From: Escherichia coli
Lineage (GTDB): Bacteria > Pseudomonadota > Gammaproteobacteria > Enterobacterales > Enterobacteriaceae
Strand: one strand, 5' to 3'
Length of the DNA stretch: 64,000 nt
NCBI RefSeq assembly: GCF_024700885.2
Contig: NZ_CP117014.1
In this document: piece by piece, positions 1 to 64,000 of the stretch
Position numbering within the stretch: the first letter of the stretch is position 1
How the letters are laid out: each line of letters starts with the position of its first letter
Notes under the pieces: model-generated
What the model saw: only the letters and a program-made list of their open reading frames with translations
What the model was told of the DNA's origin: nothing
The model's database searches: none
Position numbers and translations under genes: made by a program

Positions 1-861
1 ATGGATAAGTCATTTATCTCTGATATTCTTTATGCTGACATTGAAAGCAAGGCTAAAGAATTAACAGTTAATTCGAACAATACTGTTCAACCTGTCGCAC
101 TTATGCGGCTTGGTGTTTTCGTCCCTAAACCAACTAAAAAACAGGGTGAAAACAACGAGATAGATGCATCATCTGTTTTTTCCAAATTGGAAATAGCTCA
201 AGCAGAAGGCTACGACAACATCAAGATCACTGGCCCTCGCTTGGACATGGATACTGATTTCAAAGTCTGGATTGGGGTAATCTACTCATTTAGCAAGTAT
301 GGCTTATCATCGAATACAATTCGCCTTTCTTTTCAAGAATTTGCAAAGGCGTGCGGATTTCCATCTAAGCGACTTGATGGGAAATTAAGAAACACGATCC
401 ACGATTCTTTAGGTCGGTTACGCAACAAAGGCATCTCATTCAAAAGAGGGAAAAGTGCTCGTGGAAGCTACAATACTGGCCTGCTTAAAACGGGATATTT
501 TGACTTTGAAACAGATGTCGTTGAACTGGAGGCTGATTCCAAGTTATGGGAAATCTTCCAGCTAGACTATCGGGTGCTTCTACAGCAACACGCACTTCGC
601 GCTTTACCTAAAAAAGAAGCAGCCCAGGCCATATATACCTTTATAGAAAGCCTCCCGGCACGTCCAATACCTATTTCATTTGCCAGAATACGTGAAAGAT
701 TAGCCTTGATGTCATCGGTAAGTGAGCAAAACAGAACGATAAAAAAAGCTATAGACCAGTTAAAAACAATAGGTTATCTCGATTGCACCATTGAAAAGCA
801 AGGTCGTGAAAACTTCATTATCGTTCACTCTCGGAATCCGAAACTTAAACCAACAGATTAA
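1..861 (+). CDS. repA: Plasmid replication initiator RepA (P1-type, iteron-binding)
   Basis: 286-aa ORF starting at window position 1; protein recognisably P1 RepA-like; immediately followed by an array of ~19-bp iterons. Confidence 0.85.
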   Translation: MDKSFISDILYADIESKAKELTVNSNNTVQPVALMRLGVFVPKPTKKQGENNEIDASSVFSKLEIAQAEGYDNIKITGPRLDMDTDFKVWIGVIYSFSKYGLSSNTIRLSFQEFAKACGFPSKRLDGKLRNTIHDSLGRLRNKGISFKRGKSARGSYNTGLLKTGYFDFETDVVELEADSKLWEIFQLDYRVLLQQHALRALPKKEAAQAIYTFIESLPARPIPISFARIRERLALMSSVSEQNRTIKKAIDQLKTIGYLDCTIEKQGRENFIIVHSRNPKLKPTD

Positions 862-1084
862 ATGTGTGCTGAAGGGATAGTTTCATGTCTGGATGTGTGG
901 TGGAGGGAATTTCAGAGGATTGCTTATTTCAGATGTGTGCTGGAGGGATAAATGACGCTCTTTACATGCGAAATTCCCCTCCAGCACACATGTTGCCATT
1001 ACCATTCCCTCTACAACACATCTTGAGCAATGGGGTTTCCCGGCAGCACACATTTAACGTAAACCTTTCCCTACAGCACACATA
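862..1084. repeat. Iteron array (incA-like copy-control locus), 3 direct then 4 inverted copies of ~GATGTGTGCTGGAGGGAA
   Basis: Copies read at 862-879, 892-909, 932-950 (forward) and 974-992, 1005-1022, 1038-1054, 1067-1084 (reverse); matches the P1 iteron consensus from memory. Confidence 0.8.
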
Positions 1085-1095
1085 ATTAAAGCATT

Positions 1096-1803
1096 TCAGA
1101 ATTTGATCACTCCACTGATAGCCCCCTTTAACGCACTTGTAGCCATGCCAGCGGCACCGTTGACCAAGGCAGAAACACCTGAGCCTGCAGATGTGTATTT
1201 CTGGAAAGTGATTGGGTATGACAAGAACTCTGACACCTGATCACGTGAGCGAGTGATTTCCCCAAGTTGTGTAGGAAATACGCGCATTTCTTCTTCCAGT
1301 TCTTTTCCGCCGTCCTGAGTTACCCGGTAGACACGGATTTTCATCAGATATTCCGGAGGAAGGTTTATTGTTCCATCAGGATTTGTTACACGAGAACGAC
1401 GCTCTTTGAACCAGTCCATGATCTTGCCATCTTCGGTATCCCTCACGGTCATAGTGACCGGTCCAGCGCTAACATAGGTTGGCTTGCTGAATTCTACGCT
1501 GCCGATCACCTTGCTTTCTGTCTCAATGTTTCCACTGCTGTAGGTGATATCCTTCACGAACATATCGAAGCCGTTCAGGCCATCCACTTCAACGGTCCAC
1601 TGCCACCCCTGGGCGTAACGGATACGCATAGCGGCAGCAACAATATTTTTCCCGTAGGCAATATCGCTACTGTAATTCCCGCTTACCCCGCCGCCTGATA
1701 TGGCTTTATCAAGAATGTCGCTAATGAGGTTGCTGGTGAATGATTTCGTGTTAAATGACAATGCGGTGGTCAACGTTCTACCAACGCTGCTGAAAATACT
1801 CAC
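1096..1803 (-). CDS. Virion morphogenesis operon protein, hypothetical (235 aa)
   Basis: GTG start preceded by GGAGG; last gene of a tightly packed minus-strand operon 8190->1096; no recognisable motif. Confidence 0.4.
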   Translation of the reverse strand: MSIFSSVGRTLTTALSFNTKSFTSNLISDILDKAISGGGVSGNYSSDIAYGKNIVAAAMRIRYAQGWQWTVEVDGLNGFDMFVKDITYSSGNIETESKVIGSVEFSKPTYVSAGPVTMTVRDTEDGKIMDWFKERRSRVTNPDGTINLPPEYLMKIRVYRVTQDGGKELEEEMRVFPTQLGEITRSRDQVSEFLSYPITFQKYTSAGSGVSALVNGAAGMATSALKGAISGVIKF

Positions 1804-1818
1804 TCTGCGCCTCCAGCG

Positions 1819-2370
1819 TTAAAAAATGGTAGCCCCCGGAATAATGGCCCGGTTTGAGGACATTTTTTCCTCAATCTCCTGCACGCGGGCATATAGCGTG
1901 GCTTCATCGGGCAGATCGGAGTAGTCAAATTTCCCGTCGATGGACGCTCTACGCTGCCGGGCGACATTTCTTACATTGATAAGCGCCTCCAGATATTCCT
2001 CCAGCATTCCAATGATTGCAGGAGGCACTTGCCATTCATCCAGCTTTCTGTCGCGTAGATTAACCAGATACAGCATTCGAAAAGGCCAGCGTTCTGAACC
2101 TGTTAGCTCTAATTCAATAAATCCGGATAATTCATCCGAATAGACCAACAGGCCATTGTTGTCGGTAACATGAACCAGAGAGAGATAATCTTCTGGTAAT
2201 GGGATTGCAGTACCACCAGCTTTTTCAAGTTTTAACGTTTTCACTACCCCTGCCCTGTCCTGATACGTGGTCAGAGCTTTGATCAGGAAGGCTTTCAGCG
2301 TTTCTTCTTCACGCACAAGCAGTGGATTAAATCGTACTTTAACGCTTTCTAATAATTCGGTTGGTGTCAT
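1819..2370 (-). CDS. Virion morphogenesis operon protein, hypothetical (183 aa)
   Basis: ORF in structural operon; short intergenic spacing. Confidence 0.4.
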   Translation of the reverse strand: MTPTELLESVKVRFNPLLVREEETLKAFLIKALTTYQDRAGVVKTLKLEKAGGTAIPLPEDYLSLVHVTDNNGLLVYSDELSGFIELELTGSERWPFRMLYLVNLRDRKLDEWQVPPAIIGMLEEYLEALINVRNVARQRRASIDGKFDYSDLPDEATLYARVQEIEEKMSSNRAIIPGATIF

Positions 2371-2422
2371 CGTACCTACAACTCAAATACAAGGAGTTCC
2401 CGCCACAAGGGCGGGAAAGAGA

Positions 2423-2914
2423 TCACTCTACCCAGTTGTAAACAATACGCAGGGAAGGCTTAACGACTGCTGTTACGTCTTCGGTGGAGAAGTCCACTGC
2501 GTCGGAATACACTTTGCAGTGATAATATGTGCGGATCAGACCTTTATGGTTACCGCTATTGGATTCAGCCGCTGCCTGTAAGGTAATTTCCAGATATTCT
2601 TTGCCATATACCATTTGTTTTACGGCGGCCAGAACATCCCCTTCGATGGTTTCAGAGCAGGTAACCTGGAATTCACCTGAGTTACGCAATGGCCCGTGCT
2701 GGTTGATCTTCATGCCGCCAGGACCATAGTCTTCCACGTCTTCGCGAGTCATTTCCGGCAACTGAGTGGTACGAACAAGTACAGATAGTTTTTCGTAACC
2801 TTTAATAGTCATCCAGAATTCTGAACCAATAAGTTTTTCGCCCGCTGCCAGGTTTTTGTTCAACCGGGATTTCAGAAAAGCGATATCGGCTTTTGTATTT
2901 GCAAAACCGGACAT
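2423..2914 (-). CDS. Virion structural protein, possibly tail tube-like (163 aa)
   Basis: Size and position downstream of a large structural protein resemble myovirus tube genes; assignment is by context only. Confidence 0.3.
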   Translation of the reverse strand: MSGFANTKADIAFLKSRLNKNLAAGEKLIGSEFWMTIKGYEKLSVLVRTTQLPEMTREDVEDYGPGGMKINQHGPLRNSGEFQVTCSETIEGDVLAAVKQMVYGKEYLEITLQAAAESNSGNHKGLIRTYYHCKVYSDAVDFSTEDVTAVVKPSLRIVYNWVE

Positions 2915-2922
2915 AAATACTC

Positions 2923-3513
2923 CTACACAAAAACAGATGATATGTTGCTACGGTTAATCGAGGTGTTTCCGCTGCATTGCAGGGTTACCGTGTTATGAGT
3001 GAAATAGCCTTCCGGTGTGCGTGGGGCGTCCAGTTGGTAACTCACGCTTTTGATAACAACGTCGGTAAGGGCTATGTTCCTACCTATGTTTAACGTTACT
3101 GTCTCCGGGCGACGACCGAATGGCGCTACATTGTTCAGTTCCGGCGATTCCATCTTCAGCAATGCTGTAATGGCTGCGTTTACTTCAAGTTGCGCGTTCG
3201 TTGTCGCCATGAAATCAATTACCAGATTAAATTCAGGCGGTTGCTGACCTTCCCAAACAAGCATTGAGTTGAAGAGGGTTTTTGTTGTTACGCCGGTTGC
3301 GGTCTGAAGCGTATCTGCAAGAGAGCCAGCCGCAGCGCTAATACCACCAAGCAAACCTCCTACTGACTGGTTTTCAAATGGTGATTGCCACATTGATGAC
3401 AGTTCTGCGGTAGATCCTTCACCGATATAACCGACGACCATATCCTCTGAAGAGAGGATATAAACCTTCATTAACGGACTTATTCCGTCAGGCATTATCG
3501 CGCCGCAAATCAA
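2923..3513 (-). CDS. Virion morphogenesis operon protein, hypothetical (196 aa)
   Basis: ORF in structural operon. Confidence 0.4.
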   Translation of the reverse strand: MICGAIMPDGISPLMKVYILSSEDMVVGYIGEGSTAELSSMWQSPFENQSVGGLLGGISAAAGSLADTLQTATGVTTKTLFNSMLVWEGQQPPEFNLVIDFMATTNAQLEVNAAITALLKMESPELNNVAPFGRRPETVTLNIGRNIALTDVVIKSVSYQLDAPRTPEGYFTHNTVTLQCSGNTSINRSNISSVFV

Positions 3514-3562
3514 ACGCTATTTCTCCCAGGTAGAGGCCACCTTTGCAGACGGCCTATGTCAC

Positions 3563-4303
3563 TTACAAACCGCGTTTTTTGCGAATGCGCATTGATTTTT
3601 TGCGGTTGATATTCGCTACGGATGTATGTGCTTTGCGGCGTGCTTTTTTCAGCGCCTGTTTTTGCAATGACGTCATGCGGCGAGGACGCGGGCGTTTACG
3701 GATGATGGTTACCTTGCCATCACGAACCACTTTTTTACGTACCGCTTCCAGCATTGCGCTATCACCACCAGCAACGGTGTAAATGGCAATAGCTGTTTCC
3801 ATCATGTCGGTGTCGCTTTCGGAAAGAGCGTCATAAACACGTTCGGCAGCTGAGTCATCTTCATCGTCGATCATTTCGGTTACATCATCCTGATCAGCGC
3901 CAAGCGCAACAGCTGCATCAGCAAGAGCTGCGAGTGCATCGTTATAAGCATCGATTTGCTCATCGGTGAAATCGGTGTCTTCATCGATATCAGCCAGGCC
4001 AGCCATAGTGATTGCTAATGCATCAAATGAGTCAGCCTCCGGATCACCATCTTCAACCCAACCAGCAAGCATGGAAGCTGCCAGGCTGCGCATATCACCT
4101 TGTGCACGGGATTCAACCGCTTCCATCATCGCGGTTTCAATGTCGTCTTTGGGCTTTGGTTGAGTGTCCTTTCCTTTCTGTCCTGCGCTTTCCAGCATGG
4201 CGTTATCATTATTGTCCTGCGTGGATTTATCACCGCTTTCAAAGCAGCCAGAACCGAAAATCGCACGCATAAAAGGATCAGCAGTATAATTTTTCATATT
4301 CAA
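3563..4303 (-). CDS. Acidic virion protein with strongly basic C-terminal tail (246 aa)
   Basis: D/E-rich central region followed by K/R-rich C-terminus (KRPRPRR...RKKRGL); composition typical of internal or DNA-associated virion proteins. Confidence 0.35.
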   Translation of the reverse strand: MNMKNYTADPFMRAIFGSGCFESGDKSTQDNNDNAMLESAGQKGKDTQPKPKDDIETAMMEAVESRAQGDMRSLAASMLAGWVEDGDPEADSFDALAITMAGLADIDEDTDFTDEQIDAYNDALAALADAAVALGADQDDVTEMIDDEDDSAAERVYDALSESDTDMMETAIAIYTVAGGDSAMLEAVRKKVVRDGKVTIIRKRPRPRRMTSLQKQALKKARRKAHTSVANINRKKSMRIRKKRGL

Positions 4304-4340
4304 ACCTCTCTCCCCCGCATCATTTAGCGGGGGTTATAAA

Positions 4341-5999
4341 TCAGCGCATCAGAATTGGCTTACCGACGATTCGGCGAGCTGTACCGGTCGGACAAACAGA
4401 CCAGGACACTTCCCACAGATCGATGTCCTTTTGGACAACCTGAACAACGTATGGATCTTCACCCTGGGACTTGTCACGTGGAGTAACCAGCGCACCGGCT
4501 GCAACGTAACGGTCAAGCAATTCAGTCATTGCTTTCATTAGCGTTTCTTTGGTAATGCCATCCGGTTCGTGCTTAATCGCCTGAGCTACTTCATAGAAAT
4601 CTCTGGCGATGGCGTTCATCAAGGAAGACACATGCTGGAATCGCAGATAGTTGTTTTTGCTGTAAGTTGTTAAAGAGTCGTCAATGTAAACGGACCCGTC
4701 AGCAGCAACTGAAACTGGATTAATGCGCGCAAGAACGAACGCTTCACGATCAACTGCACCGATATTTGGAATTCGGGCAATGTTCTGTCGATCAATAATC
4801 GCGCGTGATATACCTGCCGGTGCGTAATGCCAACCACCAACATCCGGTACCAGCGCCACTCCTTTTGCCTTCGCTACGAATGCGTCGCAGCTAATGCCAT
4901 AGACGACATTCATTCCAGTGAAAGTATCTCGGCAGGAGAGTGGGAAGTAGTAACGGCTTGGTTGATGTGAGCCGCCAAAACTATGGCTTTTCGCTTCTGA
5001 AATAGCGTTTTCAGGTGTCTGGTTGCCCTTCAGGTCATAGAACATGTCTACGCGAACATCTTCAGCCAGCTTTTTGATTGCGGCTAAGGCGGATGCGTCA
5101 TAACAACCCAATGACAGCAATGCGGTGTAATTAACCTCTGAAGCTTCGAGAACCTTTAATGCTTCCAGATAGTCTGCAGCGTTAATTTCGGACAGATTTC
5201 CATCAGTACCACCTTCAAAAGCTACATCCTCAAAAATGAGTTGAGCAGCGGATGCTTCTGCATTATCTGCCAGTACGGCACCAATGCGAGAGGACTGGCT
5301 TTCAAGCAGTGTCGGAATCCATGCTGGTTGGCCCATGTCGTTGGTGCCTTCTGGATTGAAAGACACTTGGTGGCTTTCCAGCACCTCAATGGACCCATCG
5401 GTTTGTTTTTCTTTCAGCGTCAGCGTAAAGAGTTCGCTTTCTTCATCATCGCGAGTTAGTGATAACGTACGATTTTGAGATGCATCACCATCTTTGATGA
5501 AGAATAATGCCTTCTCTCCACCTTTAATCTGGGGCGTCTCTTTGGGTGTGAAGGTCACTGATTGAGTCGTTGCAGTTGAAGCAACACCAACGCTTAATGT
5601 GTCACCTGGATTTACTGTGGTTTCAGTAGGTTCAACGGAAAGTTCTTTGCTCGCCTTTGCCGCTTTTGCTTTGCCCACAACGGAAACAGAAATACCCGGC
5701 ACCTTCATGTCTTTAGCGCAAACTCGAACGACATATCCAGAGCCGCCTTTTACTGCACGCTCCACGTGGCGATATGGTTCAAATGCCGCGCCCTGGCGAG
5801 GGTGAATCGGTGAACCTAATACGCTTTGATAAGTCGTATCGTCAACTTTCAGTACCTTACCCGGTGCGCCACGACGCGATATTACAAGCCCAGCAAAGAC
5901 GGATGCGCCACCGCTGGTATTGGTGAGGGTAGCGTCAGCATTTACTGACATTACAGCAACGCCAGCTGCCTGCCCTACCGAAAAACTAATCTTATTCAT
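4341..5999 (-). CDS. Large virion structural protein (552 aa), possibly contractile tail sheath
   Basis: Large ORF in structural operon followed by a 163-aa tube-sized gene further downstream; identity unverified. Confidence 0.35.
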   Translation of the reverse strand: MNKISFSVGQAAGVAVMSVNADATLTNTSGGASVFAGLVISRRGAPGKVLKVDDTTYQSVLGSPIHPRQGAAFEPYRHVERAVKGGSGYVVRVCAKDMKVPGISVSVVGKAKAAKASKELSVEPTETTVNPGDTLSVGVASTATTQSVTFTPKETPQIKGGEKALFFIKDGDASQNRTLSLTRDDEESELFTLTLKEKQTDGSIEVLESHQVSFNPEGTNDMGQPAWIPTLLESQSSRIGAVLADNAEASAAQLIFEDVAFEGGTDGNLSEINAADYLEALKVLEASEVNYTALLSLGCYDASALAAIKKLAEDVRVDMFYDLKGNQTPENAISEAKSHSFGGSHQPSRYYFPLSCRDTFTGMNVVYGISCDAFVAKAKGVALVPDVGGWHYAPAGISRAIIDRQNIARIPNIGAVDREAFVLARINPVSVAADGSVYIDDSLTTYSKNNYLRFQHVSSLMNAIARDFYEVAQAIKHEPDGITKETLMKAMTELLDRYVAAGALVTPRDKSQGEDPYVVQVVQKDIDLWEVSWSVCPTGTARRIVGKPILMR

Positions 6000-6066
6000 G
6001 CTGGTTCTTATCCTCTAAAGCGAGAGAACGAGGCAAGGCTACCCACGGTTAATGGGCAGCCTCTGA

Positions 6067-6345
6067 TCAGGATTGGCTTACCGTGAAGTTATCGCCTACG
6101 GTTACTTCTTTCGTAGTTGGTTCAACACTGACGGTGCTTACGCTTTTATGTGCCTCCCTAACAGTGACTGTGCACTGTGCGGTTTTATTGCCGTCATTTG
6201 TTTTGATTGTCAGCACTGCCTGCCCGACCTTAAGAGCGGTACATGTAGTGCCATCAACCCGGACAATATCAGGGTGATCTGACTCAACAGTGAAAGATTT
6301 GTCTGTTGCGTCAGATGGCGTGATAGTTACTTGAATGTTTGCCAT
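6067..6345 (-). CDS. Small Ig-like (BIG2-type) domain protein, probable virion decoration or accessory protein
   Basis: 92-aa T/V/S-rich beta-strand pattern typical of bacterial Ig-like domains; AGGAG RBS; preceded by a stem-loop at ~6358-6385. Confidence 0.4.
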   Translation of the reverse strand: MANIQVTITPSDATDKSFTVESDHPDIVRVDGTTCTALKVGQAVLTIKTNDGNKTAQCTVTVREAHKSVSTVSVEPTTKEVTVGDNFTVSQS

Positions 6346-6492
6346 TTTTTTCTCCTGAACGCCCCTTAATCAGGGGCGTGTTTTTGCCTTACTTCTGCTT
6401 TGTTTTTTTCTGTGCCTTTGAAGTGTTCGCGGCGATAGTTTCACCTTCATCTACGTCAAGTGACGTTGGTGATACCGACACGTTCGCCACCA

Positions 6493-8190
6493 TCACTTTT
6501 TTTCGTTAACCTTGCCTGTCAGCATGTCGATAGCACCTTCTTTGGCGCGAGTCAGACGCAGGCGGGTGAAGTAGTTTTCACCGTTGCGAGGATGTACTTC
6601 GTTGATGGCACTGCCCCAGAGAGTGGTACGGTTAACGAGAGACGGATTGGTTTCGTGCACGTAAGGGATTGCTGGGACTGCATCACCAGCAATCAGACCG
6701 GCTTTACCGATGCCTTCGCCACGCCCATAGAAGAAGATGTCATCCAGCCCGAAGTCATATCCCTGTGCCTGGAATTGCTCACAGACAGGTTGCGGCACTT
6801 CGTAAATACGAATCGTGCCAAACAGGGTGCCGATGTACTGTACATACGGCGACTGAACGTAACCTGGTGCGATCTGGAAGTGCTGTGGAGGCAGAGAGCG
6901 CAGGAAGTTCGCGGCGTCACCACCAGCAAAGCCGCCACGAATACCCGTTGTCAGGGTACGATTTGCCATTTCTTGAGACAGAGCGTTTACTACGTGACGC
7001 AGGAGGCCGACCCAGGACTCATAGTTTTGAGCTTCCGGCAGAGCCACATCAAATTCACGACCATAAACGGTATGGAATACCAGGGTGCGCAGACGCATGA
7101 TGTCGGTTTCATGGGAGATCCAGTTACGCATCGCGGAGAACTGAAGTGCCGCTAATTCAAGGCCGTGCTCACGGCTTAAATCGGATGCGGACATTACCGT
7201 GTGTTCGGAAGCAATTACGTACTGGGATGGACGAACTTCGTACTTACGCATAGCCTGGTTGATCACAGGAATCAGGCTTGGATTGCGCTCGATGTTAATT
7301 TCGACCTGAACAGCAATTTCAGTACCTTCTGGCGGAGCCTGGGTAAATGTAATGTCAATGACACCAGTGTCATAGGCAACTTTGGCAGTCGCTGAGAAAG
7401 CTTTACCTTTGCTGTCTTTAGCATTGAAATAAAGGTTGCCATCGCCGTCGTCAACTTTGGACGGTTTGCGGTTGATCAGCAGTTTGTTATAACCAGCGCG
7501 AAGCGGGCAGGATTGTCCCTCAAAATTTTGGATGTCGAACTGGAAGGTTTTGGTGCTGCCATCCCCTTTAGTGGAAAGGGTATACAGGCGCTTCATTTGA
7601 GAATAAACACCAGCTGACTGCATATTCAGTTCGTCACCTTGTTTGAAGGTGCCGAATTTTGTGCCTGCTACGTTGACCAGTTCATAAATATTTGACTCGT
7701 CACGATCACAAGGAACAAAAGTACAGGCATCACTGGTAGCAGCGCCCAGAGAGGCAGGCAGAATTAGAGCAGCATATTGAGCAACTTTCATTACGCCGTC
7801 AGAGCTACGCATTGATTGCGCGACAGACTCAAACATTGCCTTACCCGTGCCTTCGTGGGTATCACTGGCACATTCAGTCATCAGGCGCTCAAGAGCCATG
7901 TGTGCGTTCGCCAGGATGTCACTTGCCGGGTAATGACCATGTTGACGTTTATACTCATGCAGAGACATAGCCCACCCACCAGTGATCTGACGAGCGACCT
8001 CTGGATTTACGCCTTCAAACATAGGCACTTTCTGGATTGCTTTATCCAGGTTTTCCATCATTACTGCCTGGTCAGCAATCATGTTGCCTGCTGCATCGGT
8101 GGTCGGATCGACGGTCATAGCCATGACGCTTGCCGCCCGATTCATAATCTCGCGCTCGCGATCACGAGCTGGCTGAATGTTTTTATTCAC
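6493..8190 (-). CDS. Large virion structural protein (565 aa), possibly major head protein
   Basis: First and largest gene of the morphogenesis operon; dispersed motif copy upstream (8317-8335); P1 gp23-like by position only. Confidence 0.35.
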   Translation of the reverse strand: MNKNIQPARDREREIMNRAASVMAMTVDPTTDAAGNMIADQAVMMENLDKAIQKVPMFEGVNPEVARQITGGWAMSLHEYKRQHGHYPASDILANAHMALERLMTECASDTHEGTGKAMFESVAQSMRSSDGVMKVAQYAALILPASLGAATSDACTFVPCDRDESNIYELVNVAGTKFGTFKQGDELNMQSAGVYSQMKRLYTLSTKGDGSTKTFQFDIQNFEGQSCPLRAGYNKLLINRKPSKVDDGDGNLYFNAKDSKGKAFSATAKVAYDTGVIDITFTQAPPEGTEIAVQVEINIERNPSLIPVINQAMRKYEVRPSQYVIASEHTVMSASDLSREHGLELAALQFSAMRNWISHETDIMRLRTLVFHTVYGREFDVALPEAQNYESWVGLLRHVVNALSQEMANRTLTTGIRGGFAGGDAANFLRSLPPQHFQIAPGYVQSPYVQYIGTLFGTIRIYEVPQPVCEQFQAQGYDFGLDDIFFYGRGEGIGKAGLIAGDAVPAIPYVHETNPSLVNRTTLWGSAINEVHPRNGENYFTRLRLTRAKEGAIDMLTGKVNEKK

Positions 8191-8348
8191 GGTTAAGCCC
8201 TAAATTCGGGCGCGGCGTGAAGGTTCTTTTGACGGGATAACAATACCTACTTTGTGATTTAGTCAATAGGTTTAGTAAAATAAAATCTATTAACACTCAT
8301 GTTGTTATGTGATTTAATTTTAGTTTTCTAACACAAATCATTAGAGTT

Positions 8349-8741
8349 ATGGCGTATCGAATCTTTGTTTCGTATAAAAATGGCGCTAAGAGCCACTCTC
8401 TGAACACAACAAGTCGCTTTCTTGTTGAGGCGCAGTTGGCATCAATTCTTGCCGAAAGTGAGATACTCTCGCTCGCTGAACGGATCGTTATCCAGTTTTC
8501 TGGTAGAGATATACTCAATGTCCCCGCTCTCACCCCGGCCTCCGAAGTTATGGAATCAATTAAATGGCCTGTATGCGGATGTCCTGCCAGGGTTGAAGAA
8601 CCGGTAACTGCAACGCTCTACATGCCGAAAGCTGTAAGAGATTGGCTTGCTATGGTTGGCAATGGGAAAGTCAGTGCTGGACTTCGCAAGTTAATTGAAA
8701 TGGCAGATATTCCTGAGTTAAAAAATGCATGGCGACAATGA
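8349..8741 (+). CDS. Hypothetical protein (130 aa)
   Basis: ORF divergent from structural operon; motif copy immediately upstream. Confidence 0.4.
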   Translation: MAYRIFVSYKNGAKSHSLNTTSRFLVEAQLASILAESEILSLAERIVIQFSGRDILNVPALTPASEVMESIKWPVCGCPARVEEPVTATLYMPKAVRDWLAMVGNGKVSAGLRKLIEMADIPELKNAWRQ

Positions 8742-8757
8742 GTAAACAAGGGACAAA

Positions 8758-9216
8758 ATGAGTCACGTTAACCCATCAAAAACACAATATCGCTTAATGC
8801 TGGCGATCGCGTCAGCTATACCAACCAGCCTGAATCCCCCGGCAGGCTATCCCACTGTTGTTGATGATTGTTTTCAGTATTACGGAGAAGACATCCTGAG
8901 CCAGTCAAAAGCGCTCAAGCAGTTATGTAAGGCAGGTATTCTTCACTGTATCGGAGATCCGGACGATTTTGTTGTTATGCTGGCGGATCGTGACTCTTTT
9001 CTACTGTCCTGGAAAGCTGGTGCGCGCGAAGCACGTTTGGGGAATGGTATTGGTTACATAGACTATAGCGATTGTCCGCTGGCATTTGCTGGTGGATATA
9101 TGCATTGGCATGAGCGAAATAGGGGCCGTCAGCGTCAGTATCGTTTGAGTGACTTTAACGTCTGTCACGGTTTCGAAGAAGCTGACAGCCAGGACATCTG
9201 GCTTCAGGAGCCTTGA
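8758..9216 (+). CDS. Hypothetical protein (152 aa)
   Basis: ORF 16 nt downstream of previous gene, same strand. Confidence 0.4.
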   Translation: MSHVNPSKTQYRLMLAIASAIPTSLNPPAGYPTVVDDCFQYYGEDILSQSKALKQLCKAGILHCIGDPDDFVVMLADRDSFLLSWKAGAREARLGNGIGYIDYSDCPLAFAGGYMHWHERNRGRQRQYRLSDFNVCHGFEEADSQDIWLQEP

Positions 9217-9536
9217 TCCCCCTTCCCTTCCCAAATCTCCCTGTTTCTTTGGTTATTCAGTGCGTTTCGTTGGTTGCATTCGTCGATCGTGCTGAATAAC
9301 TGTTCAGCGTATGTCGGATACTTGTTTAACAGCACTGGCGTGTCTTCTGGCACTAAACAAGGGGAGTAATCAATCAGATTTGCCTGCGGCTTGCTGGTGG
9401 CTTCTACGGTAATTTTCACTGGCACGCTGGTTGATGGCTTTTGCCCGTTCCCGCTGCATCCTGATAACGTCATCAGGCACACGCACATCGTTAATCCCAG
9501 CACGGCGTAACGCATTTTCAAGGCGAGTGATTTCAT
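9204..9536 (-). CDS. Rz1-like o-spanin lipoprotein, partly embedded in the Rz reading frame
   Basis: Lipobox LSGC after a hydrophobic signal segment; out-of-frame overlap with the Rz-like ORF; likely true start near 9515. Confidence 0.45.
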   Translation of the reverse strand: MKSLALKMRYAVLGLTMCVCLMTLSGCSGNGQKPSTSVPVKITVEATSKPQANLIDYSPCLVPEDTPVLLNKYPTYAEQLFSTIDECNQRNALNNQRNREIWEGKGDQGS

Positions 9537-9843
9537 TATGGCTTTCCTCCCGTTGTTTGATTAGGTTGGCATTCAGTTCTGCTGTTTTGCGCTGGTACTC
9601 CTTTTCCAGTGCTTTAATTCTTTCGTTTTCGGTCAGCATGGCTGAGCGAGCGTTCTCACTTAACTGTAATGCGGTAGAAAGCGTGTTGTTCGTGCTTTCC
9701 AGTTGTGATTTTGAGTCTTCAAGCGATCGGACATACCTGATGTGTTCGATAACTGCCGTCGTTGTTCGGTAAATTCCAGAAATGGCTAAAACCGCAATTA
9801 CAATCAAAATTATCTTTTTCAAAACCATCCTCTTCAGGTTCAT
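9370..9843 (-). CDS. Rz-like i-spanin (N-terminal transmembrane helix plus coiled coil)
   Basis: N-terminal hydrophobic helix (IILIVIAVLAISGIY) followed by heptad-rich E/K/R/Q region; lipoprotein gene overlapping in another frame. Confidence 0.5.
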   Translation of the reverse strand: MNLKRMVLKKIILIVIAVLAISGIYRTTTAVIEHIRYVRSLEDSKSQLESTNNTLSTALQLSENARSAMLTENERIKALEKEYQRKTAELNANLIKQREESHNEITRLENALRRAGINDVRVPDDVIRMQRERAKAINQRASENYRRSHQQAAGKSD

Positions 9844-9898
9844 TTTTGGTGTTAAACATGTACCAATTCACATCCTTTTGTGTTCCTAAGTGGTGTTG

Positions 9899-10705
9899 CT
9901 ATTGTTCCTTTTTGGTGTTCTTTTGGAGCGCATCGATAACGCCTTGTGGCATGATTAAACTGATTGCCGGACTCATTACTGCATCATCCAGTAGAGAACC
10001 AGTTAACGTGATGGCGACAGCGTTTTCTAAACCTTTGGTTGCCTGAGTGGTTGACGTTTTAATGCGACCTGTAAGGGCTACGACACTCTCACTTGCTGAG
10101 TTAATTTCGGAGAGTAAAACTTCGGCGGCTGTCACTGCTTCCCGTAAAGCATCAATTTCATCCTGAGTAATGACTGGAGCCTGAGCGCCCCCAGTACCAC
10201 CCTGTCCACCATTGCTATCACCACCACCAGCACTTCCGGCAGCTTCTATTTTTGCGTTAATGGCGTTCATGGCGGTTTTCAGAGCATCAAGTTTTAGCGC
10301 CGTCAATGCGTCCGTTAGAGATTGCGGAATGGAAACATTCCCCATCCCCTCAACAAGGGCGAAAGCAGGTATGGGGGTCAGCTCGTTACCTTTTACGTAG
10401 CATTCCCAGCCAATCTTCATCTGTAACAGCTCTGATGGCTTGGTGTATGGGGAAAGAGAATCAGCCAGTAATGAAGACGCTTTGCTGGCCTCATTTAGCT
10501 GTTCAGAAAAGCCAAGCAATTGAGTAGTCCAGGCCGAAACAGAATCAGGATAGGTTTTATCGGCGTGAACTATTCCCTGTATGGCGCTGGCGAGTGATGA
10601 GGCTTTTACAGACGCTGCCCGGCTTATGGTTATAGATTCTGGTGTAGAGATACCGGCATCTGACAGAATTTTGAAGGCTTTAACTTCACCTATTGAATCA
10701 AGCAT
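9899..10705 (-). CDS. Hypothetical tail-associated protein (268 aa; start MLDSIGEV overlapping PAAR stop as TAATG)
   Basis: Translational coupling to upstream PAAR-like gene; Ala/Ser/Gly-rich. Confidence 0.35.
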   Translation of the reverse strand: MLDSIGEVKAFKILSDAGISTPESITISRAASVKASSLASAIQGIVHADKTYPDSVSAWTTQLLGFSEQLNEASKASSLLADSLSPYTKPSELLQMKIGWECYVKGNELTPIPAFALVEGMGNVSIPQSLTDALTALKLDALKTAMNAINAKIEAAGSAGGGDSNGGQGGTGGAQAPVITQDEIDALREAVTAAEVLLSEINSASESVVALTGRIKTSTTQATKGLENAVAITLTGSLLDDAVMSPAISLIMPQGVIDALQKNTKKEQ

Positions 10706-10989
10706 TATGCAACCTGAAAAATATCCTCGCCGTTGGCGATAACAGAACCACAAGAAAGCGGATCGCCTACACAGACAACTCCCTTTCCACCTATCGAAAA
10801 CCATACTCGCGTCGATACAGCTGCCCCTGGATGTGCACTGTTACCGTCAGTGTGACTGGGAAACATGGCACCATCTACAACAATTGGCTTACCGTTAACG
10901 GTGAACCAGGGAACAGTTTCAGCTACCAGTCGCGGCGGAAATCCTCCGTGACCAGAACAAAGGGTGTCGCTGGTGGCTATTGCGCTCAT
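10705..10989 (-). CDS. PAAR-like spike tip protein
   Basis: 94 aa with HGG and GDPLSCG-type motifs characteristic of PAAR repeat proteins. Confidence 0.5.
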   Translation of the reverse strand: MSAIATSDTLCSGHGGFPPRLVAETVPWFTVNGKPIVVDGAMFPSHTDGNSAHPGAAVSTRVWFSIGGKGVVCVGDPLSCGSVIANGEDIFQVA

Positions 10990-11069
10990 TCTTCACCTCC
11001 TGGTTATCCTCCTATTGTCATCACTTTGTTATTTCGTCATTCAAACTGAGAGTAAAATTTCGGAATATT

Positions 11070-11231
11070 TTTGTATTCTCAATTCATCCTCAAATAAATC
11101 TCACTGTCAGACCATCATTCATTGGGTGATTAAGATATTCTCAAAATGAACTCAATAATCACTCTTTATTATCTCTTTTGGTGTGGATTTTTGGGTGCTT
11201 CTCTTTTAAAATTGCATTTTGATTCTCAAAT
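11070..11231. repeat. parC-like centromere: ~5 copies of (A/T)TTCTCAA(A/T) upstream of parM
   Basis: Repeats read at ~11075, 11087, 11136, 11150, 11221; located directly upstream of the ParM gene as in type II partition loci. Confidence 0.45.
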
Positions 11232-11255
11232 GTGTCTCAGAAGTGGAGCAAGAAG

Positions 11256-12212
11256 ATGCGCATTTTTATCGATGATGGTTCAACCAATATCAAAATGCTG
11301 TGGGAGCACGACGGGGAAACTCGCACTCACATCAGCCCTAACAGCTTTAAGCGCGGATGGTCAGCAACATTTTGTGCTGGCAAGCCGTTTAACTATGTCA
11401 TTGACGACGAAAAGTATTCGTATGATTTGATCTCGCCAGATGTTCTGCCGACGAATAACGTGGAATGGCAATACAGCCCGCTTAACGTCCTGGCTGTTCA
11501 CCATGCCCTGCTGACAAGTGGCATTGAGCCGCAGGAAGTAGAAATTGTGGTCACGCTGCCTCTGGCGGAGTTTTACGACGACGACGCGCAATACAATCTC
11601 GATAACATCGAGCGCAAGAAAGCCAGCCTTATGCGCCCCGTCACGCTGAATAAAGGCAATGTGTTCACGATTAAGAAAGTTACGGTACGACCGGAGTCTA
11701 TTCCGGCAGGAATTGGCCTGTGCGACAATCTGAACCCTGCCCATTCTATTCTTATCGTCGATTTGGGTGGAACTACCCTTGATGTTTCAATGGTCGCCGG
11801 GCAAATGACGGCAGTTTCCCGTGTTTTTGGCGATTCGAATCTTGGCGTCTCTCTGGTTACCAGGGAAGTAAGGCAAGCGCTTGCCAGAGCCAATACCGAA
11901 ACGTCAAATTACAATGTTGATCAGCTCATTATTAACCGCCACGATGAAGATTATCTGAATGACAATATCAATGACCCATCAGCGATTGGTGATGTGAAAA
12001 AGGCCATTGCCGCAAGCATTGACCGTCTGCGTACCCGCGTTCTTGATGTGATTGGCGACTTTAAAGGATATACGCATGTCATGGTGATCGGTGGTGGCGC
12101 ACCGCTGGTGGCAGATGCAATTCGCGAGCAAGTTAATATTCGTGATGACCGTTTCTTCGTGGCGGATGACCCGCAACTTGCTCTTGTTCATGGCCTGAAA
12201 GCAATCGGTTAA
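11256..12212 (+). CDS. parM: ParM actin-like plasmid segregation ATPase
   Basis: IFIDDGSTNIK phosphate-1 motif and full-length similarity to R1 ParM/StbA; ATG at 11256 with RBS (track ORF starts at upstream GTG 11232). Confidence 0.85.
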   Translation: MRIFIDDGSTNIKMLWEHDGETRTHISPNSFKRGWSATFCAGKPFNYVIDDEKYSYDLISPDVLPTNNVEWQYSPLNVLAVHHALLTSGIEPQEVEIVVTLPLAEFYDDDAQYNLDNIERKKASLMRPVTLNKGNVFTIKKVTVRPESIPAGIGLCDNLNPAHSILIVDLGGTTLDVSMVAGQMTAVSRVFGDSNLGVSLVTREVRQALARANTETSNYNVDQLIINRHDEDYLNDNINDPSAIGDVKKAIAASIDRLRTRVLDVIGDFKGYTHVMVIGGGAPLVADAIREQVNIRDDRFFVADDPQLALVHGLKAIG

Positions 12213-12218
12213 CGAGGT

Positions 12219-12563
12219 ATGTCCATGTCTCAGGAACGTAAGAAAGTGATGATTTATCTTCGCCCAGAGGCTTATGCCAATGAAAAGGCGGCGAGCGAGA
12301 AGATAAAAAAACATAGCGATATGGCAAGAACTGCATTGTTGGCAGGGCTTGCGCTGGGAGAAGTCGATAGCAGGCTTCCAGGATTACTGGCTTCCCTGCT
12401 GACCGAAGACAATAACCCGGAGCTGATCCGAAAAATGCTGGCATCCTTCCTGGAACTACCAGCTGCGGTTGAGGAGCGCCCTGCCTCCATTGAGCCAGTG
12501 AAGGAGCAAGTTGTTGCCAAAAGCGCGTCGGCGCGCAATCTGGCTGACTCTCTACCTGATTGA
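12219..12563 (+). CDS. parR: ParR-like centromere-binding adaptor
   Basis: 114-aa ORF 7 nt downstream of parM; size and position typical of ParR. Confidence 0.6.
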   Translation: MSMSQERKKVMIYLRPEAYANEKAASEKIKKHSDMARTALLAGLALGEVDSRLPGLLASLLTEDNNPELIRKMLASFLELPAAVEERPASIEPVKEQVVAKSASARNLADSLPD

Positions 12564-12583
12564 CAGAAGATGTGCTGGTTTAA

Positions 12584-12606
12584 GGCTGCAAATTGCAGCC
12601 TTTTTT
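12584..12606 (+). terminator. Rho-independent terminator after parR
   Basis: GGCTGCA-aat-TGCAGCC hairpin followed by TTTTTT. Confidence 0.6.
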
Positions 12607-12607
12607 G

Positions 12608-12730
12608 TGCCTTAATGGTGTCTAATTAGTGTTGAACTGGCACCAGTTAGGTGCTGTTATGGTGCAATTTTGTATCTGGTTCCAATTTAGGGCTGATTTC
12701 GTGTTAAATAGGATGCAATATAAGGTGTAT
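12608..12730. repeat. Centromere-like boxes (GGTGCAATT / GGTTCCAATT / GGATGCAAT) upstream of the ParA-like gene
   Basis: Related 9-11 bp boxes at ~12616, 12637, 12660, 12677, 12710; a similar set recurs downstream at 13790-13885. Confidence 0.4.
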
Positions 12731-12850
12731 TTGGTCTGATTGATGTTATACTTTGCCAAACATTCATGACTCCATTATAGAGCCTGTCCCGCATCAAAAA
12801 GGCTCTTATCTGGAACCGTTTTGATACCAAAATCACACCGAGGAACGGAT

Positions 12851-13492
12851 ATGATTATATTGGTAGTCAGCCAAAAAGGTGGCTGTGGAAAATCAACCAC
12901 AAGCGTAAACATCTGTGCGGAGCTTGCCCGCGCAAATAAGGATGTAGTGTTACTAGATGCAGACAAGCAAGGAACAGCTGCCCGCTGGGCAGCTGACCGT
13001 AACACGGCAGAGGTTTCTCCTGTAATTCATTGTGTCCAGAAGTTTGGTAATATTCGAGAAACACTTCTCGATCTGGATAAGCGTTATGAATTTGTTGTTG
13101 TTGATACAGCCGGGCGCGATAGCAAAGAGATGCGTACAGGCATAACCGCTGCAGATATTGTGTTGGTCCCATTCAGACCATCTCAACCAGATTTAGACAC
13201 GCTGGCACACTTTGTTGAAGTGTTTGAAGAGGCTTTGGACCTGATGCCTAATCCTAGCATTAAGGCGTTCGCAGTCTTAACAATGGCCCCATCCAATCCG
13301 GTTGTGAATGAAACCAATGAGGCCAAAGAGTACCTGGCTGAATATCCGCAACTGAAGTTGCTGAAAACCATCATTCGTGATCGTAAGGTTTACCGCGATT
13401 GCATGGCTGAAGGGAAGGGCGTTGTTGAGATGGACAACGGGAAAGCTAAAGGTGAAATCCAGATGTTGGTTAAGGAGTTATTAAGTGATTAA
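12851..13492 (+). CDS. ParA/Soj-family partition ATPase (small type Ib)
   Basis: Deviant Walker A KGGCGKST near N-terminus; ATG at 12851 with GAGGAA RBS. Confidence 0.8.
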   Translation: MIILVVSQKGGCGKSTTSVNICAELARANKDVVLLDADKQGTAARWAADRNTAEVSPVIHCVQKFGNIRETLLDLDKRYEFVVVDTAGRDSKEMRTGITAADIVLVPFRPSQPDLDTLAHFVEVFEEALDLMPNPSIKAFAVLTMAPSNPVVNETNEAKEYLAEYPQLKLLKTIIRDRKVYRDCMAEGKGVVEMDNGKAKGEIQMLVKELLSD

Positions 13493-13772
13493 GCCTCGTA
13501 AATCGGTAAAAGCCCCCGAAGTAAAAGACCCCGATCTTGAACGCCGAATTGAGGATTTTGCAAGTAAGGCTGATTTGGTGCCGGGTGAGCAACCAGAAGA
13601 CAACAAAGTGCTCGATAAGGACGCTCCACGTGATTTTAAATCTATTCGTGTTGGTTTCAATGAATACGAGTACCAGGTACTTGATGCGTTGAGCAAAAAG
13701 CATAATCGCAGCAAATTGAATATGATCCGCCATGCTATCCTCATGTTAGCGGAGTCTGAGGAAGCAAAATAA
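13485..13772 (+). CDS. ParG-like small centromere-binding protein (putative RHH)
   Basis: 95-aa basic protein overlapping the ParA stop; arrangement typical of ParF/ParG-type loci. Confidence 0.5.
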   Translation: MIKPRKSVKAPEVKDPDLERRIEDFASKADLVPGEQPEDNKVLDKDAPRDFKSIRVGFNEYEYQVLDALSKKHNRSKLNMIRHAILMLAESEEAK

Positions 13773-13789
13773 AGTCTTTCAGGTTGGTT

Positions 13790-13885
13790 TTAGAACTTAA
13801 AAAGTCTTGAACCAAAGGTGCACCAATACACCACTAATTTGGTGCACCTTTACATCCTTTTTGGTTCCAATTGTGTACCATTTGT
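13790..13885. repeat. Second set of centromere-like boxes downstream of ParG-like gene
   Basis: GGTGCACCAAT, TTGGTGCACC, GGTTCCAATT, GTGTACCATT at ~13818-13883. Confidence 0.4.
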
Positions 13886-14040
13886 CATTAATTTACTTAT
13901 GCGCAAAAGTGGGCTTCATGAAAAAGCTCATTATTGAAATAACGATAGAAAGTAATTTCTAATCAACTAGTGGTTGTCAGCCTATTCGGCTTATAAGATC
14001 ATACGCTGTTATACGTTGTTTACGCTTTGAGGAATCCACA

Positions 14041-15702
14041 ATGAGTGAGGCAGAAGCCCGCCCGACTAACTTTATTCGTCAGATCATCGATGAAGATCTG
14101 GCCAGTGGTAAGCACACCACAGTACATACCCGTTTCCCGCCGGAACCGAATGGCTATCTGCATATTGGTCATGCGAAATCTATCTGCCTGAACTTCGGGA
14201 TCGCCCAGGACTATAAAGGCCAGTGCAACCTGCGTTTCGACGACACTAACCCGGTAAAAGAAGATATCGAGTACGTCGAGTCGATTAAAAACGACGTTGA
14301 ATGGTTAGGTTTTCACTGGTCTGGCAACATCCGTTACTCCTCCGATTATTTTGACAAACTCCATGCCTATGCTGTTGAACTGATCAACAAAGGCCTGGCG
14401 TATGTTGACGAACTGACGCCGGAACAGATCCGCGAATACCGCGGCACCCTGACGCAGCCGGGTAAAAACAGCCCGTACCGCGACCGCAGCGTTGAAGAGA
14501 ACCTGGCGCTGTTCGAAAAAATGCGTGCCGGTGGTTTTGAAGAAGGTAAAGCCTGCCTGCGTGCGAAAATCGACATGGCTTCGCCGTTTATCGTGATGCG
14601 CGACCCGGTGCTGTACCGCATTAAGTTTGCTGAACATCACCAGACTGGCAACAAGTGGTGCATCTACCCGATGTACGACTTCACCCACTGCATCAGCGAT
14701 GCGCTGGAAGGTATTACGCACTCTCTGTGTACGCTTGAGTTCCAGGACAACCGTCGTCTGTATGACTGGGTACTGGACAACATCACCATTCCTGTTCACC
14801 CGCGCCAGTACGAATTTTCGCGCCTGAATCTGGAATACACTGTGATGTCCAAGCGTAAGCTGAACCTGCTGGTGACCGACAAGCACGTTGAAGGCTGGGA
14901 TGACCCGCGTATGCCGACCATTTCCGGTCTGCGTCGTCGTGGTTACACTGCGGCTTCTATTCGTGAGTTCTGCAAACGCATCGGCGTGACCAAGCAGGAC
15001 AACACCATTGAGATGGCGTCGCTGGAATCCTGCATCCGTGAAGATCTCAACGAAAATGCGCCGCGCGCAATGGCGGTTATCGATCCGGTGAAACTGGTTA
15101 TCGAAAACTACCAGGGCGAAGGCGAAATGGTCACCATGCCGAACCATCCAAACAAACCGGAAATGGGTAGCCGTCAGGTGCCGTTTAGCGGTGAGATTTG
15201 GATCGACCGCGCCGATTTCCGCGAAGAAGCTAACAAGCAGTACAAACGTCTGGTGCTGGGTAAAGAAGTGCGTCTGCGTAATGCTTACGTCATTAAGGCT
15301 GAACGCGTGGAGAAAGATGCCGAAGGCAATATCACCACCATCTTCTGTACTTATGACGCCGACACCTTAAGCAAAGATCCGGCAGATGGTCGTAAAGTGA
15401 AAGGCGTTATTCACTGGGTGAGCGCGGCACATGCGCTGCCGGTTGAAATCCGCCTGTACGATCGTCTGTTCAGCGTGCCGAACCCAGGTGCTGCGGATGA
15501 TTTCCTGTCGGTGATTAACCCGGAATCGCTGGTGATCAAACAGGGTTTTGCTGAACCGTCGCTGAAAGAAGCGGTAGCGGGTAAAGCATTCCAGTTTGAG
15601 CGTGAAGGTTATTTCTGCCTCGACAGCCGCCATTCTACGGCGGAAAAACCGGTATTTAACCGCACCGTTGGGCTGCGTGATACCTGGGCGAAGTTAGGTT
15701 AA
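14041..15702 (+). CDS. glnS: Glutaminyl-tRNA synthetase
   Basis: 553-aa class I aaRS with HIGH (LHIGHAKS) and KMSKS-like (VMSKR) motifs; essentially indistinguishable by eye from enterobacterial GlnRS; own terminator. Confidence 0.95.
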
Positions 15703-15726
15703 TAGGTATTTCGCCACATAAAAAAG

Positions 15727-15753
15727 TAAACGCCGCTACTGCGGCGTTTTTTA
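15727..15753 (+). terminator. Rho-independent terminator after glnS
   Basis: AAACGCCGC-tact-GCGGCGTTT hairpin followed by T-tract. Confidence 0.65.
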
Positions 15754-17979
15754 CTTCATTATTGCAATTATATCGTTAGCAACTACACGTGTTGACGCCT
15801 TGCAGGACACCGACCGTCTGGCTGCCATATGATGTACTTTAAACCCGTTTCGTTCATATAGTTCACGGATGTTTGGCGCACCACTATTTGTTATCACTAC
15901 CTTAGCGCCGCGCTGGTGGGCTTCCACCAATAGAGATACCAGCCGTTTCTGTTCGTCGAAACGGAAGCTATTTCCTGAATAACTGGTAAACCCTTCTGTA
16001 TCCGGCAGCGGTTCATACGGCGGATCGCAAAAAATCACATCGCCTTCACCAGCCGCCTCGATGACGCCAGCAAAGTCACCTGATACAAAGGACGTGTTTT
16101 TGAGTACGTCATCAGCCAAAAATGCCTCCATCTCTGCATGTGGGAAGTAGGGCGCTTTGTATTTGCCATACCCCACGTTGAACTCGCCATTTTGGTTGTA
16201 CCGCGTTACGCCATTAAAACAGTGCCGATTAAGGTACAAAAAGGCGGCAGCATGATGTAGCTGGTCATACTTTCCTCTGTTAAATGCCTCGCGCACTTCG
16301 AGGTAAGCGTCAGCGTTGTTGTAATTTTTGAAAAAACTATATGCCAGCGTGACGAGCGAATGTCCCTCTCGCTGCAATGTCTGATAGAAGTTAATCAGGT
16401 CACCGTTAATATCATTAAGCAGGTTGTGGCGAAATCCTGCATTCGTAAATACGGAACCGCCACCAACGAATGGTTCTATTAACCGCTTGCCGTGTGGTAG
16501 ATGCTCAAGCACTGTAGGCAACTCTGAGAATTTACCGCCTACCCATTTGAATATTGGGCGTTCATATTCATCCGGAGTCCGGAGTTTTCTTGTGTAGGTA
16601 ATGGTATTTATTGTTTTTTGCTGTTTATCCGCTACGGTCGCAAGAATGCGACACCCTATCCATTGCATAACAGGAACTGCCATGCTGTTGCCGATCGCTT
16701 TGTAACGCGGTCCGTCAGCTGCAAGCATCGCGGCCTCTTCTTCGCTTAAATCTGGATAGTGATTGCGAAGGTATGCCAGTTCATCTGAAGAAACTTTTTT
16801 ACGCTTTTCCGTAGGGATCAACGTGTGCCCGTCAGGAAAGCCCTGCAGGCGTTCGCACTCGACAGGCGTTAAGCGACGTACTGCCACTCCGACGTTCGCA
16901 CTGTCAAAAACAGCCAGGTCGGTTGCATCCTTAAAATCTCTGGCCTTGACCGTGGAAGCCGCCTCATCATCCGCATACTCACCAAATGCTACCATCCGGT
17001 AAGCACCGACAAGCCCACTTCCGCGCTGTGAAAAAATCTCCTGGTTGCTTGCACCCGTCCCGCCGGTATTGTGCGATCGGGCAAGTGTCGGGTGAGGATT
17101 TACAGGGTTATCCCAATGGCTCCCGCTTTTAATGCCATTTCCAACATTTCCGGCAACTTCCTTCCCCTCGCCTCTGCTCGGCGCAATATCCCGGCGCACG
17201 CCTTCGAACTCAAAAAGTACCGTTGCGGGATCGAGGTCTGTTCGAGCACTTGCGACAACAAACACGCGTCGGCGTCGTTGTGCCACTCCGAAGTATTGGG
17301 CATCAAGTATTCTCCAGGCCACCTTTCGCTGCGGTCCATAAATACAACCACACTGCGGCCACTTTGGAGCATGGCAACCGGTTTTGCCATCCCACCGCCA
17401 GAACGCGTTACTTTTTCCTGATTCAGGTCGATCACCTGGTTCAAATGGTGCATCTTCTCCAGCCAATCCGGCAAGGAAACATCCGAAGGCGTTATCTGCC
17501 GATGACAGGACTCCTGGGACATTTTCCCAGACGATAACTGTCGGTTTGAGGAAGGACTCAGACCGTTTGTCGTCAATTGCATTTGCAAGCTCCACATACT
17601 TCAAAGTTAGCGCGCCGCGCTCATCATCAAGCCCACCACGTAATCCCGCGATACTGAATGCCTGACAAGGTGTTCCCCCGACGAGCACATCAGGGGATTC
17701 GATTTCCCCAGCCAGGACTTTTTTGGCAAGTTTTGTCATATCGCCAAGGTTGGCGATATGAGGCCAGCGGTGCGCAAGAACGGCAGATGGAAAAGGCTCA
17801 ATTTCAGCAAACCACGCCGGACGCATACCCAACGGTTCCCAGGCAATGCTCGCGGCTTCAATTCCACTGCAAACTGAACCATATCGAAGGTTAACGTTCT
17901 GCTTCACCGCCAATGGCCTCCACCAGCGCGTTAAACAGTGCAGATAATTCGCCCGTAAAGAGCACGAAATCAGCATCAA
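15751..17979 (-). CDS. dmt: Bifunctional DNA methyltransferase: N-terminal C5-cytosine (Dcm-type) plus C-terminal N6-adenine (Dam-type), P1 Dmt-like
   Basis: Motifs [22 protein letters not shown] in N-terminal half; DPPY and Dam-like region in C-terminal half; start uncertain, ORF overlaps rdgC 3' end by ~88 nt. Confidence 0.8.
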
Positions 17980-18796
17980 ATCGTTGTGCTACATCCTCCC
18001 GGTCGATATCGTCATTCTGGTCATAGAGATCATCACAGAATGTCAGGGCTTTGATACTCATATCATCGTTGACTCTGAACGACGCGCGTTCCATCCAGTT
18101 AATTGCAACGGTCGTAGCTACTTTCCCCGCCTCAATGTGAGACATAATCTCGTCGGACTGTAGATCAACTTTGTTGCAGCGAACGGCACCACCATTATCG
18201 AGCAGACCCTTTAATGTGGCGTCTTCACCTGCTGTAAATCCGGCAGGGAAGCCGCTTTTAAACCACTCGGTCATTGTAATTTCCAGCGGTTCGCGTGGTG
18301 TGAATGGAATGACAGGCAGGCTGCCGAGCGATTTTCGCAATAAAGCCAGCTGGTCCTCTGCCTTTTTGGCGCTGCTTGCCTCAACGAATACCAGATGGTT
18401 GCTGCGGTCGATCAGGATTTTGGCAAGTGATTTTCTCGTGAACGCGCGAGGCAAAAGTGAATGCAGGACTTCATCTTTAAGACTGTCTCTTTCCGTTTTC
18501 TTCAGCTTGCGGGCTTGCTCTTCTTCGAGTTTCAGGACTTTTTTCTGCAACTCTTCCTTGAGCACCTGCGAGGGGAGAATTTTTTCTTCTCGCTTATGCT
18601 GTATTAGCAGAAAACCCTGGTATTCATGTGTGAGGTTGTCACCAAGAACGGAGGTCCAACCAGCTTTAGCCATATCCTGAGAACCGCATGGGGTAAACAC
18701 AAACTTGCTAAGGGCTGCATTTACTTCTGCAGTATCCCAGCTAACTTCGCGTGAAAGACGATAGATGAAGATATTTTTGAAAGCGACTGATCTCAT
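17891..18796 (-). CDS. rdgC: Recombination-associated protein RdgC homolog
   Basis: 301 aa collinear with E. coli RdgC ([40 protein letters not shown]); ATG start, motif copy ~35 bp upstream. Confidence 0.8.
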
Positions 18797-18807
18797 TTCT
18801 CACCATT

Positions 18808-18841
18808 TGTGTTAGAAAATACGCGTTAATTATCTAACACA
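18808..18841. promoter_or_regulatory. Palindromic operator-like site TGTGTTAGAAAA-N-TTATCTAACACA in the rdgC promoter region
   Basis: GTTAGA-N16-TCTAAC read directly; same architecture at 32812-32829 and 35654-35681. Confidence 0.45.
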
Positions 18842-18855
18842 AATGGGTGCATTTT

Positions 18856-19509
18856 CTATCCTTTCTTGAAATCGAAGTTGCCAGCAGTGGCCTGAAAGGT
18901 TCCCCCTGCCTTGAAAGCTATGTCCCCGTTAGCGGTGACAGCAATATTTTCCCCATTAACATTGATGTTGTTGGCTGATTTGACGTTAACACTCCCTCCT
19001 GCATTCACGATTACATCAGCCGGACCAATGATATATATCTGCCCGGACTCATTCATGCCAATCCTTGAGCCTGCTGCCGTATTGGCAATTTCATAGCCGC
19101 CACCAGCAGTTCGTACTTCAAGAATATTGTTGCGGTGAATAACGAAGTCTTTCGTTGCTGAGATTTGGGGGCGGGGAGGTGCTCCATCTACTTCCGGCGG
19201 CGTCCAGCCGTTGCCTTTGCCAGATGCTTCTGGTGCAACGTTTGGAATTCCTCCCGGTGCATCCTGAGCGGCACCAACTATCATTGGGCGTCTGGTGTCT
19301 ATTCGACCGTTAACATCTAAATAAGGAAACTCTACCCAGACCAGGTCACCTTTGACTGTGGGTACAAAAGCGTTTCCGATGGGTAACAGGTATTCCGCCC
19401 AGGGTAGATCGTCATCAGGAACGCCATTCCAGTCAGGTAAAACACGGACTTGAGCACGCATAAGCCCTGCCGGGTGCACAGTTCCAACAATTTGCGCTCT
19501 ACGCTTCAT
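18856..19509 (-). CDS. Baseplate spike/hub protein (gpV-like OB-fold N-terminus, beta-helical C-terminus)
   Basis: N-terminal pattern resembling phage baseplate assembly protein V; C-terminal NINVNGENIAVTANG repeats. Confidence 0.45.
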   Translation of the reverse strand: MKRRAQIVGTVHPAGLMRAQVRVLPDWNGVPDDDLPWAEYLLPIGNAFVPTVKGDLVWVEFPYLDVNGRIDTRRPMIVGAAQDAPGGIPNVAPEASGKGNGWTPPEVDGAPPRPQISATKDFVIHRNNILEVRTAGGGYEIANTAAGSRIGMNESGQIYIIGPADVIVNAGGSVNVKSANNINVNGENIAVTANGDIAFKAGGTFQATAGNFDFKKG

Positions 19510-20486
19510 TTGTTCGGCACTCCTAATATCATTCGTGTTGTGTAGCCTACGCGGTCCTCAAAGTGCGCAACATTTTTTACTATCAGCTTACGGGGCATTG
19601 ATTCATCAATGCGGTTTTCCTGGTCATAGCGGTATACGATAATCTCTATTACCATCCCCGGTTTTATATCAGGATTGCCTGCGACTTCTATATCCATTTT
19701 GGGGACGAGAGACAGCTGCATATTGCGAAGAGTTTCCATATCAGAGTCGGATATATAACGCACTGGGAGTGAGCTATCGCCATATTCGACGTAGCCATCG
19801 GTCATGGAATACCCAACAAAACGATATTGATTCTTTGCTGTTGTCGCATGTTCCTGTTGGAGTAGGCGCATTTTGGACAAAGTGTATTCTGCTTTAGGGT
19901 TATTCCCCTCGTAGGTAAATGATGGCGTTTGCTTCATCAGATCAGCCAGGGTGTAAAAGTTCAATTCCCCCCGGCATACCCAACATAATGCACCTTTGTC
20001 TCGCGCTATCTCCGAAAGCATTTTTGACGGTTTGTCACCGGCATTCAGATGATATGTAACTGCGCGTTTTAGCACGCTGCTGGTAATTTTAAGCTTGCCG
20101 GAATATGCCTTGAATATAGCGTCTGGTGTTTTGTTGGTATGTAAATTTGTGCGCGGGGAGGGGATCTTAAACCTGCGCACGTCTTCACTGACAGCAATAA
20201 CGGTAACAACATCACCAGCCAGCATTGCAGACGTAACAAAGAAATCTGTTTTAAAAGTGCCTGCATTACCGTTTGGATCGCCCATTTCAGCCACCAGCGA
20301 TGCACCGTATTTGGCTTTCCAGTCATCAATTACGGTGCCGGTAGCGTCATGAATTTCCAGTTTTAGCAAAGGGGCTTTGAGGCTGGTTTTTTCTACATAT
20401 ACTGCGGTAAAAATCCAGTCTCGAGGCACTTTGTTATCGTTAATGAGCACTGACTGTAGAAAATATTGTTGTAACTCCTGGGCCAC
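19506..20486 (-). CDS. Putative baseplate protein (326 aa)
   Basis: Translationally coupled to spike gene; no motif recognised. Confidence 0.3.
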   Translation of the reverse strand: MAQELQQYFLQSVLINDNKVPRDWIFTAVYVEKTSLKAPLLKLEIHDATGTVIDDWKAKYGASLVAEMGDPNGNAGTFKTDFFVTSAMLAGDVVTVIAVSEDVRRFKIPSPRTNLHTNKTPDAIFKAYSGKLKITSSVLKRAVTYHLNAGDKPSKMLSEIARDKGALCWVCRGELNFYTLADLMKQTPSFTYEGNNPKAEYTLSKMRLLQQEHATTAKNQYRFVGYSMTDGYVEYGDSSLPVRYISDSDMETLRNMQLSLVPKMDIEVAGNPDIKPGMVIEIIVYRYDQENRIDESMPRKLIVKNVAHFEDRVGYTTRMILGVPNK

Positions 20487-20489
20487 TTA

Positions 20490-21257
20490 TCACCCCATAG
20501 ATATCGAGGTTTCGGTAATAATACGTTTTGCGTCCAACTCCCATGCTGTGATCACGTCTGTAATCACACTTATCGGCGCTTGTGTGGCATAAATACGCTC
20601 TTCTCCAATTGGTGCTGAAACATCCGTAAAGCCGACTTCTTTGGCATCCTGTATCGAGCAAATCAGCGGGACCGGGACACGAACAAGGTGAGTGGTTGCT
20701 TCAAATTGTGTACCTGTCATCAGGCGAAGCCGTGCGCCCAGCGAATTACACATCAGACTCATGGTCGCTTTATCAGTTGCCATTAACGTAACGTCATACG
20801 TCAGAATGGCCTGGGTGTATTCCAGTTCTGCTAAAGGCATTCCGGTATCCGGTTCGCAAAAACTGGCTACTTTTTTGCGGTCAATCTGCTGATCATCGTT
20901 GATATAATTGATATCCATAGTGCGTGAGATATTGACCAGGGGGAGAGCATCCCGGTTAATGTTCTGGTTTTCAGGTTTTCTCCCTTGCCCGGCATTTGCG
21001 CGACGAACTGCTTTAAGAAACTCGATCGCATTGTCGAAACGGGCCACATAGACACGCTCTGCTGGTGGACGATTCAGGAATGACGCAAAGCGTTTTTCTT
21101 CCGGCGCGGGGGCCACCAGTAAGATATCAGAAAAGATATTGCTGATTAGCGTAGCAAACGCGTTATCCACGTTTTCAAAGCCCGTGGTCTGGAATTTCCC
21201 TGTGCGTGAGGTTTGCCATTCACCTGTTCGCGCCAGGAGGGTTTTATTTGAAGTCAT
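20490..21257 (-). CDS. Putative baseplate/tail protein (255 aa)
   Basis: ORF in same operon. Confidence 0.3.
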   Translation of the reverse strand: MTSNKTLLARTGEWQTSRTGKFQTTGFENVDNAFATLISNIFSDILLVAPAPEEKRFASFLNRPPAERVYVARFDNAIEFLKAVRRANAGQGRKPENQNINRDALPLVNISRTMDINYINDDQQIDRKKVASFCEPDTGMPLAELEYTQAILTYDVTLMATDKATMSLMCNSLGARLRLMTGTQFEATTHLVRVPVPLICSIQDAKEVGFTDVSAPIGEERIYATQAPISVITDVITAWELDAKRIITETSISMG

Positions 21258-22087
21258 TCGATCACTCCGTTTTGAGTCGTATCAAAATTTCTGGCAGGTA
21301 TGCAGTAGTAAAGCGAACCAACATGTTGTGTGCCGTAGCTAAAAATACGGTGCACGTACCACCAGCGGCGGGCTACGCCGTTTACCATCTCTTCATTCCA
21401 TTCAAGAATTGATCCGACGGGGACGTTATTTGCTGCAATACGCAGAATCAGAACATCATCGGTTAAGCCATCCTGCTCACCGTCTGCGTCAATCGCATGG
21501 AAAGAGTCACGCCCGTCAGGGTTATCCAGCACATAAACGATTTCAGGTTCCTGGTAAGTCAGTTCGCGTTGGTTGTTATCCAGTTCAGTGAATGACTCTT
21601 CTCCTGTTTCGTCGCTGACTACCCCATATGTGCCAACATCTGGTCGATATAAGAGAGCCTGAAACGCGTCTGGGCTGGATTCAATAATCAGCATCCAGTC
21701 TGCGCGGATTTGGTCGTTAAAGGCTTTATGCCCGTTATAGCGTGCTTTTAGCTGTGGCGTCGGTTCTCTGCCAGCCAAGGAAGGTGGAAGTATGGCTATA
21801 TCTGATTCGCCAGCGTCCGGAGTAAGGCCACCGTTGCTATCAGCAAAATTATCATGGCTATCAGCTTCGGCGGTGGATTGCTCTTCCAGAATGCTGAATG
21901 AATCCGGTCCGGCATTGCCATGTTCCGGCGCGCTTCCTGCATCCGCTTCAACCGTCGCTGGCGTTTCTCTCTGCGTGCTGTCATGTTCTGACTCCTTACT
22001 TGCCAGGTTTGCATCGTCAGCAAACCATTCGTCAAAACGGCCCATAAGCATCCTCAAAGGTCGATTTATCAGGTATCGAGGGTGCAT
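21254..22087 (-). CDS. Putative baseplate/tail protein (277 aa)
   Basis: First ORF of operon, overlaps next gene by 4 nt. Confidence 0.3.
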   Translation of the reverse strand: MHPRYLINRPLRMLMGRFDEWFADDANLASKESEHDSTQRETPATVEADAGSAPEHGNAGPDSFSILEEQSTAEADSHDNFADSNGGLTPDAGESDIAILPPSLAGREPTPQLKARYNGHKAFNDQIRADWMLIIESSPDAFQALLYRPDVGTYGVVSDETGEESFTELDNNQRELTYQEPEIVYVLDNPDGRDSFHAIDADGEQDGLTDDVLILRIAANNVPVGSILEWNEEMVNGVARRWWYVHRIFSYGTQHVGSLYYCIPARNFDTTQNGVIE

Positions 22088-22190
22088 TGTCTGGAGATTG
22101 TGATTTCAATTCATATCCCAGCATGGGACTAAAGTGCTTTACATTGTCCCATATTGGAACTACTATACTTTCAGTGAGAAGGAATCTGTG

Positions 22191-22493
22191 ATGAAAATAA
22201 TTTCGGTAAAAACACTAAGGGATTTTTGGGCGAAGAATCCCGATGCAGAACAGCCTTTAAAGGCATGGGTTGATGAAGCAACAAAGGCTGACTGGAAAAA
22301 TCCGGCTGAGATCAAAGAACAGTACCGGACAGCCAGCATCCTTAAAAACAGGCGCGTGGTGTTCAATATTAAGGGAAATGATTACAGGTTAATTGTCGCA
22401 ATTGCTTATCAGCGAGGATGGATGTTCGTTAAGTTTATTGGAACACACAAGGAATACGATGCCATTGACGCGGATACAATAGAACTGGAGTAA
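22191..22493 (+). CDS. higB: HigB-family type II toxin (RelE/ParE fold)
   Basis: 100 aa with conserved ...FNIKGNDYRLI...FIGTHKEYD pattern; toxin-first gene order. Confidence 0.75.
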   Translation: MKIISVKTLRDFWAKNPDAEQPLKAWVDEATKADWKNPAEIKEQYRTASILKNRRVVFNIKGNDYRLIVAIAYQRGWMFVKFIGTHKEYDAIDADTIELE

Positions 22494-22496
22494 ATC

Positions 22497-22856
22497 ATGA
22501 ACATTAAACCTATCCGTACAGAACAAGATTATGAGGCCGCACTGCGTGCGGTCGAACCGATGTTCGATAACGAACCGGAAATGAACACCCCGGAAGGTGA
22601 TTTCTTTGAGGTCATGTGTCTTCTCATTGAGGAGTACGAGAAAAAACATTACCCAATTGAGCCACCATCACCTATTGAAGCCATTAAATTCCGCATGGAA
22701 CAGCAAGGGCTGACCGTGAAGGATCTGGAACCGGCAATTGGTAAGTCAAACCGTGTTTACGAAGTGCTTAATGGGACACGAAATTTGACGTTACCTATGA
22801 TTCGTCGTTTACATGCCCAGTTTGGTATTCCACTGGAAAGTCTGGTTGGTGTTTAA
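22497..22856 (+). CDS. higA: HigA-family antitoxin (XRE-type HTH)
   Basis: 119 aa, starts 4 nt after higB stop; C-terminal HTH-like segment (GLTVKDLEPAIGKSNRVYEVLNG). Confidence 0.75.
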   Translation: MNIKPIRTEQDYEAALRAVEPMFDNEPEMNTPEGDFFEVMCLLIEEYEKKHYPIEPPSPIEAIKFRMEQQGLTVKDLEPAIGKSNRVYEVLNGTRNLTLPMIRRLHAQFGIPLESLVGV

Positions 22857-22916
22857 GTTTTGCGGTCTGGATGACCGCTTTTACATAAAATCAATGTTTA
22901 AATATTTGGTAATTAT

Positions 22917-23648
22917 ATGAGCGCTGATTCATCAATAGAAAAGGAAAACCCCTCTACCAAAAATCTGTTAGAAGACGCTGTAAAAGATAAGTTGTTTAAT
23001 AAGGTTTTTGCCTATATTTTTATTTCATTTTTAATTTCTAACTGGCAAGAAATATTGATTTTGTTTAAATCAAAATATGATATATACACAACACTATCTA
23101 TAGTATGGATTGGTGACAAATATCAAGTCCCTTATTTGGGAACCTTCATTGTACCTCCGTTTTTAGCTCACTTTGTTATGCCGTTTATATATGGCACTGT
23201 TGCGTCCATAGTAATGCCTTATATTACTATGCGTATATCAAAACTAACTGGTAGAAATTATGCGCAAATAAGACATATTGACCGTGAATTTGACTCAAAA
23301 GAGCAAGCAAGATTAGATGAGTTACAGAAAGAAATAGAACAAAAAAAAGATGAGCGTTTAAGTCTAGAAAAGAAAATAGAAGATCAACGTAAATCATTGG
23401 CTAAAATTGAAGGTGAAAAGAAAGAAGTTGAGGACGCTAGAATATCCCTGTTTTATGGGATAAAGGCAATAGTTGATATATATGAAACCAAAGGCGAAAG
23501 CATTTCCACCCAAGAGGATTTTGCTGATTTACTAAAGGCAGTCGAACAAACTGATTTTTATAAAGATACAGGTTTATACGGTATTAATAAATTGGTAGAT
23601 GATGTAAAAAGAATATACGAACATCAATCTATCTTAAATGATAAGTAA
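22917..23648 (+). CDS. Membrane protein with 2-3 N-terminal transmembrane helices and a long charged coiled coil (243 aa)
   Basis: Strongly AT-rich gene; hydrophobic segments (FAYIFISFLISNWQEILILF; FIVPPFLAHFVMPFIYGTVASIVMPYITM) then E/K-rich heptads. Confidence 0.5.
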   Translation: MSADSSIEKENPSTKNLLEDAVKDKLFNKVFAYIFISFLISNWQEILILFKSKYDIYTTLSIVWIGDKYQVPYLGTFIVPPFLAHFVMPFIYGTVASIVMPYITMRISKLTGRNYAQIRHIDREFDSKEQARLDELQKEIEQKKDERLSLEKKIEDQRKSLAKIEGEKKEVEDARISLFYGIKAIVDIYETKGESISTQEDFADLLKAVEQTDFYKDTGLYGINKLVDDVKRIYEHQSILNDK

Positions 23649-23677
23649 TAACATAGGCGGGATAACCGCCTATGTTA
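23648..23677. terminator. Bidirectional hairpin between convergent genes
   Basis: TAACATAGGCGG-gataa-CCGCCTATGTTA inverted repeat. Confidence 0.45.
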
Positions 23678-23681
23678 TCAA

Positions 23682-24878
23682 TCAAGAACCTTTCTTCACA
23701 TACTCCATGAACATTTTTTCAGCCTGCTCAGGTGACGTTCCTGCCATGACAAGCGCATCAATGAACGCCTGCTTCTTCAGTGCGAACTGATCGGCAAGGC
23801 GTTGCTGAAGCTCCTTGTTTTTCTGTTTCTCACGTTGCAAGGCCGCTTCTTTTGCTGCCGCCCGTTTTTTCTGTGCGTCTGACAACTTTCTGGCTTTGGT
23901 CAATTGGTCACGTAGCTTGTCAATTTTGCCGTTGTCCTTTGCCAGTTTTGTGCTTAAAGCGGCCTGGCGCTTCTGATAGAGCCTCCATTCGCGCTTGGCA
24001 GCGTCAACGTTTGTTTTACTGTTGCGATTGCGATTAAACTCCCTCTCGTCTTCTTTTGAGAAGTGTTTGGTTGTACGGCGGCGATCGTCACCAAATGCAA
24101 TTTGCGTTGCGGCCTTTTGTAACGCACGAGCAATACTCATTTGCCAACTGGCGGACTGTAACCGCGTCATTGAGTGGATCACGTGTTTACAGGCGACGCC
24201 TTGTAGCTTAGGGTTACGAACTTTTGGATAGGCGTATTCTTTTGGCGGGGCCAGGGCAAAGTTACCTGCAGTAGCGATGTAACGATACCAGTATTGATGA
24301 CGACCACAGTCACAATCGAAAGACACCCGCCCAGCGCACAGTGATTTAGTGATTTTCAGAGCTGATTTATCGTCTTCTGCGATGTCATCGACCATCTGAT
24401 CCCATTCTTCAAAGCGTATCCGGACGATATGGTGCTGGTGGACGGATATATCCGATGCTTCTACGCGGATATTAATCACGTTGTGGCGAAGAGATACGGG
24501 TGTAGCTCTTTTGATACCAGATCCGTCATCCACGGCGTTATTTGCACGCTTAATATCGATTGCCTGGCTGGATGCCACCAGCTGGGCGTATGTGATGCCA
24601 GCCGTCTTGCTGTCATATTTTTCGCGTGTTTTACTCCGTAGCTTTTCGAAACCTTTCAGGTCGTCTCGCGTGAAGAACGTGCCGCCTTTTTTCTTCCCTA
24701 ACTTGAGAATATCTTCGGCGGATTTGTTCCTCAGTCTACCTGGCGTCAGCGTCCGGTGAGCTTGTCGGCGCTTACGGGTTTGTTCTTTCCTGATAAGGTC
24801 GAATAAACGCGTGAAGTCCTTAGAGGACAGGCCGTCAGTGATATAGCGCCCGTCCTGGTTTTTCAGGAAATCAGGCAT
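23682..24878 (-). CDS. SWIM-type zinc-finger protein with basic N-terminus and K/R/Q-rich coiled-coil C-terminus (398 aa)
   Basis: CDCGRHQYW...(25)...CKHVIH matches a CxC-Xn-CxH SWIM finger. Confidence 0.45.
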   Translation of the reverse strand: MPDFLKNQDGRYITDGLSSKDFTRLFDLIRKEQTRKRRQAHRTLTPGRLRNKSAEDILKLGKKKGGTFFTRDDLKGFEKLRSKTREKYDSKTAGITYAQLVASSQAIDIKRANNAVDDGSGIKRATPVSLRHNVINIRVEASDISVHQHHIVRIRFEEWDQMVDDIAEDDKSALKITKSLCAGRVSFDCDCGRHQYWYRYIATAGNFALAPPKEYAYPKVRNPKLQGVACKHVIHSMTRLQSASWQMSIARALQKAATQIAFGDDRRRTTKHFSKEDEREFNRNRNSKTNVDAAKREWRLYQKRQAALSTKLAKDNGKIDKLRDQLTKARKLSDAQKKRAAAKEAALQREKQKNKELQQRLADQFALKKQAFIDALVMAGTSPEQAEKMFMEYVKKGS

Positions 24879-25200
24879 TTTCTATCTCCGGTTCCGCGCT
24901 CGCGTAATCACGGATCTTGTTCCTCAGCCATGCCACATCAGGAAGAGTTAACGTGGTCCCGGCGGGCATTTCTTCCATTTCTGACTCATGGCCCACCAGC
25001 ACCCGGAATACCCAGCGCAAATCTGCATTGCCATACGCCCGGTAGGCTGCAAGGTCTGAACGATATACTTCATCAATCTTTATCGTGTACTGGAAATTAT
25101 CAGAGTGATACTCCGATACCCGCTTAATCATTTCCTGGTGAAACAGCGCACGAAAAATATCGTCTTCAATGTACCTATCGTCGAGTCTGCTATAGCCCAT
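24871..25200 (-). CDS. Hypothetical protein (109 aa), translationally coupled to SWIM protein
   Basis: 8-nt overlap with downstream gene. Confidence 0.4.
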   Translation of the reverse strand: MGYSRLDDRYIEDDIFRALFHQEMIKRVSEYHSDNFQYTIKIDEVYRSDLAAYRAYGNADLRWVFRVLVGHESEMEEMPAGTTLTLPDVAWLRNKIRDYASAEPEIENA

Positions 25201-25372
25201 AACAAAGCCTCTCAGTCATAACCTGGGGGAAACTGTATGCAGGGTGTGAAATGCGAGAAACAGACAGGTCACCATAAATCCCCTCACTGGTGACAAGTGA
25301 CTTTCATTAATCTTTATGCGGGGGCCAGCTTCATTTGCTGGCATTAGATTAAAAATTAAACGGAGTGAATGA

Positions 25373-25507
25373 CATGGATGTTATATTCGAATTATTAATG
25401 CTAATTGATCTGTTTATGAACGCTTCATTGACCACTCAAATACTCGCGTCAATATTTTTGTTACTCTTCTACCTGGTATTGAGGGAGTTAACAAAGCTAC
25501 TAATGTG
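25373..25507 (+). CDS. Small hydrophobic peptide (44 aa), candidate membrane-active toxin-like peptide
   Basis: MDVIFELLMLIDLFMNASLTTQILASIFLLLFYLVLRELTKLLM; GGAG 12 nt upstream; below the track's 60-aa cutoff. Confidence 0.3.
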
Positions 25508-25508
25508 A

Positions 25509-26162
25509 TCAAAGTATCACGGTATCTTCATCAACTTCTTTCCCAGCCAGTGACTTTGGCTGGGAGGTGCCTGCTTTAACTTTTTCATGCCCAATAATGG
25601 ACAGGAACGAAGCGAGTATGCCTGTTTTTTGCTCTTTCTCGACTGTACCGGTCATCTGCTCTACATAATCTGCACTGGCAACGTTGTGGTATACGGTCGC
25701 GTAGCAACACAGGATCATCAAAATATGCTCCGGCCTGATATCCTGCCAGTTCACCCTGTAGACTTCTTCTCCGTTACCGTTGTATTCGGTATCAACGATA
25801 GAGTCGGGGATTTCGAAAGCACCTTTGTTATTTTGCGGCAGGGATAATAGTTTCTGGAGTTTTAACTCTCTGTATCTTTCCATCCCAACGATGATTGCTG
25901 CTCTACCATCGGCATGACGGGTCTTGAGAGTCACCTGGCTTGCTCCGGTGCCAGCGGAGATCGTTGGCGTAATTTCGTCTACTAGAACCTTAAATTTGCT
26001 TTTCCGCAGGGCTGCTATAGCTGGAGGAATTTTTTGCTTTTGCTCCAATGCTGACGCGGGAAGGGGTTTTACTTCGTTAATAATGAGAGCACCGTCTTTC
26101 AGTATTGCAGTGAGCATTTGAGGCTTGCTGGTGGTCAGGCTGAATATTGCGATCTTTTCCAT
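25509..26162 (-). CDS. Hypothetical protein (217 aa from ATG 26162, GGAGGAAGG RBS)
   Basis: Track ORF extends to 26204 but a strong RBS precedes the internal ATG and a terminator hairpin occupies 26197-26213. Confidence 0.4.
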   Translation of the reverse strand: MEKIAIFSLTTSKPQMLTAILKDGALIINEVKPLPASALEQKQKIPPAIAALRKSKFKVLVDEITPTISAGTGASQVTLKTRHADGRAAIIVGMERYRELKLQKLLSLPQNNKGAFEIPDSIVDTEYNGNGEEVYRVNWQDIRPEHILMILCCYATVYHNVASADYVEQMTGTVEKEQKTGILASFLSIIGHEKVKAGTSQPKSLAGKEVDEDTVIL

Positions 26163-26189
26163 TTTCCTTCCTCCACGGATGACGGATAC

Positions 26190-26213
26190 AAAAAAAGGCC
26201 GCACATGGCGGCC
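26190..26213 (-). terminator. Rho-independent terminator (minus strand)
   Basis: GGCCGC-acat-GCGGCC with A7 on plus strand = U7 tail on minus. Confidence 0.5.
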
Positions 26214-26430
26214 TGCTTTGGCGTTATGACTCCCTACCGCGCTTCGGCTGAAAGTTAATCGTCAAAAGAACCTTCAACGGGAGCCGTTAGCGCGATGGAT
26301 TATGTGCAGTTTGTGATTTCCAAAATAGTGTCAACCACTTTTTGTGGATTTTATTTTTTGACCGAAATTTGGCCTAAATCATGTTGATGTAGTTAATTGT
26401 TTTTATAACATAAAACTTCATTTTGTTTAC

Positions 26431-27054
26431 ATGAAGGATGGTGTAGTGAAGTTAAGGGTTTTAGGGGCCGCGCTCGCGGCTATGTTGGGATGCGTATCTG
26501 CTAATACTGCCAATGCAACTGCGTTACCTGCACAATTCAGGGCAGGGCAGCAGGTTATGAATAATGCTGGTGGGGATCATTCACAAGCGGCCATTATGGA
26601 CTTTTGCAAGAGGGAGGGCATTCCATTACGGCCTGTTGGAACTCAGTTTATTGGTAAAACTGACTTTTGCGTTTTTGCATATACAGCATATCTGACGGAC
26701 AAAGCTATAACAAAAACAGGTTATTCAACCAAAGATACTCTTTCCAGATTAAGTCAGGGATGGCAGCAATTCGAAGTGTATCGCCAGCAAGGATTAGGTG
26801 AGTTATTGCAACCACTTTTTATGCTTGCGTTGGTGCCCGAGGGGCAGCAATTTTTGGTTAAAAAGGGAATGCTTCGCCAAAGTGATATTGCCGGGTTCGA
26901 TAGCATGATGGCTTATGAGCGCAAACTAACCGAGCAGCGAAATAAAAAACCATCTGCTTCATGTGTGCAAAGTAAAACAGCAGAATACAGTGCAGTAGCC
27001 GGGCCTTTAGCCAAACAAATGGCAGAGCAATGGTGTAAAAAATACGGGCAATAA
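26431..27054 (+). CDS. Exported protein with signal peptide (207 aa)
   Basis: N-terminal LGAALAAMLGCVSANTANA signal-like segment. Confidence 0.5.
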   Translation: MKDGVVKLRVLGAALAAMLGCVSANTANATALPAQFRAGQQVMNNAGGDHSQAAIMDFCKREGIPLRPVGTQFIGKTDFCVFAYTAYLTDKAITKTGYSTKDTLSRLSQGWQQFEVYRQQGLGELLQPLFMLALVPEGQQFLVKKGMLRQSDIAGFDSMMAYERKLTEQRNKKPSASCVQSKTAEYSAVAGPLAKQMAEQWCKKYGQ

Positions 27055-27074
27055 GTTACGCAGCGGAGGCAGAA

Positions 27075-27467
27075 TTGAAAAGATTGACAATTGCTTTACT
27101 GGCGTCTTTCCCTTTGATCGCGAGCGCCGGAAATTTACAAGTTAAGTGCGGTCGGTTTGATATAAAAATCTATCCAGATGCCATATTTCTGAATGGGAAT
27201 AAGGTTGATAACGTACACCGAAAAACTGAATCTGACGTAATGAGCTATGTGTTCCAGGAGTATGCGGAGATGGGGGGAACTTACACGCTGTACTCGCTGG
27301 ATGTTCCTTCTCGCGGTGATATGACATTATCCCATCAATGGCAGAACGCCGATGGCGAAGCTCTGCGCGAAGTTAAAACAGAAAAATGTGGCACTTTCCA
27401 TTCTTTTAAAGGGAAAGTGCCAAATGTTAAATCTGTGCTTGAAAAACAGCGCGCAGGTGATTTTTAA
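27075..27467 (+). CDS. Exported protein with signal peptide (130 aa)
   Basis: MKRLTIALLASFPLIASA signal peptide. Confidence 0.5.
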   Translation: MKRLTIALLASFPLIASAGNLQVKCGRFDIKIYPDAIFLNGNKVDNVHRKTESDVMSYVFQEYAEMGGTYTLYSLDVPSRGDMTLSHQWQNADGEALREVKTEKCGTFHSFKGKVPNVKSVLEKQRAGDF

Positions 27468-27489
27468 ACTGTGTTAGCACTTTGAACAT

Positions 27490-27535
27490 GGCGACAACAC
27501 ATCTTGGTGGCTGCGTTGTCGCTGTATGTTTTTAT
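27490..27535 (+). terminator. Rho-independent terminator
   Basis: GCGACAAC...GTTGTCGC stem followed by TGTATGTTTTTAT. Confidence 0.5.
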
Positions 27536-27555
27536 AATATAAAGCATTAAAGTTT

Positions 27556-28185
27556 TCATTTTTGTCGGATCTTTTCCAGCATATTTAATTCATTATCACT
27601 TTCTGCTGCTGAGACGGTTGGCCTCACATTTCCGAAATATTTCCTGTGAGACTCATGACTTATGTATTCACCGACAGTTTCATTCTTGAATATACGAATT
27701 TGACATATGCGAGATCCAACAATAAGTTCTACAGGGCTATTCCCATGATTAAATAACTCTAAAGATATACAGCCTCTGTACCCTGGTTGTATCATGGTAT
27801 TTAATGAAAGACCAAGCCTTGTATAGCTGCTTCTGGACAATACATCAGCGTAGCAATCTGGTGGCAAACAAACATATTCTAATGTTGTTGCCAGTACCAC
27901 TTGATTCGGGTAAACAATGAACCTATCCCCAAGATCTCTCCTTGTTTCCTGGAAAAATGTTCTGATTGGTTGATGAGTATCATTGTTTTTTGAGGGAATT
28001 AACTCTATTGACGGCTTCCTTGTCATAATAGACACTAAAAAATCGTAACCAAGTCTAAGGTCTATGGTGAAGTTTCCAATTTGGTTTTTATTTAGAAGAG
28101 GTTCAATGAACAACGACTCAGGTTCTTCTGATTCATAATATTGCAGCAATTCAGCTTTGCTTAGGAGATTCATTGTGCACTCCAT
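27556..28185 (-). CDS. dCTP deaminase (Dcd/dUTPase-fold) homolog
   Basis: 209 aa collinear with E. coli Dcd: IDLRLG, LATTLEYVCLP, RSSYTRLGL, GYRGCISLELFNHG; putative catalytic Ser/Arg/Glu conserved. Confidence 0.7.
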   Translation of the reverse strand: MECTMNLLSKAELLQYYESEEPESLFIEPLLNKNQIGNFTIDLRLGYDFLVSIMTRKPSIELIPSKNNDTHQPIRTFFQETRRDLGDRFIVYPNQVVLATTLEYVCLPPDCYADVLSRSSYTRLGLSLNTMIQPGYRGCISLELFNHGNSPVELIVGSRICQIRIFKNETVGEYISHESHRKYFGNVRPTVSAAESDNELNMLEKIRQK

Positions 28186-29243
28186 TTTTCAAGAATCATT
28201 ACGTTTCGAATCGATTTTTCAACCAAATCATTTATAGTTTTTTCTATGGCTTCTTTTGACAACCCAGACCATATACCCGTAGGTTTTTCCCATTCAGAGC
28301 ATAAGTACTGCCAGCTGCTGTTAATAAAAGCATGCATTTCATTGTGGTCGCGAATAACAAAAGGACGCACATTATCAAAAGCTGATTTCACATCAAGCAA
28401 AGGTGTCGGCAATGTCAAACAAGGAGAAATAATCTGCCCACCCTTATGTAAGGCTGATATCACAGCATTGAACATGCCAACAACTGGATTTTCCACTTTG
28501 TTCAAAAAGTCGCTTACAATTTTAACTCTATCTTCTGTGGATGGGTGAGTATAGCTTGCAGGATGAGAGCCAGCTAATTTGTATAAGAAATCTACCCCAC
28601 TTTTTCCAATAAATTGGGCACTAAATAGATCTGCAAAATATTCTCTGCAATGATTTATCCAAATAACATCAGGTAGATTACTCCATTCTGGTCCTGGAAG
28701 TGTGCCTTTGTCCTTGGAACGATAGTTAAGACAGGCAAGCTCAGAAATACCTTTGCTAATATCAACGAAATGTCCCAATTCGTGATATAAAGGTATAGAG
28801 CATAATGGTCGTCTTCTGTACATTTCAGGTAATGAAATCTGAATTAATTCGACCTCGAATTTGACATTTAAAACTTCATCAAATAAAGAATACAAATTCT
28901 TGTTTACAGACTTAAAATAAAACCCATGCATATCTGGAGATAGGGCTGTGGTTATAAGTGTTTTTTCACTTATCCATTTTTTACAGGCATCATTTAAGCA
29001 ATAAACAATCTCGTAGGGAATTTTCTTTGTAGTACTGCCAGTGAAAAAATTAACTGCATCGGTGATAAAAAAAGTACAATCCGCAATTATTTTATCAGCA
29101 ACATTCACATGGTTTTCATAGAGCTTATCTACCGCTTCTTGTAGAACAGCAAGATATTCATGCATGTCTTTAGAAAAATAGGGAGATTCTGATATCTCCC
29201 TTAGCTTATTTCGAACTAATGTAAGTTGTGTAAATGCAAGCAT
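28170..29243 (-). CDS. HExxH zinc metallopeptidase-like protein (ImmA/IrrE-like motif)
   Basis: 357 aa; HELGH at residues 154-158 with downstream EYFADLFSAQFI; 16-nt overlap with Dcd-like gene. Confidence 0.5.
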   Translation of the reverse strand: MLAFTQLTLVRNKLREISESPYFSKDMHEYLAVLQEAVDKLYENHVNVADKIIADCTFFITDAVNFFTGSTTKKIPYEIVYCLNDACKKWISEKTLITTALSPDMHGFYFKSVNKNLYSLFDEVLNVKFEVELIQISLPEMYRRRPLCSIPLYHELGHFVDISKGISELACLNYRSKDKGTLPGPEWSNLPDVIWINHCREYFADLFSAQFIGKSGVDFLYKLAGSHPASYTHPSTEDRVKIVSDFLNKVENPVVGMFNAVISALHKGGQIISPCLTLPTPLLDVKSAFDNVRPFVIRDHNEMHAFINSSWQYLCSEWEKPTGIWSGLSKEAIEKTINDLVEKSIRNVMILEKWSAQ

Positions 29244-29548
29244 TAAATGTACTCTAATACATTCCGGGCCATTACGGGTTCTAACATATCTTCGCTAGTT
29301 ACTTTGGTTAGCACCTGGGCGAGCGCCTTAGTGTGGCGTATCTCTACCGCGAGCGAGATGGACTCTCTGTGAGAAGGAATCTGTAATTGATCACCTTTAT
29401 CTACACTTAAGTTTGAGGCTTCTCTGATCACCTCATAAACCCGTAACTTTAACTGCTGTGACACTTCTTGTTGAGATGCTATAAGCTGAAGTACAGTCTT
29501 GATTAACTTCAAAGAATCAGAAGCTTGCTGAGGAACCGCATAGAGCAT
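29243..29548 (-). CDS. Small hypothetical protein (101 aa), first gene of the three-gene operon
   Basis: Stop overlaps start of the metallopeptidase gene; predicted all-alpha. Confidence 0.4.
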   Translation of the reverse strand: MLYAVPQQASDSLKLIKTVLQLIASQQEVSQQLKLRVYEVIREASNLSVDKGDQLQIPSHRESISLAVEIRHTKALAQVLTKVTSEDMLEPVMARNVLEYI

Positions 29549-29684
29549 AACCCCTCCTTTTCCCTTATCTATAACCGCTTTCTTTTTTCTGTGGATGTTA
29601 AAAGTAGAAGCGGTTTTTACCTTTTATAATATATATAGTGTCTAAAACTAATTTTGGCACTATATATGGCATGATATCTATGTT

Positions 29685-29730
29685 TTAAAGACACAAAAGC
29701 TCTGTTAAAACAGAGCTTTTGTGTCTTTAA
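29685..29730. promoter_or_regulatory. Perfect 20-bp inverted repeat with 6-nt spacer upstream of the three-gene operon
   Basis: TTAAAGACACAAAAGCTCTG-ttaaaa-CAGAGCTTTTGTGTCTTTAA; second IR ATATATAGTG-N17-CACTATATAT at 29631-29667. Confidence 0.5.
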
Positions 29731-29874
29731 CTTGATCATTTTCTCGCTGAAGTGTATGTCAGGCTTAGCTCATAATCAAGTTGCTTCCAAGCTAAAAATG
29801 AGCTATTTCACTGAAACACCAAGAGCGGGATGTTTCATTTATTTGCGTTGGGCCTGACGGTGTGCAGGTGAGTT

Positions 29875-30162
29875 TTAGCTCATCACACTATAACGACGGG
29901 GAACGGAATTCTCCATCAGGTCACGAATTACTCCCGCCTCATGTAGTTCCTCTGTTTCCCAGTATCTGTTTGTCACCAGATCGAGGCTGGCTATGACCTT
30001 GTGCCGGTCATTAGGCATAGCCAATTTTTCTGCTATAACCATCAGTGAAAACTCTTCATCCAGTAGGATTTGATACCAGACTTTTGACAGCTCCAACTCT
30101 CTAATGAGGGTGAAGCGCCGCTCAAGTGTGGCGGCAGAATAAGTGAAATCTATTTTTTTCAT
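29875..30162 (-). CDS. Hypothetical protein (95 aa)
   Basis: ORF downstream of antirepressor-like gene. Confidence 0.4.
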   Translation of the reverse strand: MKKIDFTYSAATLERRFTLIRELELSKVWYQILLDEEFSLMVIAEKLAMPNDRHKVIASLDLVTNRYWETEELHEAGVIRDLMENSVPRRYSVMS

Positions 30163-30221
30163 CGTGCGGATAATCCGATTATTTGGCAGTTAAATCCCCG
30201 GCGTCGCCGGGGATGCAGCAT

Positions 30222-31148
30222 TTAACTAACAATCCAGTCCATAGCAATAACATCCTCTGGAGCTAAATCAATAGCATGGATTTTCCCGTCACGGATGGTG
30301 CGCCAGTGCTTTCGTGATCCACCTTCGGGCCACACCCATATACCTTCAGGCCAGGAAGAACGACGACACACTGTTGCGTATCCAGTCCTGATCTTCTCTC
30401 TGACGGTATGTAGTGACAGATTATCCTTTGGGCTTTCAGGCACAGGATGGTGGATTGCCTGAAACATCCCCATCTTTGGATGATACCAGCGTTTATTGCG
30501 TGGTTCTGCCTCCGACATCACCTGCTTAAAGGCTTTCCGGAAGGGGGCCAGGGCCACAATGGAGCGTCGCGCAAGCAAACCCTCTGGAGTTAAAAACTCA
30601 TGCGTATCGGTGGGAATCCGGAAAGCGTTAACCAGGTTGCGACATTTGGCTTCAGTCAGGCCACATTTCGCCGCCAGCTGGCGGTAGCCAATGTAACCTT
30701 CCGGCATATTGCCTTTCTTGATTTGCTCGAGTGTTTCAGCGACCATCGATACTTGTGCTGATACCTCGGCTACCTGGGCATTTACGGCGTTGATCCGGCG
30801 TTCATGCTCAAGATGCATTTGCGCCATTTCAGCCAGAATTTCGGCTTTTGATTTTAACTGTACCCGGGCATTCTCCAGTTCGCGCCAGCGGTCCACCAGC
30901 CGGGCGGTGAATTCGGGAGAGAGCTGCGCGACGACGACAATACTATCGCGCTTGCCTTGCTCGCCTTCGAAGACGTAATAGCTCGCCGGGCGGCCTGCGG
31001 TGGGCTTTTCCTCAATTTGAGGAAAAGATATTACGCCCCGTTCCGCCAGGTGTTCAATGGTGCGTTTAACGTTATCAGGGCGCTTACCTACCAGTTCCGC
31101 GATCTCAATGCTGGTCATTGTCGCTTTTTGAGAGATGGACAGATTCAT
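30222..31148 (-). CDS. Rha-family phage regulatory protein / antirepressor-like
   Basis: N-terminal ...TSIEIAELVGKRPDNVKRTIEHL... resembles the Rha domain; 308 aa. Confidence 0.55.
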   Translation of the reverse strand: MNLSISQKATMTSIEIAELVGKRPDNVKRTIEHLAERGVISFPQIEEKPTAGRPASYYVFEGEQGKRDSIVVVAQLSPEFTARLVDRWRELENARVQLKSKAEILAEMAQMHLEHERRINAVNAQVAEVSAQVSMVAETLEQIKKGNMPEGYIGYRQLAAKCGLTEAKCRNLVNAFRIPTDTHEFLTPEGLLARRSIVALAPFRKAFKQVMSEAEPRNKRWYHPKMGMFQAIHHPVPESPKDNLSLHTVREKIRTGYATVCRRSSWPEGIWVWPEGGSRKHWRTIRDGKIHAIDLAPEDVIAMDWIVS

Positions 31149-31363
31149 CAGTGCGCCTCCACGCAGTTCATCGGCAGATTCCAGTAATTGAGGATCTCCA
31201 TCGCATCAAGAGTGAAGCGAGCAGCAAAAATGCAGGGTTCTTCGGGAAGGTATGAGCGCGCCTCTGCTTCGGTAGCAGCCATGACGCAGATATACAGGTG
31301 TTTTTGGCAGGAATAGAAACGCCAGATAAATTCAGAATGAGTTGGGGTAGGGATAGTAGCCAT
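31148..31363 (-). CDS. Small protein (71 aa) overlapping antirepressor start; Icd-position gene
   Basis: ATG with AAGGAGG RBS; stop overlaps antirepressor start. Confidence 0.4.
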   Translation of the reverse strand: MATIPTPTHSEFIWRFYSCQKHLYICVMAATEAEARSYLPEEPCIFAARFTLDAMEILNYWNLPMNCVEAH

Positions 31364-31548
31364 ATTGGCAGCCTCCTTTGACTAAGTTAAGGAGCTACCG
31401 CGTGAGGTTCCAATCTCAATGGCGGTAGCACTGACTGGGTTGGAACTACCGGCGTCAAAGGGAACCGGCCTGCCTTTCGGCAGCCCAGCCAGCACTACCA
31501 TTGATCTCTGAGCTAAACGCTACGTATGGCTGTGCGATGGCATGACAC

Positions 31549-31569
31549 AAAAAAGACGCTTTCGGCGTC
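31549..31569 (-). terminator. Rho-independent terminator (minus strand)
   Basis: GACGC-tttcg-GCGTC with A6 on plus = U6 on minus. Confidence 0.5.
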
Positions 31570-31674
31570 TGTGTCGCCTTTGACATTATCCGGGGTTCCA
31601 ATCCCGGCACCCGTTTTTCTAAGGTGCCGTAGAAATATACCCCACGATAATGCTAGGGCGCAACAGTCAGTATT

Positions 31675-31842
31675 TTATGCTTTGGCGGATTTCTTCCGGG
31701 CTTGCTTGCAGGCGTAGGCCATTGCTTTAACTTTCACTTCATCCAGCTTCCCGGTGATCACTTCTTTTCCGAGAGTGACAAACCAGTCATAGCAACCGCC
31801 AGTGATGTTCTGGATTTGAAAGTTGAGGTAGCGAACAGTCAT
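31675..31842 (-). CDS. Small basic protein (55 aa), below track cutoff
   Basis: ATG preceded by GGGGG; MTVRYLNFQIQNITGGCYDWF...KQARKKSAKA; followed by terminator. Confidence 0.3.
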   Translation of the reverse strand: MTVRYLNFQIQNITGGCYDWFVTLGKEVITGKLDEVKVKAMAYACKQARKKSAKA

Positions 31843-32173
31843 TTTGACACCCCCGACGCGAGTAAAGAATGCAGATTATCGCGTGAGTGGTGGACGACGA
31901 GTGATGGGAAAAGACTGTAGTTGTTCATAGTGTAGTGACTCCTTGCTTTCGGAGCCGCCATCGACTGTTCCACGGTCTGGTGGCGGCGCAATAAAGGCTG
32001 GAACACCGTGAGTCAACGGGGGCTTTTCAGCCACCTATATTGCACCGCCATAGGTATGACGGCGGCAATAATACGAAAAACTAAACAGTTTGTCTCAAAA
32101 AGTTGACCGGTGTGCCAATCGGTAGTGAATGTACATCGGAGAAATTTACAATTCAACTTAAAATGTTAGAAAA

Positions 32174-32752
32174 CTAATTTATCGATTCAATCGCCATCTG
32201 ATACAACGTCATTTCATCGGCATTGTGCCGTATGAAATCTGCTTTTCCGCCTATTTTTCCATCAGCATGAACAGGGACCAGCCAGGGATATTGTTCTCGG
32301 ACCTCGGCTGGCGCTGCGTACTGGTGGTGCCATTTACACAAAGGGAGGACATATTTATGCGCGTTCTCTGCCGTTCTCCCGAAGATATGGTGCAGGGATA
32401 CCACTGGGCTATGTTGCCCGTGAATATGGCAGGCAATGCAGGGGAGAGTACCTATAGCGGTCTGTATCCGGCGTTCATCGGCTGTGAGTGATCTGCCTTT
32501 CAGGCCGCGTGACGTGCGTGTTTTTTTGGGCGGAGCGGATACAGCTTTATCTTTTCTCCGCTGTTCATATTGCTTTGCTTTTTCATTTTTCTTTTGCCGA
32601 TATTCAGGCGATGCGGCCTTTTCTCTCGCTCGCTGCTGCTGGCGTTGAGCTTGTTGAAGGCGCTTTGCCCTTTGTTCCTCTCGCCAGGCCGGGTCAGCCA
32701 ATTTTTGCATGGCTTTTTGTCTCTGTTTCTCCCAATAACTCTGTTTCTGCAT
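32174..32752 (-). CDS. HNH-family endonuclease with long basic disordered N-terminus (P1 Ref-like)
   Basis: ~90 aa K/R/Q-rich N-terminus then CIACHIHG...LHHIF...PLCKWHHQ zinc/HNH motif; motif copies on both flanks. Confidence 0.5.
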   Translation of the reverse strand: MQKQSYWEKQRQKAMQKLADPAWREEQRAKRLQQAQRQQQRAREKAASPEYRQKKNEKAKQYEQRRKDKAVSAPPKKTRTSRGLKGRSLTADERRIQTAIGTLPCIACHIHGQHSPVVSLHHIFGRTAENAHKYVLPLCKWHHQYAAPAEVREQYPWLVPVHADGKIGGKADFIRHNADEMTLYQMAIESIN

Positions 32753-32811
32753 GATGGCAGTCTCTTACTTTTCAACGATTTTTCTATGATTGATCAAAAC
32801 GGTTAGATATT

Positions 32812-32829
32812 CAAAATTGATTTTCTAAC
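32812..32829. promoter_or_regulatory. Palindromic operator-like site GTTAGA-N16-TCTAAC upstream of the Ref-like gene
   Basis: GGTTAGATATTCAAAATTGATTTTCTAACACA read directly. Confidence 0.45.
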
Positions 32830-32869
32830 ACAAAACATTAATATCATCACTGATAAATGTTTGGAGGAC

Positions 32870-33025
32870 ATGATGCTTATAGCTTTAAGTGCGATCCACC
32901 AGCCATCTGTGAATGAGATTGGCCTGTTCTATGTGTTGTTTTTCGGGGCGTTGGCGCTACTTGAGCTTGGTATTGAGCTTTTCGCAGTGCTTATGTTTTG
33001 CGTCACGATTTTGGGGAAATTTTGA
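32870..33025 (+). CDS. Small hydrophobic protein (51 aa)
   Basis: GGAGG RBS; stop overlaps next gene start as TGATG; below track cutoff. Confidence 0.3.
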   Translation: MMLIALSAIHQPSVNEIGLFYVLFFGALALLELGIELFAVLMFCVTILGKF

Positions 33026-33636
33026 TGGTGAAACGTGTTTTGAAAATTTACATCGCGGGGCCGATGACTGGTTATCCAGATTACAACCGTGCTGCGTTTA
33101 ATGCGAAAGCGAGCGAGCTGATGGCTGAAGGGCATATCGTTCTGAATCCAGCTGTGTTACCTGGTGGCCTTTGTCAGAGTGAATACATGGATATTTGCCT
33201 GGCAATGGTGCGTTCTGCTGATGCGATCTACTTGCTCAATCGATGGGAGGAATCGATTGGTGCTCGTGCAGAGCACGCGCTGGCTGAAAAGCTGGGGCTG
33301 ACTGTAATTTATGAGTCACCAACCAACATTGAATGCCAGGTTGCTCCGCATATTTACCGGGAACTGGTCAATGCACTGCGTGATATCGCTGCTGTATATC
33401 ACGGCACAGAACAGCTTCGTGAGCGTTTAGCCCATACCATTTCCTATTACCTGTCTTTATCTCATGAGCACAAGCTCCGCCAGAAGGTAATGATCAAATT
33501 TATCATGAGGTTATCGAAATCCCTGGCAAACGCCGATCCAAAGAATCCATTACCGAAAGAGGCAATGAATTACCTGAAGTCCTGCAACGTTGTTTCTGAA
33601 GATGGCGTTCTTTTGGTTAGAAGGAGTTCTGCGTGA
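33025..33636 (+). CDS. DUF4406-like (nucleoside 2-deoxyribosyltransferase-like) protein with C-terminal extension
   Basis: N-terminal KIYIAGPMTGYPDYN...HIVLNP pattern. Confidence 0.45.
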   Translation: MVKRVLKIYIAGPMTGYPDYNRAAFNAKASELMAEGHIVLNPAVLPGGLCQSEYMDICLAMVRSADAIYLLNRWEESIGARAEHALAEKLGLTVIYESPTNIECQVAPHIYRELVNALRDIAAVYHGTEQLRERLAHTISYYLSLSHEHKLRQKVMIKFIMRLSKSLANADPKNPLPKEAMNYLKSCNVVSEDGVLLVRRSSA

Positions 33637-33950
33637 GCTGGCGGGGATGGGGAAGGGCAGAAATCATGATACTCCGCCAGTGCGCCGGAACTATGACGGT
33701 CGAGAGTATTGGGAAGCTGATCGGTCGTACCGGTGATGCCGTCAGGACTAAAGCGCGGGAGTTGGGGATCAGCATGATTCTGAAAGGAGACTTTCATCCG
33801 TCAGCCAAATTCCGGCAGAGCGATATAGAACTGGCGCGGCAGCTTCATCAGTGTGGTGTTCCCCGCCGTGAGATCGCGGAAAAACTCGAAATGCCCCTGG
33901 GCATGATTAATCAGTACGTTTATTTCGAAAGGAGAGTACATGAAGTCTGA
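33633..33950 (+). CDS. Small putative DNA-binding protein (105 aa)
   Basis: HTH-like segment SIGKLIGRTGDAVRTKARELG. Confidence 0.35.
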   Translation: MSWRGWGRAEIMILRQCAGTMTVESIGKLIGRTGDAVRTKARELGISMILKGDFHPSAKFRQSDIELARQLHQCGVPRREIAEKLEMPLGMINQYVYFERRVHEV

Positions 33951-34443
33951 AGGTTTAACGCCAGCACAACTGGCAGAGCGTAACGCTGAGTATGTAACGG
34001 AAATTTCCCGACTTGAGAAAGCGTGTGCTGCGCTGGCGGCGGAGAATGCGAGACTGAATGCGATATGTGAGGATCGCCGCACGTTCATTATGAATGGCGT
34101 GCAGCTTGGCTTTATCAAGGTGCCAACAGTGGAAATAGATCCAGCTCTCGAAACAATTCGTCTCGCCCTATCACCACAAAAAACCACTCCTGCGACCGAC
34201 ACTTTCCTGGATGAAGTGAAGACTGAAGCACGCAAGGAGGGCGCTTACTTTGTGGCGAACAGGATGCTGGCTGCTTGGGAAGCTGGTTTTATTGATGATA
34301 CTGCGAAGAACGCCGCGGATATTGCCCGGATGATTCTTACCTCTACTGAGTTTATGGCTAATGCGCGGGAAGGCGATTTTGACCGCTCATTCTCTGATGG
34401 CGTTCTCGAAGATATCGCCGAACAGCTTAGAAAAGGAAGGTAA
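33940..34443 (+). CDS. Ea22/Ead-like early-region protein
   Basis: Coiled-coil CAALAAENARLNAICEDRR and C-terminal ...TDTFLDEVKTEARKEG... shared with paralog at 37652. Confidence 0.45.
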   Translation: MKSEGLTPAQLAERNAEYVTEISRLEKACAALAAENARLNAICEDRRTFIMNGVQLGFIKVPTVEIDPALETIRLALSPQKTTPATDTFLDEVKTEARKEGAYFVANRMLAAWEAGFIDDTAKNAADIARMILTSTEFMANAREGDFDRSFSDGVLEDIAEQLRKGR

Positions 34444-34446
34444 ACA

Positions 34447-34695
34447 GTGAGTAATACCGCACGACTACAGCTTGGTTTTTCACCGCTATCAAAAACCATC
34501 GTGTTGGCAAAAATGCGTGACTTAGGGGATGGAACAAAACGTCGTGTTGGCAATGATCGCGGTCGTGATGTAACCAACGAGGCCGCTCAACTCCTCTGGC
34601 ATCTGGTCATGGCAGAAGGCGGTGAAATTAATTGGGAGCTGGATGATGGTTCTCGCATGGTATTGAAGGCAGAAAAGCAGGAACCACCACAGTGA
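34447..34695 (+). CDS. Small early-region protein (82 aa)
   Basis: Tightly packed ORF. Confidence 0.35.
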   Translation: MSNTARLQLGFSPLSKTIVLAKMRDLGDGTKRRVGNDRGRDVTNEAAQLLWHLVMAEGGEINWELDDGSRMVLKAEKQEPPQ

Positions 34696-34967
34696 ATATC
34701 GACACCACGATAACGCTCGATACGGCCCTAAATACCGGTCTGGCACTTCTTGGTTGGCTTTACATCATGTCCCGTACCTGGCGATGGCTGGGTTCCATTT
34801 TCCTAAAAGAGTGGAAAAAACGGCGCAAACAGGAACTACGCCAGAAGGCATTAGAAGCGTTCTATGACGCATTTGAACTTAGCCGCATTGAACCAGGCAC
34901 AACAGCCAGAATAGCGACAAAAGGCGACCTGATGATAGTGATGTTCAGACAGGAGAAAACCAAATGA
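34692..34967 (+). CDS. Small early-region protein (91 aa)
   Basis: 4-nt overlap with neighbours; N-terminal hydrophobic segment. Confidence 0.35.
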   Translation: MNIDTTITLDTALNTGLALLGWLYIMSRTWRWLGSIFLKEWKKRRKQELRQKALEAFYDAFELSRIEPGTTARIATKGDLMIVMFRQEKTK

Positions 34968-35188
34968 CAGAACAGACGATGACAAATCGCGAACTTGTTG
35001 ATGCCGCGATTGAACTTGCTGGCGATTTTTATTCCATGATGGGGTACACGCATCGCCCAGGCTTCAAATATTGGGAGTCTCCGCACCCGCAAGAGCAACG
35101 GGTATTTCAAATGGCCTGCCGCGCTTTTGAAGTTATTCGCGGTTCTGATGTGATGGACGCGGTTGCTGATTTGGAGGATGAAGAGTGA
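34964..35188 (+). CDS. Small early-region protein (74 aa)
   Basis: Translationally coupled ORF. Confidence 0.35.
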   Translation: MTEQTMTNRELVDAAIELAGDFYSMMGYTHRPGFKYWESPHPQEQRVFQMACRAFEVIRGSDVMDAVADLEDEE

Positions 35189-35496
35189 ACACAATTAAAG
35201 AAATGCCGGTAGAACGTGATGAATATGGCTGCTGGACACATCCGGAGTATGAGAAGTTTTGCGCAGGTCGTGAATATATTTCCACTGAGGAATTTGACGC
35301 CTGGATGAAGGAAAATAATCTTCAGTGGACTATTCGCAGTATGGATGAAGATGATTTTGATCTGGACGCAGCTGGTCCCGATATTGCCGCCTGGGAACCG
35401 GAGCGACCAGAGGGTGAAGGCTGGTTTGTTGGCTCTATTCATGACACTGAAGATGGTCCGGTTTGTATCTGGCTGCGTGAGAAGGTTGCCGCATGA
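35185..35496 (+). CDS. Small early-region protein (103 aa)
   Basis: Translationally coupled ORF. Confidence 0.35.
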   Translation: MNTIKEMPVERDEYGCWTHPEYEKFCAGREYISTEEFDAWMKENNLQWTIRSMDEDDFDLDAAGPDIAAWEPERPEGEGWFVGSIHDTEDGPVCIWLREKVAA

Positions 35497-35653
35497 CCCA
35501 GGCTCTGCATGAAGTGAATTTATATAGCCGTATTGATGGTTCTGGCTATAGAAACTAGACACGGGCGCGGTTTTTAGCGGAAATCTGACGCTAATGCAGG
35601 TGAAGGGAGGGCAGCTTAAAGTCTGATCAAATCATTTACGCACTCAAAATCAC

Positions 35654-35681
35654 GTTAGAACATTGATTTTAGTTTTCTAAC
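35654..35681. promoter_or_regulatory. Palindromic operator-like site GTTAGA-N16-TCTAAC
   Basis: CGTTAGAACATTGATTTTAGTTTTCTAACATA read directly, ~45 bp upstream of gene at 35725. Confidence 0.45.
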
Positions 35682-35724
35682 ATATTATTTTACCGATCGG
35701 AACAAAACAGAGTCGGTATGCATT

Positions 35725-36720
35725 ATGAGTGCAATAATCACCCCATATGTCGTAAATGAAACTGGTGTGGCTGTCTTTCCTGTAGATAAGCCCACCAGCA
35801 ATTACATCGGCGCAGGACGCCGTTTTCTTATATCCCCATTGCCGCGTGAACAGGCTGAAAACACCCCTGATGGTGTCGTTGACCTGAATTATTCACTGGT
35901 TGCCAACCAGTCACTGGCACCCTTTTTTCAAAGTGAGCGCGTATTTAACGCGTTAGGTGGTGAGGATTCTCTCGTTCACTGGGTTAGCACCAACATTCAC
36001 GATTGCCAGGTGCATGATAAGCGCGATTGCAGCCACCAGCTAACCACCCATTTCTATAACGGTTCTGCCGTTCGCCTGTGCTGGAAGCATGATGCGGAAT
36101 ACATGATGAAGGGATACGGCAAGCTGGAAGACCAACTGTCACTGAATCGCGCCAACTGGATTATGAACTGGGCTGCCAGCGAGTTAAAACTTCCGCCAGA
36201 TCGCGATCTGAGCATGGTTGAACTCACCTTTTGGGCCATTCGCCGGAATCTTAAAGACGAACTGCCTGATGAAGCTGGTCGCATTGCATTTTGTCAGCCA
36301 AAAACTGAAATCCCTACCGGCACTCTGAAAGAGTCGGATATTACTTGGGAGCATAGTACCCGCGAGCTGGTGGATATTTCCGCAGAGCAGATCGTCAATC
36401 TGTCCGTCGATGAAGATTCTGGCCTCCTATATATGCGCCGTCCAAAAACCTTACTCGGAAAAAGCCCGGCTTATCTCCGGTTTGTGGTGTCTCGCCCGTG
36501 TGTAGGCTGCGGCGGCAAGGTTAATCACCCATTCATGTACCGCGCCCGCTCGTTAAACGAACACGACCGCTGGACTGTTCCTCTTTGCGATGACTGCGCC
36601 AGAAGCGCAGAAAACGATGTCCGGGCATGGGAAAAAGCACATGGCATACGCCTTTACGTAGCCGCTAACCAGCTTTTCGACTTCGCCATTGAGCGCGGAG
36701 TGATCACGTTCAATAACTGA
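35725..36720 (+). CDS. Hypothetical protein with C-terminal Cys-cluster (331 aa)
   Basis: CVGCGG...CDDC near C-terminus. Confidence 0.4.
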   Translation: MSAIITPYVVNETGVAVFPVDKPTSNYIGAGRRFLISPLPREQAENTPDGVVDLNYSLVANQSLAPFFQSERVFNALGGEDSLVHWVSTNIHDCQVHDKRDCSHQLTTHFYNGSAVRLCWKHDAEYMMKGYGKLEDQLSLNRANWIMNWAASELKLPPDRDLSMVELTFWAIRRNLKDELPDEAGRIAFCQPKTEIPTGTLKESDITWEHSTRELVDISAEQIVNLSVDEDSGLLYMRRPKTLLGKSPAYLRFVVSRPCVGCGGKVNHPFMYRARSLNEHDRWTVPLCDDCARSAENDVRAWEKAHGIRLYVAANQLFDFAIERGVITFNN

Positions 36721-36733
36721 TGGGAGCAATGCA

Positions 36734-37027
36734 ATGAGTCAAGGTAATGGTGACGGAGCTGCAAAGTGCAGAATCTCCACTTGTTTGATTAATGACAAAA
36801 AAATAGAACCGTGCGCGGCGTTGGCACAATCTCTGGAGAAGGATGCTGAATACACGACGCGGAAAGGTCTGCTGAAATACAAAATCTATAACCATGAATT
36901 AATTCATTCACAAGACCTGATCATGCTGCGGTCTGGTGAATTTTCTAAATCGCCTATTCGAGTTTCATTTTGCCCATTCTGTGGTGAAAGTCTGAAAACG
37001 TGGGAAGCGGAGGCAACCAGTGAATAA
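36734..37027 (+). CDS. Small protein with C-terminal zinc-ribbon-like CPFCG (97 aa)
   Basis: ORF with Cys pairs. Confidence 0.35.
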   Translation: MSQGNGDGAAKCRISTCLINDKKIEPCAALAQSLEKDAEYTTRKGLLKYKIYNHELIHSQDLIMLRSGEFSKSPIRVSFCPFCGESLKTWEAEATSE

Positions 37028-37664
37028 CCGCTTTTACATGATGTGCTTGCGTGAAACTGTGGGTAATAACGCCTCATTCCATTGCCATAACGGCAATGGT
37101 TACAGTTCTGATATCGATCGCGCTCATATTTACACGCTGGAAGAAGCCCAAAAAGCCTGGAATTGTGGGCGAGATATCGATCAGCCTGTTTGTGCCGATA
37201 GTGTGGATGCAATGGCTGTGTGGCACGTTGATTGCCAGTACATCCCTACAGAAAGCCTGATTGAGTCAGATTGCACTGAGTATGTGGCCTACAAAAAAGG
37301 TAGCTGGAACGGCAACGATGTTTACTGGCTTCAACACGGTGGATTGCCAACAGATGACTTCAGTAAAGCGACCATCTTTAGCTTCGCCAACAAAAACGAA
37401 CCAGGAATAGTTTGGTTGCCATTTTCCATTGCTGATGCAGCAAAGCGCCGGACGTTCAATATCAATAACTTTAACCGCAGAACAATGGTTCAGGGCGCAG
37501 GTTTGGTCATGCCTGACTGGTTGAAAGAGCAGAACAGAAGAAAGAAGTCGCGAAGCGGGAAGGTGCGTTGGAATTGTCCGCATTGCGGAAAAATAACCTG
37601 GCAGTACAGCCCATATGATTTTGAAGGCTGTCGTGATTACAACTGTGAAGGATGGCGAGAATGA
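37020..37664 (+). CDS. Cys-rich hypothetical protein (214 aa)
   Basis: Multiple Cys/His pairs including CPHCG. Confidence 0.35.
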   Translation: MNNRFYMMCLRETVGNNASFHCHNGNGYSSDIDRAHIYTLEEAQKAWNCGRDIDQPVCADSVDAMAVWHVDCQYIPTESLIESDCTEYVAYKKGSWNGNDVYWLQHGGLPTDDFSKATIFSFANKNEPGIVWLPFSIADAAKRRTFNINNFNRRTMVQGAGLVMPDWLKEQNRRKKSRSGKVRWNCPHCGKITWQYSPYDFEGCRDYNCEGWRE

Positions 37665-38374
37665 CAATTGACTATCAGGTACTGCGTGAGGCGGCAGAAA
37701 AGGCAACACCAGACGAATGGGTCGCATTTATTTCGACGGATACTGGTACTTATGCGGTGCACACGCCCGGTGATGAACGATGTGAAGACGTTATCAAATG
37801 GACCGGCTTTGATGGACAGAAAAATGCAGAGAACAACGCTCGTTATGTTGCCGCGTTCAACCCAAAGGTTGCACTGGAGCTTCTTGGTGAAATTAAGCGC
37901 CTGGAGGACACAAATATTGATGCTATGTGTCGAATTGCAGAGCTTGAGACTAATCTCGCGGCGCTGGCGGCGGAGAATGAACTGGCTCGTAAGGCAGTTC
38001 AGGCATTCTGCGATGTTGTTGGCGACAACACCGAGGTTATCGCTGAGGAGGTTGGGCGAGATGGCGTTCTGGTTATTTTGGAGGCCATGAAGGCAACAGG
38101 AAATATGCCAGCCACCGATGCTTTTCTGGCTGAAATTCGTGCGGAAGCACGCAACGAGGGAGTTAACTATACCGCCAGCCGTCTTGCTGCTGCGTTCAAT
38201 CACGGATTTATCAATAAGTCTTTGCGTGAAGTTTTCGACGTTACACGCATGATTTTGTCAGCGAAAGAAGAGTTGGCTAATGAAGCGCATCCGATTGATG
38301 GCCTGTCTGGTGAATATGCGGAGAAATCCCTTGAAGAATGGGCGGAACAGATTCGCAAAGGAGCTGACAAGTGA
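37652..38374 (+). CDS. Ea22/Ead-like early-region protein
   Basis: N-terminal YQVLREAAEKAT and AAFNPKVALELL cassettes shared with 39309 paralog; coiled coil. Confidence 0.45.
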   Translation: MARMTIDYQVLREAAEKATPDEWVAFISTDTGTYAVHTPGDERCEDVIKWTGFDGQKNAENNARYVAAFNPKVALELLGEIKRLEDTNIDAMCRIAELETNLAALAAENELARKAVQAFCDVVGDNTEVIAEEVGRDGVLVILEAMKATGNMPATDAFLAEIRAEARNEGVNYTASRLAAAFNHGFINKSLREVFDVTRMILSAKEELANEAHPIDGLSGEYAEKSLEEWAEQIRKGADK

Positions 38375-38781
38375 AGAAGATGATTTTTATCGCGGCATTG
38401 TTGGTGAATATCCAACAAGTGCATGCTTCAGCAGCTATTGTAGCCTCTACCGCCGCGACTACGGCTGCTGTAGCTGCTGCGAACTCTGCGAATATCGCAA
38501 ACCAACAGGCACAGCGTGCTGCTAATGCATCAGCCAGCGTTCACTCAATCACCATTAAGAGCAGTAAGCAAAATCTGGGATTCATAACGTGCGGCACGCG
38601 TTCTAATGAAGCTGTAGGTTCACTTGGATGTACGGTATATGGGGGTAGTGAGAATAGAGAAATTCCATGGAAAACGTGGCCCGGATACGTTCTTGGCTCG
38701 AAGCTCCCGGCCAGTTATGAAGTAAACGCCGTATCGTTTGATCACTATAACGGCGTGGCAACGGTCTATTTTGCATATTGA
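38371..38781 (+). CDS. Secreted Ala-rich small protein (136 aa)
   Basis: Signal-like N-terminus then low-complexity Ala/Thr run. Confidence 0.35.
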   Translation: MKKMIFIAALLVNIQQVHASAAIVASTAATTAAVAAANSANIANQQAQRAANASASVHSITIKSSKQNLGFITCGTRSNEAVGSLGCTVYGGSENREIPWKTWPGYVLGSKLPASYEVNAVSFDHYNGVATVYFAY

Positions 38782-38788
38782 GGCCCGC

Positions 38789-39322
38789 ATGAAATTCTCC
38801 AAATTTTCTGAGTTGGTGAATCGTATTTTGTTGAATCGTATTTTGTCCAACAACCACAGCCATCGTCGCGATATGGATGTAACGATCGTTGTTCATTCGC
38901 CTGGCAGCATTGGTTCAACACCCTCAGTTGAGGTTCAGTCAATTCACGCTGGTTTTGATTGGGATTCCGGGAAAGTGCTGATTTTCCCAGCACAGCCACT
39001 GACCACTCTAACACCAGAACAGATTACTGATATTACTGATAGTGTGCGCAAAGGTCAGTCCTGGCACGCATATCAGGAATACAAGAAGCATAAAGAGCAG
39101 TTGGAAAAATTATCGATTGAACTTGATACCGCAAAACAGCGCATTGCAGAGCTGGAGAGCAATCGCGCGGCGCTGGCGGCGGAGCATGGTATTCAGATTG
39201 CAATAAATGAACTGCTTGCTCTGGCCCCGCGTCTGGATAAACGAGCGGTGGATGCACTCTCTGTGGCTGTGGAGCACCTGTGTAAACTGATTAAGAAGGA
39301 GGCAGTCAGTGAGCAAAATTAA
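38789..39322 (+). CDS. Ea22-like coiled-coil protein (start refined to ATG 38789)
   Basis: IAELESNRAALAAEHG coiled-coil cassette shared with paralogs. Confidence 0.4.
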   Translation: MKFSKFSELVNRILLNRILSNNHSHRRDMDVTIVVHSPGSIGSTPSVEVQSIHAGFDWDSGKVLIFPAQPLTTLTPEQITDITDSVRKGQSWHAYQEYKKHKEQLEKLSIELDTAKQRIAELESNRAALAAEHGIQIAINELLALAPRLDKRAVDALSVAVEHLCKLIKKEAVSEQN

Positions 39323-40064
39323 TTACCAGGCACTGCGTGAGGCGGCAGAGAAAGCAACGTGGGGAGACTGGGACTCATATAAACCACACCGTGGCGCACG
39401 TGGTTATAAGGTCCGACTAAGTGGTCAGGCCATTGCGCAACACGTTCTGAAAAACAACGCTGAATTTATTGCTGCCTTTAATCCAAAGGTTGCTTTGGCA
39501 TTACTGGATGAACTGGAAAGAAACCAGCAATACATCAAACGCCGCGACCAGAAGAACGAGGATATTGCTCTTACGGTTGGGAAGCTGAGAGTTGAGCTTG
39601 AGGAAGTAAAACAACACGCTGAAGAATTATCCGAAACCAAGGCTGTTCGTAACCAATGGCGGCCAGATATTTGCCCAATAACCGGACGTGCATTTTTCAT
39701 GTGGATTGAGCATCCAACATTGGGAAATGTGCCGACATATGGTGGCCCATTAGATAGTTACACCATTCCAACAAAGGACGGTGACGGTGAGTTTTCATGT
39801 GAGCGTTACGATCATGATTTTGGCGGTTGGGTAGAAAGCGAATGTCTTGGGTTATATCTGATTGATGATAGAGAACAATGCAGGGTCTACGAACTGGAGG
39901 AGCGCGTTAAGGAACTGGATGCTCGGGAAATATCGCTCCCGGAACGTAGCAGCATGCTTCATCGAACAGATTTTCACGATGATTACCAAACGGTAATGGC
40001 ATACAAAGTTTCTGAAGTCATCGATGCAATCCGCGCTACTGGCATTCGCATCAAAGGAGAGTGA
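39309..40064 (+). CDS. Ea22/Ead-like early-region protein
   Basis: N-terminal YQALREAAEKAT / AAFNPKVALALL cassettes. Confidence 0.45.
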   Translation: MSKINYQALREAAEKATWGDWDSYKPHRGARGYKVRLSGQAIAQHVLKNNAEFIAAFNPKVALALLDELERNQQYIKRRDQKNEDIALTVGKLRVELEEVKQHAEELSETKAVRNQWRPDICPITGRAFFMWIEHPTLGNVPTYGGPLDSYTIPTKDGDGEFSCERYDHDFGGWVESECLGLYLIDDREQCRVYELEERVKELDAREISLPERSSMLHRTDFHDDYQTVMAYKVSEVIDAIRATGIRIKGE

Positions 40065-40065
40065 G

Positions 40066-40476
40066 ATGAACGCTATAACCAAAGAACGTATCAAATTATT
40101 CATTAAAAATCCGCTTGATAACGGACTTACTCGTGGCGAACAAATGGAACTGGCACGAATTGCTCTGGCATCGCTGGAAGCAGAGGCAGTTATGTTCTGT
40201 ATATCAGGACAAAATGTAGATTCAGAAGAACATGTATCAACCAGCAAAGCGGTTGTTGATGCCTGGGTTGAAGAATGGAATCAGGTTGACGGAAGTCCTG
40301 GCGAACCACTGTACAAAACTATGCCACTCTACTATCACGCTGCCTTGCCAGCGCCGGTAGTGCCGGATGAAATGTATTGGCAGGATGCGCCAGTTGAAGG
40401 CAGCAGCAAAGCGGCTGCATACGCTACAGGCTGGAACGCCTGCCGCGCCGCTATGCTTCATGGGAAAGGAGAGTGA
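40066..40476 (+). CDS. Small early-region protein sharing N-terminal cassette with 40752 gene
   Basis: ITKERIKLFIKNPLDNGLTRGEQMELARIALASLEA near-duplicated at start of next large gene. Confidence 0.4.
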   Translation: MNAITKERIKLFIKNPLDNGLTRGEQMELARIALASLEAEAVMFCISGQNVDSEEHVSTSKAVVDAWVEEWNQVDGSPGEPLYKTMPLYYHAALPAPVVPDEMYWQDAPVEGSSKAAAYATGWNACRAAMLHGKGE

Positions 40477-40478
40477 TA

Positions 40479-40741
40479 TGGCAACTTTAACAAAAAAAGA
40501 ACGGGCATGGTTGAACGAATTACAGGACGTTCTTGATCGCTGTCCATCACCGAAAAAAATTGGTTTTTACACCATTGGCGATAAAAGCATTTACCTGTAT
40601 GACCTGCGCCGCATGGATGAAATCATGGAGACTCTTGATAATCGTTCGTCGATGGATTGGTGTGTTGCTGTTCATGATATGAATGCAGGGTTTGATGAAA
40701 AGATTTTGTTCCCCTCATCAGTTGAAAGCACTGCGGGTTAA
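40479..40741 (+). CDS. Small early-region protein (87 aa; start refined to ATG 40479)
   Basis: AGGAGAG RBS; track ORF extends upstream in overlap. Confidence 0.35.
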
Positions 40742-40751
40742 GGAGTAACAC

Positions 40752-42272
40752 ATGACCACTATTACCAAAGAACGTATTGAATTGTTCATTAAAAATCCGC
40801 TTGAAAACGGGCTTACCCGTGGTGAACAAATGGAACTGGCACGGATTGCGCTGGCATCGCTGGAAGCAGATCCAGTTAAACGAGTTAACTCAGATCAGAT
40901 GCGCCGAGTCTGCTTAGAAGCTAATCGCCATTTAGATAAATATGACGCGATGGCGAAAGAGGTAAATAAGTTGCTTGGACGCATCGCCCCGCCAGCGCCG
41001 GTAGTGCCGGAAGAAGCAACTCCGGAAAACGTAGAAATGCTCTCTGGCTATGTTTCCACGTACAAATTAACCGATAGCGAGCGCGATATTGCTGCCGAAA
41101 TATGGAACGCCTGCCGCACCGCCATGCTTCAGTCCGGAAACTTTCGGGAAAGCAAGAATTCGTCAACCAATAATTTTCGGGAAATCGCGGAAACGTCAAC
41201 CAACTATCCGGTAATTCCTAGTGAGGTGTTGTCAGCAATCCTGAAGTTTGCCAGAGTTCGTGCCGATTTCGATGATTTTGACGGTGACAGGCGAGGTATC
41301 GGTGATTGTCTGGATGAGGCCGAGCAAGAGCTTATCGTTACCATTAACAAATATGCCAGTCAGTTGGCAGCAGAACCGATAGCGACTAATGACGTTCGAG
41401 AGCAAACAGCCGTTCCGCCAATACAGGCTGATGTCGCGCAAGCAATTGAAAATCTCAAGCAGAAGTTAGTGGAATGCAATCGCTATAACTACTGCGCAGA
41501 TGCAGTTAAAGGCGTAGAGGATGCCAGCCGCGTCTTGGCACTCCAAAATCAAAATATGTCAGCACCGGTAACGCCGGAGGCCATTGAAAACGCAATTGAA
41601 TATATCCGCAGTATCGCTTTTCACATCGATGAAGACGATTACCACGGCAAGCATATTGCGTATTTCATGCGACAAGCATTGGCCTGGCTGGAAGGGCATT
41701 CATGCAGCGACGACAGGCTGGGTAAGGCCGACAATCAACCCGCATCTGGTAACCAGTCTGCCGAATCCAATCGCGGTAATGAGTGGACCGGCAATCCTGA
41801 TATTGATAACGCCATCATCATGCTCGACCGCATAGATACGGCGGAAAGTTGCGATGATGACCGTATTGAGGCCGTTAAGGCTGTGTTGCGTAGACTGGCA
41901 GGCAACTATCCGGATATTCCGGATAGTTCGGTGCCAGCGCCAGGAAAGGGCGTCACCGGTGAACGTATCCGCATTAAGCCGCATGTTTATCGCGAACTGG
42001 TTAACCGTCTCCACGATACAGCGATCAAGTGTGCTGGCACCCAGCAATTACGAGAAAGAATTAGCCGTGTTTTGGGCGACGTTATTACACCAGATCATCA
42101 TAAACAAGCCGAGAAAAGTGGCCTGGAAAGGTGTCGCCTTGAGGCGGCATTAAACATTAAGCCGGGGCATACGCTTGGCATTATTGATGCACTATTGGTT
42201 CATAAGATGGCCAGGGCTTTATTGCCGCTGGTGGCTGAAAAGCATGAGGTGGACCATGCCAACGAAAGCTGA
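40752..42272 (+). CDS. Large early-region protein (506 aa) with Ea22-type N-terminal cassette
   Basis: N-terminus duplicates 40066 gene; internal APPAPVVPEE linker also shared. Confidence 0.4.
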   Translation: MTTITKERIELFIKNPLENGLTRGEQMELARIALASLEADPVKRVNSDQMRRVCLEANRHLDKYDAMAKEVNKLLGRIAPPAPVVPEEATPENVEMLSGYVSTYKLTDSERDIAAEIWNACRTAMLQSGNFRESKNSSTNNFREIAETSTNYPVIPSEVLSAILKFARVRADFDDFDGDRRGIGDCLDEAEQELIVTINKYASQLAAEPIATNDVREQTAVPPIQADVAQAIENLKQKLVECNRYNYCADAVKGVEDASRVLALQNQNMSAPVTPEAIENAIEYIRSIAFHIDEDDYHGKHIAYFMRQALAWLEGHSCSDDRLGKADNQPASGNQSAESNRGNEWTGNPDIDNAIIMLDRIDTAESCDDDRIEAVKAVLRRLAGNYPDIPDSSVPAPGKGVTGERIRIKPHVYRELVNRLHDTAIKCAGTQQLRERISRVLGDVITPDHHKQAEKSGLERCRLEAALNIKPGHTLGIIDALLVHKMARALLPLVAEKHEVDHANES

Positions 42273-42540
42273 ATTACAGGTGCGCGTAGATGAGCTTGAA
42301 AAAGAGAACGCGAGCCTCAAAAAAATGCTGTCGCGGGCGGAAAGGGAATTATCAGGCAAATTATTGCCAGAAGAACTGCCACCAGCAGATATACCTGATC
42401 GAGTGTCCTGGTGGATGAAGTATTTCCGTGCACCGTGGGAGGCGTTTTGGTGCTACGACCATCGCAGATGGTGTGATGAGCTTGATAGCAGTTTCCCCTA
42501 TTTTGCAGAAGGGAACTCTTGCCCTGAATGTAGGCGTTAA
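42256..42540 (+). CDS. Coiled-coil / zinc-ribbon small protein, paralog A
   Basis: C-terminal W..PWE.F.C.DH..W.DELD.SFPYF...CP.C shared with next gene. Confidence 0.4.
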   Translation: MPTKAELQVRVDELEKENASLKKMLSRAERELSGKLLPEELPPADIPDRVSWWMKYFRAPWEAFWCYDHRRWCDELDSSFPYFAEGNSCPECRR

Positions 42541-42845
42541 TGATGACCGGCGAGCTTTATTTTAAAATGGCACGGGAGCGGCGTGTGCATCTGGATCGGA
42601 TATTTCATCTCCAGAAGAGAGTAGAAGAACTGGAACGTCGTCTGAACTGTTATCCTGTTGATATGGTGTCTGCAATACCGCCGATTCCAATAGAAATGCA
42701 GATCCGCCTATGGATGGAAGAATATGGAATGCCGTGGGAGATATTTTTCTGCTTCGACCATAAACAGTGGGTAGATGAGCTGGATAATAGTTTCCCATAT
42801 TTCACAGAGAACACATGCCCAGTATGCAGGAAGAACGGAATATGA
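42540..42845 (+). CDS. Coiled-coil / zinc-ribbon small protein, paralog B
   Basis: Tandem paralog of previous gene. Confidence 0.4.
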   Translation: MMTGELYFKMARERRVHLDRIFHLQKRVEELERRLNCYPVDMVSAIPPIPIEMQIRLWMEEYGMPWEIFFCFDHKQWVDELDNSFPYFTENTCPVCRKNGI

Positions 42846-43366
42846 CAAAATTTGGAAAGCTGGAAGCTCATTTGCTAACTCGCAACTACCGCCATGATAT
42901 ACACCCATATAGACAGTGGATCGATGAAAGCGAAGGAGTAGTTACATTCCCTCTCTACAGGTTTGATGGGATGTTGGCTGGGTATCAGACATATAGACCA
43001 GGTGCACCTAAGCAGCATAGCAATCCGAAGATGGCCCGGTATTTCACGCGATCACACGGCAGACAGTTACTTTGGGGAACCTATCTTCCTTTAAAAGATG
43101 GCCCAATATGGATAACTGAGTCTATTTTTAAGAGCGCAGCTGTACACAACGCGGGCGGCAATTCGTGGGCGCTGTTAGGTTCAACTTTCTCCGCAGGATT
43201 ACGCCGTCAACTTGCGATGCTGCCGTATGACTTTCGCGTAATAGGTGACAATGATGCGGCTGGTGAATCACTTGTGAAGTCTTTCGGAAAAGGTTTTGTG
43301 GCCCCGGATCTTGACGAGCTACAACCACATGAAGTGTCTCATTTGATTTTTAGCCATAGCCAATAA
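42815..43366 (+). CDS. Hypothetical protein with Toprim-like acidic motif (start uncertain)
   Basis: ...ITESIFKSAAV...VIGDNDAAGE... resembles a Toprim E / DxD arrangement. Confidence 0.3.
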   Translation: MPSMQEERNMTKFGKLEAHLLTRNYRHDIHPYRQWIDESEGVVTFPLYRFDGMLAGYQTYRPGAPKQHSNPKMARYFTRSHGRQLLWGTYLPLKDGPIWITESIFKSAAVHNAGGNSWALLGSTFSAGLRRQLAMLPYDFRVIGDNDAAGESLVKSFGKGFVAPDLDELQPHEVSHLIFSHSQ

Positions 43367-43574
43367 GCATCTCTCCCCTTTGAGGTCACAATTAGTGGCC
43401 TTAAACAATGTGTTTTCTACCTCGATTTAGCCTTTATTATCGTTTTGCATTTCTCTAATCCGGGCAACGAGGTTACGCTGATTCGTTGGTGATGAATAGT
43501 AGCAAAGCGCACAAAATCATCTGCGGTGGTTGATGTACGTAACGCGTTTGCACCAAATGTGTCTCTTTAATGTA

Positions 43575-43594
43575 TACTGTATAAATGAACAGTA
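43575..43594. promoter_or_regulatory. LexA (SOS) box upstream of humD
   Basis: TACTGTATAAATGAACAGTA = CTGT-N8-ACAG consensus, 20 bp upstream of ATG. Confidence 0.7.
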
Positions 43595-43613
43595 TTATTG
43601 AGGTGAAAACGCT

Positions 43614-44003
43614 ATGGGCTTCCCTTCTCCTGCGGCGGACTATGTTGAAAGCCGAATTTCTCTTGATCAGCAACTAATCAGGCATCCATCAGCGACATAC
43701 TTCATGCGGGCGGCAGACAGCCATCACCGTGAGGGAATATTGCAGGGTGCTTTGCTGGTGGTTGATTCTTCGCTTACTCCAGTTGATGGTTCGCTGCTTG
43801 TGTGCGCTATGGAGGGAGAATATCGCGTAAAAAGATACCGGAAGTATCCGCGCCAGCACCTGGAGGATTTAAGCACCGGGAAGAAAGAGGCGTTACCAGT
43901 AGATGACGATGGTTACACGGGTAGTAATGCTGTTTTTGGTGTGATCACCCACATTATCAATGACGCCAGGGGCGGTGAATTTGATGATAGTCCTGCTATA
44001 TGA
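43614..44003 (+). CDS. humD: UmuD-prime-like S24 peptidase-fold protein (P1 HumD-like)
   Basis: 129 aa aligning with UmuD C-terminal domain (...LLVVDSS...GEYRVKRY...FGVITHII); SOS box upstream. Confidence 0.65.
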   Translation: MGFPSPAADYVESRISLDQQLIRHPSATYFMRAADSHHREGILQGALLVVDSSLTPVDGSLLVCAMEGEYRVKRYRKYPRQHLEDLSTGKKEALPVDDDGYTGSNAVFGVITHIINDARGGEFDDSPAI

Positions 44004-44137
44004 TTTGTTTTCAGAGAAACCATAGAGAGGCATGACTGGATCTATATCGCCCTGGCCATTTAAATGATTCCTCCCATTAGACGCGGTTACTCACTTGAAG
44101 ATAAGATGAGGTTATAATTCTCTTTTTAGGTACGCGA

Positions 44138-44560
44138 ATGAGTTCGTCTGCTTTTGTCACTGTTGTCACTGGAGTAAGCGTTTTTGTCCTAGGTCGACTC
44201 ATCATCAAGGGGGTTGAGTCTTACATTTCATTCAAGGAACAGTTGGGGGAAATATCGCATCTGTTATTGTCTAACCAAGCAAAGCTATCGAATCCCCGCT
44301 CTGACTTAAAACAAGAAATCATCCATGATTTGAAAGATGCGGCAGCACAGTTACGGGTGAAGTACGAACTATTACCTTTCTATATCAAAATGTTACACAT
44401 CGGTTTTCGCCTTGTTCCATCAGAAACTGAAATTCGTAAAGCGGCGCAAGAATTGAATCTGATAGCCTCGATACATGATGGTAAAACCGGAGAGCTGCCA
44501 TATGAGCACATAGCCAAGATTGGATTACTGCTCAGAATTCCAACCACTTATTCTGCTTAA
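44138..44560 (+). CDS. Membrane-anchored hypothetical protein (140 aa)
   Basis: N-terminal TM helix (SAFVTVVTGVSVFVLGRLII); AT-rich gene between humD and phd. Confidence 0.4.
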   Translation: MSSSAFVTVVTGVSVFVLGRLIIKGVESYISFKEQLGEISHLLLSNQAKLSNPRSDLKQEIIHDLKDAAAQLRVKYELLPFYIKMLHIGFRLVPSETEIRKAAQELNLIASIHDGKTGELPYEHIAKIGLLLRIPTTYSA

Positions 44561-44668
44561 TCCCAGCAATTGCAAGACTGCATCTCGAGGATTTAAGGCA
44601 CCAAGAAGTGGTATTCAGCATCATTAAAACCTATAATTGCGTACACATAACGAGCACACGAGGTGTTT

Positions 44669-44890
44669 ATGCAATCCATTAACTTCCGTACCGCGCGCGG
44701 CAACCTTTCTGAAGTGCTCAACAATGTTGAAGCCGGGGAAGAGGTTGAAATCACCCGCAGAGGCCGTGAGCCAGCAGTAATTGTCAGCAAGGCTACTTTT
44801 GAAGCCTACAAAAAAGCGGCGCTGGATGCCGAATTTGCATCCCTGTTTGACACCCTGGACTCCACCAACAAGGAACTGGTTAACCGATAA
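44669..44890 (+). CDS. phd: Phd antitoxin
   Basis: 73 aa from [13 protein letters not shown]...; recognised as P1 Phd; stop overlaps doc start. Confidence 0.85.
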
Positions 44891-45270
44891 TGAGGCATAT
44901 ATCACCGGAAGAACTTATTGCGCTTCATGATGCGAATATAAGCCGCTACGGCGGCCTGCCGGGAATGTCAGATCCGGGTAGGGCAGAGGCCATTATCGGG
45001 AGAGTTCAGGCCAGAGTTGCCTACGAAGAGATCACCGACCTTTTCGAAGTCTCCGCCACCTACCTGGTGGCTACGGCGAGAGGGCATATATTCAATGATG
45101 CCAATAAGCGTACCGCGCTAAACAGTGCGCTGCTATTTCTACGCCGTAACGGTATACAGGTATATGATGATCCCGTGCTGGTGGAGCTTGCAGTGGGGGC
45201 TGCAACTGGTGAAATCCCCGTATCTTCAGTAGCGAAAAAACTACGTGAACTATATGGTTCCAATATTTGA
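44890..45270 (+). CDS. doc: Doc toxin (Fic-fold kinase)
   Basis: 126 aa with HIFNDANKR Fic motif; P1 Doc-like. Confidence 0.85.
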
Positions 45271-45305
45271 AAAGAAGCCCGCTCAACCAGGCGGGCTTCT
45301 TACTA

Positions 45306-46400
45306 TCACTCAATGATTTTTTCTGCTGTCAGCCAGCTAATTTCTTGCCTGTCTTTCGGCGGTTTTAGCATGTGGGCGTATTCAGCGACATTCTCCCACG
45401 GAATTGTTTTTGCCCACTCAACGATAGCATTGTGATCTGCAGTGAAGAGTGGAATGGTGTGCGATTTCAACCATTCTAATGTCGTGACGCCATGTTTTTT
45501 GGCGTGGTGCTGCGCATGATGCCGGGCTATCACTCGTAATGGTATTGTCCATTCACTACCATCAGGCATCGAAAAGCGCATTGTCTTCGGCATATCTGAT
45601 TCAAGAACAGCCTCCCTAATACCAGGGAACTCACCAAGAATCATACGACGATAGTCATCACTATTTCGCCCGCCATACCTTTCGGCAAAATGATCAAGAT
45701 ATTCTTGGGTAATAAATGGTGAATCCTCCGCACTCAGCTTAATGGCTTTATATACACCACTCGGATTATCTTCAGCTAAAGCACGTCCATGATGTGAATC
45801 ATAAAAAAAGCCTATTTCCTCTGGTGACGGAATTGAAGTGAGCAATATGCGTGAATCACCACTAGTCATGCTTGCCCACACAATGCTGTATGCCCGATCG
45901 CTGATATGTGCGGAATCCACAATAATGAATAAAAGATGGTCGGCGTAGTGACCTGCAATGCTATCTTCATAGTTAAGGCGGAAGTTACAAAAGCACATTC
46001 CCCAAAATTCATTGAACATCAGACCGCTATCACCGACCTTAAAATACTCAATGATAAAAGGTTGTTTTTTCAGCAATGCCTCCCAACATTGCCACACATA
46101 TGCAACAATTCCTCTTTTGCAAACATTTGATTTTGGATAAACAATTACTGTCCGGGAATCAGGATACATAATCGTATAAAGGGTACTAATAACAGCAAGC
46201 ACTTGCGGTCGTCCGATCCCATACGGAGTGGTGACAGTAGCTTTTGCATTATTGGGCTGTATAGCTTCAACAATTTGTTGTTGCTGGTGGCTTAAATCAA
46301 TATCAAACAATTCTTTTGCTGCCAGTACCCAATTGTCTTTATATTTCTCCACCAGCGACAGCCAGCGCGGATCTTTATAAATATTGCTCTTAGTCGCCAT
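45306..46400 (-). CDS. PacB-like terminase large-subunit paralog with degenerate Walker motifs (365 aa)
   Basis: Collinear with PacB N-terminal half (SHQQQQI, DSHHGRA, ESPF, YGGR) but Walker A GHGTGKSS replaced by PYGIGRPQ and Walker B LDEAS by VDSAH; start ATG 46400. Confidence 0.5.
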   Translation of the reverse strand: MATKSNIYKDPRWLSLVEKYKDNWVLAAKELFDIDLSHQQQQIVEAIQPNNAKATVTTPYGIGRPQVLAVISTLYTIMYPDSRTVIVYPKSNVCKRGIVAYVWQCWEALLKKQPFIIEYFKVGDSGLMFNEFWGMCFCNFRLNYEDSIAGHYADHLLFIIVDSAHISDRAYSIVWASMTSGDSRILLTSIPSPEEIGFFYDSHHGRALAEDNPSGVYKAIKLSAEDSPFITQEYLDHFAERYGGRNSDDYRRMILGEFPGIREAVLESDMPKTMRFSMPDGSEWTIPLRVIARHHAQHHAKKHGVTTLEWLKSHTIPLFTADHNAIVEWAKTIPWENVAEYAHMLKPPKDRQEISWLTAEKIIE

Positions 46401-47157
46401 CTGCCACTTCCTTAACTTCTTCTTTGGCCTGTTCTGCAATCGCCGCACGGCATTTCGCCCTGGCTGTAGCGATTGCTTCAGCTCGCACATCGTCTGGAAT
46501 CGTTGACGTGATATACATATCCAGTTCTTCGGCACGGAATACTGTTTGGTCCAGATATTCGCGTAGCATCCAGGTAAATTCGAAATCACACGCGATAATC
46601 TCTGCGCTACCTTCTGCACCATTTGGGAAATGAATAAATGCCTGTTTAGCCAAACCGATAACACGACATGCGGTTGCCAAAACAGCGACAACTAGGTTTA
46701 CATTTTCACACGCTACGGGCTGGTTAACGCCGGAGATTACTCCATTTAACTGTCGGTTATATGGAAGGTAGTTTGAGATGCGTTCTACGCGCCATGTGCC
46801 AGTCAGGCTGCCATTTTTAAATATAATTGGTGTAACGGATAGCCCAAGCTCGCGTATAAGTCGTTGCGCTATAGCAGGATCATTAAACAGGTCTAATGCT
46901 ACACATTCGAAAGACTGCGCAAGGGCAAACAGTTCTTCCAGAGAGTAGTCTTTGCCCCTGGCGGTGATGTAACGACGAACGCCGCTGTCTGCATCACTCC
47001 ATATAGCTACGCCATGCTCTTCATTCAGCTCTTCATTAAAGCCGAGATACGTCATGATAGTGCGTTCAATCGTGTCAAACGGCAGTGACATGTCGGCGTT
47101 AACAGCCACCAGCAGGCCATTACGCAAGCGGTATTGAATTGTTTTAGTGCTTTCCAT
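46390..47157 (-). CDS. Hypothetical protein (255 aa)
   Basis: ORF overlapping paralog start. Confidence 0.4.
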   Translation of the reverse strand: MESTKTIQYRLRNGLLVAVNADMSLPFDTIERTIMTYLGFNEELNEEHGVAIWSDADSGVRRYITARGKDYSLEELFALAQSFECVALDLFNDPAIAQRLIRELGLSVTPIIFKNGSLTGTWRVERISNYLPYNRQLNGVISGVNQPVACENVNLVVAVLATACRVIGLAKQAFIHFPNGAEGSAEIIACDFEFTWMLREYLDQTVFRAEELDMYITSTIPDDVRAEAIATARAKCRAAIAEQAKEEVKEVADGD

Positions 47158-47163
47158 GTCAAA

Positions 47164-47604
47164 TCACTCCACAACAAACCAGTCACAGGCCAGCAGGTCG
47201 CCAACTGAAGGCACCCACGGAACAACTACACCTTGTGCATTTTTTAAGGCGAAATAAGCACCATACGGAACGAGGTCGCCGGGGAAATATCCCTTAATGG
47301 CTTCCATTCGTGCCGGGTACTGTCCTTCAGGAACCAGCCAGCAGAATTGGTTTTCGCCGTTCCACCCGCGTCGAGCAACTTTCTTGCCTTCCTTCAGCCA
47401 CATCAGCGCGTCTGAAAAGTCGGCTGCTTCAAGGTCGATTTCTTCTTGCTGGGTGGTGATGCCACCAGCAGAAATAGTTACGCTCCCGGTAAGATTAATC
47501 ATCACGCCGTTGTCATCCGTAATGATGACCGTGGTTCCATTTTTTTTGTGAGCTTTGTATTTGGGACGGAACTTAAAAAGCTCTTTCGTTGCCATGTTAT
47601 TCAT
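47164..47604 (-). CDS. DUF2829-like (Tad2-like) domain protein with N-terminal extension
   Basis: C-terminal half ...DALMWLKEGKKVARRGWNG...VGDLLACDWFVVE matches the DUF2829 pattern from memory. Confidence 0.5.
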   Translation of the reverse strand: MNNMATKELFKFRPKYKAHKKNGTTVIITDDNGVMINLTGSVTISAGGITTQQEEIDLEAADFSDALMWLKEGKKVARRGWNGENQFCWLVPEGQYPARMEAIKGYFPGDLVPYGAYFALKNAQGVVVPWVPSVGDLLACDWFVVE

Positions 47605-47618
47605 AGTCTTTTCTCTGC

Positions 47619-48113
47619 TTATAACTTTTCGTACTGAAGCGGTGAACGCTTAATTTCAAAGTGGCCTTCCGATGTGCTACCAAAGCCACCAGCACCACGC
47701 TCCGTTTCGTTGAGTTCCTCAACCTCGACTAGTGAGACTTGTTCAACACGCTCAAAAATTCCTTGCATGACAGCCATTCCAGGCTTGAGACAAACGCCTT
47801 CCCCGCCGGGATCAGTAATCAGTTTTGCCATGATTTCGCCGCGATAATCGGAGTCGATAATTCCTACGCAGTTAGCCAGGCGAGTATGTTTTTTGCAGCC
47901 CAATCCTGATCGCGGATAGAGTTTCAGACACCAGCCGGGCGGGATCTCCATAGCCAGTCCGGTATACACCCACCAGCTTGAGGAAATTGCACCATTGCTA
48001 TCGACGCATGGTTTTATTTCAACAGCCTCAAAATCCATCGCCGCCGATCCGGAGGTGGCATAAGCTGGAAGTTTTGCTGCCGGATGTAGGCGTTTCACTT
48101 TTACGTAAATCAT
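47619..48113 (-). CDS. dut: dUTP diphosphatase
   Basis: Motifs AYATSGSA, PRSGLG, GIIDSDYRGE, GAGGFGSTS. Confidence 0.8.
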   Translation of the reverse strand: MIYVKVKRLHPAAKLPAYATSGSAAMDFEAVEIKPCVDSNGAISSSWWVYTGLAMEIPPGWCLKLYPRSGLGCKKHTRLANCVGIIDSDYRGEIMAKLITDPGGEGVCLKPGMAVMQGIFERVEQVSLVEVEELNETERGAGGFGSTSEGHFEIKRSPLQYEKL

Positions 48114-48592
48114 TGTTTTTTAGCTCTCTGCGTGAAGGTGTAAACCCGACGTTTGATATGTGGAACGGTAGGAACAGGAAGACAGGAACTTTCAATAACT
48201 CCTTGCTCATCCAGCGATCGCACCGCCCGCAAGAACTGCGACGTGTCGCCGCCAAACTGGCGGGCATAGGTGCTGCCGTTATGAAGTATTTGAGCTATTA
48301 CCCGAGTTTTTGTCTGGCTGTCACGATATGCGAATAGCCGCACGGCCTCTTCTGGCGCAATCGCTAACTGATAGCCTTTCCCGGCACGGTGTCGAATGAA
48401 TCCATGCGCCAGTAGGTTTTTGAGTTCGTTACGAGTGCGAACAGATCCGTAACCCAGGAAGTGTGGATTGATAACGACTGGCTTAAACCATTCCGTAGGT
48501 GCTTTAGCTAATAGAGCTAACAGCTTCCCGGATAATTCTGGATAGGAAGACGGGTAACAATTCAGAGATGGGTAATAAGTTTTCACCGACAC
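48110..48592 (-). CDS. Hypothetical protein (160 aa)
   Basis: 4-nt overlap with dut. Confidence 0.4.
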   Translation of the reverse strand: MSVKTYYPSLNCYPSSYPELSGKLLALLAKAPTEWFKPVVINPHFLGYGSVRTRNELKNLLAHGFIRHRAGKGYQLAIAPEEAVRLFAYRDSQTKTRVIAQILHNGSTYARQFGGDTSQFLRAVRSLDEQGVIESSCLPVPTVPHIKRRVYTFTQRAKKQ

Positions 48593-48927
48593 CCCCTTGC
48601 AGGATATCGACCGGCATTAGTATCCGGTGCAATAAAGCCGGTAGTGGGGCGAGTGAAAGCGAGATTAATCTTCTCGACCATAGTGCGATAATTTTCCTGA
48701 TAGTGGGCCAGGAGTTTTTCGGCGGCAATGATGGTTACTTTCCGGACGTAGCTTTCTGCTTCCTCCAGATTTCGCCAGTTTTTTTCGAGGGTAAACACAG
48801 GGACGGCCTCAAGCCCGGTCATGATGCCGAACACAACGACAGCATGACTGTTCTTAACACCAGCGGCGAAGGTTACGGTGTAACCATCCACCTTGAAGCG
48901 TCTTGATTCCGTGATTTGACTCTGCAA
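48583..48927 (-). CDS. Hypothetical protein (114 aa)
   Basis: First gene downstream of recombinase. Confidence 0.4.
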   Translation of the reverse strand: MQSQITESRRFKVDGYTVTFAAGVKNSHAVVVFGIMTGLEAVPVFTLEKNWRNLEEAESYVRKVTIIAAEKLLAHYQENYRTMVEKINLAFTRPTTGFIAPDTNAGRYPARGCR

Positions 48928-49000
48928 AGCACCCTCCTAAATAGGCGAGGGTACTTTACAGCAAAGGCGTTAATCTAAAAAGATGTGTTAGAAATTTAAT

Positions 49001-50029
49001 TTACGAATCCATCAGGCGGCTATTAGCCCCCACAGACACGCCGCCACGGCGAAGATACCGCATAAGTGTTTCCGGTTTCTTCCAGGTTCCTTCCTGCATG
49101 ATCTCCACCATAGACACCTGCTTTTCAGCCATATCAATAGCGGCCCCGACGCGTGCACTATGCCCGGTCCACGTCCGGTATCTTCCTTTGTTTGGCGTAG
49201 CATCTCTTTTATTCAGCAACACCCAGGCGTCGCTGAATATTTTCTCCATTGCAGGTGCAGTAAGGGGCGTTGTCGTGATCCTGGCCTTATTGCTACGGTG
49301 TATCGGCGGGAACAGCACTGCGTCAGGATGTTCGCGAAGCCCGGAAACATCCAGCCAGTCATTCAGCACAGCGGTAGTGCGACGGGAAAGCACCTTATCA
49401 AGCCCGGCGGCGGTCGTTATTGTCTTCGTGTGTGAAATATGTAGCGTGACAGTGTCACCTGTTTGATCCAGATCTCCTACACGAATACGCGAGATTTCCG
49501 ACATACGCATCAGCGTATTGTATGCAACAAAGAGAAAAGCCCGGTTGCGCAGGTCCACCAGCCGTTCTGACCTGGACAACAGGACGTCGAGCAGTTTCAG
49601 ATCGTCCCACCGAAGCGGTATAGCCTGGCCTGTTCGTTCGCCTTTTTCAGTTGCCGCTTCGCGCCGGATGCGCCGCATAGCCAGAGAAACACTTTTATCA
49701 TCCGAAAGTGGCGGAAGGCCACAATGCGAAAGCAGCATATTCAGCATGGCGTAGTGCTTATCAATGGTGGTCGAAGCCAGATCGGCATCATGCAGCTGAA
49801 GAAAATACTCGCGGGCCATTTCTGGTGAGATCGGAAACCAGGCAAGCTGGCGAGCGTGACACCAGCGCGCCCATGAATGAAACACCAACCGGAGGTCGCG
49901 CAGAGTATTCGGCGCATAAGCCCCCTGGTCATTCATGAACCGCATAAAGTTTTCTGCAGCCTCCTGGTACTCTTTGCCAATGTTGCGCAGAAAACCACCG
50001 GAGCTGCCAGAGATAATTAATTCACTCAT
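49001..50029 (-). CDS. Cre-like tyrosine site-specific recombinase
   Basis: 342 aa collinear with P1 Cre (…WTGHSARVGAA.DMA……IMQ.G.W……Y.R), conserved R/H-x-x-R/W/Y; lox-like site ~150 bp upstream. Confidence 0.8.
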   Translation of the reverse strand: MSELIISGSSGGFLRNIGKEYQEAAENFMRFMNDQGAYAPNTLRDLRLVFHSWARWCHARQLAWFPISPEMAREYFLQLHDADLASTTIDKHYAMLNMLLSHCGLPPLSDDKSVSLAMRRIRREAATEKGERTGQAIPLRWDDLKLLDVLLSRSERLVDLRNRAFLFVAYNTLMRMSEISRIRVGDLDQTGDTVTLHISHTKTITTAAGLDKVLSRRTTAVLNDWLDVSGLREHPDAVLFPPIHRSNKARITTTPLTAPAMEKIFSDAWVLLNKRDATPNKGRYRTWTGHSARVGAAIDMAEKQVSMVEIMQEGTWKKPETLMRYLRRGGVSVGANSRLMDS

Positions 50030-50180
50030 GAAACTATTTAACCTCTATATACAGATAACGCTACGCGAAAAATATAAAAATGACAGGGTAGCTATAAGTT
50101 AATTTTCAAGATTCAAGCCTTTGATTCGAGGCGCGTATTTTCAGTGATGTCAATACTGATCATCTACCCATAATTATAGC

Positions 50181-50214
50181 CTAACTTTAAATAATGCCAA
50201 TTATTTAAAGTTAT
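50181..50214. other. lox-like recombination site: 13-bp inverted arms with 8-bp asymmetric spacer
   Basis: CTAACTTTAAATA-ATGCCAAT-TATTTAAAGTTAT; outer AACTT/AAGTTAT shared with loxP. Confidence 0.6.
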
Positions 50215-50395
50215 AAAATGCCGATTTTTTTTAATCCATCATAGATTGATGATGACCAGTAACACGTTGCCTTCATGGTCTTTAATTTGCGAAGTGTGGT
50301 TTCTACGGTTGGTTTTCTAAAATTGATGACAAAAAATCACAGTTCGATCCTTTACTCACTCTGTTATTCGACATAAATTTGTCATAGTAATTTTA

Positions 50396-50411
50396 TGTTA
50401 GAAAACTAAAT
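50396..50411 (+). promoter_or_regulatory. Dispersed motif copy TGTTAGAAAACTAAAT in promoter of gene at 50424
   Basis: Read directly, ~13 bp upstream of ATG. Confidence 0.45.
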
Positions 50412-50423
50412 CGAGTAGGAATA

Positions 50424-51461
50424 ATGAGTAAGAAGTCGATCGAGAAAGAGTACAAACGGTTCCTGCAAACCGCTGAACGGTGGAAAGAGCTGGTGGTCGC
50501 AAACTCTGTTTTCCATGATACCAGTTATGCTGGCGAGGAATTCCGCCATGTTGCATTAACGCATGACCAAAACATATTAGAAGAAGCTGAAAAATGTCTT
50601 GCTGAATGGAAAGCCTTCGTTGACATGTGCCGCGATGCCGACGGCAAAGCGTCGAACATTGTTGAGTCTGTATATTCTCCGATCCCATTCATCATTGAGG
50701 ACACCAATCAAAGCACGCATGTCGTTGTGCAAAGCGCTACAACAACACGTACATTTACACGTGAACAATTGCTAAAAAAATACGACAAAATCATAAAGAA
50801 AAGCCTTAAAAATAGGGTTTTTTCTCAAATCGTAGGTGATCTTGAAGAAGAACAGCGCTTCTTTGAAGCTGAGCCTGAAGGCGAGATCTACCGGGCGCGT
50901 AAAGAGGCATATACAGATGTTGTGCTGACAACAAACATCGAAGGCAGCAATGCCCTTTCTCGCTTTAGAGTTGGCGCACATGGTGCATTGGTTTTCGCAA
51001 GACTACCGAAGACAACGATCCCCGTTGTCAATAATGTTGGTGAACGCCGGAGCATTACAATTTATTCTGGCGTCGAATCGGTACCTTGCAGCCTTCTCGG
51101 CGATTTTAACTTATATCGTGTTCGTGACCTGGAAAAACACCAGCCAAGCTATGTTGCGAAGTCGTACATCTTAAGGAACATCGATATTCGCAATGAAAGC
51201 CTTAAGCAGAAATCCGCTAAGATGCTGGAGGATGCCGATCCGGCTATTCGCCATATCATTGAGCGTAAGATACGTACATCACGTGAAGCAATGGCAAGGC
51301 TGGATAAAATGGATCTGGAATTGTTAGACGTAATGATGGCCTCTGGAGACGACCTGACCGGCATTAAACTGAATGAAGCTCGTAAAAAATACGGCAAAGC
51401 AATCGAAGAACGTTACGGATACACATTCCCCCAAACGCAGTACGCCGCGAAGCTCTGGTAA
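50424..51461 (+). CDS. Hypothetical protein in the c1-equivalent position (345 aa); candidate regulator
   Basis: Convergent with pacB and adjacent to lox-like site, as for c1 in P1; motif copy in own promoter; no recognisable P1 C1 similarity. Confidence 0.4.
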   Translation: MSKKSIEKEYKRFLQTAERWKELVVANSVFHDTSYAGEEFRHVALTHDQNILEEAEKCLAEWKAFVDMCRDADGKASNIVESVYSPIPFIIEDTNQSTHVVVQSATTTRTFTREQLLKKYDKIIKKSLKNRVFSQIVGDLEEEQRFFEAEPEGEIYRARKEAYTDVVLTTNIEGSNALSRFRVGAHGALVFARLPKTTIPVVNNVGERRSITIYSGVESVPCSLLGDFNLYRVRDLEKHQPSYVAKSYILRNIDIRNESLKQKSAKMLEDADPAIRHIIERKIRTSREAMARLDKMDLELLDVMMASGDDLTGIKLNEARKKYGKAIEERYGYTFPQTQYAAKLW

Positions 51462-51468
51462 TCACAAC

Positions 51469-51490
51469 CGGCCCCGCATCGCGGGGCTTT
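51469..51490. terminator. Bidirectional hairpin terminator between convergent genes
   Basis: GCCCCGC-atc-GCGGGGC followed by TTTATATAT. Confidence 0.55.
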
Positions 51491-52997
51491 ATATATCCAG
51501 ATCCGGCATTTCGATATCCGCCAGAACCTGATCTCGGAAAGTTGCCATTTCGGCACCAATATCTTCATTAGCAGGCACATAGTCCACCAGCATAGTGAAG
51601 CAGTAGGTATCCCATCGGTCAGGCGATTTGATGTTTAGCTTTTGCCGCATGTGCTCTTTGCGCATCATCGCCATTTTCCCTTCTTCATTCAGTAAAAAGG
51701 GGATTTTTGACGCTTGCTCTGCCGTTTTAGGGTCACTGTCTATCCGCATACGCCCTGACTTTATGGCATCACGCGCCATAATGTTTGCGTAGGCACGCTG
51801 ATTAACAAATCGCTCCCTGTCTTTGTTCGCAAACATGGGTTTTCCCCACCGAATACGTACCGGGTTCGCACCACGACGCACCAACTGCGCACACGTATCA
51901 GAACCAAAACCATCAGCATCAACCGCGATTGTTATATTCGGGTATTTTTCCGGCGTACATTCGTTATATATGAAGTCAGCAAAGGCCAATGGGTCCATAG
52001 TGCCAGGCATCTCCATTACCTTAAAGTTAACAACGCGCCGCTTATCCCTGTGACCTGATACCTTGCAGATGTTGAGGACCGACTTATCTCGCCCATTACC
52101 AACGTCAGCCGTTGCCACCCATCCCCAGTTTTTCTCCAACAACACCTTGCGGCGAGCAGAGCGATCGCATTCATCACGACCAAGCAAATAGCCGTTAATT
52201 TCTCGTGGGAACTGACCAAGCACCTTGACCATGTACTCAATAGAATCGCGCCCACCATATTCCAGAAGCTTCTCCTTGATGAATTGTGGTGTGACGAACG
52301 GTGATTCTTCCGAGTTAAGAACAATTGCTGTCCAGATCCCTTTCGGGTTGTCTGGGGTTTTTGCTCGAGAATGGTGCGAATCGTAGAAATAACCACTTGG
52401 CCTTGTTGGCTGGGATAGCATCAACATCCGGTTATCTTCTTCAGTAAGAGCACCGGTCATTACGCCGATCGCCTTATCAGATATACCAGATGCTTCATCC
52501 AGAATTAGAAGCAAATGTGCCGCGTGTTCCCCCGCCAGCGCTTCTTCGTTGCCGAGTCGATAACCTTTGCAGAGAACTTCCCAAATCCCCTTACGGGAGC
52601 GCTCATAAAACATGGTGTCAGAGAGGACAAAATAGGTCTGCAACCACCCATGACGCTTAACTGCATTCGCCCAATACTGTTTAACGTATTTGAATACGCC
52701 TGTTTTTACCTGGCCTATCTTGTTAGCAACAATGATGACACGGGCATCGGGGAACAGGATCATAAAAATCAACAGCAACATCGCGGTAAGGGACGACTTC
52801 CCCGTTCCGTGTCCGGACGTGACGGTCGTCCTACTCCCCGTTTCCTGCACTGACTGAATGATCTGCTGCTGCTGGTGGGAGGGGAACATCCCAAAAATAT
52901 CGACTACAGCCTGGGTAAAGTTGTAGCGGTATTTGATTACCATATCGCGCCAGCGTGGATCGCTGGTGACGCATTTAATCTTGCGCCCGCCAGCCAT
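51489..52997 (-). CDS. pacB: Terminase large subunit (PacB-like)
   Basis: Walker A GHGTGKSS, Walker B LLLILDEASG; 502 aa; start overlaps pacA stop. Confidence 0.8.
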   Translation of the reverse strand: MAGGRKIKCVTSDPRWRDMVIKYRYNFTQAVVDIFGMFPSHQQQQIIQSVQETGSRTTVTSGHGTGKSSLTAMLLLIFMILFPDARVIIVANKIGQVKTGVFKYVKQYWANAVKRHGWLQTYFVLSDTMFYERSRKGIWEVLCKGYRLGNEEALAGEHAAHLLLILDEASGISDKAIGVMTGALTEEDNRMLMLSQPTRPSGYFYDSHHSRAKTPDNPKGIWTAIVLNSEESPFVTPQFIKEKLLEYGGRDSIEYMVKVLGQFPREINGYLLGRDECDRSARRKVLLEKNWGWVATADVGNGRDKSVLNICKVSGHRDKRRVVNFKVMEMPGTMDPLAFADFIYNECTPEKYPNITIAVDADGFGSDTCAQLVRRGANPVRIRWGKPMFANKDRERFVNQRAYANIMARDAIKSGRMRIDSDPKTAEQASKIPFLLNEEGKMAMMRKEHMRQKLNIKSPDRWDTYCFTMLVDYVPANEDIGAEMATFRDQVLADIEMPDLDI

Positions 52998-54361
52998 TAA
53001 TCATCCTCCGGCGGTTCTATCGCGATATCATCATCTCCGGCGTCATACCCTGCATCAGATGCATCATAATCACCGTAAATTTCAGCCGTTGCCGAAGGGT
53101 CAATATCCAGCTCTTCGTCGTTGGCCTCGAATTCTCCAGCTTTACGCTCGCCATTGCGGTCGTAATCTCCGCACCCCAATTCTTCAACAATGGTTGCCAC
53201 ATCCGCCCGGCGCTCTGCCAGCCATTGCGGATGGTTAGCCTGAAGCGTTGCAAACTCCCTTGCCTCTTTGTCCAGCTGTTCATCATCAACATCATTGACG
53301 TCAGAAACAGGTGGTTCGAGAAGAGTGATAGCTTTCGCCGCGCGCGCCGCGAGGATAGCCGGGACGCTGACACCCTGGCGCTCGATGTATTCAGCAACAC
53401 CGATATCATCCAGTTCCTCGCGCTCACGCATACGTATAGCGGCGGCGATAACTCTGGCTGCGCGTGCGTCAGCGCCAATGCGATATTCAATCTCTTTGCC
53501 ACGCTGTTCGGCCTGTAGGCGTGCTAATTCGAGTTTTTCTCTGGCCTCAGCCTCTTTGAATGCTTGCTGGCGAGCGCTCTGACGAAGCTTTTCATCCCCC
53601 TGTCGCAGCTTTTGTTCGGACTGATATATAGCTGCCAACCTACTGATAAAATCATTCATGTAGTAGGCCGCGTCACTGATTAGACCGAGAAGGCGCTGCC
53701 CAGGGTGCATTCCTTCTGGCTCTTTATCGCCCAAGGCGTCTATTTCCGCCTGTAGACGTTCGGCCTCCTGATCAACAATGCTTTGATACTGAAGTGCGCG
53801 CTCTTGCGCCATTTGAATTGCTAACCGCAGGTGTTCTTCTGCGCCGTTCTTCATCATATCGCGAGCCACATTCGTAGTTGGCAATGTGGCACGCTGCACA
53901 GCACCGTCAGGGATCATTGCAGAAGATCCCTCAATTTTTGGGGCGTTTTTATCTTCTTCGGGGATCATTTTCGCCATTTTTTCGCGCAATGATCTCCTGA
54001 CAGATTCTTTTATCTCATTGTTATTATTTGAATTATTTTCATGATCCGAAGTTTTCTTTCTCGGCATACTTCGGAAAGAACCTGCGCCCTGCGAATTGTC
54101 AATTTCTGTAAATTTTGTTTTTTCTGCACCCTCTTCCAGCTTTTTTGTTGCTCTTCCCGCCCGTTTTTTTTCAGGTGATTTGGTGCTTTTTTTTGTTGTC
54201 TTTACCTGCGACCGCACCTCATTTTTTTTCATATTGAGATGCTTTCTGGCTGTATTGAAGCTAAGGCCATGCTCCTCACAGTATTCCTTTACAGTGATCC
54301 CTTTTTCTTCACGCAACGCTATAAAGCGGGCGCGGTGCTCCTCCCAATTAACCAGACTCAT
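52997..54361 (-). CDS. pacA: Terminase small subunit (PacA-like) with N-terminal HTH
   Basis: N-terminal ...KEYCEEHGLSFNTARKHL HTH; acidic C-terminus; internal GATC cluster. Confidence 0.7.
   Translation of the reverse strand: MSLVNWEEHRARFIALREEKGITVKEYCEEHGLSFNTARKHLNMKKNEVRSQVKTTKKSTKSPEKKRAGRATKKLEEGAEKTKFTEIDNSQGAGSFRSMPRKKTSDHENNSNNNNEIKESVRRSLREKMAKMIPEEDKNAPKIEGSSAMIPDGAVQRATLPTTNVARDMMKNGAEEHLRLAIQMAQERALQYQSIVDQEAERLQAEIDALGDKEPEGMHPGQRLLGLISDAAYYMNDFISRLAAIYQSEQKLRQGDEKLRQSARQQAFKEAEAREKLELARLQAEQRGKEIEYRIGADARAARVIAAAIRMREREELDDIGVAEYIERQGVSVPAILAARAAKAITLLEPPVSDVNDVDDEQLDKEAREFATLQANHPQWLAERRADVATIVEELGCGDYDRNGERKAGEFEANDEELDIDPSATAEIYGDYDASDAGYDAGDDDIAIEPPEDD
53912..54046. other. 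Candidate pac site: cluster of five GATC (Dam) sites within pacA
   Basis: GATC at 53912, 53925, 53963, 53991, 54043 (~0.5 expected by chance); GGGATCATT duplicated. Confidence 0.4.
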
Positions 54362-54750
54362 AAAGCAACACCACGCTTTTTAACGGCGGCATTCCACAGC
54401 TTATTCGCCATGTCCACCAGCTCTCGTTGCTCTTTTCGCGCCTGTTCGACTGATTTCCTGCTACAGTTTTTAACCAGTAAACTGCCATATTCAGGGGTTC
54501 GCCCACGCACCTTGAACTGATATCCGTTCAGGCCATGCAACCAGTATTTTCGTGGGTAAACACGATCATCAAGCTCACAGATTGCCCTGCTTGAACGAAC
54601 AAAATGACGAATGATGTTAGTTACACTTACTCGTGAAACATGGAGATGAGGGTATTTTTCTTTGGCGAGAGTGGTAATTTCAGTGACTGTCAGATAGCAG
54701 TCAGCCCTGATCATGATATCCGCAATTTCTGCGCTGCTGATTTGTTCCAT
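54358..54750 (-). CDS. Small protein immediately upstream of pacA (Lpa-position gene; putative late activator)
   Basis: 130 aa, 4-nt overlap with pacA start; assignment by synteny with P1 lpa only. Confidence 0.4.
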   Translation of the reverse strand: MEQISSAEIADIMIRADCYLTVTEITTLAKEKYPHLHVSRVSVTNIIRHFVRSSRAICELDDRVYPRKYWLHGLNGYQFKVRGRTPEYGSLLVKNCSRKSVEQARKEQRELVDMANKLWNAAVKKRGVAL

Positions 54751-54858
54751 TAATCCCCCGGGCAGGAAATGACCGAGGGGATGATAATGAGAATGTTAAA
54801 ACTGTATAGACTGGTAAAAAGATGAATGTATTAGAAAATTAATACTAAATATCTAATG

Positions 54859-55251
54859 CTACCAGCTAGACAAACGAACAACATGTTTCACTTTTGCGAT
54901 CCACTGTCCGCGATAACTATTGATTACGGCCTGTGCCAGCTTCAAATTGGCTTCAAAATCAGCCTTACTACCATCAGACTCCACCAGCATTCCTCCATCT
55001 ATTTCTGGTAAACATAGATAATCCTGCTCAACCTGCAGCGGCATTGATGGCTCTCTGAATGGGGTTACTTGCTCTGCTTTCCAGCGAAATCTAACCCTTA
55101 TCCCCCTGGTGGTCATTACTAGATAGCCTGTTATAGTGCTTTTATGGCCCACATCAGTACGCGTGGCATTGCATGACTCGATCTTACAGTTAGCGATAGA
55201 CCACTCCATATTGGTGGCCTGTTGAGTGCTTAATTTGGTAGTCCCGTACAT
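54859..55251 (-). CDS. Hypothetical protein (130 aa)
   Basis: ORF, stop/start coupled to upstream gene. Confidence 0.4.
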   Translation of the reverse strand: MYGTTKLSTQQATNMEWSIANCKIESCNATRTDVGHKSTITGYLVMTTRGIRVRFRWKAEQVTPFREPSMPLQVEQDYLCLPEIDGGMLVESDGSKADFEANLKLAQAVINSYRGQWIAKVKHVVRLSSW

Positions 55252-55826
55252 CAGAAAGCCTCCCAGTCAGTCGCGATAATATCCACACCAGTTGCAAACC
55301 AGTCTGTCTGCGCCTGTAAATCCCCATTCATCATTACCAGGCGAGGCATCACCATCACATCGCACCCTTCCACAATATCGAATGCCTCTTCCGGCAAGAA
55401 TTCGAAGAGCTTTTCTTTGCTGCCAATACTGCCACGGAACATCGATATATAGCTCCCTTTGGGCCATGATGTCCGCCGGGCATCAAGCCCTTTCATCATC
55501 CAGTAAAAAGCCGAGGAAAAAGGGATATTCTTTTTGCCAATGATTACATTATTCGCTTCTGTGTATTTCAGGAACTTAACTAACCTTACCATTGACTCGG
55601 ATAACGCAACGTATGGCTCATGATTGATTGCTGACACGCTTACACCGTGCAATCCAACGCTTACCACTGTCATATCGCCGCTCTGTGCGGTTTCGATATT
55701 GACGCCTTTGCGAACTAATGAGGCGTAAATTTCCTCTCGCTTTTGGGTCCAGCGTTCACGCTTCCCTATGAAGTCACTCAAAATGAGATCTTCTTCTGTA
55801 TATGCGTTATCGTTCGCCATTAACAT
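55251..55826 (-). CDS. Hypothetical protein with DUF2829-like C-terminal region (191 aa)
   Basis: ...FYWMMKGLDARRTSWPKGSYI...VDIIATDWEAF resembles the G-K-x-x-R-x-x-W and D-l-l-A-x-D-W pattern of 47164 protein. Confidence 0.35.
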   Translation of the reverse strand: MLMANDNAYTEEDLILSDFIGKRERWTQKREEIYASLVRKGVNIETAQSGDMTVVSVGLHGVSVSAINHEPYVALSESMVRLVKFLKYTEANNVIIGKKNIPFSSAFYWMMKGLDARRTSWPKGSYISMFRGSIGSKEKLFEFLPEEAFDIVEGCDVMVMPRLVMMNGDLQAQTDWFATGVDIIATDWEAF

Positions 55827-56278
55827 AACGTTTCCTTTTTTACACGCGCGACTATCCCCCGGAAGTACCGGTAGTGATGTCGTAACTTCGTATTAATTAA
55901 GGGGTACAGCCTGAGCGGCTATATGATGAATTGAAAGGAGTTGTGGCGGTGGTGCCTCCACCTGCCAGGTTAGCCACTCCTGGCGACGTCACTTATCAGA
56001 ACGTAGTGAATGAAAATGGCTTCGTCACGAGCGCATAGCCGCAATTACCACAACGGAAACGGCGCTCACGCTAATTAAACGCCTTTTCCTGTTGTGCGCC
56101 GTGCTCTTCCGGCTGTCACACCGAATCGCCAGGATGGTGAATCCGCAGTCCGACGCTATGAACGGGGCTTGCACATTCCGGCTACCTGGTGTGCCCATGC
56201 AGTGTTAGTAAAAGGTACCTAACAGCTACACCAGACCGCTAACGACGCATGTGCCATACGCCGTGTTACAACCAAATG

Positions 56279-56354
56279 TGGTGGCCCCTACCGGACTTGA
56301 ACCGGTGACCGTGCGATTATGAGTCGCCCGCTCTAACCACTGAGCTAAAGGGCC
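56279..56354 (-). tRNA. tRNA with CAU anticodon (Ile2/Met-type)
   Basis: Reverse complement gives 76-nt cloverleaf ending CCA, anticodon loop CTCATAA; very similar to E. coli ileX from memory. Confidence 0.8.
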
Positions 56355-56783
56355 AGATTACTGTTAATTACGCTTACGCTTTTTGCCAGAACCGCGTAAG
56401 GCTTTTGCCGCTTGCTCTACCCCGTATGCAACCACCAGCAGAAACAATAATGTCCACTCCGGGTTTTTATCGGCAAACGCCCAAAAATCCATCACTTGCA
56501 GCCACCTTTTAAGACAAAACGCCATTGCTGTTAGGTTGCGGTGCCGGGCGCCTCCCGGTGACGTTAACCAGTTAACAATTAACGCCGGATCACTTATGGA
56601 TTCTCGTTACGCCAGTAAAAAGACCACCTTTACTGTTTTAACTGTTCCGCGTGCGCTTAGCCGCATTCACCGCAATGGTAAGAGCATTTGGCTGACTGGG
56701 CGGCGATGACGCCTGTACGCATTTGGTGATCCGGTTCTGCTTCCGGCATTCGCTTAATTAGCCAAATACCCTTAATGTTGCAC

Positions 56784-56870
56784 TGGCGGAGAGTAATGGA
56801 ATCGAACCATCATCGCTTGCGCAATGGGACGGTTTTCAAGACCGCTTGAGCACCATGCTCCCTACTCTCC
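56784..56870 (-). tRNA. tRNA-Ser (UGA), type II with long variable arm
   Basis: 87 nt, acceptor GGAGAGT/ACTCTCC, anticodon stem GCGGT/ACCGT, loop CTTGAAA, T-loop TTCGATT, 3' GCCA. Confidence 0.7.
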
Positions 56871-57324
56871 CGTTATTGTGGCGACCGGTGCTGATCTCCG
56901 GCTTGCGGTTATTTCAGACTCTCACGGGCGTTTAATTGCCCCGCCGAACAGCTCTTTTCCGCAATAGCTGCAATGTCTTTCGCGCATCAGCCTGCGCATT
57001 CACCACAATGTTGAGAACACTGGTTGTCACGCTGCAACGCAACATTTATTCGTAGATTGGGATATGACCCCGTTACGCCAGTGTTCTCAACGTTGTAGTG
57101 CCGGTTACGGTTCCGGCCAGACCTCTTCCTCAACGGGGTGTTCTCCATACGGACTACCGTTTATTGGTCGTTCCTGCGGTTTATGTTGTGAAGCCAGATG
57201 CTTATCTTCTGGTTGCTTCAAAGAGCTGCACTTCATCACAACGGTAAGAGCATTTATGGCTCGCATCGCGGGAAAAAGCCCACGGTAGAGAGTCGAACTC
57301 TACAAATGCTCTTACCTGTTGTGT

Positions 57325-57400
57325 TGGTGCCGGTTAACGGGATCGAACCGCTGACCATTCGCTTACAAAGCGACTGCTCTACCAACTGAGCTAAACCGGC
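57325..57400 (-). tRNA. tRNA-Thr (UGU)
   Basis: 76 nt, acceptor GCCGGTT/AACCGGC, D-arm GCTCAGTTGGTAGAGC, loop TTTGTAA, T-loop TTCGATC, CCA. Confidence 0.8.
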
Positions 57401-57404
57401 AATT

Positions 57405-57491
57405 TGGTGGGGAGTGATGGAGTCGAACCACCCGAGTCGCAATGACAGTAGATTTACAGTCTACCCCGCTACCCCTACGGACTAACTCCCC
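57405..57491 (-). tRNA. tRNA-Tyr (GUA), type II
   Basis: 87 nt, acceptor GGGGAGT/ACTCCCC, anticodon stem GTAGA/TCTAC, loop CTGTAAA, CCA. Confidence 0.75.
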
Positions 57492-57496
57492 TAAAT

Positions 57497-57573
57497 TGGC
57501 GATGGTGGGTGGATTCGAACCACCTACCGAAAGCTTAGAAGGCTGCTGTTCTATCCTACTGAGCTACACCATC
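57497..57573 (-). tRNA. tRNA-Arg (UCU)-like
   Basis: 77 nt, acceptor GATGGTG/CACCATC, loop CTTCTAA as in E. coli argU, T-arm GGTGG-TTCGAAT-CCACC, CCA; one mismatch in anticodon stem. Confidence 0.6.
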
Positions 57574-58808
57574 ACTTGCCGGGTACGTCTCCGGCGAGGG
57601 CTTCCACCTCCGTATGCTTTTCGGCGCACCGCGCCCTGGCTGCAATTCGGTAACAGGGGATGCACAACCCTGGCTTCCAGCGTGATTAGCGCCTTCAGCA
57701 TGACGGGATATACCCGTTACAAGAAGTTCTCCCAGGATGCCATTAAGCAATGGCTGTTACGCGGGAAGGACGCAACAGGTAAGGGCGCTGACCAGAAAGA
57801 CCTGACCCTTCTCATTCATCTGGTTAATCACACCAGCGCCCTTGCCTGTTATGCCTCCCCGTTCCCTAATACACAGACGGGGACACTCTGCGGTCGATTT
57901 TTTTGACGGGGGACGACTCATACCCCGTGGCGTCTGGCTTCTTAGGCCGCTACCATCATCAGATCATCGTTTGCATTTACTTTAATGGTCAGTTTCTAAA
58001 CCGCCGCAAAGTCGCTAACCATGACGAAAACCCTAAAAAAGCCCACCCGAAGATGGGCAAATACGCTACATCTCACACAAGAAAGAAGCCGACTGCCTGA
58101 GCTGGATTCACTTTCAAATGCCCGCTGAAAGGGATCACAAGTCGGCTTCTTTCTTGATGCGGCACTCTCTCCGCCCGTCACCGCTCTGTCTCGGTTGTCG
58201 CGTTTGCCACGCCAGCCGTAACGAGGTTTAAAGTCTTTACACGTTTCCATCACTCGACTGCCGTCTGTGGCTGTTCGTTGCAGCGGGGGTGCCTCCCCCT
58301 GGGGATATCCCCGGCCTTACCCCATTCTTTCAAGACACAATGCAAGGCCACATCCGCATAGGTGCATTACCGCAACATTAAGGAGACTCAGGGCAAAAGG
58401 TAACCGCCACAAAAATCCCTATGCCTCCTTAATGTTGAAGATGTGCATTGATGATTAGATGCAGCATGTACCGTTACTCTCTGCCGGACCATCATCAATG
58501 AACACCTTAAAAAGACCTTCCGTGGCTCAACATGTATTGTCGTTTACTCCGCAAAGTGCTCTCTCTGAAACCACTTTCCGCACTAAACCTGCTGAACTTT
58601 GGCCTGCACGGTGCCAAAGCGTGCTCTTGCATTACTATACATTTCTAACACTTTAATTTGTTAAATGCTGGTGGGCGAACAATAACCAATAAGTGACTAT
58701 CAAGCCCAGCAAGCGAAACGTGGGTACCGCCCACCAGCAAGGAAAATTCTATGTTAAGTTATCTTCACAATCAATACATTCGAATTGTGATTTTAGATTT
58801 CTAACACA

Positions 58809-60017
58809 TTATTTCCCATAAAGATCTTCTACACCCCCATTCTTCTTATCCCATTCGTTCGCCCATACCCGGCAAGCGTCAATGATTTCCTGACGACGAT
58901 CTCCTTGCATGAACGGGATGCTTTCATGGAAACAGCTTGGAATGCAGGCCACACTGAATACAGTATCAAACTCCGTCTGCTTGATTGCCTCCAGCGTCTC
59001 CGGACGCATTTTTAATTCATCGATTGGCGCATCCTTAGAGTCCATAATCCGGCGATATAAGCGCGGAAAATCCGTCTCCAGATACGCCATAATTTTATCT
59101 GCGAGACATTCGTCTATGTCGGTATTCCAGTCCTTTTCGAAGCCCGGCAGGCGATAGTAAAGCGGCGTTCCCCATACCGATGGGATCACATCCATCGTTA
59201 ACAGGCGATTGGTTCTGATTTGTTGATGGTAATTAGCCGTCAGCAGTGCTTCGCCACGCTGCCCAGTTTCCGCAACCAGGCCGTGCGGATACTCATGGAT
59301 GTAGGCAATGGCATCCCTTCCATCATACATAAGTGGAAATGTCTCTGGTCTTTGTCCCATGCCACAAGCACGGTTCAGATCGTGACCAAGCTGTGAGCAC
59401 TCTCGCTTTAATGTTTCGATAATGCTCTGCGCTGTAGCCAACTTTTTACGCAGTGTGACGCCTTCGCCTTGATAATCAATGCATTGCTGATTGAGCTTGG
59501 TTAAACGCTCTTTTAGTTCCCGGCGCTCTCTTTTCAGCGTGCGGTTATCCTTCTCCGCAACATCCAGCCGCTTTGTCAGGCTTGGCGGATAGTCTTTTTT
59601 GTAACGGTTCAAATCGGCTTCGGCAGATTTACGCAGTGTATTTGCCTGTTCAAGACGCGCTTCCAGATTGCCGATCTCATTACGCATATTCGCGGCAAAT
59701 TGATTAACTGCATCACCCAGGCTTTCAACTGTCGCTGATACGCCTGTGACTTGTGAAAAACGGATCAAGCCATCATTAACTGCTTGTTGGTATTCCTCAA
59801 ACTGATCCACCAGCTTATTGTAATCAACTGCCCCATCATCAAGCAGCTTGTTGATTTCCGCCACCAGGTTATCTGTAGTGGCAATGACACTCTCGTGCAG
59901 TCGCTTTGACAGGTCATCACCCGGATTCCGTTTCTGTATAAGAGCGATTTGTGTGCGCAGCGTTTCAATTGCTGTCGAGATAATTTCCAGATTAGAAGTA
60001 TCAGTGTGTTGACTCAT
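58809..60017 (-). CDS. Hypothetical protein with N-terminal coiled coil (402 aa)
   Basis: Motif copies flank both ends (58786-58807 and 60038-60056). Confidence 0.45.
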   Translation of the reverse strand: MSQHTDTSNLEIISTAIETLRTQIALIQKRNPGDDLSKRLHESVIATTDNLVAEINKLLDDGAVDYNKLVDQFEEYQQAVNDGLIRFSQVTGVSATVESLGDAVNQFAANMRNEIGNLEARLEQANTLRKSAEADLNRYKKDYPPSLTKRLDVAEKDNRTLKRERRELKERLTKLNQQCIDYQGEGVTLRKKLATAQSIIETLKRECSQLGHDLNRACGMGQRPETFPLMYDGRDAIAYIHEYPHGLVAETGQRGEALLTANYHQQIRTNRLLTMDVIPSVWGTPLYYRLPGFEKDWNTDIDECLADKIMAYLETDFPRLYRRIMDSKDAPIDELKMRPETLEAIKQTEFDTVFSVACIPSCFHESIPFMQGDRRQEIIDACRVWANEWDKKNGGVEDLYGK

Positions 60018-60130
60018 TGCTATTCCCGTTACTTTGTTAAATTATTTTTCTAACATATTTTATTAGTTTGATGACAGTATCGAAAGATGCAATAAACAAA
60101 AAACCCGCTAATTGGCGGGTTTTTATGCAA

Positions 60131-60445
60131 TTACTGTGTTGCAGCCTGATAAATAAGATACGCGATAAATACAGGTACGATGGCCCATTGCAGCAATGAA
60201 AGTAGCCTCATTACTGTTATTGGGGTAACTCCATCCACGTATTGTTTCTCTGACATTTTCCCGAACCAACTAACCGACAACAGTGCCGAGTTTTCCCCCA
60301 ATTCCAGCTCTCTGAGAGCTTCACGGATTAACGGCGCTGTCACAGCCTTAACCGGTGTGCTCAACGTGATACTCCGCGTCCTCCCCGCATCGTCAGCGAA
60401 CGCCAGACTCACATAATATTTTTTGCTCAATGTACAAACTCCCAA
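60131..60445 (-). CDS. Small protein with C-terminal transmembrane helix (104 aa)
   Basis: C-terminal LLSLLQWAIVPVFIAYLIY hydrophobic segment. Confidence 0.35.
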   Translation of the reverse strand: MGVCTLSKKYYVSLAFADDAGRTRSITLSTPVKAVTAPLIREALRELELGENSALLSVSWFGKMSEKQYVDGVTPITVMRLLSLLQWAIVPVFIAYLIYQAATQ

Positions 60446-60641
60446 TCATCAGCGCTTGCACTTTCCGGGGTTATGTGAACCTTATCGCCAGTAACAATAT
60501 TGCGAGCTTCAAAACTTCCATTGATACGTTTCGAGATCTCAATACATAGAGCCTGCTGCCATGAGCGACGACGAGCGATAGCATTAGTTCCTGCAGGGAT
60601 AAGTTCTGCCACGTTAAGTAACCGCAAAACGATTTCTCCGT

Positions 60642-61136
60642 TTAATCAAGACAAACATACTCCGTGATAGCTTTTATGGCTTCAGCGGCACTGCGCGCCT
60701 CAAAGCAGTAGTAACCGGCTTCTGTGAGGCGAGTCATCCAGACGAGTTGTTCGGGAGTCAGGCGATTTCTCCCATGTTTCATCTCAATGCGCATTCCGTG
60801 GTATCCCCCACAAGCAAGGTCTATAGAAAGATCGGGATATCCCTTCTTTTGGCCCTCTGCCACCATTTTTATTGCCGTCCTTATGCCTCGCAGGCCACCG
60901 TTTGGAGTGGCGTGAGTATGCTCATACACATAACGCATATTGCGATACATCCAGTCCAGGACGCGAACCTGCTCGTAATGCTCATGGTTCCTTTTGATTA
61001 GATCTGGGTTTTTCTCCAGTTCTCTAAGAGCTGCGGCATGTGGGGATGTTTCAGAATATTCACTGCGACGCCTTCTCTTTCGCGCTATTTTTCTAACACA
61101 CCCATTGATAGTAAATATGCGAAATAATAACAACAA
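60642..61136 (-). CDS. VRR-NUC domain nuclease (start uncertain)
   Basis: ...PNGG...KGYPDL...GGYHG.RIEMK.G.N.LTPEQ..W...L...GY pattern; motif copy at 61083-61100 lies inside the 5' end of the track ORF. Confidence 0.55.
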   Translation of the reverse strand: MLLLFRIFTINGCVRKIARKRRRRSEYSETSPHAAALRELEKNPDLIKRNHEHYEQVRVLDWMYRNMRYVYEHTHATPNGGLRGIRTAIKMVAEGQKKGYPDLSIDLACGGYHGMRIEMKHGRNRLTPEQLVWMTRLTEAGYYCFEARSAAEAIKAITEYVCLD

Positions 61137-61272
61137 CGTTAGATTTGTAAAACAAGAGAGATACTACTCAAGGATGGTCTATATGCAACAGGTCGGATTT
61201 GCTTTTAGAGTAAAGAGTGACCTTAATCAACAAGGAGGGTAAATCGCATGGCATTTACCCAACCTGTTATTT

Positions 61273-61533
61273 TTAAAGGGTTATTTTATCCTGTTCGGAT
61301 AATTCTTTGATTGTCTTGTCGATTGCGATCAACCAACCTTCATAGGTTAAATCATCAACAAGTTCTACCAACTTATCATCGGTGTGAGGAAAGTATATCC
61401 AGCTCCAGTTCGCAGGGTTTTCTGCTTTTCGCAGCGTAAAAACCTTCTTGTATCGGTGGAACTCAAGGATATACCCCTTCGATATGGAATATTCCTTTAG
61501 GTCTTCGACCGTAAACCTACGATTCTTTCGCAT
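61273..61533 (-). CDS. Hypothetical protein (86 aa)
   Basis: ORF with short spacing to neighbours. Confidence 0.35.
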   Translation of the reverse strand: MRKNRRFTVEDLKEYSISKGYILEFHRYKKVFTLRKAENPANWSWIYFPHTDDKLVELVDDLTYEGWLIAIDKTIKELSEQDKITL

Positions 61534-61535
61534 GG

Positions 61536-61970
61536 CTACCCCATAATTCGATATTTCTCTATAGACTCGTCGTAACTTGTGTACACGTATGGCTCTGTAT
61601 CATCGGCATAAGGTGCGACTTCCAGAGCATGAACAGGATTGTATACCGCGTCATTTTCCAGGCGATCGCTCGAATACAGATGCCCAGCCAAAACCGTAAG
61701 CGCCGGGCGACTCATTTTGTAGATCTCTGCCACATCACTATCTACAACTTGTCCAAATGATATGTCGCCGCGCTCCAGCAATAACGTTTTAAGCGCAGGC
61801 CACCACGGCCCATAAAGGTGATAAAGCTGTGGATCTCGTTTCAGCCTTTCCACCATGCCATTCAGATATGCATCCAGAAACGCCTCTTCACTCCTGCCAT
61901 TGAGCGCCTGCGGCAAAATGTCCTCAAGGTAGGATTCCGTCGGTTTTACAGTGTCAATTAATGTCGTCAT
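61536..61970 (-). CDS. Hypothetical protein (144 aa)
   Basis: ORF. Confidence 0.4.
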   Translation of the reverse strand: MTTLIDTVKPTESYLEDILPQALNGRSEEAFLDAYLNGMVERLKRDPQLYHLYGPWWPALKTLLLERGDISFGQVVDSDVAEIYKMSRPALTVLAGHLYSSDRLENDAVYNPVHALEVAPYADDTEPYVYTSYDESIEKYRIMG

Positions 61971-62006
61971 TCAAATTCGGCCCCAGTTGGGGCCGCTCCT
62001 TATCTG

Positions 62007-63962
62007 TTAGGCCGCATCGGCGATTATTTTACGCAGTTCATCTACCGAGTAACGCGTAGATACCATCCATGCAGGACGGTCAAAGTTCACATCAGCAACC
62101 GGGTTTGCTTCAAAATTCCAGAAACGTCCGCCAATCTTCTTAATCGCGTCTTTGGCGTTCCGTATTGTCGAGGAACCTGGTTGGTCGGCAATGAGATAAA
62201 CCGCGCCAACGTCCTCGCTGACGCTCCACCAGCGCCCGCGAACACGCGCCTTAGCGCGAATCGGCTTATCATTAACCACAATGATATAGTCATCATTCGC
62301 CGCTTCATCAGCTCTGGCTTCAGCCACTGCCGCCTGCTCTTCTCTTTTGCTTTCAGCCTGCTCAAGCCTTTCCGCGATCTCTGATTCAGTGGCCCCGCCG
62401 TTTTTCAGCGATACATAGTCCTGCCACGTTGCCGATTTGAGCGTATCCGGCAACTCATTCACATAGTCGCCGTCTTTCAACTCACGGGCGCGGCGGGTAG
62501 CCATTTCTACCAGGCGATTAACAGAAACAGCATCAGCAAAATCGTCCTTACTAATGTGTTTTTCATCAAATGCATTGATGACAGCCCCCACCTTAATCCA
62601 CTGTGCTGCCGGTGATTCCAGGGGGTTATCAGCCTGAACAATGGCGAGTTTCGCTCCATCTACCCCATTATTCGCCAGCTGTTCCAATGCCGCCCATCCA
62701 TCTGCATCACTGAGTGATTTATATTGCTCAAACAATGCATCGCGCCAGGCCACCAGCGCAGAACGTGTTTTTTCGATCTTCGCCTTAATTTTCGCGATCT
62801 TGACCTGATTAAACATCCGTTCAATATCATCGATATTGCTAAAGGCTTTCATCCTGCCCTGGAATAAACGGTATGCCAGCACGGTCCTCCAGAATGATTC
62901 CAGACCTTCTCCGGACGGTTTGCGGAACAAGCTAAGAATATCTTCAGAAGTGACTTTATTAAGCGAACGACCTGACAGACCACGCCCAGCCATCCAGTTT
63001 TCGAACTCATGGGCAACATCATCCATCGTTGCCTGTGCGCCCCATGCCTGCATTCCCTGGGTGTAATCATACCCATACAATGCCTGGAGGAATCCCTCGC
63101 CGTCCACGATATTCAGCGGGTTATCACTGGCTTGTATTTTTGCCACTTCACGCTTCAGCGCCTCGTCGTTGCCATCAGGATATATCCATCGCTCAGGTGC
63201 TATATCCGATGCTCGCCCGATTTTTTGGCCTATCACGCCATCATAGGCCGATGACAGCGCGATCTGACCATCATCTGTGCGATATGCCCAGTATTTAATA
63301 GCTGACCCACCGCCCCATGCATTACCAGGTTTACCAGCAATAACATTCATTACCCCATTGCGAATAGCATCATAGAACTGATCGCGAGTAAGTATTGTTG
63401 ATAGCTGGTGGCACTGAACACCACGCGCAGCCGTTGCGCGCGATTCAGCTACCCCCTCTTCAAAAGTTACCGCTTCAATCACAGAGTCAAACGGCAATGT
63501 AACGATTGACCCCGGTGCTCGAGCGTAACGACTTGCTCTATCCAGCCAGGCGATACGGCAGAGGTATTGTGCTTTTTCACCGTCAATTTTTTCCACCCGG
63601 ACAATCGCTGTTGTTTCGCGATCATCAATGACTGCACGGTAATAACTACCTTTATGCAACAGGATATTCTTGTCAGTGCGCATATATTCCTGTGGGTTCT
63701 GAATAACATCGATACTGATATCCAGCACACCAGACTTAATAGCGCGCTCCACCTCACCACGAGAGCGTTTCATTATGGTATCCGCGTCTTTTGCCCTGGT
63801 GATCGCAAACCGCAGCACCCGCGCACGTTTTCTGTAGCTACTCAACTGCTCAAGCGCGTATTTTTGCCCATTCCTGTTCGTACCCGCTTTTATCAGGTCG
63901 TCAAGATTGCGCTGGTAATACTCTATCTGTTCCATCGCGCTTTTCAGTTCTGTCTCCATCAT
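62007..63962 (-). CDS. Large hypothetical protein (651 aa)
   Basis: Long ORF, no recognisable motif; upstream region runs off the window. Confidence 0.45.
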   Translation of the reverse strand: MMETELKSAMEQIEYYQRNLDDLIKAGTNRNGQKYALEQLSSYRKRARVLRFAITRAKDADTIMKRSRGEVERAIKSGVLDISIDVIQNPQEYMRTDKNILLHKGSYYRAVIDDRETTAIVRVEKIDGEKAQYLCRIAWLDRASRYARAPGSIVTLPFDSVIEAVTFEEGVAESRATAARGVQCHQLSTILTRDQFYDAIRNGVMNVIAGKPGNAWGGGSAIKYWAYRTDDGQIALSSAYDGVIGQKIGRASDIAPERWIYPDGNDEALKREVAKIQASDNPLNIVDGEGFLQALYGYDYTQGMQAWGAQATMDDVAHEFENWMAGRGLSGRSLNKVTSEDILSLFRKPSGEGLESFWRTVLAYRLFQGRMKAFSNIDDIERMFNQVKIAKIKAKIEKTRSALVAWRDALFEQYKSLSDADGWAALEQLANNGVDGAKLAIVQADNPLESPAAQWIKVGAVINAFDEKHISKDDFADAVSVNRLVEMATRRARELKDGDYVNELPDTLKSATWQDYVSLKNGGATESEIAERLEQAESKREEQAAVAEARADEAANDDYIIVVNDKPIRAKARVRGRWWSVSEDVGAVYLIADQPGSSTIRNAKDAIKKIGGRFWNFEANPVADVNFDRPAWMVSTRYSVDELRKIIADAA

Positions 63963-64000
63963 GCCGATATCTTTTCCGGCGGCGTTTGCCGCTTTCAGGT

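Follow-up and report, generated by a model that had tools for sequence, protein, structure and literature searches.

A candidate exclusion or abortive-infection gene of the phrog_8191 family in an exchangeable cassette of D6-like phage-plasmids

Between two tail genes of a D6-like phage-plasmid of Escherichia coli lies a gene (22917..23648, + strand) whose product may, in a reading to which we give an even chance, be made in the lysogen and protect the lysogen or its plasmid against other phages by exclusion or abortive infection. The stretch of DNA analysed, referred to below as the window, is 64 kb long. The proposed function fits all the context evidence, and it is guilt by association, together with the architecture of the protein, that suggests it. 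The gene would constitute a self-contained accessory ('moron') cassette of the phage-plasmid. A first-pass annotation, made from the letters of the window, had likened the product to standalone membrane effectors of the abortive-infection and superinfection-exclusion type: the build and the position of the gene agree with this proposal and the genomic context fits it, but homology to a known exclusion or defence protein did not emerge.

Clinical and livestock isolates of E. coli and Salmonella frequently harbour D6-like or P1-like phage-plasmids, which mobilise resistance genes, and the content of their accessory hotspots decides which phages and plasmids coexist with them. At the site between the homologues of P1 genes 7 and 25, the gene described here is the main cargo in roughly four fifths of the D6-like plasmids, an estimate that derives from two separate carrier totals: among the E. 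coli, Salmonella and Shigella plasmids of PLSDB, approximately 98 have an allele of the gene and 117 have a gene 25 homologue. The cargo family has no known relative, displays strong allelic polymorphism and is found in the company of defence genes in other elements. If the exclusion or abortive-infection reading is true, the defence catalogue would gain a new membrane-based family and there would be a handle on incompatibility or exclusion among co-circulating phage-plasmids; if it is not, a well-delimited case of cassette exchange inside a late operon still stands. The candidate is clean and testable, with an unusually sharp hotspot and allele-exchange anatomy, and is one among many such candidates.

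Host element and insertion site

By its sequence, the window represents a D6-like phage-plasmid of E. coli, related to P1. With the 97-kb E. coli plasmid NZ_CP066033.1 the region shares 99.9% identity, and the matches detected in 5,426 complete E. coli genomes amount to 102, all of which are plasmid-borne (102/102). In P1, genes 26-25-7-24-6-5 are contiguous and form one late operon, in which gene 7 begins 3 bp past gene 25. In D6-like elements genes 7 and 25 are split by an opposite-strand island of 1.6 kb that consists of a toxin–antitoxin (TA) pair and the phrog_8191 gene. The left anchor of this island in the window is the homologue of P1 tail gene 7 (21254..22087, − strand), annotated as P1-gene-7-like in phage D6, whose amino acid identity is 95–100% in most D6-like plasmids and 80–92% in a few. 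The right anchor is the homologue of P1 tail gene 25 (23682..24878, − strand), which is 57% identical to P1 gp25 and retains 95–100% amino acid identity across D6-like plasmids. No P1-type late promoter was recognisable 5' of gene 7, the reference for this comparison being a single P1 example.

On the island side, a sigma-70-like promoter match, TTTACA-17-TACTAT (22138..22166, + strand), precedes higB; it is the product of a consensus scan only, and the region contains no more such matches than expected after shuffling. The higB toxin gene (22191..22493, + strand) matches the Pfam model HigB_toxin (PF09907) with an E-value of 4e-34 and the PADLOC profile PD-Lambda-2_A with an E-value of 3.4e-42, and it carries the same annotation in RefSeq for the 99.9%-identical plasmid. 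It is followed by a higA-type helix-turn-helix (HTH) antitoxin gene (22497..22856, + strand), whose product of 119 amino acids is devoid of a peptidase domain (phrog_1373, E 1e-43). A terminator-like hairpin, GCGGTCtggatGACCGC followed by TTTT (22862..22883, + strand, the hairpin proper at 22862-22878), stands behind higA and is kept in all E. coli-type alleles. Next comes an AT-rich cassette spacer (22884..22916, + strand; a length of 38 bp is also given), which travels together with the 5' end of the gene. The consensus promoter scan called no promoter within the spacer, and the Shine-Dalgarno sequence of the window's allele is weak. Any promoter belonging to the phrog_8191 gene itself would be expected within this spacer.

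The interval between the end of the higA-type gene and the start of the phrog_8191 gene measures 60 bp, in keeping with the first-pass placement of the gene immediately behind higBA, a designation that the Pfam match of the toxin corroborates. At the other end, a hairpin with a 15-bp stem (23646..23680), resembling a two-way terminator, occupies the junction between the gene and the convergent gene 25 homologue, and each allele has its own hairpin 3' of the stop codon. An Rfam search of 21900-23900 gave no match. Plasmids without the phrog_8191 gene, such as pTB423, have higBA and one hairpin as opposed to the two found here; the single hairpin indicates that the gene and its spacer form a discrete presence/absence cassette. 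At one locus (L030) the site between genes 7 and 25 harbours additional cargo.

The gene and its family

The gene at 22917-23648 is real. It runs from ATG to TAA and encodes 243 amino acids, and the call is supported by the open reading frame list, the phrog match and the dN/dS values. Given the base composition of the gene (A 38%, T 30%, G 18%, C 14%), a run of 243 codons would be free of stops by chance with a probability of approximately 4e-10, and the five alternative frames of the same segment contain 10–30 stops. The strong AT-richness noted at first pass is confirmed: the GC content of the segment is 0.314, with a GC3 of 0.25, versus 0.472 for the whole window, and the segment is the GC minimum of the window at a length of 732 bp, equally low values being reached in 0.08% of the sliding windows. 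The accompanying suggestion that this composition betrays a recent acquisition is unsupported. Homologues in 24 of the 28 loci examined lie 13–19 GC points under their flanks, across contexts: low GC is a trait of the whole phrog_8191 family. Recent acquisition as an explanation of the AT-richness was rejected for this reason, all alleles being AT-rich; moreover, the alleles are old, diverged and recombining in most D6-like plasmids.

The protein matches phrog_8191 of PHROGs v4 with an E-value of 4.9e-99, residues 1-242 aligning to positions 1-240 of the 242 of the profile, and its distant homologues also match this profile, with E-values from 1e-14 to 1e-69. By these profile matches the 243-residue protein belongs to phrog_8191, a family for which neither a function nor a Pfam model nor a structure is on record. 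Orf73 of phage D6, another member, is 39% identical and occupies the same place between the homologues of genes 7 and 25. A word-indexed search of 5.8 billion proteins retrieved 20 clusters, and all the named ones derive from E. coli or Salmonella. A further search, by profile and over 1.84 billion representatives, recovered 73 clusters at E < 1e-3, including 26 at E < 1e-10, mostly 205–270 amino acids long. When 100,044 species genomes were scanned with a profile built on a 13-sequence alignment, two loci were detected, a Leclercia remnant and an Enterobacter chromosome, which indicates that members are rarely found beyond plasmids and prophages; among 50,697 phage records D6 provides the sole match to the gene.

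The absence of a recognisable motif, remarked on at the outset, holds across databases. Searches of the protein against Pfam, NCBIfam, PADLOC and PDB sequences returned coiled-coil noise only (ClpB, SMC-like, LmuB, Mis12 and FosW), the sole PADLOC match being LmuB with an E-value of 0.0078. Pfam searches with each of 38 family members yielded nothing past such noise, and the same is true of a PDB profile search with the 38-member alignment. PDB, AFDB and BFVD offered uncharacterised relatives or generic coiled coils only. No paper discussing the phrog_8191 gene was found in the literature; in the paper on the D6-like population higBA features as an addiction module and the third gene receives no attention.

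Protein architecture

AlphaFold2 supplied with 14 close sequences performed poorly in the membrane part (pLDDT 67); with the 38-sequence alignment a pLDDT of 85.7 was attained. The model features helices at residues 12-26, 29-51, with a kink at Asn42, and 56-65, a beta hairpin at 69-77, a single unbroken helix at 81-192 and a helical bundle at 199-242. Across the 38-member alignment the only invariant residues are Asn42, Pro89 and Pro101. The N-terminal part of the family bears the signature (K/R)(D/E)R-x-x-N..GY....S....NW(Q/E).I..L..S, then ...P...G.......P..T.

Alignment and model together delineate the predicted parts of the protein, all encoded on the + strand. Hydrophobic helix 1 comprises residues 30-50 (23004..23066) and contains the invariant Asn42 and the NW[Q/E] motif. 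It leads into a putatively periplasmic loop, residues 51-80 (23067..23156), which accommodates the helix at 56-65 and the beta hairpin at 69-77, the latter missing from the majority of distant homologues. Hydrophobic helix 2 follows at residues 81-105 (23157..23231), with the invariant Pro89 and Pro101. Continuous with it in the model is the region of residues 106-192 (23232..23492), a basic juxtamembrane stretch and then a charged coiled-coil stalk of approximately 85 residues; this is the part that diverges most among alleles. The C-terminal helical bundle, residues 199-242 (23511..23642), displays a family-wide D-F...F/L...Y pattern.

Of the two to three transmembrane helices initially proposed, two hydrophobic segments (approximately residues 30-50 and 81-105) find support, a third does not. 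The two segments are kept across the 38 members, with family mean Kyte-Doolittle values of 1.56 and 1.40. In the window's allele the hydrophobic helices are borderline by hydropathy and contain polar residues and prolines. The family means for Lys/Arg are 3.2 before the membrane segments, 2.2 in the loop of approximately 21 residues and 2.4 after them, a distribution that favours an N-in/C-in hairpin and would thus place the stalk and the C-terminal bundle in the cytoplasm. On these sequence features the protein probably adopts a two-pass inner-membrane topology with both termini inside. The long charged coiled coil, also part of the initial description, is borne out by the modelled helix 81-192 and by a heptad register in the stalk, where hydrophobic residues account for 52% of the a/d positions versus 26% elsewhere; the pLDDT of the coiled-coil part is 93–98 over residues 111-170. 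As modelled, the stalk is probably oligomeric.

Allelic diversity and selection

The phrog_8191 gene is far more variable than its surroundings. HigA proteins of the window's type are 94–100% identical where intact, whereas the phrog_8191 proteins of D6-like plasmids and IMG/VR contigs are only 36–68% identical to that of the window, and the drop in nucleotide identity is limited to 22860-23680, exactly between the two hairpins. The window's allele is itself a mosaic: the spacer and codons 1-40 resemble the allele of locus L004 (97–100% identical), codons 55-115 resemble that of L006 (88–100% identical) and the 3' half is 65–83% identical to any allele seen. Between alleles dS ranges from 0.4 to 2.5, with a dN/dS of 0.15–0.35 in both halves of the gene; in one allele clade the dN/dS of the C-terminal half is about 0.7.

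The gene is under purifying selection. The combination of large dS and low dN/dS points to old allelic lineages that were recombined into a young backbone and kept by purifying selection. Hypermutation in situ and positive selection were both rejected in view of the large dS and of dN/dS values below 1, and the pattern is one of allele exchange. As dN/dS is well below 1, the diversity alone is no proof of an arms race. Much of the allelic divergence sits in the coiled-coil stalk, a part of the protein tolerant of change.

Company of distant homologues

The distant homologues are located in a variety of mobile elements. P0031 is inserted between gpV and gpS of a P2-like prophage and P0033 into the nin region of a lambdoid one, both in opposite-strand moron slots; a third homologue (P0044) lies after ogr in a P2-like remnant which also possesses an AAA_15 and DUF4435 (PARIS-like) pair. 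A PDC-S06 gene (E 3e-254) is situated 1.3 kb away from the homologue P0045 (locus L023), which adjoins integrase and portal fragments. P0055 (locus L058) starts 12 bp 3' of a DUF4145 gene matching PD-T7-4 (E 5e-13), between recombinase genes. On a plasmid of Enterobacter cancerogenus (L009) the gene adjoins dcm, a type II restriction enzyme gene (E 7e-164) and a colicin operon. A soil-metagenome island (P0035) combines the homologue with a DNA methylase, DUF1173, DUF4942 and H-NS, and one further homologue (P0027) has ordinary chromosomal neighbours. By association, these neighbourhoods suggest the pattern expected of cargo engaged in conflicts between mobile elements.

Comparison with known systems

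Rousset et al. (2022) describe small loci with high turnover between conserved phage genes as reservoirs of anti-phage systems, and remark that membrane proteins are typical suicide effectors and that such hotspots also hold virulence and partition genes (PMC9122126). The site between genes 7 and 25 fits a hotspot of this type, that is, 1–5 kb of high turnover with conserved phage genes on either side: its anchors are 95–100% identical, its cargo is 36–68% identical, missing or supplemented, and in P1 the anchors are adjacent. It differs from the hotspots of that study in phage family and in site, and distant homologues of its cargo reside in P2-like prophages. No description of the site as a hotspot was found in the phage-plasmid literature searched.

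In its predicted general plan the phrog_8191 protein resembles SieB of phages lambda and P22: both fall at approximately 190–240 amino acids, and hydrophobic helices at the N-terminus would precede a C-terminal part in the cytoplasm. Lambda sieB, analogously to the phrog_8191 gene, is oriented opposite to the operon around it (the pL operon), and a strand opposite to the phage operon makes production in the lysogen possible. SieB aborts the development of superinfecting phages, and an internal start gives rise to Esc, a self-immunity product; the phrog_8191 alignments revealed no conserved internal start. SieB is, however, without a long coiled coil, and the likeness is one of design logic without homology: the Pfam model SieB (PF14163) matched neither the protein nor any of its 38 relatives, and hhalign of the family alignment against lambda SieB returned a probability of 0.2%.

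RexB and the two-transmembrane abortive-infection effectors of CBASS, retron and Pycsar systems provide another parallel, in that a membrane module as the possible effector is combined with a cytoplasmic sensing part, as may be the case here. These effectors operate together with a separate sensor or enzyme gene, whereas the phrog_8191 gene usually stands alone or beside an unrelated TA pair. The hhalign probability against lambda RexB is 0.25%, and no rexA-like neighbour was found at the locus in the window or in the near-identical plasmid. Membership of the SieB, RexB and holin families was rejected in each case on the evidence of profile, hhalign or location.

Proposed function

Under the preferred reading, the phrog_8191 gene would be expressed in the lysogen, from the strand opposite to the repressed tail operon, and would specify an inner-membrane protein, its two ends cytoplasmic, with a two-helix membrane hairpin, a long, oligomerising cytoplasmic coiled-coil stalk and a small C-terminal helical domain. 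The conserved hairpin would be the membrane-acting part; the stalk and the bundle, to which most allelic differences belong, would mediate oligomerisation and specificity. Two modes of action can be envisaged. The protein could obstruct the entry of genomes at the inner membrane, resulting in superinfection exclusion, or its cytoplasmic part could sense an infection cue and cause the hairpin to damage the membrane, resulting in abortive infection in the manner of SieB or RexB. We lean slightly towards abortive infection over a block of DNA entry, because approximately 140 of the 243 residues would be cytoplasmic and only approximately 25 would face the periplasm.

A wider proposal, advanced more tentatively, is that phrog_8191 represents a previously unrecognised single-gene anti-phage system: a membrane-anchored coiled coil acting by exclusion or abortive infection, whose diverged and recombining alleles would be specificity classes and which would be borne by hotspots in phage-plasmids and in P2-like and lambdoid prophages. 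A bolder extension holds that a 'guarding' or potentiating action of the TA pair on the cassette may be the reason for its habitual place after exchangeable TA modules.

It is also conceivable, in our judgement unlikely, that the gene provides a lysogenic-conversion or maintenance function outside defence, for example in envelope physiology, cell division or stress tolerance, or that it is a selfish, mildly toxic gene kept by its linkage to a TA pair. In agreement with this, no defence mechanism is linked to the protein by homology, there is a resemblance at noise level to ZapG and DivIC, membrane-anchored coiled-coil proteins of cell division, the virulence and partition genes of hotspots (PMC9122126) offer a precedent, and the gene is retained on IncFIB plasmids of the virulence/resistance type in Klebsiella. 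Nevertheless, a deep mosaic polymorphism in a near-identical backbone would be unusual for a housekeeping-like conversion function, and the genes that adjoin in non-phage contexts are mainly defence genes; in many of the Klebsiella plasmids the gene is disrupted by insertion sequence (IS) elements, which suggests that it is dispensable there. As a general observation, hotspots also carry cargo unrelated to defence.

Relation to the toxin–antitoxin pair

The order in which a TA pair precedes the phrog_8191 gene recurs in three diverged lineages of P1/D6-type plasmids: the E. coli-type D6-like plasmids, the Enterobacter/Klebsiella-type phage-plasmids, in which HigB is 26% identical to that of the window, and a Citrobacter-type P1-like plasmid, in which HigB is 22%, the HTH protein 33% and the phrog_8191 protein 23% identical to their counterparts in the window. 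Between the Citrobacter type and the Enterobacter type the TA proteins are 53–54% identical and the product of the phrog_8191 gene only 25%. The same order is observed on non-phage IncFIB plasmids of Klebsiella, with IS elements beside or within the cassette, and in the decayed chromosomal remnant of Leclercia.

This recurrence speaks for a role of the gene as the third part of a tripartite TA-type system, comparable to PD-lambda-2 or CmdTAC, in which the membrane protein might sense infection and free the toxin, or the antitoxin might control the membrane protein. The likeness to PD-lambda-2 (Vassallo et al. 2022, PMC9519451) points in the same direction. HigB corresponds to its component A, as the PADLOC match mentioned above indicates, the HTH protein aligns with the N-terminal third of PD-Lambda-2_B (E 7e-43), both loci comprise three genes of which the third is not a TA gene, and PD-lambda-2 defence requires its third gene (PMC9519451). 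The correspondence ends there, however. Component B of PD-lambda-2 is an Xre HTH fused to a C-terminal ImmA/IrrE peptidase (PMC9519451), whereas the HTH protein of the window covers only positions 1-119 of the 402-position profile, which means that the peptidase part is absent; the third protein of PD-lambda-2 is P4-antitoxin-like, whereas the third gene here encodes a membrane coiled-coil protein. Assignment of the locus to PD-lambda-2 was rejected, since neither the peptidase-bearing component B nor the P4-antitoxin-like component C is present.

Further observations reduce the tripartite arrangement to a doubtful prospect. The TA partners in P1/D6-type plasmids are interchangeable and belong to three families, HigB/HigA, RelE/HigA and TacA/TacT: in D6 and in the most frequent allele group of E. 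coli the partner is RelE/HigA, accompanied by a higA of the window's type that is complete, truncated (66 amino acids) or frameshifted, and TacA/TacT is the partner in another Citrobacter-type plasmid. Where higA is truncated or frameshifted in such common alleles, the phrog_8191 gene is intact beside the pseudogene. A terminator-like hairpin separates higA from the gene, and the breakpoints of the alleles fall between the two. No TA pair accompanies the gene at its P2-like and lambdoid prophage sites, in chromosomal islands or at L009, and conversely higBA is found without the gene. Given the exchangeable TA partners, the existence of each module without the other and the missing parts of PD-lambda-2, the TA pair is best regarded as a frequent neighbour and not an obligatory partner of the phrog_8191 gene.

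Position among tail genes

That the gene encodes a lytic-cycle protein (a holin, antiholin, spanin-like protein or accessory of the tail or of injection) lying amid tail genes by chance is very improbable: it does sit between tail genes in D6-like and P2-like phages, its product is a small helical membrane protein and there is one noise-level match to a 'hol-like' PHROG (E 0.0035), but it is oriented opposite to the late operon that it interrupts and has terminators on either side, it is lacking in P1 and its relatives, with D6 the only match in the phage records searched, as well as in some D6-like plasmids, non-phage plasmids and chromosomal islands also have it, no endolysin gene adjoins it and the best BFVD holin match has an E-value of 6.6. 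The first-pass annotation had named a restriction of the homologues to conserved morphogenesis or lysis modules as the finding that would speak against its proposal, and the distribution is a different one. Within the tail modules of D6-like and P2-like phages the homologues are opposite-strand insertions that are present or absent, and others are situated on Klebsiella plasmids of non-phage type, within the nin region of a lambdoid prophage and in islands that also hold adjacent defence genes, which argues that the gene is neither a holin nor a morphogenesis gene.

Late operon and the toxin–antitoxin pair

In P1 (L059, 3114-5450) genes 26-25 and 7-24-6-5 form a single late operon. In the window this arrangement is interrupted at 22088-23681 by an island consisting of higB, a higA-type HTH gene and the gene for the membrane coiled-coil protein, and the end of the island is marked by a strong two-way hairpin. 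Given the split operon and the hairpin, the D6-like genes 7-24-6-5 must therefore either have their own late promoter within 22088-22190 or depend on read-through antisense across the island. No P1-type late promoter was recognised when 22088-22190 was inspected for one by comparison with a single P1 example.

The higBA pair itself (22191-22856) resembles the defence system PD-Lambda-2: in PADLOC the toxin matches PD-Lambda-2_A (E 3e-42) and the HTH protein matches PD-Lambda-2_B (E 7e-43), the latter over the first 119 of 402 positions only. In contrast to PD-Lambda-2, the HTH protein of the window carries no peptidase domain. Automated defence finders may mis-call the pair, which is an ordinary HigB/HigA relative of this system.

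Variants of the gene 7/25 site and other locations

In one D6-like contig (L030, 6832-7311) the gene is separated from the gene 25 homologue by an extra ORF, which encodes a 159-aa product of unknown function, and the window-type higA is frameshifted; both features are further evidence for turnover at the gene 7/25 site. The near-identical reference plasmid NZ_CP066033.1 (L001, 9530-11152) bears an IS2 within the homologue of mat, the maturation control gene. As the mat homologue of the window (approximately 25509-26204) is an intact ORF of 231 aa, the window, judging by ORF tables only, seems to derive from a sibling plasmid devoid of the IS2 insertion.

In Citrobacter-type P1-like plasmids a homologue occupies a different position in the structural region (L053 and L054, 4781-6714; L022, 4221-5708), in the same orientation as its neighbours and downstream of either TacA/TacT, with a GNAT toxin, or HigB/HTH. 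This site is a second hotspot, where the toxin–antitoxin pair again precedes the gene.

An Enterobacter-type higB-HTH-gene cassette is found on large non-phage Klebsiella plasmids of the IncFIB(K) type (L007, 5174-6702; L010, 4174-5384), adjoined by IS66 and IS903B; in many of these plasmids IS903B cuts the gene after approximately 137 codons. Matches were obtained in 55 Klebsiella plasmids, most of those sampled covering at most 53% of the query. On the chromosome of Leclercia sp. 29361 (L050, 4146-6351) a D6-like element survives as a remnant: higB and the HTH gene are kept, the gene has been shortened by an internal deletion to a 205-aa version, and beyond it lie pieces of the gene 25 homologue.

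At a further locus (L058, 5309-6732) a DUF4145 gene matching the single-gene system PD-T7-4 (E 5e-13) is followed, after 12 bp, by the gene for P0055, a distant homologue of 243 aa. Resolvase and recombinase genes flank the two, which may represent a two-gene variant.

A second AT-rich island

Another AT-rich island (GC 0.34-0.39) is located on the minus strand at 27556-29548. It encodes a dCTP deaminase-like protein of 209 aa (Pfam DCD PF22769, E 1.6e-30), a 357-aa protein whose gene overlaps that of the deaminase, and a third ORF of 101 aa. The 357-aa product displays a HELGH zinc-protease-like motif and matches Peptidase_M48 only weakly; PADLOC 2.0 returned no match for any of the three products. 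A deaminase of this type points to a candidate nucleotide-depletion defence.

What the first reader, a model, noticed from the sequence alone, without database searches (positions are those of the whole stretch)
23682..25200. Two-gene operon encoding a SWIM zinc-finger protein with basic and coiled-coil regions
The 398-aa protein contains CxC-X25-CxH (CDCGRHQYW...CKHVIH), consistent with a SWIM finger, between a basic N-terminal region and a K/R/Q-rich coiled-coil C-terminus. It is translationally coupled to an upstream 109-aa gene. SWIM domains are rare in phage proteins, and the function here is unknown.
Basis: partly seen in the sequence, partly recalled or inferred. Interest (0 to 1): 0.45.

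Follow-up and report, generated by a model that had tools for sequence, protein, structure and literature searches.

The report
P1 gene-25 tail protein, split SWIM finger
The two genes are the well-known phage P1 late tail genes 26 and 25 in a D6-like phage-plasmid. The new point is that the still unexplained gene 25 "tail stability" protein is a very basic protein built around a zinc finger of the SWIM type that is interrupted by a conserved loop.

Summary
Both ORFs are real and lie on the minus strand: 109 aa at 24871..25200 and 398 aa at 23682..24878, overlapping by 8 nt (ATGCCTGA). The window is a D6-like P1-family phage-plasmid, and the ORFs are orthologues of P1 genes 26 and 25.

- **gp26:** the LysM-like baseplate "plug", solved in P1 virions.
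- **gp25:** the genetically defined "tail stability" protein. It gives a weak virion MS signal, no HHpred hit in the literature, and is absent from all deposited P1 virion structures.
- **The motif:** it is CxC-X38-CxH, not X25. The ligands are invariant, and the motif occurs in 261 of 261 full-length relatives.
- **Charge:** the family is uniformly very basic (pI about 10).
- **Synteny:** a gp26 homologue sits directly upstream in 160 of 164 loci.

My best guess (about 0.35) is a low-copy, non-symmetric tail-channel component that binds a polyanion. A transient assembly chaperone is nearly as likely. This is a known gene with a modestly new domain insight, so interest is moderate.

The parts
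24871..25200 (-). Gene 26 orthologue (109 aa). LysM-like baseplate 'plug' or wedge protein of the T4 gp53 / P2 gpX type.
   Evidence: ORF. D6 annotation 'similar to P1 gene 26'. phrog_1269 E 2.3e-36. Matches the solved P1 Gp26 chains 9ay5_S and 9vzk at E 1e-16. Only weak Pfam hits: Phage_gp53 E 0.066, Phage_tail_X E 0.34. P1 gp26 is modelled as a six-fold plug between hub and wedges (PMC12810830).
23682..24878 (-). Gene 25 orthologue (398 aa, pI about 10). The P1-family 'tail stability' protein and the subject of the finding.
   Evidence: ORF. 98% protein identity to D6 and 57% to P1 gp25. phrog_1722 E 1.5e-196. 298 close relatives and 672 clusters at 50% identity. AlphaFold2 mean pLDDT 82, pTM 0.72.
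24871..24878 (-). 8-nt overlap ATGCCTGA between the stop codon of gene 26 and the start codon of gene 25, giving translational coupling.
   Evidence: Read directly from the sequence. In related loci the 26-25 junction is +1, -8 or +9 nt in 145 of 164 loci.
24618..24878 (-). N-terminal basic arm of gp25, residues 1-87.
   Evidence: 25 K+R against 12 D+E, pI 10.7. Predicted helices at 19-39 and 71-87, with a low-confidence linker between them. This region is net positive in 96% of 251 relatives.
24093..24617 (-). Conserved alpha/beta core domain of gp25, residues 88-262. It contains the split SWIM finger.
   Evidence: Model of the core alone: pLDDT 94, pTM 0.90. In AFDB50 only family members match it. 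Invariant residues: G94, C189, C191, E214, N222, G227, C230, K231, H232.
24159..24326 (-). Split SWIM-type Cys3His site, residues 185-240. The strand ends in C189-x-C191 (nt 24306..24314). Helix 231-239 starts at C230-K-H232 (nt 24183..24191).
24198..24263 (-). Conserved insertion loop inside the finger, residues 206-227, consensus ...P.E..(F/Y)PK(I/V)RNP.L.G.
   Evidence: E214, N222 and G227 are invariant. P218 and K219 are nearly invariant across 57 diverse members. Predicted to lack regular secondary structure.
23685..24008 (-). C-terminal basic helical arm of gp25, residues 291-398, ending in a small conserved helical motif (...G.S.EQAE..F..Y.K).
   Evidence: Helices at 291-314, 316-331, 334-378 and 383-395. 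27 K+R against 14 D+E. Net positive in 98.8% of 251 relatives although the sequence is poorly conserved. C-terminal motif seen.
23646..23680 (.). 35-nt hairpin with 15 predicted pairs, between the convergent gene 25 and the 243-aa plus-strand ORF. Probably a bidirectional terminator that ends the 26-25 transcription unit.
   Evidence: Terminator scan and sequence.
22134..23648 (+). Opposite-strand cassette: HigB-like toxin, HigA-like antitoxin and a 243-aa protein of unknown function with coiled-coil-type family hits. It splits the ancestral operon between genes 25 and 7.
   Evidence: ORFs. PADLOC PD-Lambda-2_A E 3e-42, and PD-Lambda-2_B matched over its N-terminal part only. Genes 25 and 7 are contiguous in P1. 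Related plasmids carry other toxin-antitoxin pairs in this slot.
18856..22087 (-). The rest of the ancestral late operon: gene 7 (21254..22087, stopper), gene 24 (20490..21257, tail terminator), gene 6 (19506..20486, hub) and gene 5 (18856..19509, spike).
   Evidence: ORFs. D6 annotation. PHROGs matches. The gp7 homologue matches the solved P1 Gp7 chain 9ums_B at E 7e-43. Roles are taken from PMC12810830 and PMC10304247.

Best explanation
**Shown: identity.** The two ORFs are the D6-type orthologues of phage P1 late genes 26 and 25. Here they form a two-gene unit, because a toxin-antitoxin cassette has split the ancestral operon 26-25-7-24-6-5.

**Shown: gp26.** It is the LysM-like baseplate plug.

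**Shown or predicted: gp25 architecture.**
- A compact alpha/beta core (residues 88-262) carries a SWIM-type Cys3His site: C189, C191, C230, H232.
- A strictly conserved 26-29-residue loop interrupts the finger.
- Two basic helical arms flank the core. The whole-protein pI is about 10, and this is conserved across the family.

**Inferred: mechanism.**
- gp25 is neither a stoichiometric building block of the tail nor a transcription factor.
- It is a low-copy accessory protein, not arranged symmetrically, that is loaded while the tail is built. Its production is coupled to that of gp26.
- It ends up in a part of the particle that symmetric cryo-EM cannot resolve. That is the central channel of the tail or neck, beside the unresolved tape-measure protein or the DNA end.
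- There the basic arms would lie against a polyanionic surface. This could be the electronegative tube lumen or DNA.
- The zinc-stabilised core, with its conserved loop, would dock onto a protein partner.
- Without gp25, tails are still made but do not stay in the extended state. This is the classical 'tail stability' phenotype.
For: **Identity**
- 97.4% DNA identity to phage D6, with D6 notes 'similar to P1 gene 25 / 26'.
- 57% protein identity to P1 gp25.
- phrog_1722 E 1.5e-196.

**Zinc site**
- Ligands are invariant, and the motif occurs in 261 of 261 full-length members.
- High-confidence core model: pLDDT 94.
- Pfam SWIM hits appear after excising the loop: 16 of 40 at E<=1e-3.
- UniProt 'SWIM-type' names for relatives.

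**Present in the virion at low copy**
- In P1, gp25 gave 2 peptides and 8.4% coverage.
- This is the same order as true 3-6-copy components: gp7 gave 2 peptides (11%) and gp6 gave 4 peptides (17%).
- Other 1-6-copy proteins (gp26, gp5, UpfC, PmgA) were not detected at all (PMC9024508).

**Not a resolved component**
- Two independent P1 tail and baseplate reconstructions assign gp26, gp7, gp24, gp6 and gp5 but never mention gp25.
- The PDB copy holds P1 Gp26 and Gp7 chains but nothing that matches gp25.
- The tape-measure protein in the lumen is also unresolved.

**Polyanion binding**
- pI is 10.05 +/- 0.22 in 251 relatives.
- All three regions are net positive: the C-terminal arm in 98.8% of members, the N-terminal arm in 96% and the core in 100%. 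The arm sequences themselves are poorly conserved.
- Some relatives carry Lys/Pro/Ala-rich, histone-H1-like tails.
- The P1 tube lumen is reported to be electronegative (PMC10304247).

**Link to tail assembly**
- A gp26 homologue lies immediately upstream on the same strand in 160 of 164 loci.
- Neighbours in distant relatives are tail-fibre, baseplate and neck genes.
Against: - No direct evidence places gp25 in the channel.
- The weak MS signal could be carry-over of an abundant late protein.
- Tight coupling to gp26, combined with absence from maps, is equally what a transient chaperone would show.
- The 'tail stability' phenotype is known to me only through annotations and secondary citations. 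I could not read the primary paper.
- CRISPRi knock-down of P1 gene 25 lowered plating only about 10-fold. The authors attribute this to a weak roadblock.
- Zinc binding, DNA binding and oligomeric state are untested.
- Pfam does not recognise SWIM in the native sequence.
- The excision test was designed by me to restore canonical spacing, so it leans towards a positive result.
Confidence: 0.35

Rival explanations
1. gp25 is a transient assembly chaperone or catalyst. It is made in step with gp26 and helps to insert the gp26 plug, or to join the wedges to the hub, or to finish the tail. It then leaves. In role this would resemble T4 gp26, gp51 and gp28, which are needed for hub assembly but are not in the finished baseplate.
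For: - Adjacency and coupling to gp26 are strictly conserved (160 of 164 loci; 8-nt overlap here).
- gp25 is absent from all P1 virion models and from the PDB.
- Gonzales et al. themselves suggest a chaperone or cofactor role for gp7, gp16 and gp25.
- T4 gp26, which NCBI names a 'baseplate hub assembly chaperone', also has four invariant Cys arranged CxC...CxxC.
- A badly seated plug could plausibly give tails that fire prematurely.
Against: - gp25 peptides were found in purified virions at a level similar to 3-6-copy structural proteins.
- A net charge of about +35 that is conserved over poorly conserved arms is unusual for a protein chaperone.
- There is no detectable homology to T4 gp26 (hhalign probability 4.6%, 14 columns) or to gp51.
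- Gene 25 mutants are annotated as 'tail stability', not 'baseplate' as gene 26 is.
Confidence: 0.3
2. gp25 is a DNA-end-binding or pilot protein. It sits at the neck or portal channel on the packaged DNA end and helps head-tail joining. It is then injected with the DNA, where it could protect the ends. This would be a functional analogue of T4 gp2 or Mu N.
For: - The protein has a SWIM finger and a family-wide pI of about 10. Some relatives have Lys-rich H1-like tails.
- The next gene in the ancestral operon is the stopper gp7, followed by the terminator gp24. Both share the 'tail stability' label.
- Low-copy virion signal.
- One distant relative sits next to DarA- and DarB-like injected proteins.
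Against: - No sequence similarity to T4 gp2 (hhalign probability 0.1%).
- No density in the connector channel has been attributed to such a protein.
- DNA binding is untested.
- The most strictly conserved neighbour is the baseplate protein gp26, not the neck proteins.
Confidence: 0.15
3. gp25 is a non-structural DNA-binding regulator or nucleoid-associated protein that happens to be encoded in a late operon.
For: - Zinc finger plus basic composition.
- One GenBank record annotates a relative as 'transcriptional regulator MvaT'.
Against: - The gene is always embedded among tail, baseplate and neck genes of P1-type myophages.
- It is expressed from a late promoter in P1.
- Peptides were found in virions.
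- The annotated phenotype is morphogenetic.
- The MvaT label has no support from Pfam.
Confidence: 0.05
4. The Cys/His cluster is not a SWIM zinc site. It would be a family-specific structural or redox motif, and the resemblance to SWIM would be superficial.
For: - Pfam SWIM does not match any native sequence (0 of 57).
- The spacer of 36-43 residues lies outside the classical 6-25 range.
- PDB Foldseek finds nothing.
Against: - All four ligand positions are invariant, in the canonical order CxC...CxH. 'CKH' lies at a helix start and CxC at a strand end.
- Pfam SWIM reaches E 2e-6 after the loop is removed.
- An independent profile-based annotation in UniProt names relatives 'SWIM-type'.
Confidence: 0.08

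Closest known systems
Phage P1 gp25 ('tail stability' protein; phrog_1722, with distant branch phrog_4315)
   Same: - It is an orthologue: 57% identity over 84% of the length.
- Length, gene position after gene 26, and the invariant Cys/His cluster all match.
   Different: - The C-terminal roughly 60 residues diverge.
- In P1 the gene is followed directly by gene 7. Here an opposite-strand toxin-antitoxin cassette and a hairpin separate the two.
SWIM zinc finger (Pfam PF04434, PROSITE ZF_SWIM), for example in ZSWIM8, MEKK1, MuDR/FAR1 transposase-derived proteins and bacterial SWIM-SNF2 ATPases
   Same: - CxC...CxH ligand order.
- CxC lies at the end of a strand, and C-K-H begins a helix.
- Hydrophobic pattern around 'CKHV(I/L)'.
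- Pfam hits after loop excision.
   Different: - The spacer is 36-43 residues, with a strictly conserved loop (P.E..FPKIRNP.L.G). In the model a helix follows CxC.
- The native sequence is not recognised by Pfam.
- The finger is embedded in a 175-residue family-specific core.
- The context is virion morphogenesis, not a helicase, transposase or ubiquitin ligase.
T4 gp26 / gp51 / gp28 (baseplate hub assembly factors)
   Same: - They are required for tail or baseplate assembly yet absent from the finished structure. This is established knowledge for T4, and searches show the same absence for P1 gp25.
- T4 gp26 also has an invariant CxC plus a distant second Cys pair.
   Different: - No detectable homology.
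- T4 gp26 is 208 aa.
- gp25 peptides are found in P1 virions.
T4 gp2 and Mu N (DNA-end protector or circularisation proteins carried in the virion)
   Same: - Basic, low-copy virion-associated proteins.
- Not part of the symmetric tail or neck lattice.
- T4 gene 2 lies near gene 53, the counterpart of P1 gene 26.
   Different: - No sequence similarity.
- T4 gp2 has no zinc finger.
- No evidence that gp25 binds DNA ends or is injected.

Membership tests
P1 gp25 family ('tail stability' protein, phrog_1722/4315) | Full-length sequence homology to P1 gp25 | tested here: met
   - phrog_1722 E 1.5e-196 over residues 2-396.
- 57% identity to P1 gp25 and 98% to D6 orf74.
P1 gp25 family ('tail stability' protein, phrog_1722/4315) | Position directly downstream of the gene 26 (LysM plug) homologue, within the late tail/neck operon 26-25-7-24-6-5 | tested here: met
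   - 8-nt overlap with the gene 26 homologue.
- The same adjacency holds in 160 of 164 loci.
- Genes 7, 24, 6 and 5 lie downstream, although an inserted cassette interrupts the run here.
P1 gp25 family ('tail stability' protein, phrog_1722/4315) | Loss of function gives unstable (contracted) tails | not testable with these tools
   - The phenotype is known only from annotation and secondary citation of Walker & Walker 1983.
- The primary paper is not held.
SWIM zinc finger (PF04434 / PROSITE ZF_SWIM) | CxCxnCxH signature with conserved ligands | tested here: met
   - C189, C191, C230 and H232 are invariant.
- The motif is present in 261 of 261 full-length members.
- However n = 36-43, outside the classical 6-25 range.
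SWIM zinc finger (PF04434 / PROSITE ZF_SWIM) | Significant match to the family profile | tested here: inconclusive
   - Native sequences: no PF04434 hit for the query or for any of 57 members.
- After in-silico excision of the conserved loop: 16 of 40 at E<=1e-3, 30 of 40 at E<=0.1, best 2.1e-6.
- The query itself reaches only E 0.077.
- UniProt names relatives 'SWIM-type'.
SWIM zinc finger (PF04434 / PROSITE ZF_SWIM) | Beta-strand(s) carrying CxC followed by a helix that starts at CxH (beta-beta-alpha type fold) | tested here: inconclusive
   - In the AlphaFold2 models, strand 185-189 ends at C189 and helix 231-239 starts at C230.
- Between them lie a helix (192-205) and a loop, instead of the second strand.
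SWIM zinc finger (PF04434 / PROSITE ZF_SWIM) | Binds one zinc ion through Cys3His | not testable with these tools
   Needs metal analysis of purified protein.
T4 gp53 / P2 gpX-type LysM baseplate protein (for the 109-aa ORF) | Homology to a structurally placed baseplate LysM 'plug' | tested here: met
   - Matches solved P1 Gp26 (9ay5_S, 9vzk) at E 1e-16.
- phrog_1269 'baseplate wedge subunit' E 2.3e-36.
- Direct Pfam hits to Phage_gp53 and Phage_tail_X are weak: E 0.066 and 0.34.
T4 gp26-family baseplate hub assembly chaperone (PF12322) | Profile-level sequence homology | tested here: not met
   hhalign of the gp25 core profile against a 26-sequence gp26 profile gave probability 4.6% over 14 columns around CxCG only. 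Against the single T4 sequence the probability was 1.5%.
T4 gp2 DNA end protector | Sequence homology | tested here: not met
   hhalign probability 0.1%.

The most novel reading that the evidence does not exclude
gp25 would define an undescribed class of low-copy virion 'passenger'. It would be a zinc-finger, histone-like basic protein that rides in the tail or neck channel of P1-type myophages. Its loading would be coupled to baseplate plug assembly. It would be ejected ahead of or with the DNA and would bind the incoming genome, for end protection or piloting. That would make it a P1-supergroup analogue of T4 gp2 or Mu N, built on a split SWIM finger.
Probability: 0.15. Interest if true: 0.6.

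Novelty: new variant of a known kind. Interest (0 to 1): 0.35.

Why it matters
**Why the gene stands out.** P1 is a classical model phage, and its virion has now been modelled almost completely. Gene 25 is the only gene of the 26-25-7-24-6-5 operon that still has no location or mechanism.

- HHpred found nothing for it in the literature (PMC9024508).
- The structural papers do not mention it.

**What this work adds.**
- The gene encodes a conserved zinc-site protein, a SWIM finger split by an invariant loop.
- It has a family-wide pI of about 10.
- It is tightly coupled to the baseplate plug gene.

Together these give concrete, testable handles: ligand and loop mutants, a copy-number measurement, asymmetric reconstruction of the tail lumen, and DNA or partner binding assays.

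**A side benefit.** The natural split of the operon in D6-like phage-plasmids offers a simple explanation for a published CRISPRi paradox. In P1, roadblocks in genes 25 and 26 were not polar on genes 7, 24, 6 and 5. The split shows that genes 7-5 can be expressed independently of 26-25.

**Limits.** None of this overturns current views. The gene family and its tail role were already known.

Tried and rejected
1. **Pfam on native sequences.** No SWIM hit for the query, for 57 core sequences or for 30 diverse full-length members. The last set gave only coiled-coil noise.
2. **PDB by sequence** **and by Foldseek**. No meaningful match.
3. **AFDB50 Foldseek with the core model.** The 50 matches listed were all family members, so no outside fold relative emerged.
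4. **Homology to T4 assembly or end-binding proteins.** Rejected for gp2, gp51 and gp26. The gp26 resemblance around 'CxCG ... WY ... YPKI' looked tempting against the single sequence. It shrank to 14 columns in the profile-profile comparison.
5. **A head-module reading.** It was suggested by gene order in Acinetobacter phage ABMM1 and Xanthomonas phage Rb1, where the gene lies near the capsid or portal genes. I rejected it as a general rule. The upstream genes there are tail-fibre-like, and both phages are P1-type myophages with scattered modules.
6. **Is the small ORF downstream in distant relatives (phrog_4597) a gp7 stopper homologue?** hhalign E 0.24, so not demonstrated.
7. **An HeH/SAP-like reading of the C-terminal motif.** No Pfam support.
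8. **Search for a P1-type late promoter box upstream of genes 26 and 7.** 8 matches against 5.4 expected, which is uninformative. The sigma-70 scan was also at background.
9. **First viral-contig scan.** It returned only close relatives. A second scan with a distant member was needed.
10. **Defence function.** PADLOC gave no hit for gp25.
Full report
**1. What is in the sequence**

The finding spans two minus-strand ORFs.
- A 109-aa ORF lies at 24871..25200.
- A 398-aa ORF lies at 23682..24878.

They overlap by 8 nt (ATGCCTGA). A GGAG sits 8-11 nt upstream of the second start codon, inside the first gene. Translational coupling is therefore a fair reading.

The Cys/His cluster is C189-D-C191 ... 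C230-K-H232. Translating nt 24306..24314 and 24183..24191 by hand gives CDC and CKH.

A 35-nt hairpin with 15 predicted pairs (23646..23680) follows the stop codon of the 398-aa ORF. It separates that ORF from a convergent plus-strand ORF.

**2. What the genes are**

The stretch is 97.4% identical to Escherichia phage D6, a P1-family phage-plasmid. D6 annotates the two genes as 'similar to P1 gene 26' and 'similar to P1 gene 25'.

A 5.3-kb stretch around the genes (21000..26300) matches 121 plasmid records of Escherichia, Salmonella and Shigella. 119 of them are non-mobilizable, and the listed examples are about 75-97 kb.

For the 398-aa protein:
- It is 98% identical to D6 orf74 and 57% identical to P1 gp25.
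- It matches phrog_1722 'tail protein' at E 1.5e-196.

For the 109-aa protein:
- It matches phrog_1269.
- It matches the solved P1 Gp26 chains 9ay5_S and 9vzk at E 1e-16.

In P1 the late promoter LP26 is annotated just upstream of a contiguous gene run 26-25-7-24-6-5. In this window, genes 25 and 7 are separated by about 1.6 kb. That stretch holds 1.5 kb of plus-strand genes: a HigB/HigA-like pair and a 243-aa protein of unknown function. Here, therefore, 26-25 is effectively a two-gene unit derived from a six-gene operon.

**3. What the literature says about P1 gp25**

- **Gonzales et al. 2022 (PMC9024508).** They found gp25 in purified virions with 2 peptides and 8.4% coverage. HHpred gave no match above 50% probability. 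They kept the old genetic label 'tail stability' and suggested that gp7, gp16 and gp25 might be diverged structural proteins or assembly cofactors.
- **A 2025 preprint and a 2026 whole-virion study (PMC12810830).** Together they assign every other product of the operon:
  - gp26 is the plug between hub and wedges.
  - gp7 is the stopper.
  - gp24 is the tail terminator (also PMC10304247).
  - gp6 is the hub.
  - gp5 is the spike.
- **gp25 in these studies.** P1 gp25 is not mentioned in either. The tape-measure protein in the tail lumen was also not resolved.
- **The PDB copy.** It contains P1 Gp26 and Gp7 chains, which the window homologues hit. Nothing in it matches gp25. The negative is therefore meaningful.
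- **A CRISPRi screen (PMC10695390).** Knock-downs of genes 25 and 26 reduced plating only about 10-fold. They were not polar on genes 7, 24, 6 and 5. The authors called this a 'double contradiction'.

**4. Is it a SWIM finger?**

*Conservation*
- The four ligands are invariant in 34 relatives and in 57 more diverse relatives.
- Among 269 collected family proteins, all 261 full-length ones have CxC-X36..43-CxH. The spacer is 38 residues in 156 and 37 in 96. The 8 exceptions are fragments.
- The residues between the ligand pairs are also strongly conserved. The consensus is F(D/E)CxCGRHxYWYRY.AT.G ... E..FPKIRNP.L.G..CKHVL. E214, N222 and G227 are invariant.

*Structure prediction*
- The full-length model has pLDDT 82 and pTM 0.72.
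- The model of the core alone (residues 88-262) has pLDDT 94 and pTM 0.90.
- The order of elements is a three-stranded sheet, then helices, then a strand ending at C189. A helix (192-205) and an irregular loop (206-230) follow. A final helix starts at C230-K-H232.

*Profile tests*
- Pfam PF04434 does not match the native query, any of 57 cores or any of 30 diverse full-length members.
- I removed the loop in silico, keeping CxC plus 9 residues and joining them to 3 residues before CxH.
- After that, PF04434 matched 16 of 40 members at E<=1e-3 and 30 of 40 at E<=0.1. The best E-value was 2.1e-6 and the query itself reached 0.077.
- I designed that test to restore canonical spacing, so it leans towards SWIM. 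Even so, such E-values need the surrounding pattern and not only the ligands.

*Fold searches*
- PDB Foldseek found nothing.
- In AFDB50 the 50 matches listed are all family members. Many are already named 'SWIM-type domain-containing protein' by UniProt, and one is named 'Tail stability protein (P1-like gp25)'.

*Conclusion.* This is a SWIM-type Cys3His site interrupted by a family-specific conserved loop of 26-29 residues. Zinc binding itself remains untested.

**5. Other family properties**

- **Size and hosts.** The family has 672 clusters at 50% identity. Members occur in prophages and phage-plasmids of many Proteobacteria.
- **Charge.** In 251 members the pI is 10.05 +/- 0.22.
  - The N-terminal arm is net positive in 96% of members, the core in 100% and the C-terminal arm in 98.8%.
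  - The arm sequences themselves are poorly conserved.
- **Tails.** Some members have Lys/Pro/Ala/Thr-rich, H1-like tails. Most end in a small helical motif that is duplicated in some. Pfam does not recognise this motif.
- **Synteny upstream.** Across 168 loci, a gp26 homologue was found in 164. It lies immediately upstream on the same strand in 160 of them. Many of these loci are close relatives, so they are not independent.
- **Synteny in distant relatives (36-49% identity).**
  - The upstream genes are tail-fibre and tail-fibre-assembly genes.
  - The downstream gene is a 160-290-aa ORF of phrog_4597.
  - Homology of that ORF to the gp7 stopper was not demonstrated.
- **Host phages.** The three distant relatives I examined in any detail look like P1-type myophages. 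In Rb1 I confirmed a sheath and PmgG- and PmgB-like genes. ABMM1 is annotated with a tail sheath. The L005 contig carries a baseplate-protein gene.
- **One further neighbour.** One relative sits next to DarA- and DarB-like genes.

**6. How it most likely works**

*What is shown*
- Orthology to an essential tail gene.
- A conserved metal-site core.
- Conserved strong basicity.
- Conserved coupling to the plug gene.
- Peptides in virions.
- Absence from symmetric maps.

*What I infer (about 0.35)*
- The MS signal of gp25 (2 peptides) is comparable to that of genuine 3-6-copy parts: gp7 gave 2 peptides and gp6 gave 4.
- Several 1-6-copy proteins were missed altogether.
- I therefore favour a true low-copy component that is flexible or not symmetrically arranged.
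- Its most likely site is the central channel of the tail or neck, next to the unresolved tape-measure protein or the DNA end.
- There the basic arms would contact an acidic surface. The P1 tube lumen is reported to be electronegative.
- The finger and its loop would dock on a protein partner.
- Loss would leave tails that form but do not stay extended.

*Rivals*
- A transient chaperone for plug or hub-wedge assembly (about 0.3). This is the role played in T4 by gp26 and gp51. T4 gp26 also has invariant CxC...CxxC cysteines but is not homologous.
- A DNA-end or pilot protein (about 0.15). There is no similarity to T4 gp2.
- A non-structural regulator (about 0.05).
- A non-SWIM Cys cluster (about 0.08).

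**7. Novelty and verdict**

The genes are known and annotated. The tail role of gene 25 has been known genetically since the 1980s. An automatic 'SWIM-type' label already exists for relatives in UniProt.

The following points did not appear in the searchable literature:
- P1 gp25 is a split SWIM finger.
- It has an invariant inserted loop.
- The family is uniformly very basic.
- It is the only product of its operon without a place in the solved virion.

This is a useful, testable lead on a small open question in a model phage. It is not a surprise of principle. I rate interest at about 0.35 and classify it as a new variant of a known kind.

Noticed in passing
window 22134..23648 (+): A cassette is wedged between tail genes 25 and 7, which are contiguous in P1.
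- It holds a HigB-like toxin (PADLOC PD-Lambda-2_A, E 3e-42).
- It holds a HigA-like HTH antitoxin, which matches only the first 119 of 402 positions of PD-Lambda-2_B. This looks like a plain toxin-antitoxin pair, not the full defence system.
- It also holds a 243-aa protein of unknown function (phrog_8191) whose weak family hits are coiled-coil types (ClpB, SMC-related, LmuB).
- Related D6-like plasmids carry different toxin-antitoxin pairs in this slot (HigB against RelE/ParE), so it looks like an exchange hot spot.
   Followed up: partly
window 21254..25200 (-), compared with P1 NC_005856 76119..78455: The natural split of the operon here shows that genes 7-24-6-5 can be expressed without read-through from 26-25. 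A hairpin and opposite-strand genes lie between genes 25 and 7. This may explain the published 'double contradiction' that CRISPRi roadblocks in P1 genes 25 and 26 are not polar on genes 7, 24, 6 and 5 (PMC10695390). I could not identify the promoter upstream of gene 7.
   Followed up: partly
window 23646..23680: A 35-nt hairpin with 15 predicted pairs lies between the convergent 243-aa ORF and gene 25. It is probably a bidirectional terminator.
   Followed up: no
window 21254..22087 (-): The gp7 (stopper) homologue is 277 aa, against 242 aa in P1. Only residues 110-270 align to the solved P1 Gp7 chain 9ums_B. The first roughly 110 residues include a long, very acidic, low-complexity stretch rich in D, E, S and A. 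That stretch is the opposite in charge to the neighbouring basic gp25.
   Followed up: no
L002 5803..6429 (T4 gene 26); alignment A5: The T4 gp26 family (NCBI name 'baseplate hub assembly chaperone', PF12322) has four invariant cysteines arranged CxC ... CxxC: C82, C84, C187 and C190. This suggests a metal site in a hub assembly factor that is absent from the mature baseplate. It is not homologous to P1 gp25 (hhalign probability 4.6%).
   Followed up: partly
proteins P0159, P0237, P0199, P0152, P0172 (distant family members): Some gp25-family members carry long Lys/Pro/Ala/Thr-rich, histone-H1-like tails. Some carry one or two copies of a short C-terminal helix-turn-helix-like motif (for example '...AKFHGVNVEQVRAIL...'). 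Pfam recognises neither feature.
   Followed up: partly
L005 11730..21143 (metagenomic contig with a distant gp25 relative): Directly after the 26-like / 25-like / phrog_4597 triad come two giant ORFs. One is 1177 aa with DarA_N and InPase domains. The other is 2174 aa or longer, with methylase and helicase domains, like DarB. These resemble P1's injected anti-restriction proteins.
   Followed up: no
window 14041..15702 (+): A 553-aa ORF has the same length as the glutamine--tRNA ligase gene annotated in phage D6, and lies at the equivalent position. An aminoacyl-tRNA synthetase is an unusual gene for a phage-plasmid to carry. I did not verify it here beyond the D6 annotation.
   Followed up: no
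L004 8154..8720 (Xanthomonas phage Rb1, opposite strand): In Rb1 no gp26 homologue precedes the gp25-like gene. An unannotated 188-aa ORF whose sequence looks like a lipoprotein lies on the opposite strand instead. It sits between the tape-measure/transglycosylase gene and the gp25-like gene. GenBank annotates the gp25-like gene as 'transcriptional regulator MvaT', which looks like a mis-annotation driven by the basic tail.
   Followed up: partly

Follow-up and report, generated by a model that had tools for sequence, protein, structure and literature searches.

The window analysed here, a 64-kb (64,000-nucleotide) stretch of DNA, belongs to a phage-plasmid of the P1 family that resembles D6. 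Between two late genes of this element, mat and gene 26, lies an open reading frame of 44 codons on the opposite strand, whose peptide MDVIFELLMLIDLFMNASLTTQILASIFLLLFYLVLRELTKLLM is 100% identical to the product of orf77 of phage D6, a hypothetical protein in the D6 record (Table 1). A sequence-only reading had placed this ORF one base too low, at 25373-25507, and had described it as unannotated, preceded by a GGAG ribosome site and convergent with a gene at 25509-26162; the ORF, its peptide and the ribosome site are indeed present, the convergent gene is mat, and the stop codons of the two genes abut (TGA/TCA). "Unannotated" holds for the RefSeq plasmids processed by PGAP, which omit the ORF, but not for D6, where it is the CDS orf77 (YP_009914754.1), nor for some nr entries, which name it "membrane protein", nor for PHROG 38362, a family listed with function unknown. 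The match to the 44-position profile of this family spans the full length in both allele groups described below (E=1.2e-30 for allele A, 2.4e-15 and 8.5e-11 for allele B copies). Phage D6 matches the region at 97.8%; the region is further matched in 99 of 5,426 complete E. coli genomes, every time on a plasmid of ~90 kb, and in 118 plasmids of Escherichia, Salmonella and Shigella in PLSDB. Elsewhere in the family the ribosome site is weaker: allele B has GGA at this place, and the YH1 lineage has AGTG.

Table 1. Features of the orf77-like locus and of the late-promoter system in the window
Feature	Position	Strand	Remarks
Gene 26 (baseplate wedge)	24871..25200	-	divergent neighbour of the orf77-like ORF
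Gene 26 D6-type late promoter, ATTTCACA-ccctgca-TACAGT	25232..25252	-	degenerate box
9-bp box AAGTGACTT	25295..25303	+	identical to the -22 (Lpa) box of P1 LPmat and LP23
Predicted -10 hexamer TAATCT	25308..25313	+	4 nt after the box (9+4+6 P1 geometry), no -35
Predicted 5'-UTR hairpin, GCCAGC-ttcattt-GCTGGC	25324..25342	+	~4 nt from the predicted start (~25320)
Shine-Dalgarno GGAG	25362..25365	+	8 nt before the ATG of the orf77-like ORF
orf77-like CDS, 44 aa	25374..25508	+	ATG 25374-25376, TGA 25506-25508
mat (maturation control protein)	25509..26162	-	convergent neighbour of the orf77-like ORF
mat D6-type late promoter, AAATCACA-aactgca-CATAAT	26299..26319	-	exact motif copy
Further D6-type late-promoter copies	8240-8260, 22086-22106	-	motif scan
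Lpa homologue	54361..54750	-	identical to D6 Lpa, ~31% identical to P1 Lpa

ORFs of at least 30 aa occur by the dozen in this stretch, and the presence of the orf77-like ORF by itself is no more than chance would give; we accept it as real because of comparative evidence and not because of ORF presence alone. A chance ORF in an AT-rich intergenic spacer would agree with the abundance of short ORFs in the region, with the tendency of AT-rich DNA to encode Leu, Ile and Phe, and with the absence of a PGAP call. Against this explanation stand frame-specific purifying selection and third-position bias in two independent allele groups. In the frame of the ORF, dN/dS ranges from 0.06 to 0.24 among pairs of allele A and is 0.09 between allele B copies, compared with 0.02-0.11 for the neighbouring mat; the other five frames give 0.2-5, and the single low value among them belongs to a frame that shares third positions and is closed by stops. 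Synonymous changes are in excess in two independent pairs (P=2e-5 and 1.4e-5), and across 19 distinct intact alleles the variable sites at the first, second and third codon positions number 7/5/21 in allele A and 7/3/13 in allele B. Allele B (e.g. MNIFNKLIDLLNKFISASLTQQVSTSVFLLLFYLVLRELTKLLM) differs from allele A at ~40-50% of the N-terminal residues, and the start, the length of 44 codons and the stop position are nevertheless kept through this 40-50% amino-acid divergence of the N-terminal half, with the stop codon itself switching between TGA and TAA. An orf77-like protein is found in 29 protein clusters, nearly all of 44 aa and with conservative substitutions. Taken together, these comparisons indicate that the orf77-like ORF is a real protein-coding gene under purifying selection, and the probability that it is merely a chance ORF is close to negligible. 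The Salmonella plasmid pSa1423 (L003, NZ_MK356558.1) was left out of these analyses, as its many single-base indels in coding and non-coding sequence look like assembly errors.

Several copies of the gene are disrupted: one carries a nonsense mutation (TTA to TAA at codon 30; L005, NZ_CP091837.1), another a transposase/IS insertion at about codon 30 (L009, CP125036.1), and a third an IS2 between promoter and ORF (L041). These natural knock-outs sit on resident plasmids, and the gene is therefore dispensable in the plasmid state. A sliding divergence analysis additionally revealed a block of ~90 bp straddling the stop codons of orf77 and mat (25464..25553) in which divergence falls far below that of either flank, even at synonymous sites. 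The block folds somewhat better than shuffled sequences (z -2.7 / -3.3); the central stem at the stop-codon junction was discarded as a candidate structure, being lost in L006 and pEF-4, and no conserved structure came to light that would account for the low divergence.

The peptide is strongly hydrophobic (GRAVY 1.54), as the sequence-only reading had noticed. Its most hydrophobic 19-residue stretch, at about residues 18-36, is conserved, residues 2-18 form an amphipathic helix that is clearest in allele B, and the conserved C-terminal tail RELTKLLM has a net charge of +1; the charge of the N-terminus differs between the two alleles. The AlphaFold2 model (pLDDT 94) consists of two helices (residues 2-16 and 19-43) with a break at the conserved A17-S18. 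This helix-break-helix model, together with the hydrophobic span at 19-36 and the purifying selection, bears out the earlier view of a gene for a small hydrophobic protein, which the model suggests is most likely inserted in the membrane with an amphipathic helix and one membrane helix. No match to the peptide was obtained in Pfam, NCBIfam or PADLOC at E<=10, and a profile of both alleles retrieved eight proteins among 1.84 billion representative proteins, all of its own family.

We then considered how the gene came to lie at this position. In relatives with a Mat 50-66% identical (L049-L052), mat and gene 26 overlap without a gap, and in Raoultella the gap between the two genes holds hicAB on the opposite strand, gene 26 having its own D6-type promoter. 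This makes the mat/26 junction a hotspot for cargo, and orf77 is one such cargo. In some plasmids of E. coli and E. fergusonii the junction holds relE/higA, beside gene 26, in addition to orf77. In L019, an allele A ORF is found beside the toxin-antitoxin flank, and mat and the orf77-like ORF diverge independently of each other, so that recombination evidently reshuffles the parts. A scan of genome contigs anchored on Mat found only one close relative. P1 itself has no counterpart of orf77; the gene after mat in P1 is res, in convergent orientation. Phage morons are cargo genes with their own promoter located between core genes, for example lambda bor and lom. The orf77-like ORF resembles them in being inserted between genes that are adjacent and even overlapping in relatives, in its opposite strand, in its lower GC content (34% versus ~49% in the flanks), in its own promoter-like block and in a slot that is used by other cargo; unlike typical morons it has no terminator of its own, and its predicted promoter is of the late-activator and not of the constitutive type. 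By these sequence comparisons the orf77-like ORF is an accessory ("moron") gene that is restricted to the D6-like lineage and came to lie, in opposite orientation, between two late genes, mat and 26. The earlier placement of the gene inside an accessory island holds in the sense of a cargo insertion between two core late genes. That the locus combines a real small membrane-protein gene with a cargo insertion is, in our assessment, very probable.

The eleven late promoters of P1 share a 9-bp inverted repeat, which is the binding site of Lpa (PMC10695390). Using the P1 RefSeq annotation and a scan of the P1 genome, we defined the geometry of these promoters as the 9-bp box, 4 nt and the -10 hexamer, a spacing found in 8/8 of the P1 sites checked; examples are LPmat (AAGTGACTT-cagt-CAGAAT), LP23 (AAGTGACTT-tcaa-TAAAAT), LPpac (ATGTGACTT-tcgt-TACCCT) and LP26 (AAATGACTA-gcgg-TAGAAT). 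Upstream of the orf77-like ORF, the plus strand at 25295-25313 reads AAGTGACTT-tcat-TAATCT, 61 nt before the ATG, and this full motif of box, 4 nt and -10 occurs once in the 64-kb window against 0.00 expected. The box is invariant in seven diverged sequences, in which the hexamer varies at position 4 alone (TAATCT, TAACCT, TAAACT). In a scan of viral contigs, 33 of the 35 sources with the block have an intact 44-codon ORF 59-62 nt downstream, and in the relE/higA variant the block stays directly before the ORF, ~790 bp away from gene 26. A role of the box in serving gene 26 was rejected: read towards that gene, the box has no -10 after it; the toxin-antitoxin variant keeps the box next to the ORF; and gene 26 is preceded by a D6-type promoter of its own. 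Based on these motif comparisons, the conserved block is probably an activator-dependent late-type promoter. Downstream of the predicted start, the 5'-UTR hairpin is predicted in both alleles with different stems around an invariant CCAGC/GCTGG core, and its covariation is weak, as just one pair is compensated and some others are broken.

Other box-like sites in the window were also inspected. A perfect palindromic P1-type box (AAGTCACTT/AAGTGACTT) lies at 62938-62966, within a 651-aa darA-like ORF, and is probably not a promoter, given this position and the lack of a convincing -10 on either side; a further site at 9137-9155 was set aside, with one mismatch and a distance of 947 nt to the next gene on its strand. 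No equivalent of LPpac was found beside the lpa gene of the window, because lpa overlaps the next gene there. Close to the orf77 block, 20 bp (CAGTTCAGGGGGATGTGGTT) between the gene 26 promoter and the P1-type box, present in D6 and most relatives, are missing from the window (at about 25273). This deletion truncates D6 orf76, which is also missing from the toxin-antitoxin variant and is probably not a gene.

Size and hydrophobicity had suggested to the sequence-only reading a membrane-depolarising type I toxin or a small membrane regulator. A type I toxin would be made from a constitutively transcribed, stable mRNA that an antisense RNA keeps silent, in a toxin-antitoxin or post-segregational killing module. 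The plasmid location and the single hydrophobic helix in a peptide of fewer than 60 aa are shared with hok/sok-like systems, the neighbours in the hotspot are type II toxin-antitoxin modules, and a weak sigma-70-like site on the minus strand (25420-25391) could give an antisense RNA across the start codon. Most other observations argue in the opposite direction. No model of Hok/Gef, Ldr, TisB, Ibs, ShoB, Fst or any other toxin in Pfam and NCBIfam matches the peptide at E<=10, and Rfam returned no antitoxin RNA, a permissive threshold over 24500-26800 yielding two junk matches only. Promoter-like sites occur at the level of chance (2 found versus 2.3 expected), the antisense one is absent from allele B, no minus-strand terminator lies between 25201 and 25508, and there is no conserved fold that would sequester the ribosome site; thus, the search for an overlapping antisense RNA, with Rfam and with promoter and terminator scans, gave no candidate kept between the alleles. 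Finally, the sole conserved upstream signal is of the activator type without a -35, which fits an activator-dependent late promoter and not a constitutive one. We consequently do not retain the toxin interpretation, which in our judgement is very unlikely.

A constitutive promoter that escaped recognition could alternatively supply a membrane protein made in the lysogen, acting in lysogenic conversion or superinfection exclusion, in which case the conserved block would be something else, e.g. a recombination anchor at the boundary of the cargo. Many prophage morons are expressed in lysogens; moreover, the conserved 22-nt block lies exactly at the boundary of the toxin-antitoxin cassette insertion, and in that variant a TTGACT hexamer is found 19 nt upstream of the -10. 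No consistent -35 was found upstream of the ORF across contexts, though, and the plus-strand promoter scan upstream of the ORF was empty. The block also stands out as identical sequence beside a diverged right-hand flank, and variation confined to position 4 of the -10 fits a promoter. This alternative is unlikely, if less so than the toxin.

If the block is a late promoter, the identity of its activator becomes of interest. The late operons of the D6 clade share a motif derived in this work, AAATCACA followed by 7 nt and the -10, whose box end and spacing are unlike the AAGTGACTT plus 4 nt of P1. In D6 it precedes R, prt, mat, orf16, pmgB, 7, 23 and ddrB, with degenerate versions upstream of lydA and 26; across the whole D6 genome, no classic late operon has the P1-type motif before it. 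The window holds three exact copies of the D6-type motif (0.31 expected), which precede genes 23 and 7 as well as mat, and the motif is also found in distant Enterobacter and Raoultella relatives. The gene 26 promoter falls in the 62 nt upstream of that gene and is kept in both contexts. In contrast, the region upstream of orf77 does not fit the D6-type motif in box or spacing. The terminator scan found none downstream of the orf77-like ORF and none between mat and gene 26. The ORF faces mat, and transcripts from the predicted mat late promoter would probably run antisense across the orf77-like ORF. Between this promoter and the mat ribosome site we observed a strong terminator-like hairpin on the minus strand (26196-26214, AGGCCGCCATGTGCGGCCT followed by TTTTTTT), a sequence that suggests either an attenuated or antiterminated mat leader or a short RNA of ~100 nt.

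The explanation that we favour overall, with a probability of about 0.55, is that orf77 is a moron gene for a 44-residue helical membrane protein that is switched on by a late activator of the Lpa class. Under this explanation, transcription would start near 25320 only when such an activator is present, which would place expression late in the lytic cycle and leave the gene silent while the element persists quietly as a plasmid. The mRNA would carry the 5' hairpin and the GGAG ribosome site, and the peptide would enter the inner membrane via residues ~19-36, while its amphipathic N-terminal helix would lie on the surface of the membrane. Its accumulation might then perturb the membrane, conceivably through a depolarisation that shifts the timing of holin-dependent lysis. 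The activator could be the Lpa of the element itself or that of a P1-type phage, and the geometry of the motif favours the P1 type. What counts against our explanation is that D6-type genomes use another late-promoter motif at all their late operons; given this different native motif, the element's own Lpa may not read the orf77 promoter. The ribosome site that is weak in some lineages, the missing downstream terminator with probable antisense transcription from mat, and the disrupted copies on resident plasmids also speak against it.

On the geometry of the motif, activation by a P1-type Lpa deserves serious consideration, and orf77 might then serve as a cross-phage sensor, its promoter being read by the Lpa of a P1-type phage that superinfects the cell or shares it with the element. 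The resident D6-type plasmid would make the peptide only once such a phage is in its late phase, and the membrane would fail or the cell lyse too early, as in abortive infection or exclusion. Several patterns are consistent with this possibility, to which we give a probability somewhat below one in three. In two diverged D6-type genomes, a single perfect P1-geometry site is present beside 8-10 native sites of D6 geometry each, and this site is always before orf77; one of them, the most diverged orf77 carrier, has a D6-type Lpa (81.5% identical to that of D6), eight D6-type sites and one P1-type site, the one before orf77. The orf77 box equals the best P1 boxes (LPmat and LP23), the site is kept while its flanks diverge, and the Lpa proteins of the D6 and P1 types are only about 31-34% identical. 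Furthermore, a P1-type lpa occurs in 650 of 5,426 E. coli genomes versus 99 for the orf77 locus, and the hotspot otherwise holds toxin-antitoxin cargo.

P1 appears to offer a mirror case. Its late operons have P1-type sites, and a single D6-type motif (GGAAATCACAAAGTACA-TACCGT) lies 39 nt upstream of the holin paralogue lydC (L058, NC_005856.1 31100-31700, minus strand at ~492-470; ~27010 in OP279344), for which the curated P1 record annotates no promoter. LydC shares only 31-33% identity with either LydA, and apart from the motif the intergenic regions show no relationship. Against the sensor proposal it must be said that the evidence is at the motif level only, that the two box types share a half-site (AAGTCAC vs AAATCAC), so that the D6 Lpa could recognise the site, and that the lydC motif region is identical in 14/14 copies and hence uninformative on selection. 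The broader idea that D6-type and P1-type elements each wire one small membrane-protein gene (orf77 and lydC, respectively) to the late activator of the other, as a defence trigger, is more doubtful still; in such an eavesdropping scheme, a resident prophage would detect the late phase of its rival by transcription and respond with membrane damage, premature lysis or exclusion.

These results add a small membrane-protein gene missed by PGAP to a phage-plasmid family that is common in E. coli, Salmonella and Shigella, and they supply the motif of the late promoters native to the D6 clade. If the orf77 promoter truly answers to a P1-type activator, it would represent a temperate phage sensing the developmental stage of a competitor via the competitor's own transcription factor, and P1 lydC would also gain a function. 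In P2 and P4, the late promoters are cross-activated by Ogr and Delta, a demonstrated interaction that serves a satellite exploiting its helper. The proposal for orf77 shares with it that the late activator of one element would switch on promoters of another element in the same cell; it differs in being a hypothesis from motif geometry, and in that the response would act against the activating phage.

The P1 gene pmgL with its promoter LPpmgL provides another parallel, as it is a small gene read away from gene 26 from a P1-type Lpa promoter (box, 4 nt and -10). PmgL itself, soluble and rich in Cys, has 81 aa and shows no similarity to the orf77 peptide. In P1 the LPpmgL box is common to LP26, whereas in the D6-like element the box goes with the small ORF and gene 26 has a D6-type promoter of its own. 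With holins, antiholins and P1 LydC, the orf77 product would have in common that it is a small helical membrane protein probably made late in infection, and P1 lydC has the mirror-image foreign-type motif. Unlike them, the orf77 peptide is half the size, with one hydrophobic span and a tail RELTKLLM of net charge only +1, by which it does not qualify as a holin; it shows no similarity to LydA or LydC and is encoded outside the lysis genes, neither beside lydA/lydB, which in D6 lie elsewhere, nor beside a spanin-like pair. Such a pair is found in the window as two overlapping minus-strand ORFs (9204-9536 and 9370-9843) that resemble an o-spanin/i-spanin set, one having a lipoprotein signal with its Cys and the other an N-terminal membrane anchor followed by coiled-coil-like sequence.

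Follow-up and report, generated by a model that had tools for sequence, protein, structure and literature searches.

A terminated leader of the phage maturation gene mat as a probable regulatory RNA of the P1 family, complementary to the 5' end of the capsid mRNA

Main finding

The leader that precedes the gene mat in phage-plasmids of the P1 family is probably an unrecognised regulatory RNA of this family. Its complementarity to the leader of the major capsid gene is far beyond chance, and the pairing partners co-vary among relatives, such that we consider it somewhat probable, from comparison of sequences, that the mat leader is a functional RNA that pairs with the capsid leader. We would class it as a new family of base-pairing RNAs derived from phage leaders, with a mechanism of a known kind. 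P1 figures in textbooks and serves as a standard tool of genetics; c4 is the only P1 regulatory RNA named in the literature examined.

The mat locus

The window, i.e., the whole stretch of 64,000 nucleotides that was analysed, belongs to a D6-like plasmid prophage (phage-plasmid) of the P1 family: phage D6 matches 60% of it at 97.7% identity, and the 1.8 kb around the element show 99-99.8% identity to E. coli plasmids of about 90 kb. Among 5426 complete E. coli genomes, 99 carry the D6-type locus, plasmid-borne every time, and homologues of Mat are present in 987 plasmid records. Phage-plasmids of the D6-like and P1-like types are frequent in Enterobacteriaceae.

The gene mat (CDS 26162-25509, minus strand; 25509-26174 together with its Shine-Dalgarno (SD) sequence GGAGGAAGG at 26174-26166) is annotated in D6 and in RefSeq as 'maturation control', similar to P1 mat, and is listed as essential in the literature. 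It is followed at its 3' side by homologues of P1 genes 26 and 25 (baseplate and tail proteins). The Mat protein has no match in Pfam or PADLOC, and its predicted fold exhibits a weak likeness to the nuclease domains of large terminases; a role of Mat as an RNA-binding autoregulator, considered as a candidate, is unsupported by these results.

Since mat is situated on the minus strand and the gene beginning at 26431 (a variable simB-like or hypothetical gene) on the plus strand, the element lies in a divergent intergenic region of 268 bp (26163-26430). The preliminary description of this DNA had assumed 215 bp without any gene or ORF. No plausible gene is indeed present, but the stretch is longer and contains two ORFs, namely a plus-strand ORF of 30 aa and an in-frame GTG extension of mat. 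Neither appears gene-like: the GTG belongs to the loop of the terminator, and the 30-aa ORF lies half upstream of the promoter, in sequence that is poorly conserved among relatives. No tRNA or tmRNA was found at the locus. No Rfam family matches the locus or its counterpart in P1, and the C4 model (RF01695) gave no match at 26150-26450 even at E<=10.

Promoters of mat and of the capsid gene

Concerning the start of transcription, a scan with the sigma-70 consensus reported no promoter in the intergenic region. The only good -10-like hexamer is CATAAT (26299-26304, minus strand), with a predicted start near 26292, and the box AAATCACAAA (26310-26319, minus strand) is situated 5 nt 5' of it; box and hexamer together look like the core of the mat promoter. 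The TTGACA-like box pointed out earlier is an exact TTGACA (26334-26329, minus strand), but with a spacing of 24 nt to the -10 it is probably not a canonical -35. A TTGACA about 24 nt 5' of the -10-like hexamer is kept in the D6, Klebsiella, Leclercia, and L051 lineages.

The promoter of the capsid gene (8240-8260, minus strand) consists of the same box (8260-8251), 5 nt, and the -10 TATTGT (8245-8240). These two copies, before mat and before gene 23, with equal spacing to the -10, are the only ones in the window, and a reading of AAATCACAAA as a general late-promoter motif was rejected, mat and gene 23 being its sole carriers there. The P1 annotation lists LPmat and LP23 as late promoters dependent on Lpa, with an identical -22 box AAGTGACTT, and mat of P1 also has, by annotation, a C1 operator (Omat). 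The box pair in the window is analogous to LPmat and LP23, which likewise share one box, and may represent the Lpa promoter type of P1 (a -10 and a box near -22, no -35), although its box differs in sequence from that of P1 and has only the two copies.

In plasmid recombinants, the similarity to the window stops at the promoter (in H56 it extends to 26334, in H57 to 26316). The leader also precedes mat in Leclercia and Klebsiella plasmids and in IMG/VR contigs (Mat identity 49-56%), where ref is the upstream gene in the same orientation. Because the breakpoints lie at the promoter and the leader is kept next to a different upstream gene, the element travels with mat and is tied to it, not to the divergent gene.

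The terminator

The leader ends in an intrinsic terminator (26190-26214, minus strand; stem-loop 26214-26196, U-run 26196-26190) with a hairpin of -13.1 kcal/mol. It had been described as GGCCGC-acat-GCGGCC followed by U7; hairpin and U7 are confirmed, but the loop comprises 5 nt instead of 4. The stem-loop AGGCCGC-CAUGU-GCGGCCU has 7 pairs (6 of them G-C), and the U7 includes the U that closes the stem. The position given for it, about 35 bp before the gene start, was correct: 34 nt separate the end of the stem, and 27 nt that of the U-run, from the mat ATG (26162).

A terminator scan of 24500-28500 yielded 10 sites versus 4.2 +/- 2.0 in shuffles, among which 26214-26196 ranks top. Among the relatives, 100% of the cells of the stem are paired and the outer pair exhibits a compensatory change from G-C to A-U, while the loops vary (CAUGU, AUUA, AAUC, UAUAU, CUCAGA, CUUUGA, UUAU). 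Because the stem is kept, the loop is free, and the outer pair is compensatory across relatives, the terminator is beyond chance. It combines the features of intrinsic terminators, i.e., a G+C-rich stem of at least 5 pairs, a loop of 3-8 nt and a U-run, with a stem that is maintained and a loop that is variable. The U-tract is poor in the L051 lineage (UUUCGCCUUUU).

Conservation and structure of the leader

In an alignment of seven sequences, the core CCCGUUGARGGUUCUUUUGACGAYUAACUUUCWGCCGAAGCGCGG is nearly invariant, even where the region of the mat start has diverged, and the core is conserved above the mat CDS among relatives whose Mat is 49-88% identical to that of the window. From mat genes of the Pantoea type and of Vibrio the element is absent; a plain promoter or a short spacer is found instead.

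A raw MAFFT alignment of the leaders was poor and unusable by RNAalifold, and was replaced by a model-based realignment. The first covariance model, built from four D6-type sequences and the three-way junction seen when the lineages were folded separately, recovers other lineages at E ~1e-6 to 1e-23. In the structural alignment of 12 sequences, which is fitted to the model, 93% of cells are paired and 7 pairs have changed on both sides. The covariation in this model-fitted alignment amounts to 0.318 versus 0.162 +/- 0.017 in shuffles (0 of 500 reach it), with slid controls at 0.125 or below. The second covariance model, based on the 12 sequences, finds one significant copy in the 64-kb window, and an interpretation of the element as a reiterated antitermination site was rejected on the basis of this single copy. 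The second model fails to detect the P1-type leader.

Covariance-model matches and structural alignment delimit a predicted RNA of about 103 nt (26190-26292, minus strand). Its three-way junction (26228-26285, minus strand, from the structural alignment) begins and ends with an outer helix, GGCUCCC (26285-26279) paired to GGGAGUC (26234-26228), in which 4 of 7 pairs are compensatory and 96% of cells are paired. The second arm (26250-26275) is a hairpin GAAGGUU/AACUUUC with a loop of 12 nt, CUUUUGACGAUU (26268-26257), whose closing pair is A-U in seven sequences and U-A in five. The third arm is the small hairpin GCCG-AAGCG-CGGU (26248-26236), and between junction and terminator an A-rich linker AUAACGCCAAAGC (26215-26227) is predicted to be single-stranded. 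With the U7 tail, the hairpin, and the A/U-rich linker preceding it, the RNA would carry the sequence hallmarks of the Hfq class. A preprint describes P1vir as having smaller heads and aberrant morphogenesis when the host is delta-hfq; this is compatible with the model and no evidence for it.

The preliminary description had expected a small RNA of about 110-150 nt or a leader or insulator at this place. A conserved, structured leader with a conserved terminator and a co-varying complementarity to the capsid gene is what emerged, with a somewhat shorter predicted length. The comparison of relatives thus supports the small-RNA and the leader readings together; the insulator reading is unsupported. 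That the hairpin is an ordinary terminator which shields mat from upstream transcription, with the remainder of the region as unconstrained spacer, fits the missing Rfam match and the unremarkable fold of the window leader as a single sequence (a long hairpin, z-score -1.46). It does not fit the conservation of the core, the co-variation of the structure, or the degree of complementarity to the capsid leader; moreover, the terminator is located 3' of the promoter, and in Cronobacter phage JK004 the gene upstream of the element carries a terminator of its own. Very recent common ancestry as a cause of alignment artefacts is excluded by Mat identities of 33-55%. We regard such a spacer as highly implausible.

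The minimum free energy (MFE) fold of the window leader, with the helices AUCGCGCU/AGCGCGGU and GGCU/AGCC, was rejected as a fold of the family, with 64.5% of cells paired, no better than shuffles. It may be significant within the D6 lineage, where the helix AUCGCGCU/AGCGCGGU exhibits a compensatory change from U-A to A-U in L036. This helix and the outer helix of the junction are mutually exclusive. An SD-sequestration switch inside the mat leader (CUCCC versus GGAGG) was likewise rejected, not being conserved in the Klebsiella and Leclercia types.

Since the terminator is situated between the promoter and the mat SD, mat would be expressed only by read-through. This arrangement is what a purely cis-acting attenuator would show: leader and terminator would throttle mat-26-25, perhaps until relieved by a phage antiterminator, and the terminated RNA would be functionless. 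In a conceivable variant of this explanation, the 5' end of the abundant capsid mRNA would pair with the nascent mat leader and modulate termination. The alternative helix of the D6 lineage, which excludes the outer helix, is in favour of an attenuator, as are indications of P1 antiterminators and an attenuator-antiterminator proposal for the neighbouring gene ref, both given in a review-type passage of PMC10695390. However, the alternative pairings found overlap the 5' strand of the terminator by 4-5 bp at most, the alternative helix does not hold across the family, and the single copy in the window is not that of a reiterated antitermination site. Taken alone, an attenuator also leaves the co-variation between loop and capsid leader in 11 pairs and the successful blind prediction (both described below) unexplained. 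As the sole function we judge attenuation rather unlikely; an attenuator role is compatible with the best explanation, a leader that pairs with the capsid mRNA, and is part of it.

Complementarity to the 5' end of the capsid mRNA

When the window was searched for complements of the leader RNA, a 17-nt stretch UGAAGGUUCUUUUGACG (26276-26260, minus strand) proved to be the perfect complement of CGUCAAAAGAACCUUCA (8234-8218, minus strand) within the leader of the gene for the major capsid protein, which is homologous to P1 gene 23. In 1000 dinucleotide-shuffled versions of the RNA, a complement of 17 nt never occurred. Within the mat leader, UGAAGGUUCUUUUGACG makes up the 5' strand of the second-arm hairpin and most of its loop. 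The proposed target is located 28-44 nt 5' of the GUG start (8190), and because AAATCACAAA, 5 nt, and TATTGT are situated immediately upstream, the complement begins at about +1 of the capsid mRNA, i.e., at its predicted 5' end. In P1, the target begins directly after the annotated LP23.

To obtain cognate pairs, capsid leaders were taken from the same contigs or genomes as the mat leaders. All 11 pairs, which cover each lineage that has the element and an examinable capsid gene, are complementary at an equal relative position, their sequences differing. The D6 pair, identical to that of the window (UGAAGGUUCUUUUGACG with CGUCAAAAGAACCUUCA), comprises 17 bp, the L036 pair 18 bp with 1 G.U, and the L042 pair (Enterobacter type, Ehorm-type) 17 bp with 3 G.U. 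In Leclercia and L043, GAGG-G-UACUUUUGACA faces UGUCAAAAGUA-A-CCUC over 15 bp with one internal mismatch; in L051, GGAAUUUUUGAC faces GUCAAAAGUUCC over 12 contiguous bp with 1 G.U. Pairs of 13 bp with 1 G.U each are found in P1 (UGGAUCCCUUUUC with GAAAAGGGAUUCA) and in L088 and Cronobacter phage JK004 (GGGACUCUUUUCA with UGAAAAGAGUUCC), and 14 perfect bp in L310 (GAGGUUUUUUGGCG with CGCCAAAAAACCUC). Summed over the 11 pairs, 164 base pairs are Watson-Crick, 10 are G.U, and 8 internal positions are unpaired.

The cognate duplexes reach -18 to -28 kcal/mol versus -5.5 to -8 kcal/mol for shuffled targets (0-1 of 1000 equal them), and cross-clade duplexes -4 to -12 kcal/mol at best. Changes in leader and target are compensatory, e.g., from GGUUC/GAACC to GGAAU/GUUCC and from GAC/GUC to GGC/GCC, and in the P1 clade the pair reads CCCUUUUC/GAAAAGGG. 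The predicted loop CUUUUGACG is complementary to GUCAAAAG at the 5' end of the mRNA, and this pairing is present and co-varying in 11 of 11 cognate pairs. A conserved loop seed complementary to an mRNA and a co-evolution of regulator and target are the features by which trans-acting small RNAs are recognised in sequences, and both are present here. The co-varying pairs of seed and target are also available as a ready-made series of orthogonal RNA regulators. Roughly half of the site is engaged in the leader itself, where it serves as the 5' strand of the hairpin arm, so the arm has to melt before the full duplex can form.

Two co-varying copies of a motif would look identical at the DNA level if, instead of two RNAs, a shared DNA site of 13-17 bp were involved, bound in opposite orientations by a phage protein whose drift in specificity drives the co-evolution. 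Both copies are indeed located just 3' of similar promoters. However, the motif is non-palindromic, the orientations are opposite, and the distances to the promoters differ (about +17 to +33 versus +1 to +17). The mat-leader copy corresponds to a hairpin strand plus loop, the opposite strand of which co-varies, and the end of the capsid-leader copy forms a co-varying stem with the start codon. In L042, leader and target differ at three places, all of them G.U-compatible; such tolerance of G.U, seen also in the count over all pairs, points to RNA pairing, for which it is expected, and not to a shared DNA site. A DNA site is thus quite improbable as an explanation, and pairing between the two RNAs is retained as the preferred one.

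In Klebsiella IncFIB plasmids, leader and mat are kept and the capsid gene is absent; at least in remnants, then, the leader can outlast the target proposed for it. Another candidate contact, of the invariant GCGCGG of the leader with the invariant CCGCGC of the capsid leader (in P1, GGCAC with GUGCC), was rejected as not significant, since 3-25% of shuffles reach it.

Blind prediction of an unseen leader

The capsid leader of two contigs, L246 and L247, reads ACGCCAAAAAACCUCUCA. From this capsid leader alone, a mat leader containing GAGGUUUUUUGG followed by GCGCGG was predicted, and all viral contigs were scanned for it. The pattern scan gave 24 matches, 2 of which are on exactly the two contigs predicted. 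The one match examined (L310) is situated between a promoter with the box AAATCACACA and a terminator GGCCGC-UUAU-GCGGCC-U6, about 17 nt 5' of a mat homologue. The second covariance model scores this unseen leader at 61 bits. Compared with D6, the L310 duplex has changed twice on both strands in a compensatory way, from GAC/GUC to GGC/GCC and from CUUUU/AAAAG to UUUUU/AAAAA.

The P1 counterpart

In P1, Omat and Pmat/LPmat are followed by a 10-bp helix CGCCCGGUAC/GUACCGGGCG, which encloses a hairpin (loop CCCUUUUCAAAU) and a small hairpin. The element continues with a linker, the terminator AAGCCGCC-GCUG-GUGGCUU UUUCUUUUUU, a GGGGG, and an ATG at 2827 that aligns with the start of D6 Mat. The predicted RNA of P1 would span about 2703-2815. 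P1 and L088, folded independently, exhibit the same architecture, with a compensatory change from UAC/GUA to UGC/GCA. Because the covariance model misses the P1 type, D6-type and P1-type leaders are considered related on the grounds of position, architecture, and analogous pairing.

The reference annotation of P1 places the mat start at 2716, i.e., 37 codons upstream of 2827, such that the coding sequence spans the leader. In P1-like contigs, indels of 1 nt within this extension (GGGG versus GGGGG, T6 versus T7) would break the frame, and mat of Cronobacter phage JK004 is annotated in the short form. For both reasons, the N-terminal extension of 37 codons is almost certainly not coding, and the reference annotation of P1 mat would be corrected.

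The hairpin of the capsid leader

The capsid leader is predicted to form an inhibitory hairpin (8186-8221, minus strand) with two stems. The outer stem, UUCACG (8221-8216) with CGUGAA (8191-8186), pairs the GUG start codon (8190-8188); the inner stem, GCCC (8211-8208) with GGGC (8200-8197), pairs the SD. This two-stem hairpin is found in the D6, Leclercia, L051, and L310 lineages, and in the MFE fold of P1 the same UUCA bases pair with the UUG start. In a plain MAFFT alignment of 10 capsid leaders, 97% of cells are paired and two pairs are compensatory (C-G/U-A and A-U/G-C); the covariation is 0.253 versus 0.166 in shuffles (0 of 500), with slid controls at 0.084 or below.

The target overlaps the outer stem by 4 nt only, namely UUCA, the first four bases of the stem, with which the target ends. 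When the target is constrained to be unpaired in silico, the outer stem is lost and the inner anti-SD stem remains. Since the site is too far upstream for a direct occlusion of the ribosome, and given the arrangement of the hairpin, activation is favoured over repression: the effect on capsid translation would probably be positive, a direction held less firmly than the pairing as such.

Proposed mechanism

Transcription of the leader would start on the minus strand near 26292, from a promoter whose box and spacing are common to the capsid promoter; in P1, according to the annotation, this promoter would be under the control of the C1 repressor and the late activator Lpa. The RNA would fold as a three-way junction, and most transcripts would end at the terminator 26214-26190, which would set free an RNA of about 103 nt that ends in a U-tail and presumably accumulates. 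Rare read-through would supply mat and genes 26 and 25. The released RNA would act in trans, its loop CUUUUGACG nucleating the pairing with the extreme 5' end of the capsid mRNA (GUCAAAAG...), and in vivo the duplex would then grow into the arm to 13-18 bp. Because the last bases of the site are the 5' strand of the capsid-leader hairpin, pairing should open this hairpin and/or shield the 5' end of the mRNA. The synthesis of capsid protein would presumably rise, via translation or via mRNA stability. Instead, a duplex of 13-17 bp could also serve as a substrate of RNase III.

If true, this would add a post-transcriptional layer, acting on the major capsid protein, to the control of late genes, and it would explain why an intrinsic terminator is situated directly before a gene listed as essential. 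A wider interpretation is possible, although we hold it only tentatively: besides c4, the terminated mat leader would be a second regulatory RNA of the P1 family, which licenses translation and/or stabilisation of the capsid mRNA by pairing with its first 13-17 nt, as a checkpoint that keeps the capsid off in lysogens and couples the production of heads to the mat-baseplate operon. The idea of a post-transcriptional checkpoint derives from the control of the P1 mat promoter by the C1 repressor and a late activator.

Comparison with known systems

Among regulatory RNAs of the family, the c4 antisense RNA of P1 (RF01695, immI operon), whose gene is also present in the window (31418-31505, 77.1 bits), resembles the mat leader in being encoded in the leader of the operon that it precedes. 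It acts by loop-exposed complementarity to a phage mRNA, as is proposed here for the mat leader. In contrast to c4, the mat-leader RNA would be released by termination, would have an unlinked gene 18 kb away as its target, and would probably act positively.

DsrA, RprA, and ArcZ activate translation of the rpoS leader by an anti-antisense mechanism. The likeness concerns the target, in which a hairpin of the 5' UTR occludes SD and start, and the upstream strand, which the small RNA binds or, here, would bind, far outside the ribosome footprint. Differently from DsrA and rpoS, the capsid site is at the extreme 5' end of the mRNA, with only 4 nt in the inhibitory stem, mat leader and capsid target are both phage late transcripts, and activation is proposed by us from the structure of the target.

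Trans-acting leader RNAs derived from attenuators or riboswitches are rnTrpL of Sinorhizobium and SreA and SreB of Listeria. As proposed for the mat leader, their 5' leader is terminated early and has a second function as a base-pairing RNA, and the genes behind it are expressed by read-through. In the mat leader, unlike in these cases, neither a ligand nor a leader peptide nor an alternative antiterminator structure can be recognised, and the decision to terminate may be constitutive.

The lambda module of PR', 6S RNA, tR', and Q is similar in that a short terminated transcript is made from a late promoter just before the late genes. To our knowledge, the lambda 6S RNA has no base-pairing target. 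The mat element, however, occurs once and heads only mat-26-25, not all late genes. Late transcription of P1 starts from several Lpa-activated promoters, and according to PMC10695390 no antiterminator protein has been shown experimentally in P1.

Finally, the mat leader bears a sub-threshold likeness to isrK (RF01394) that covers the linker and the terminator only: the match reaches 14.7 bits, below the gathering score of 50, and leaves the 5' two-thirds of the model uncovered. Elsewhere in the window, at 31549-31627, a genuine isrK-like RNA is located.

Leader and upstream region of mat

Upstream of mat, a spacer of 5 nt separates the box AAATCACAAA from a -10-like hexamer downstream of it (26298-26319, minus strand), and the same arrangement lies upstream of the capsid gene (8239-8260, minus strand); according to a scan of the 64-kb window, these two genes are its only carriers. 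Either the late promoters of the D6 type vary more than those of P1, or mat and the capsid gene form a separate regulatory class.

Concerning the structured leader RNA of mat, its 5' end in the D6 lineage, AUCGCGCU, is able to pair with AGCGCGGU (26236-26296, minus strand), and the resulting helix and the outer helix of the leader's three-way junction are mutually exclusive. This alternative helix exhibits a compensatory change from U-A to A-U in the D6-clade relative L036; family-wide support for the helix was looked for and not found. It may constitute a lineage-specific conformational switch. The motif GCGCGG (26237-26242, minus strand) is invariant in all leaders of the D6 clade, as is its complement CCGCGC (8210-8215, minus strand) in the capsid leaders of this clade, the P1-clade equivalents being GGCAC and GUGCC. 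A second contact between leader and capsid leader by pairing of these motifs (GCGCGG with CCGCGC, or GGCAC with GUGCC in the P1 clade) is conceivable, but was non-significant when compared to shuffled sequences.

Mat protein and annotation of mat in P1

Mat is encoded at 25509-26162 (minus strand), and searches of Pfam, PHROG functions and PADLOC yielded no assignment for it. The AlphaFold model of the protein (mean pLDDT 80.7) shows a weak structural match to the nuclease (RNase H-like) domain of the large terminase (Foldseek E 8e-4, TM 0.42-0.48), a likeness between model and domain that is a possible clue to its role in "maturation". In phage P1 (NC_005856), the reference start of mat is situated 37 codons 5' of the conserved Mat start, and the annotated extension (2716-2826) runs across the leader and its terminator. 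This N-terminal extension is almost certainly not coding, because 1-nt indels disrupt its frame in P1-like contigs.

Variable region and orphan fragments

On the opposite strand from mat, two divergent genes for proteins of 207 aa and 130 aa (26431-27467, plus strand), both with hydrophobic, signal-peptide-like N-termini, take the place of the simB-like gene of D6. The content at this position varies among plasmids that are otherwise near-identical; it is therefore a recombination hot spot, with the mat promoter as its boundary. The variable region adjoining the leader also contains a dCTP-deaminase-like gene, which overlaps the gene for a protein of 357 aa that carries a metalloprotease-like HELGH motif (27556-29243, minus strand). 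This gene pair, for which PADLOC gave no match, could be a cassette with a defence or accessory function.

Mat has matches in some 129 plasmid records from Klebsiella. Large IncFIB sil/pco resistance plasmids (L177 / L010, Klebsiella pneumoniae, NZ_OW970446.1) harbour ref-leader-mat-26-25 as an orphan fragment derived from a phage of the P1 family; no capsid gene was found beside it in the 28 kb of Klebsiella plasmid inspected.

Other RNA genes of the window

A genuine C4 antisense RNA (31418-31505, minus strand; Rfam match of 77.1 bits) and an isrK-like RNA (31549-31627, minus strand; 62.7 bits) are neighbours upstream of the stretch that holds icd/ant in relatives, the immI region. At a seemingly equivalent place to C4 in the close relative L002 (11994-12113), RefSeq lists a CDS of 39 aa, "ash family protein", which may be the C4 RNA gene mis-called as protein. 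Five clustered tRNA genes (Met, Ser, Thr, Tyr and Arg) are located at 56279-57573 (minus strand).
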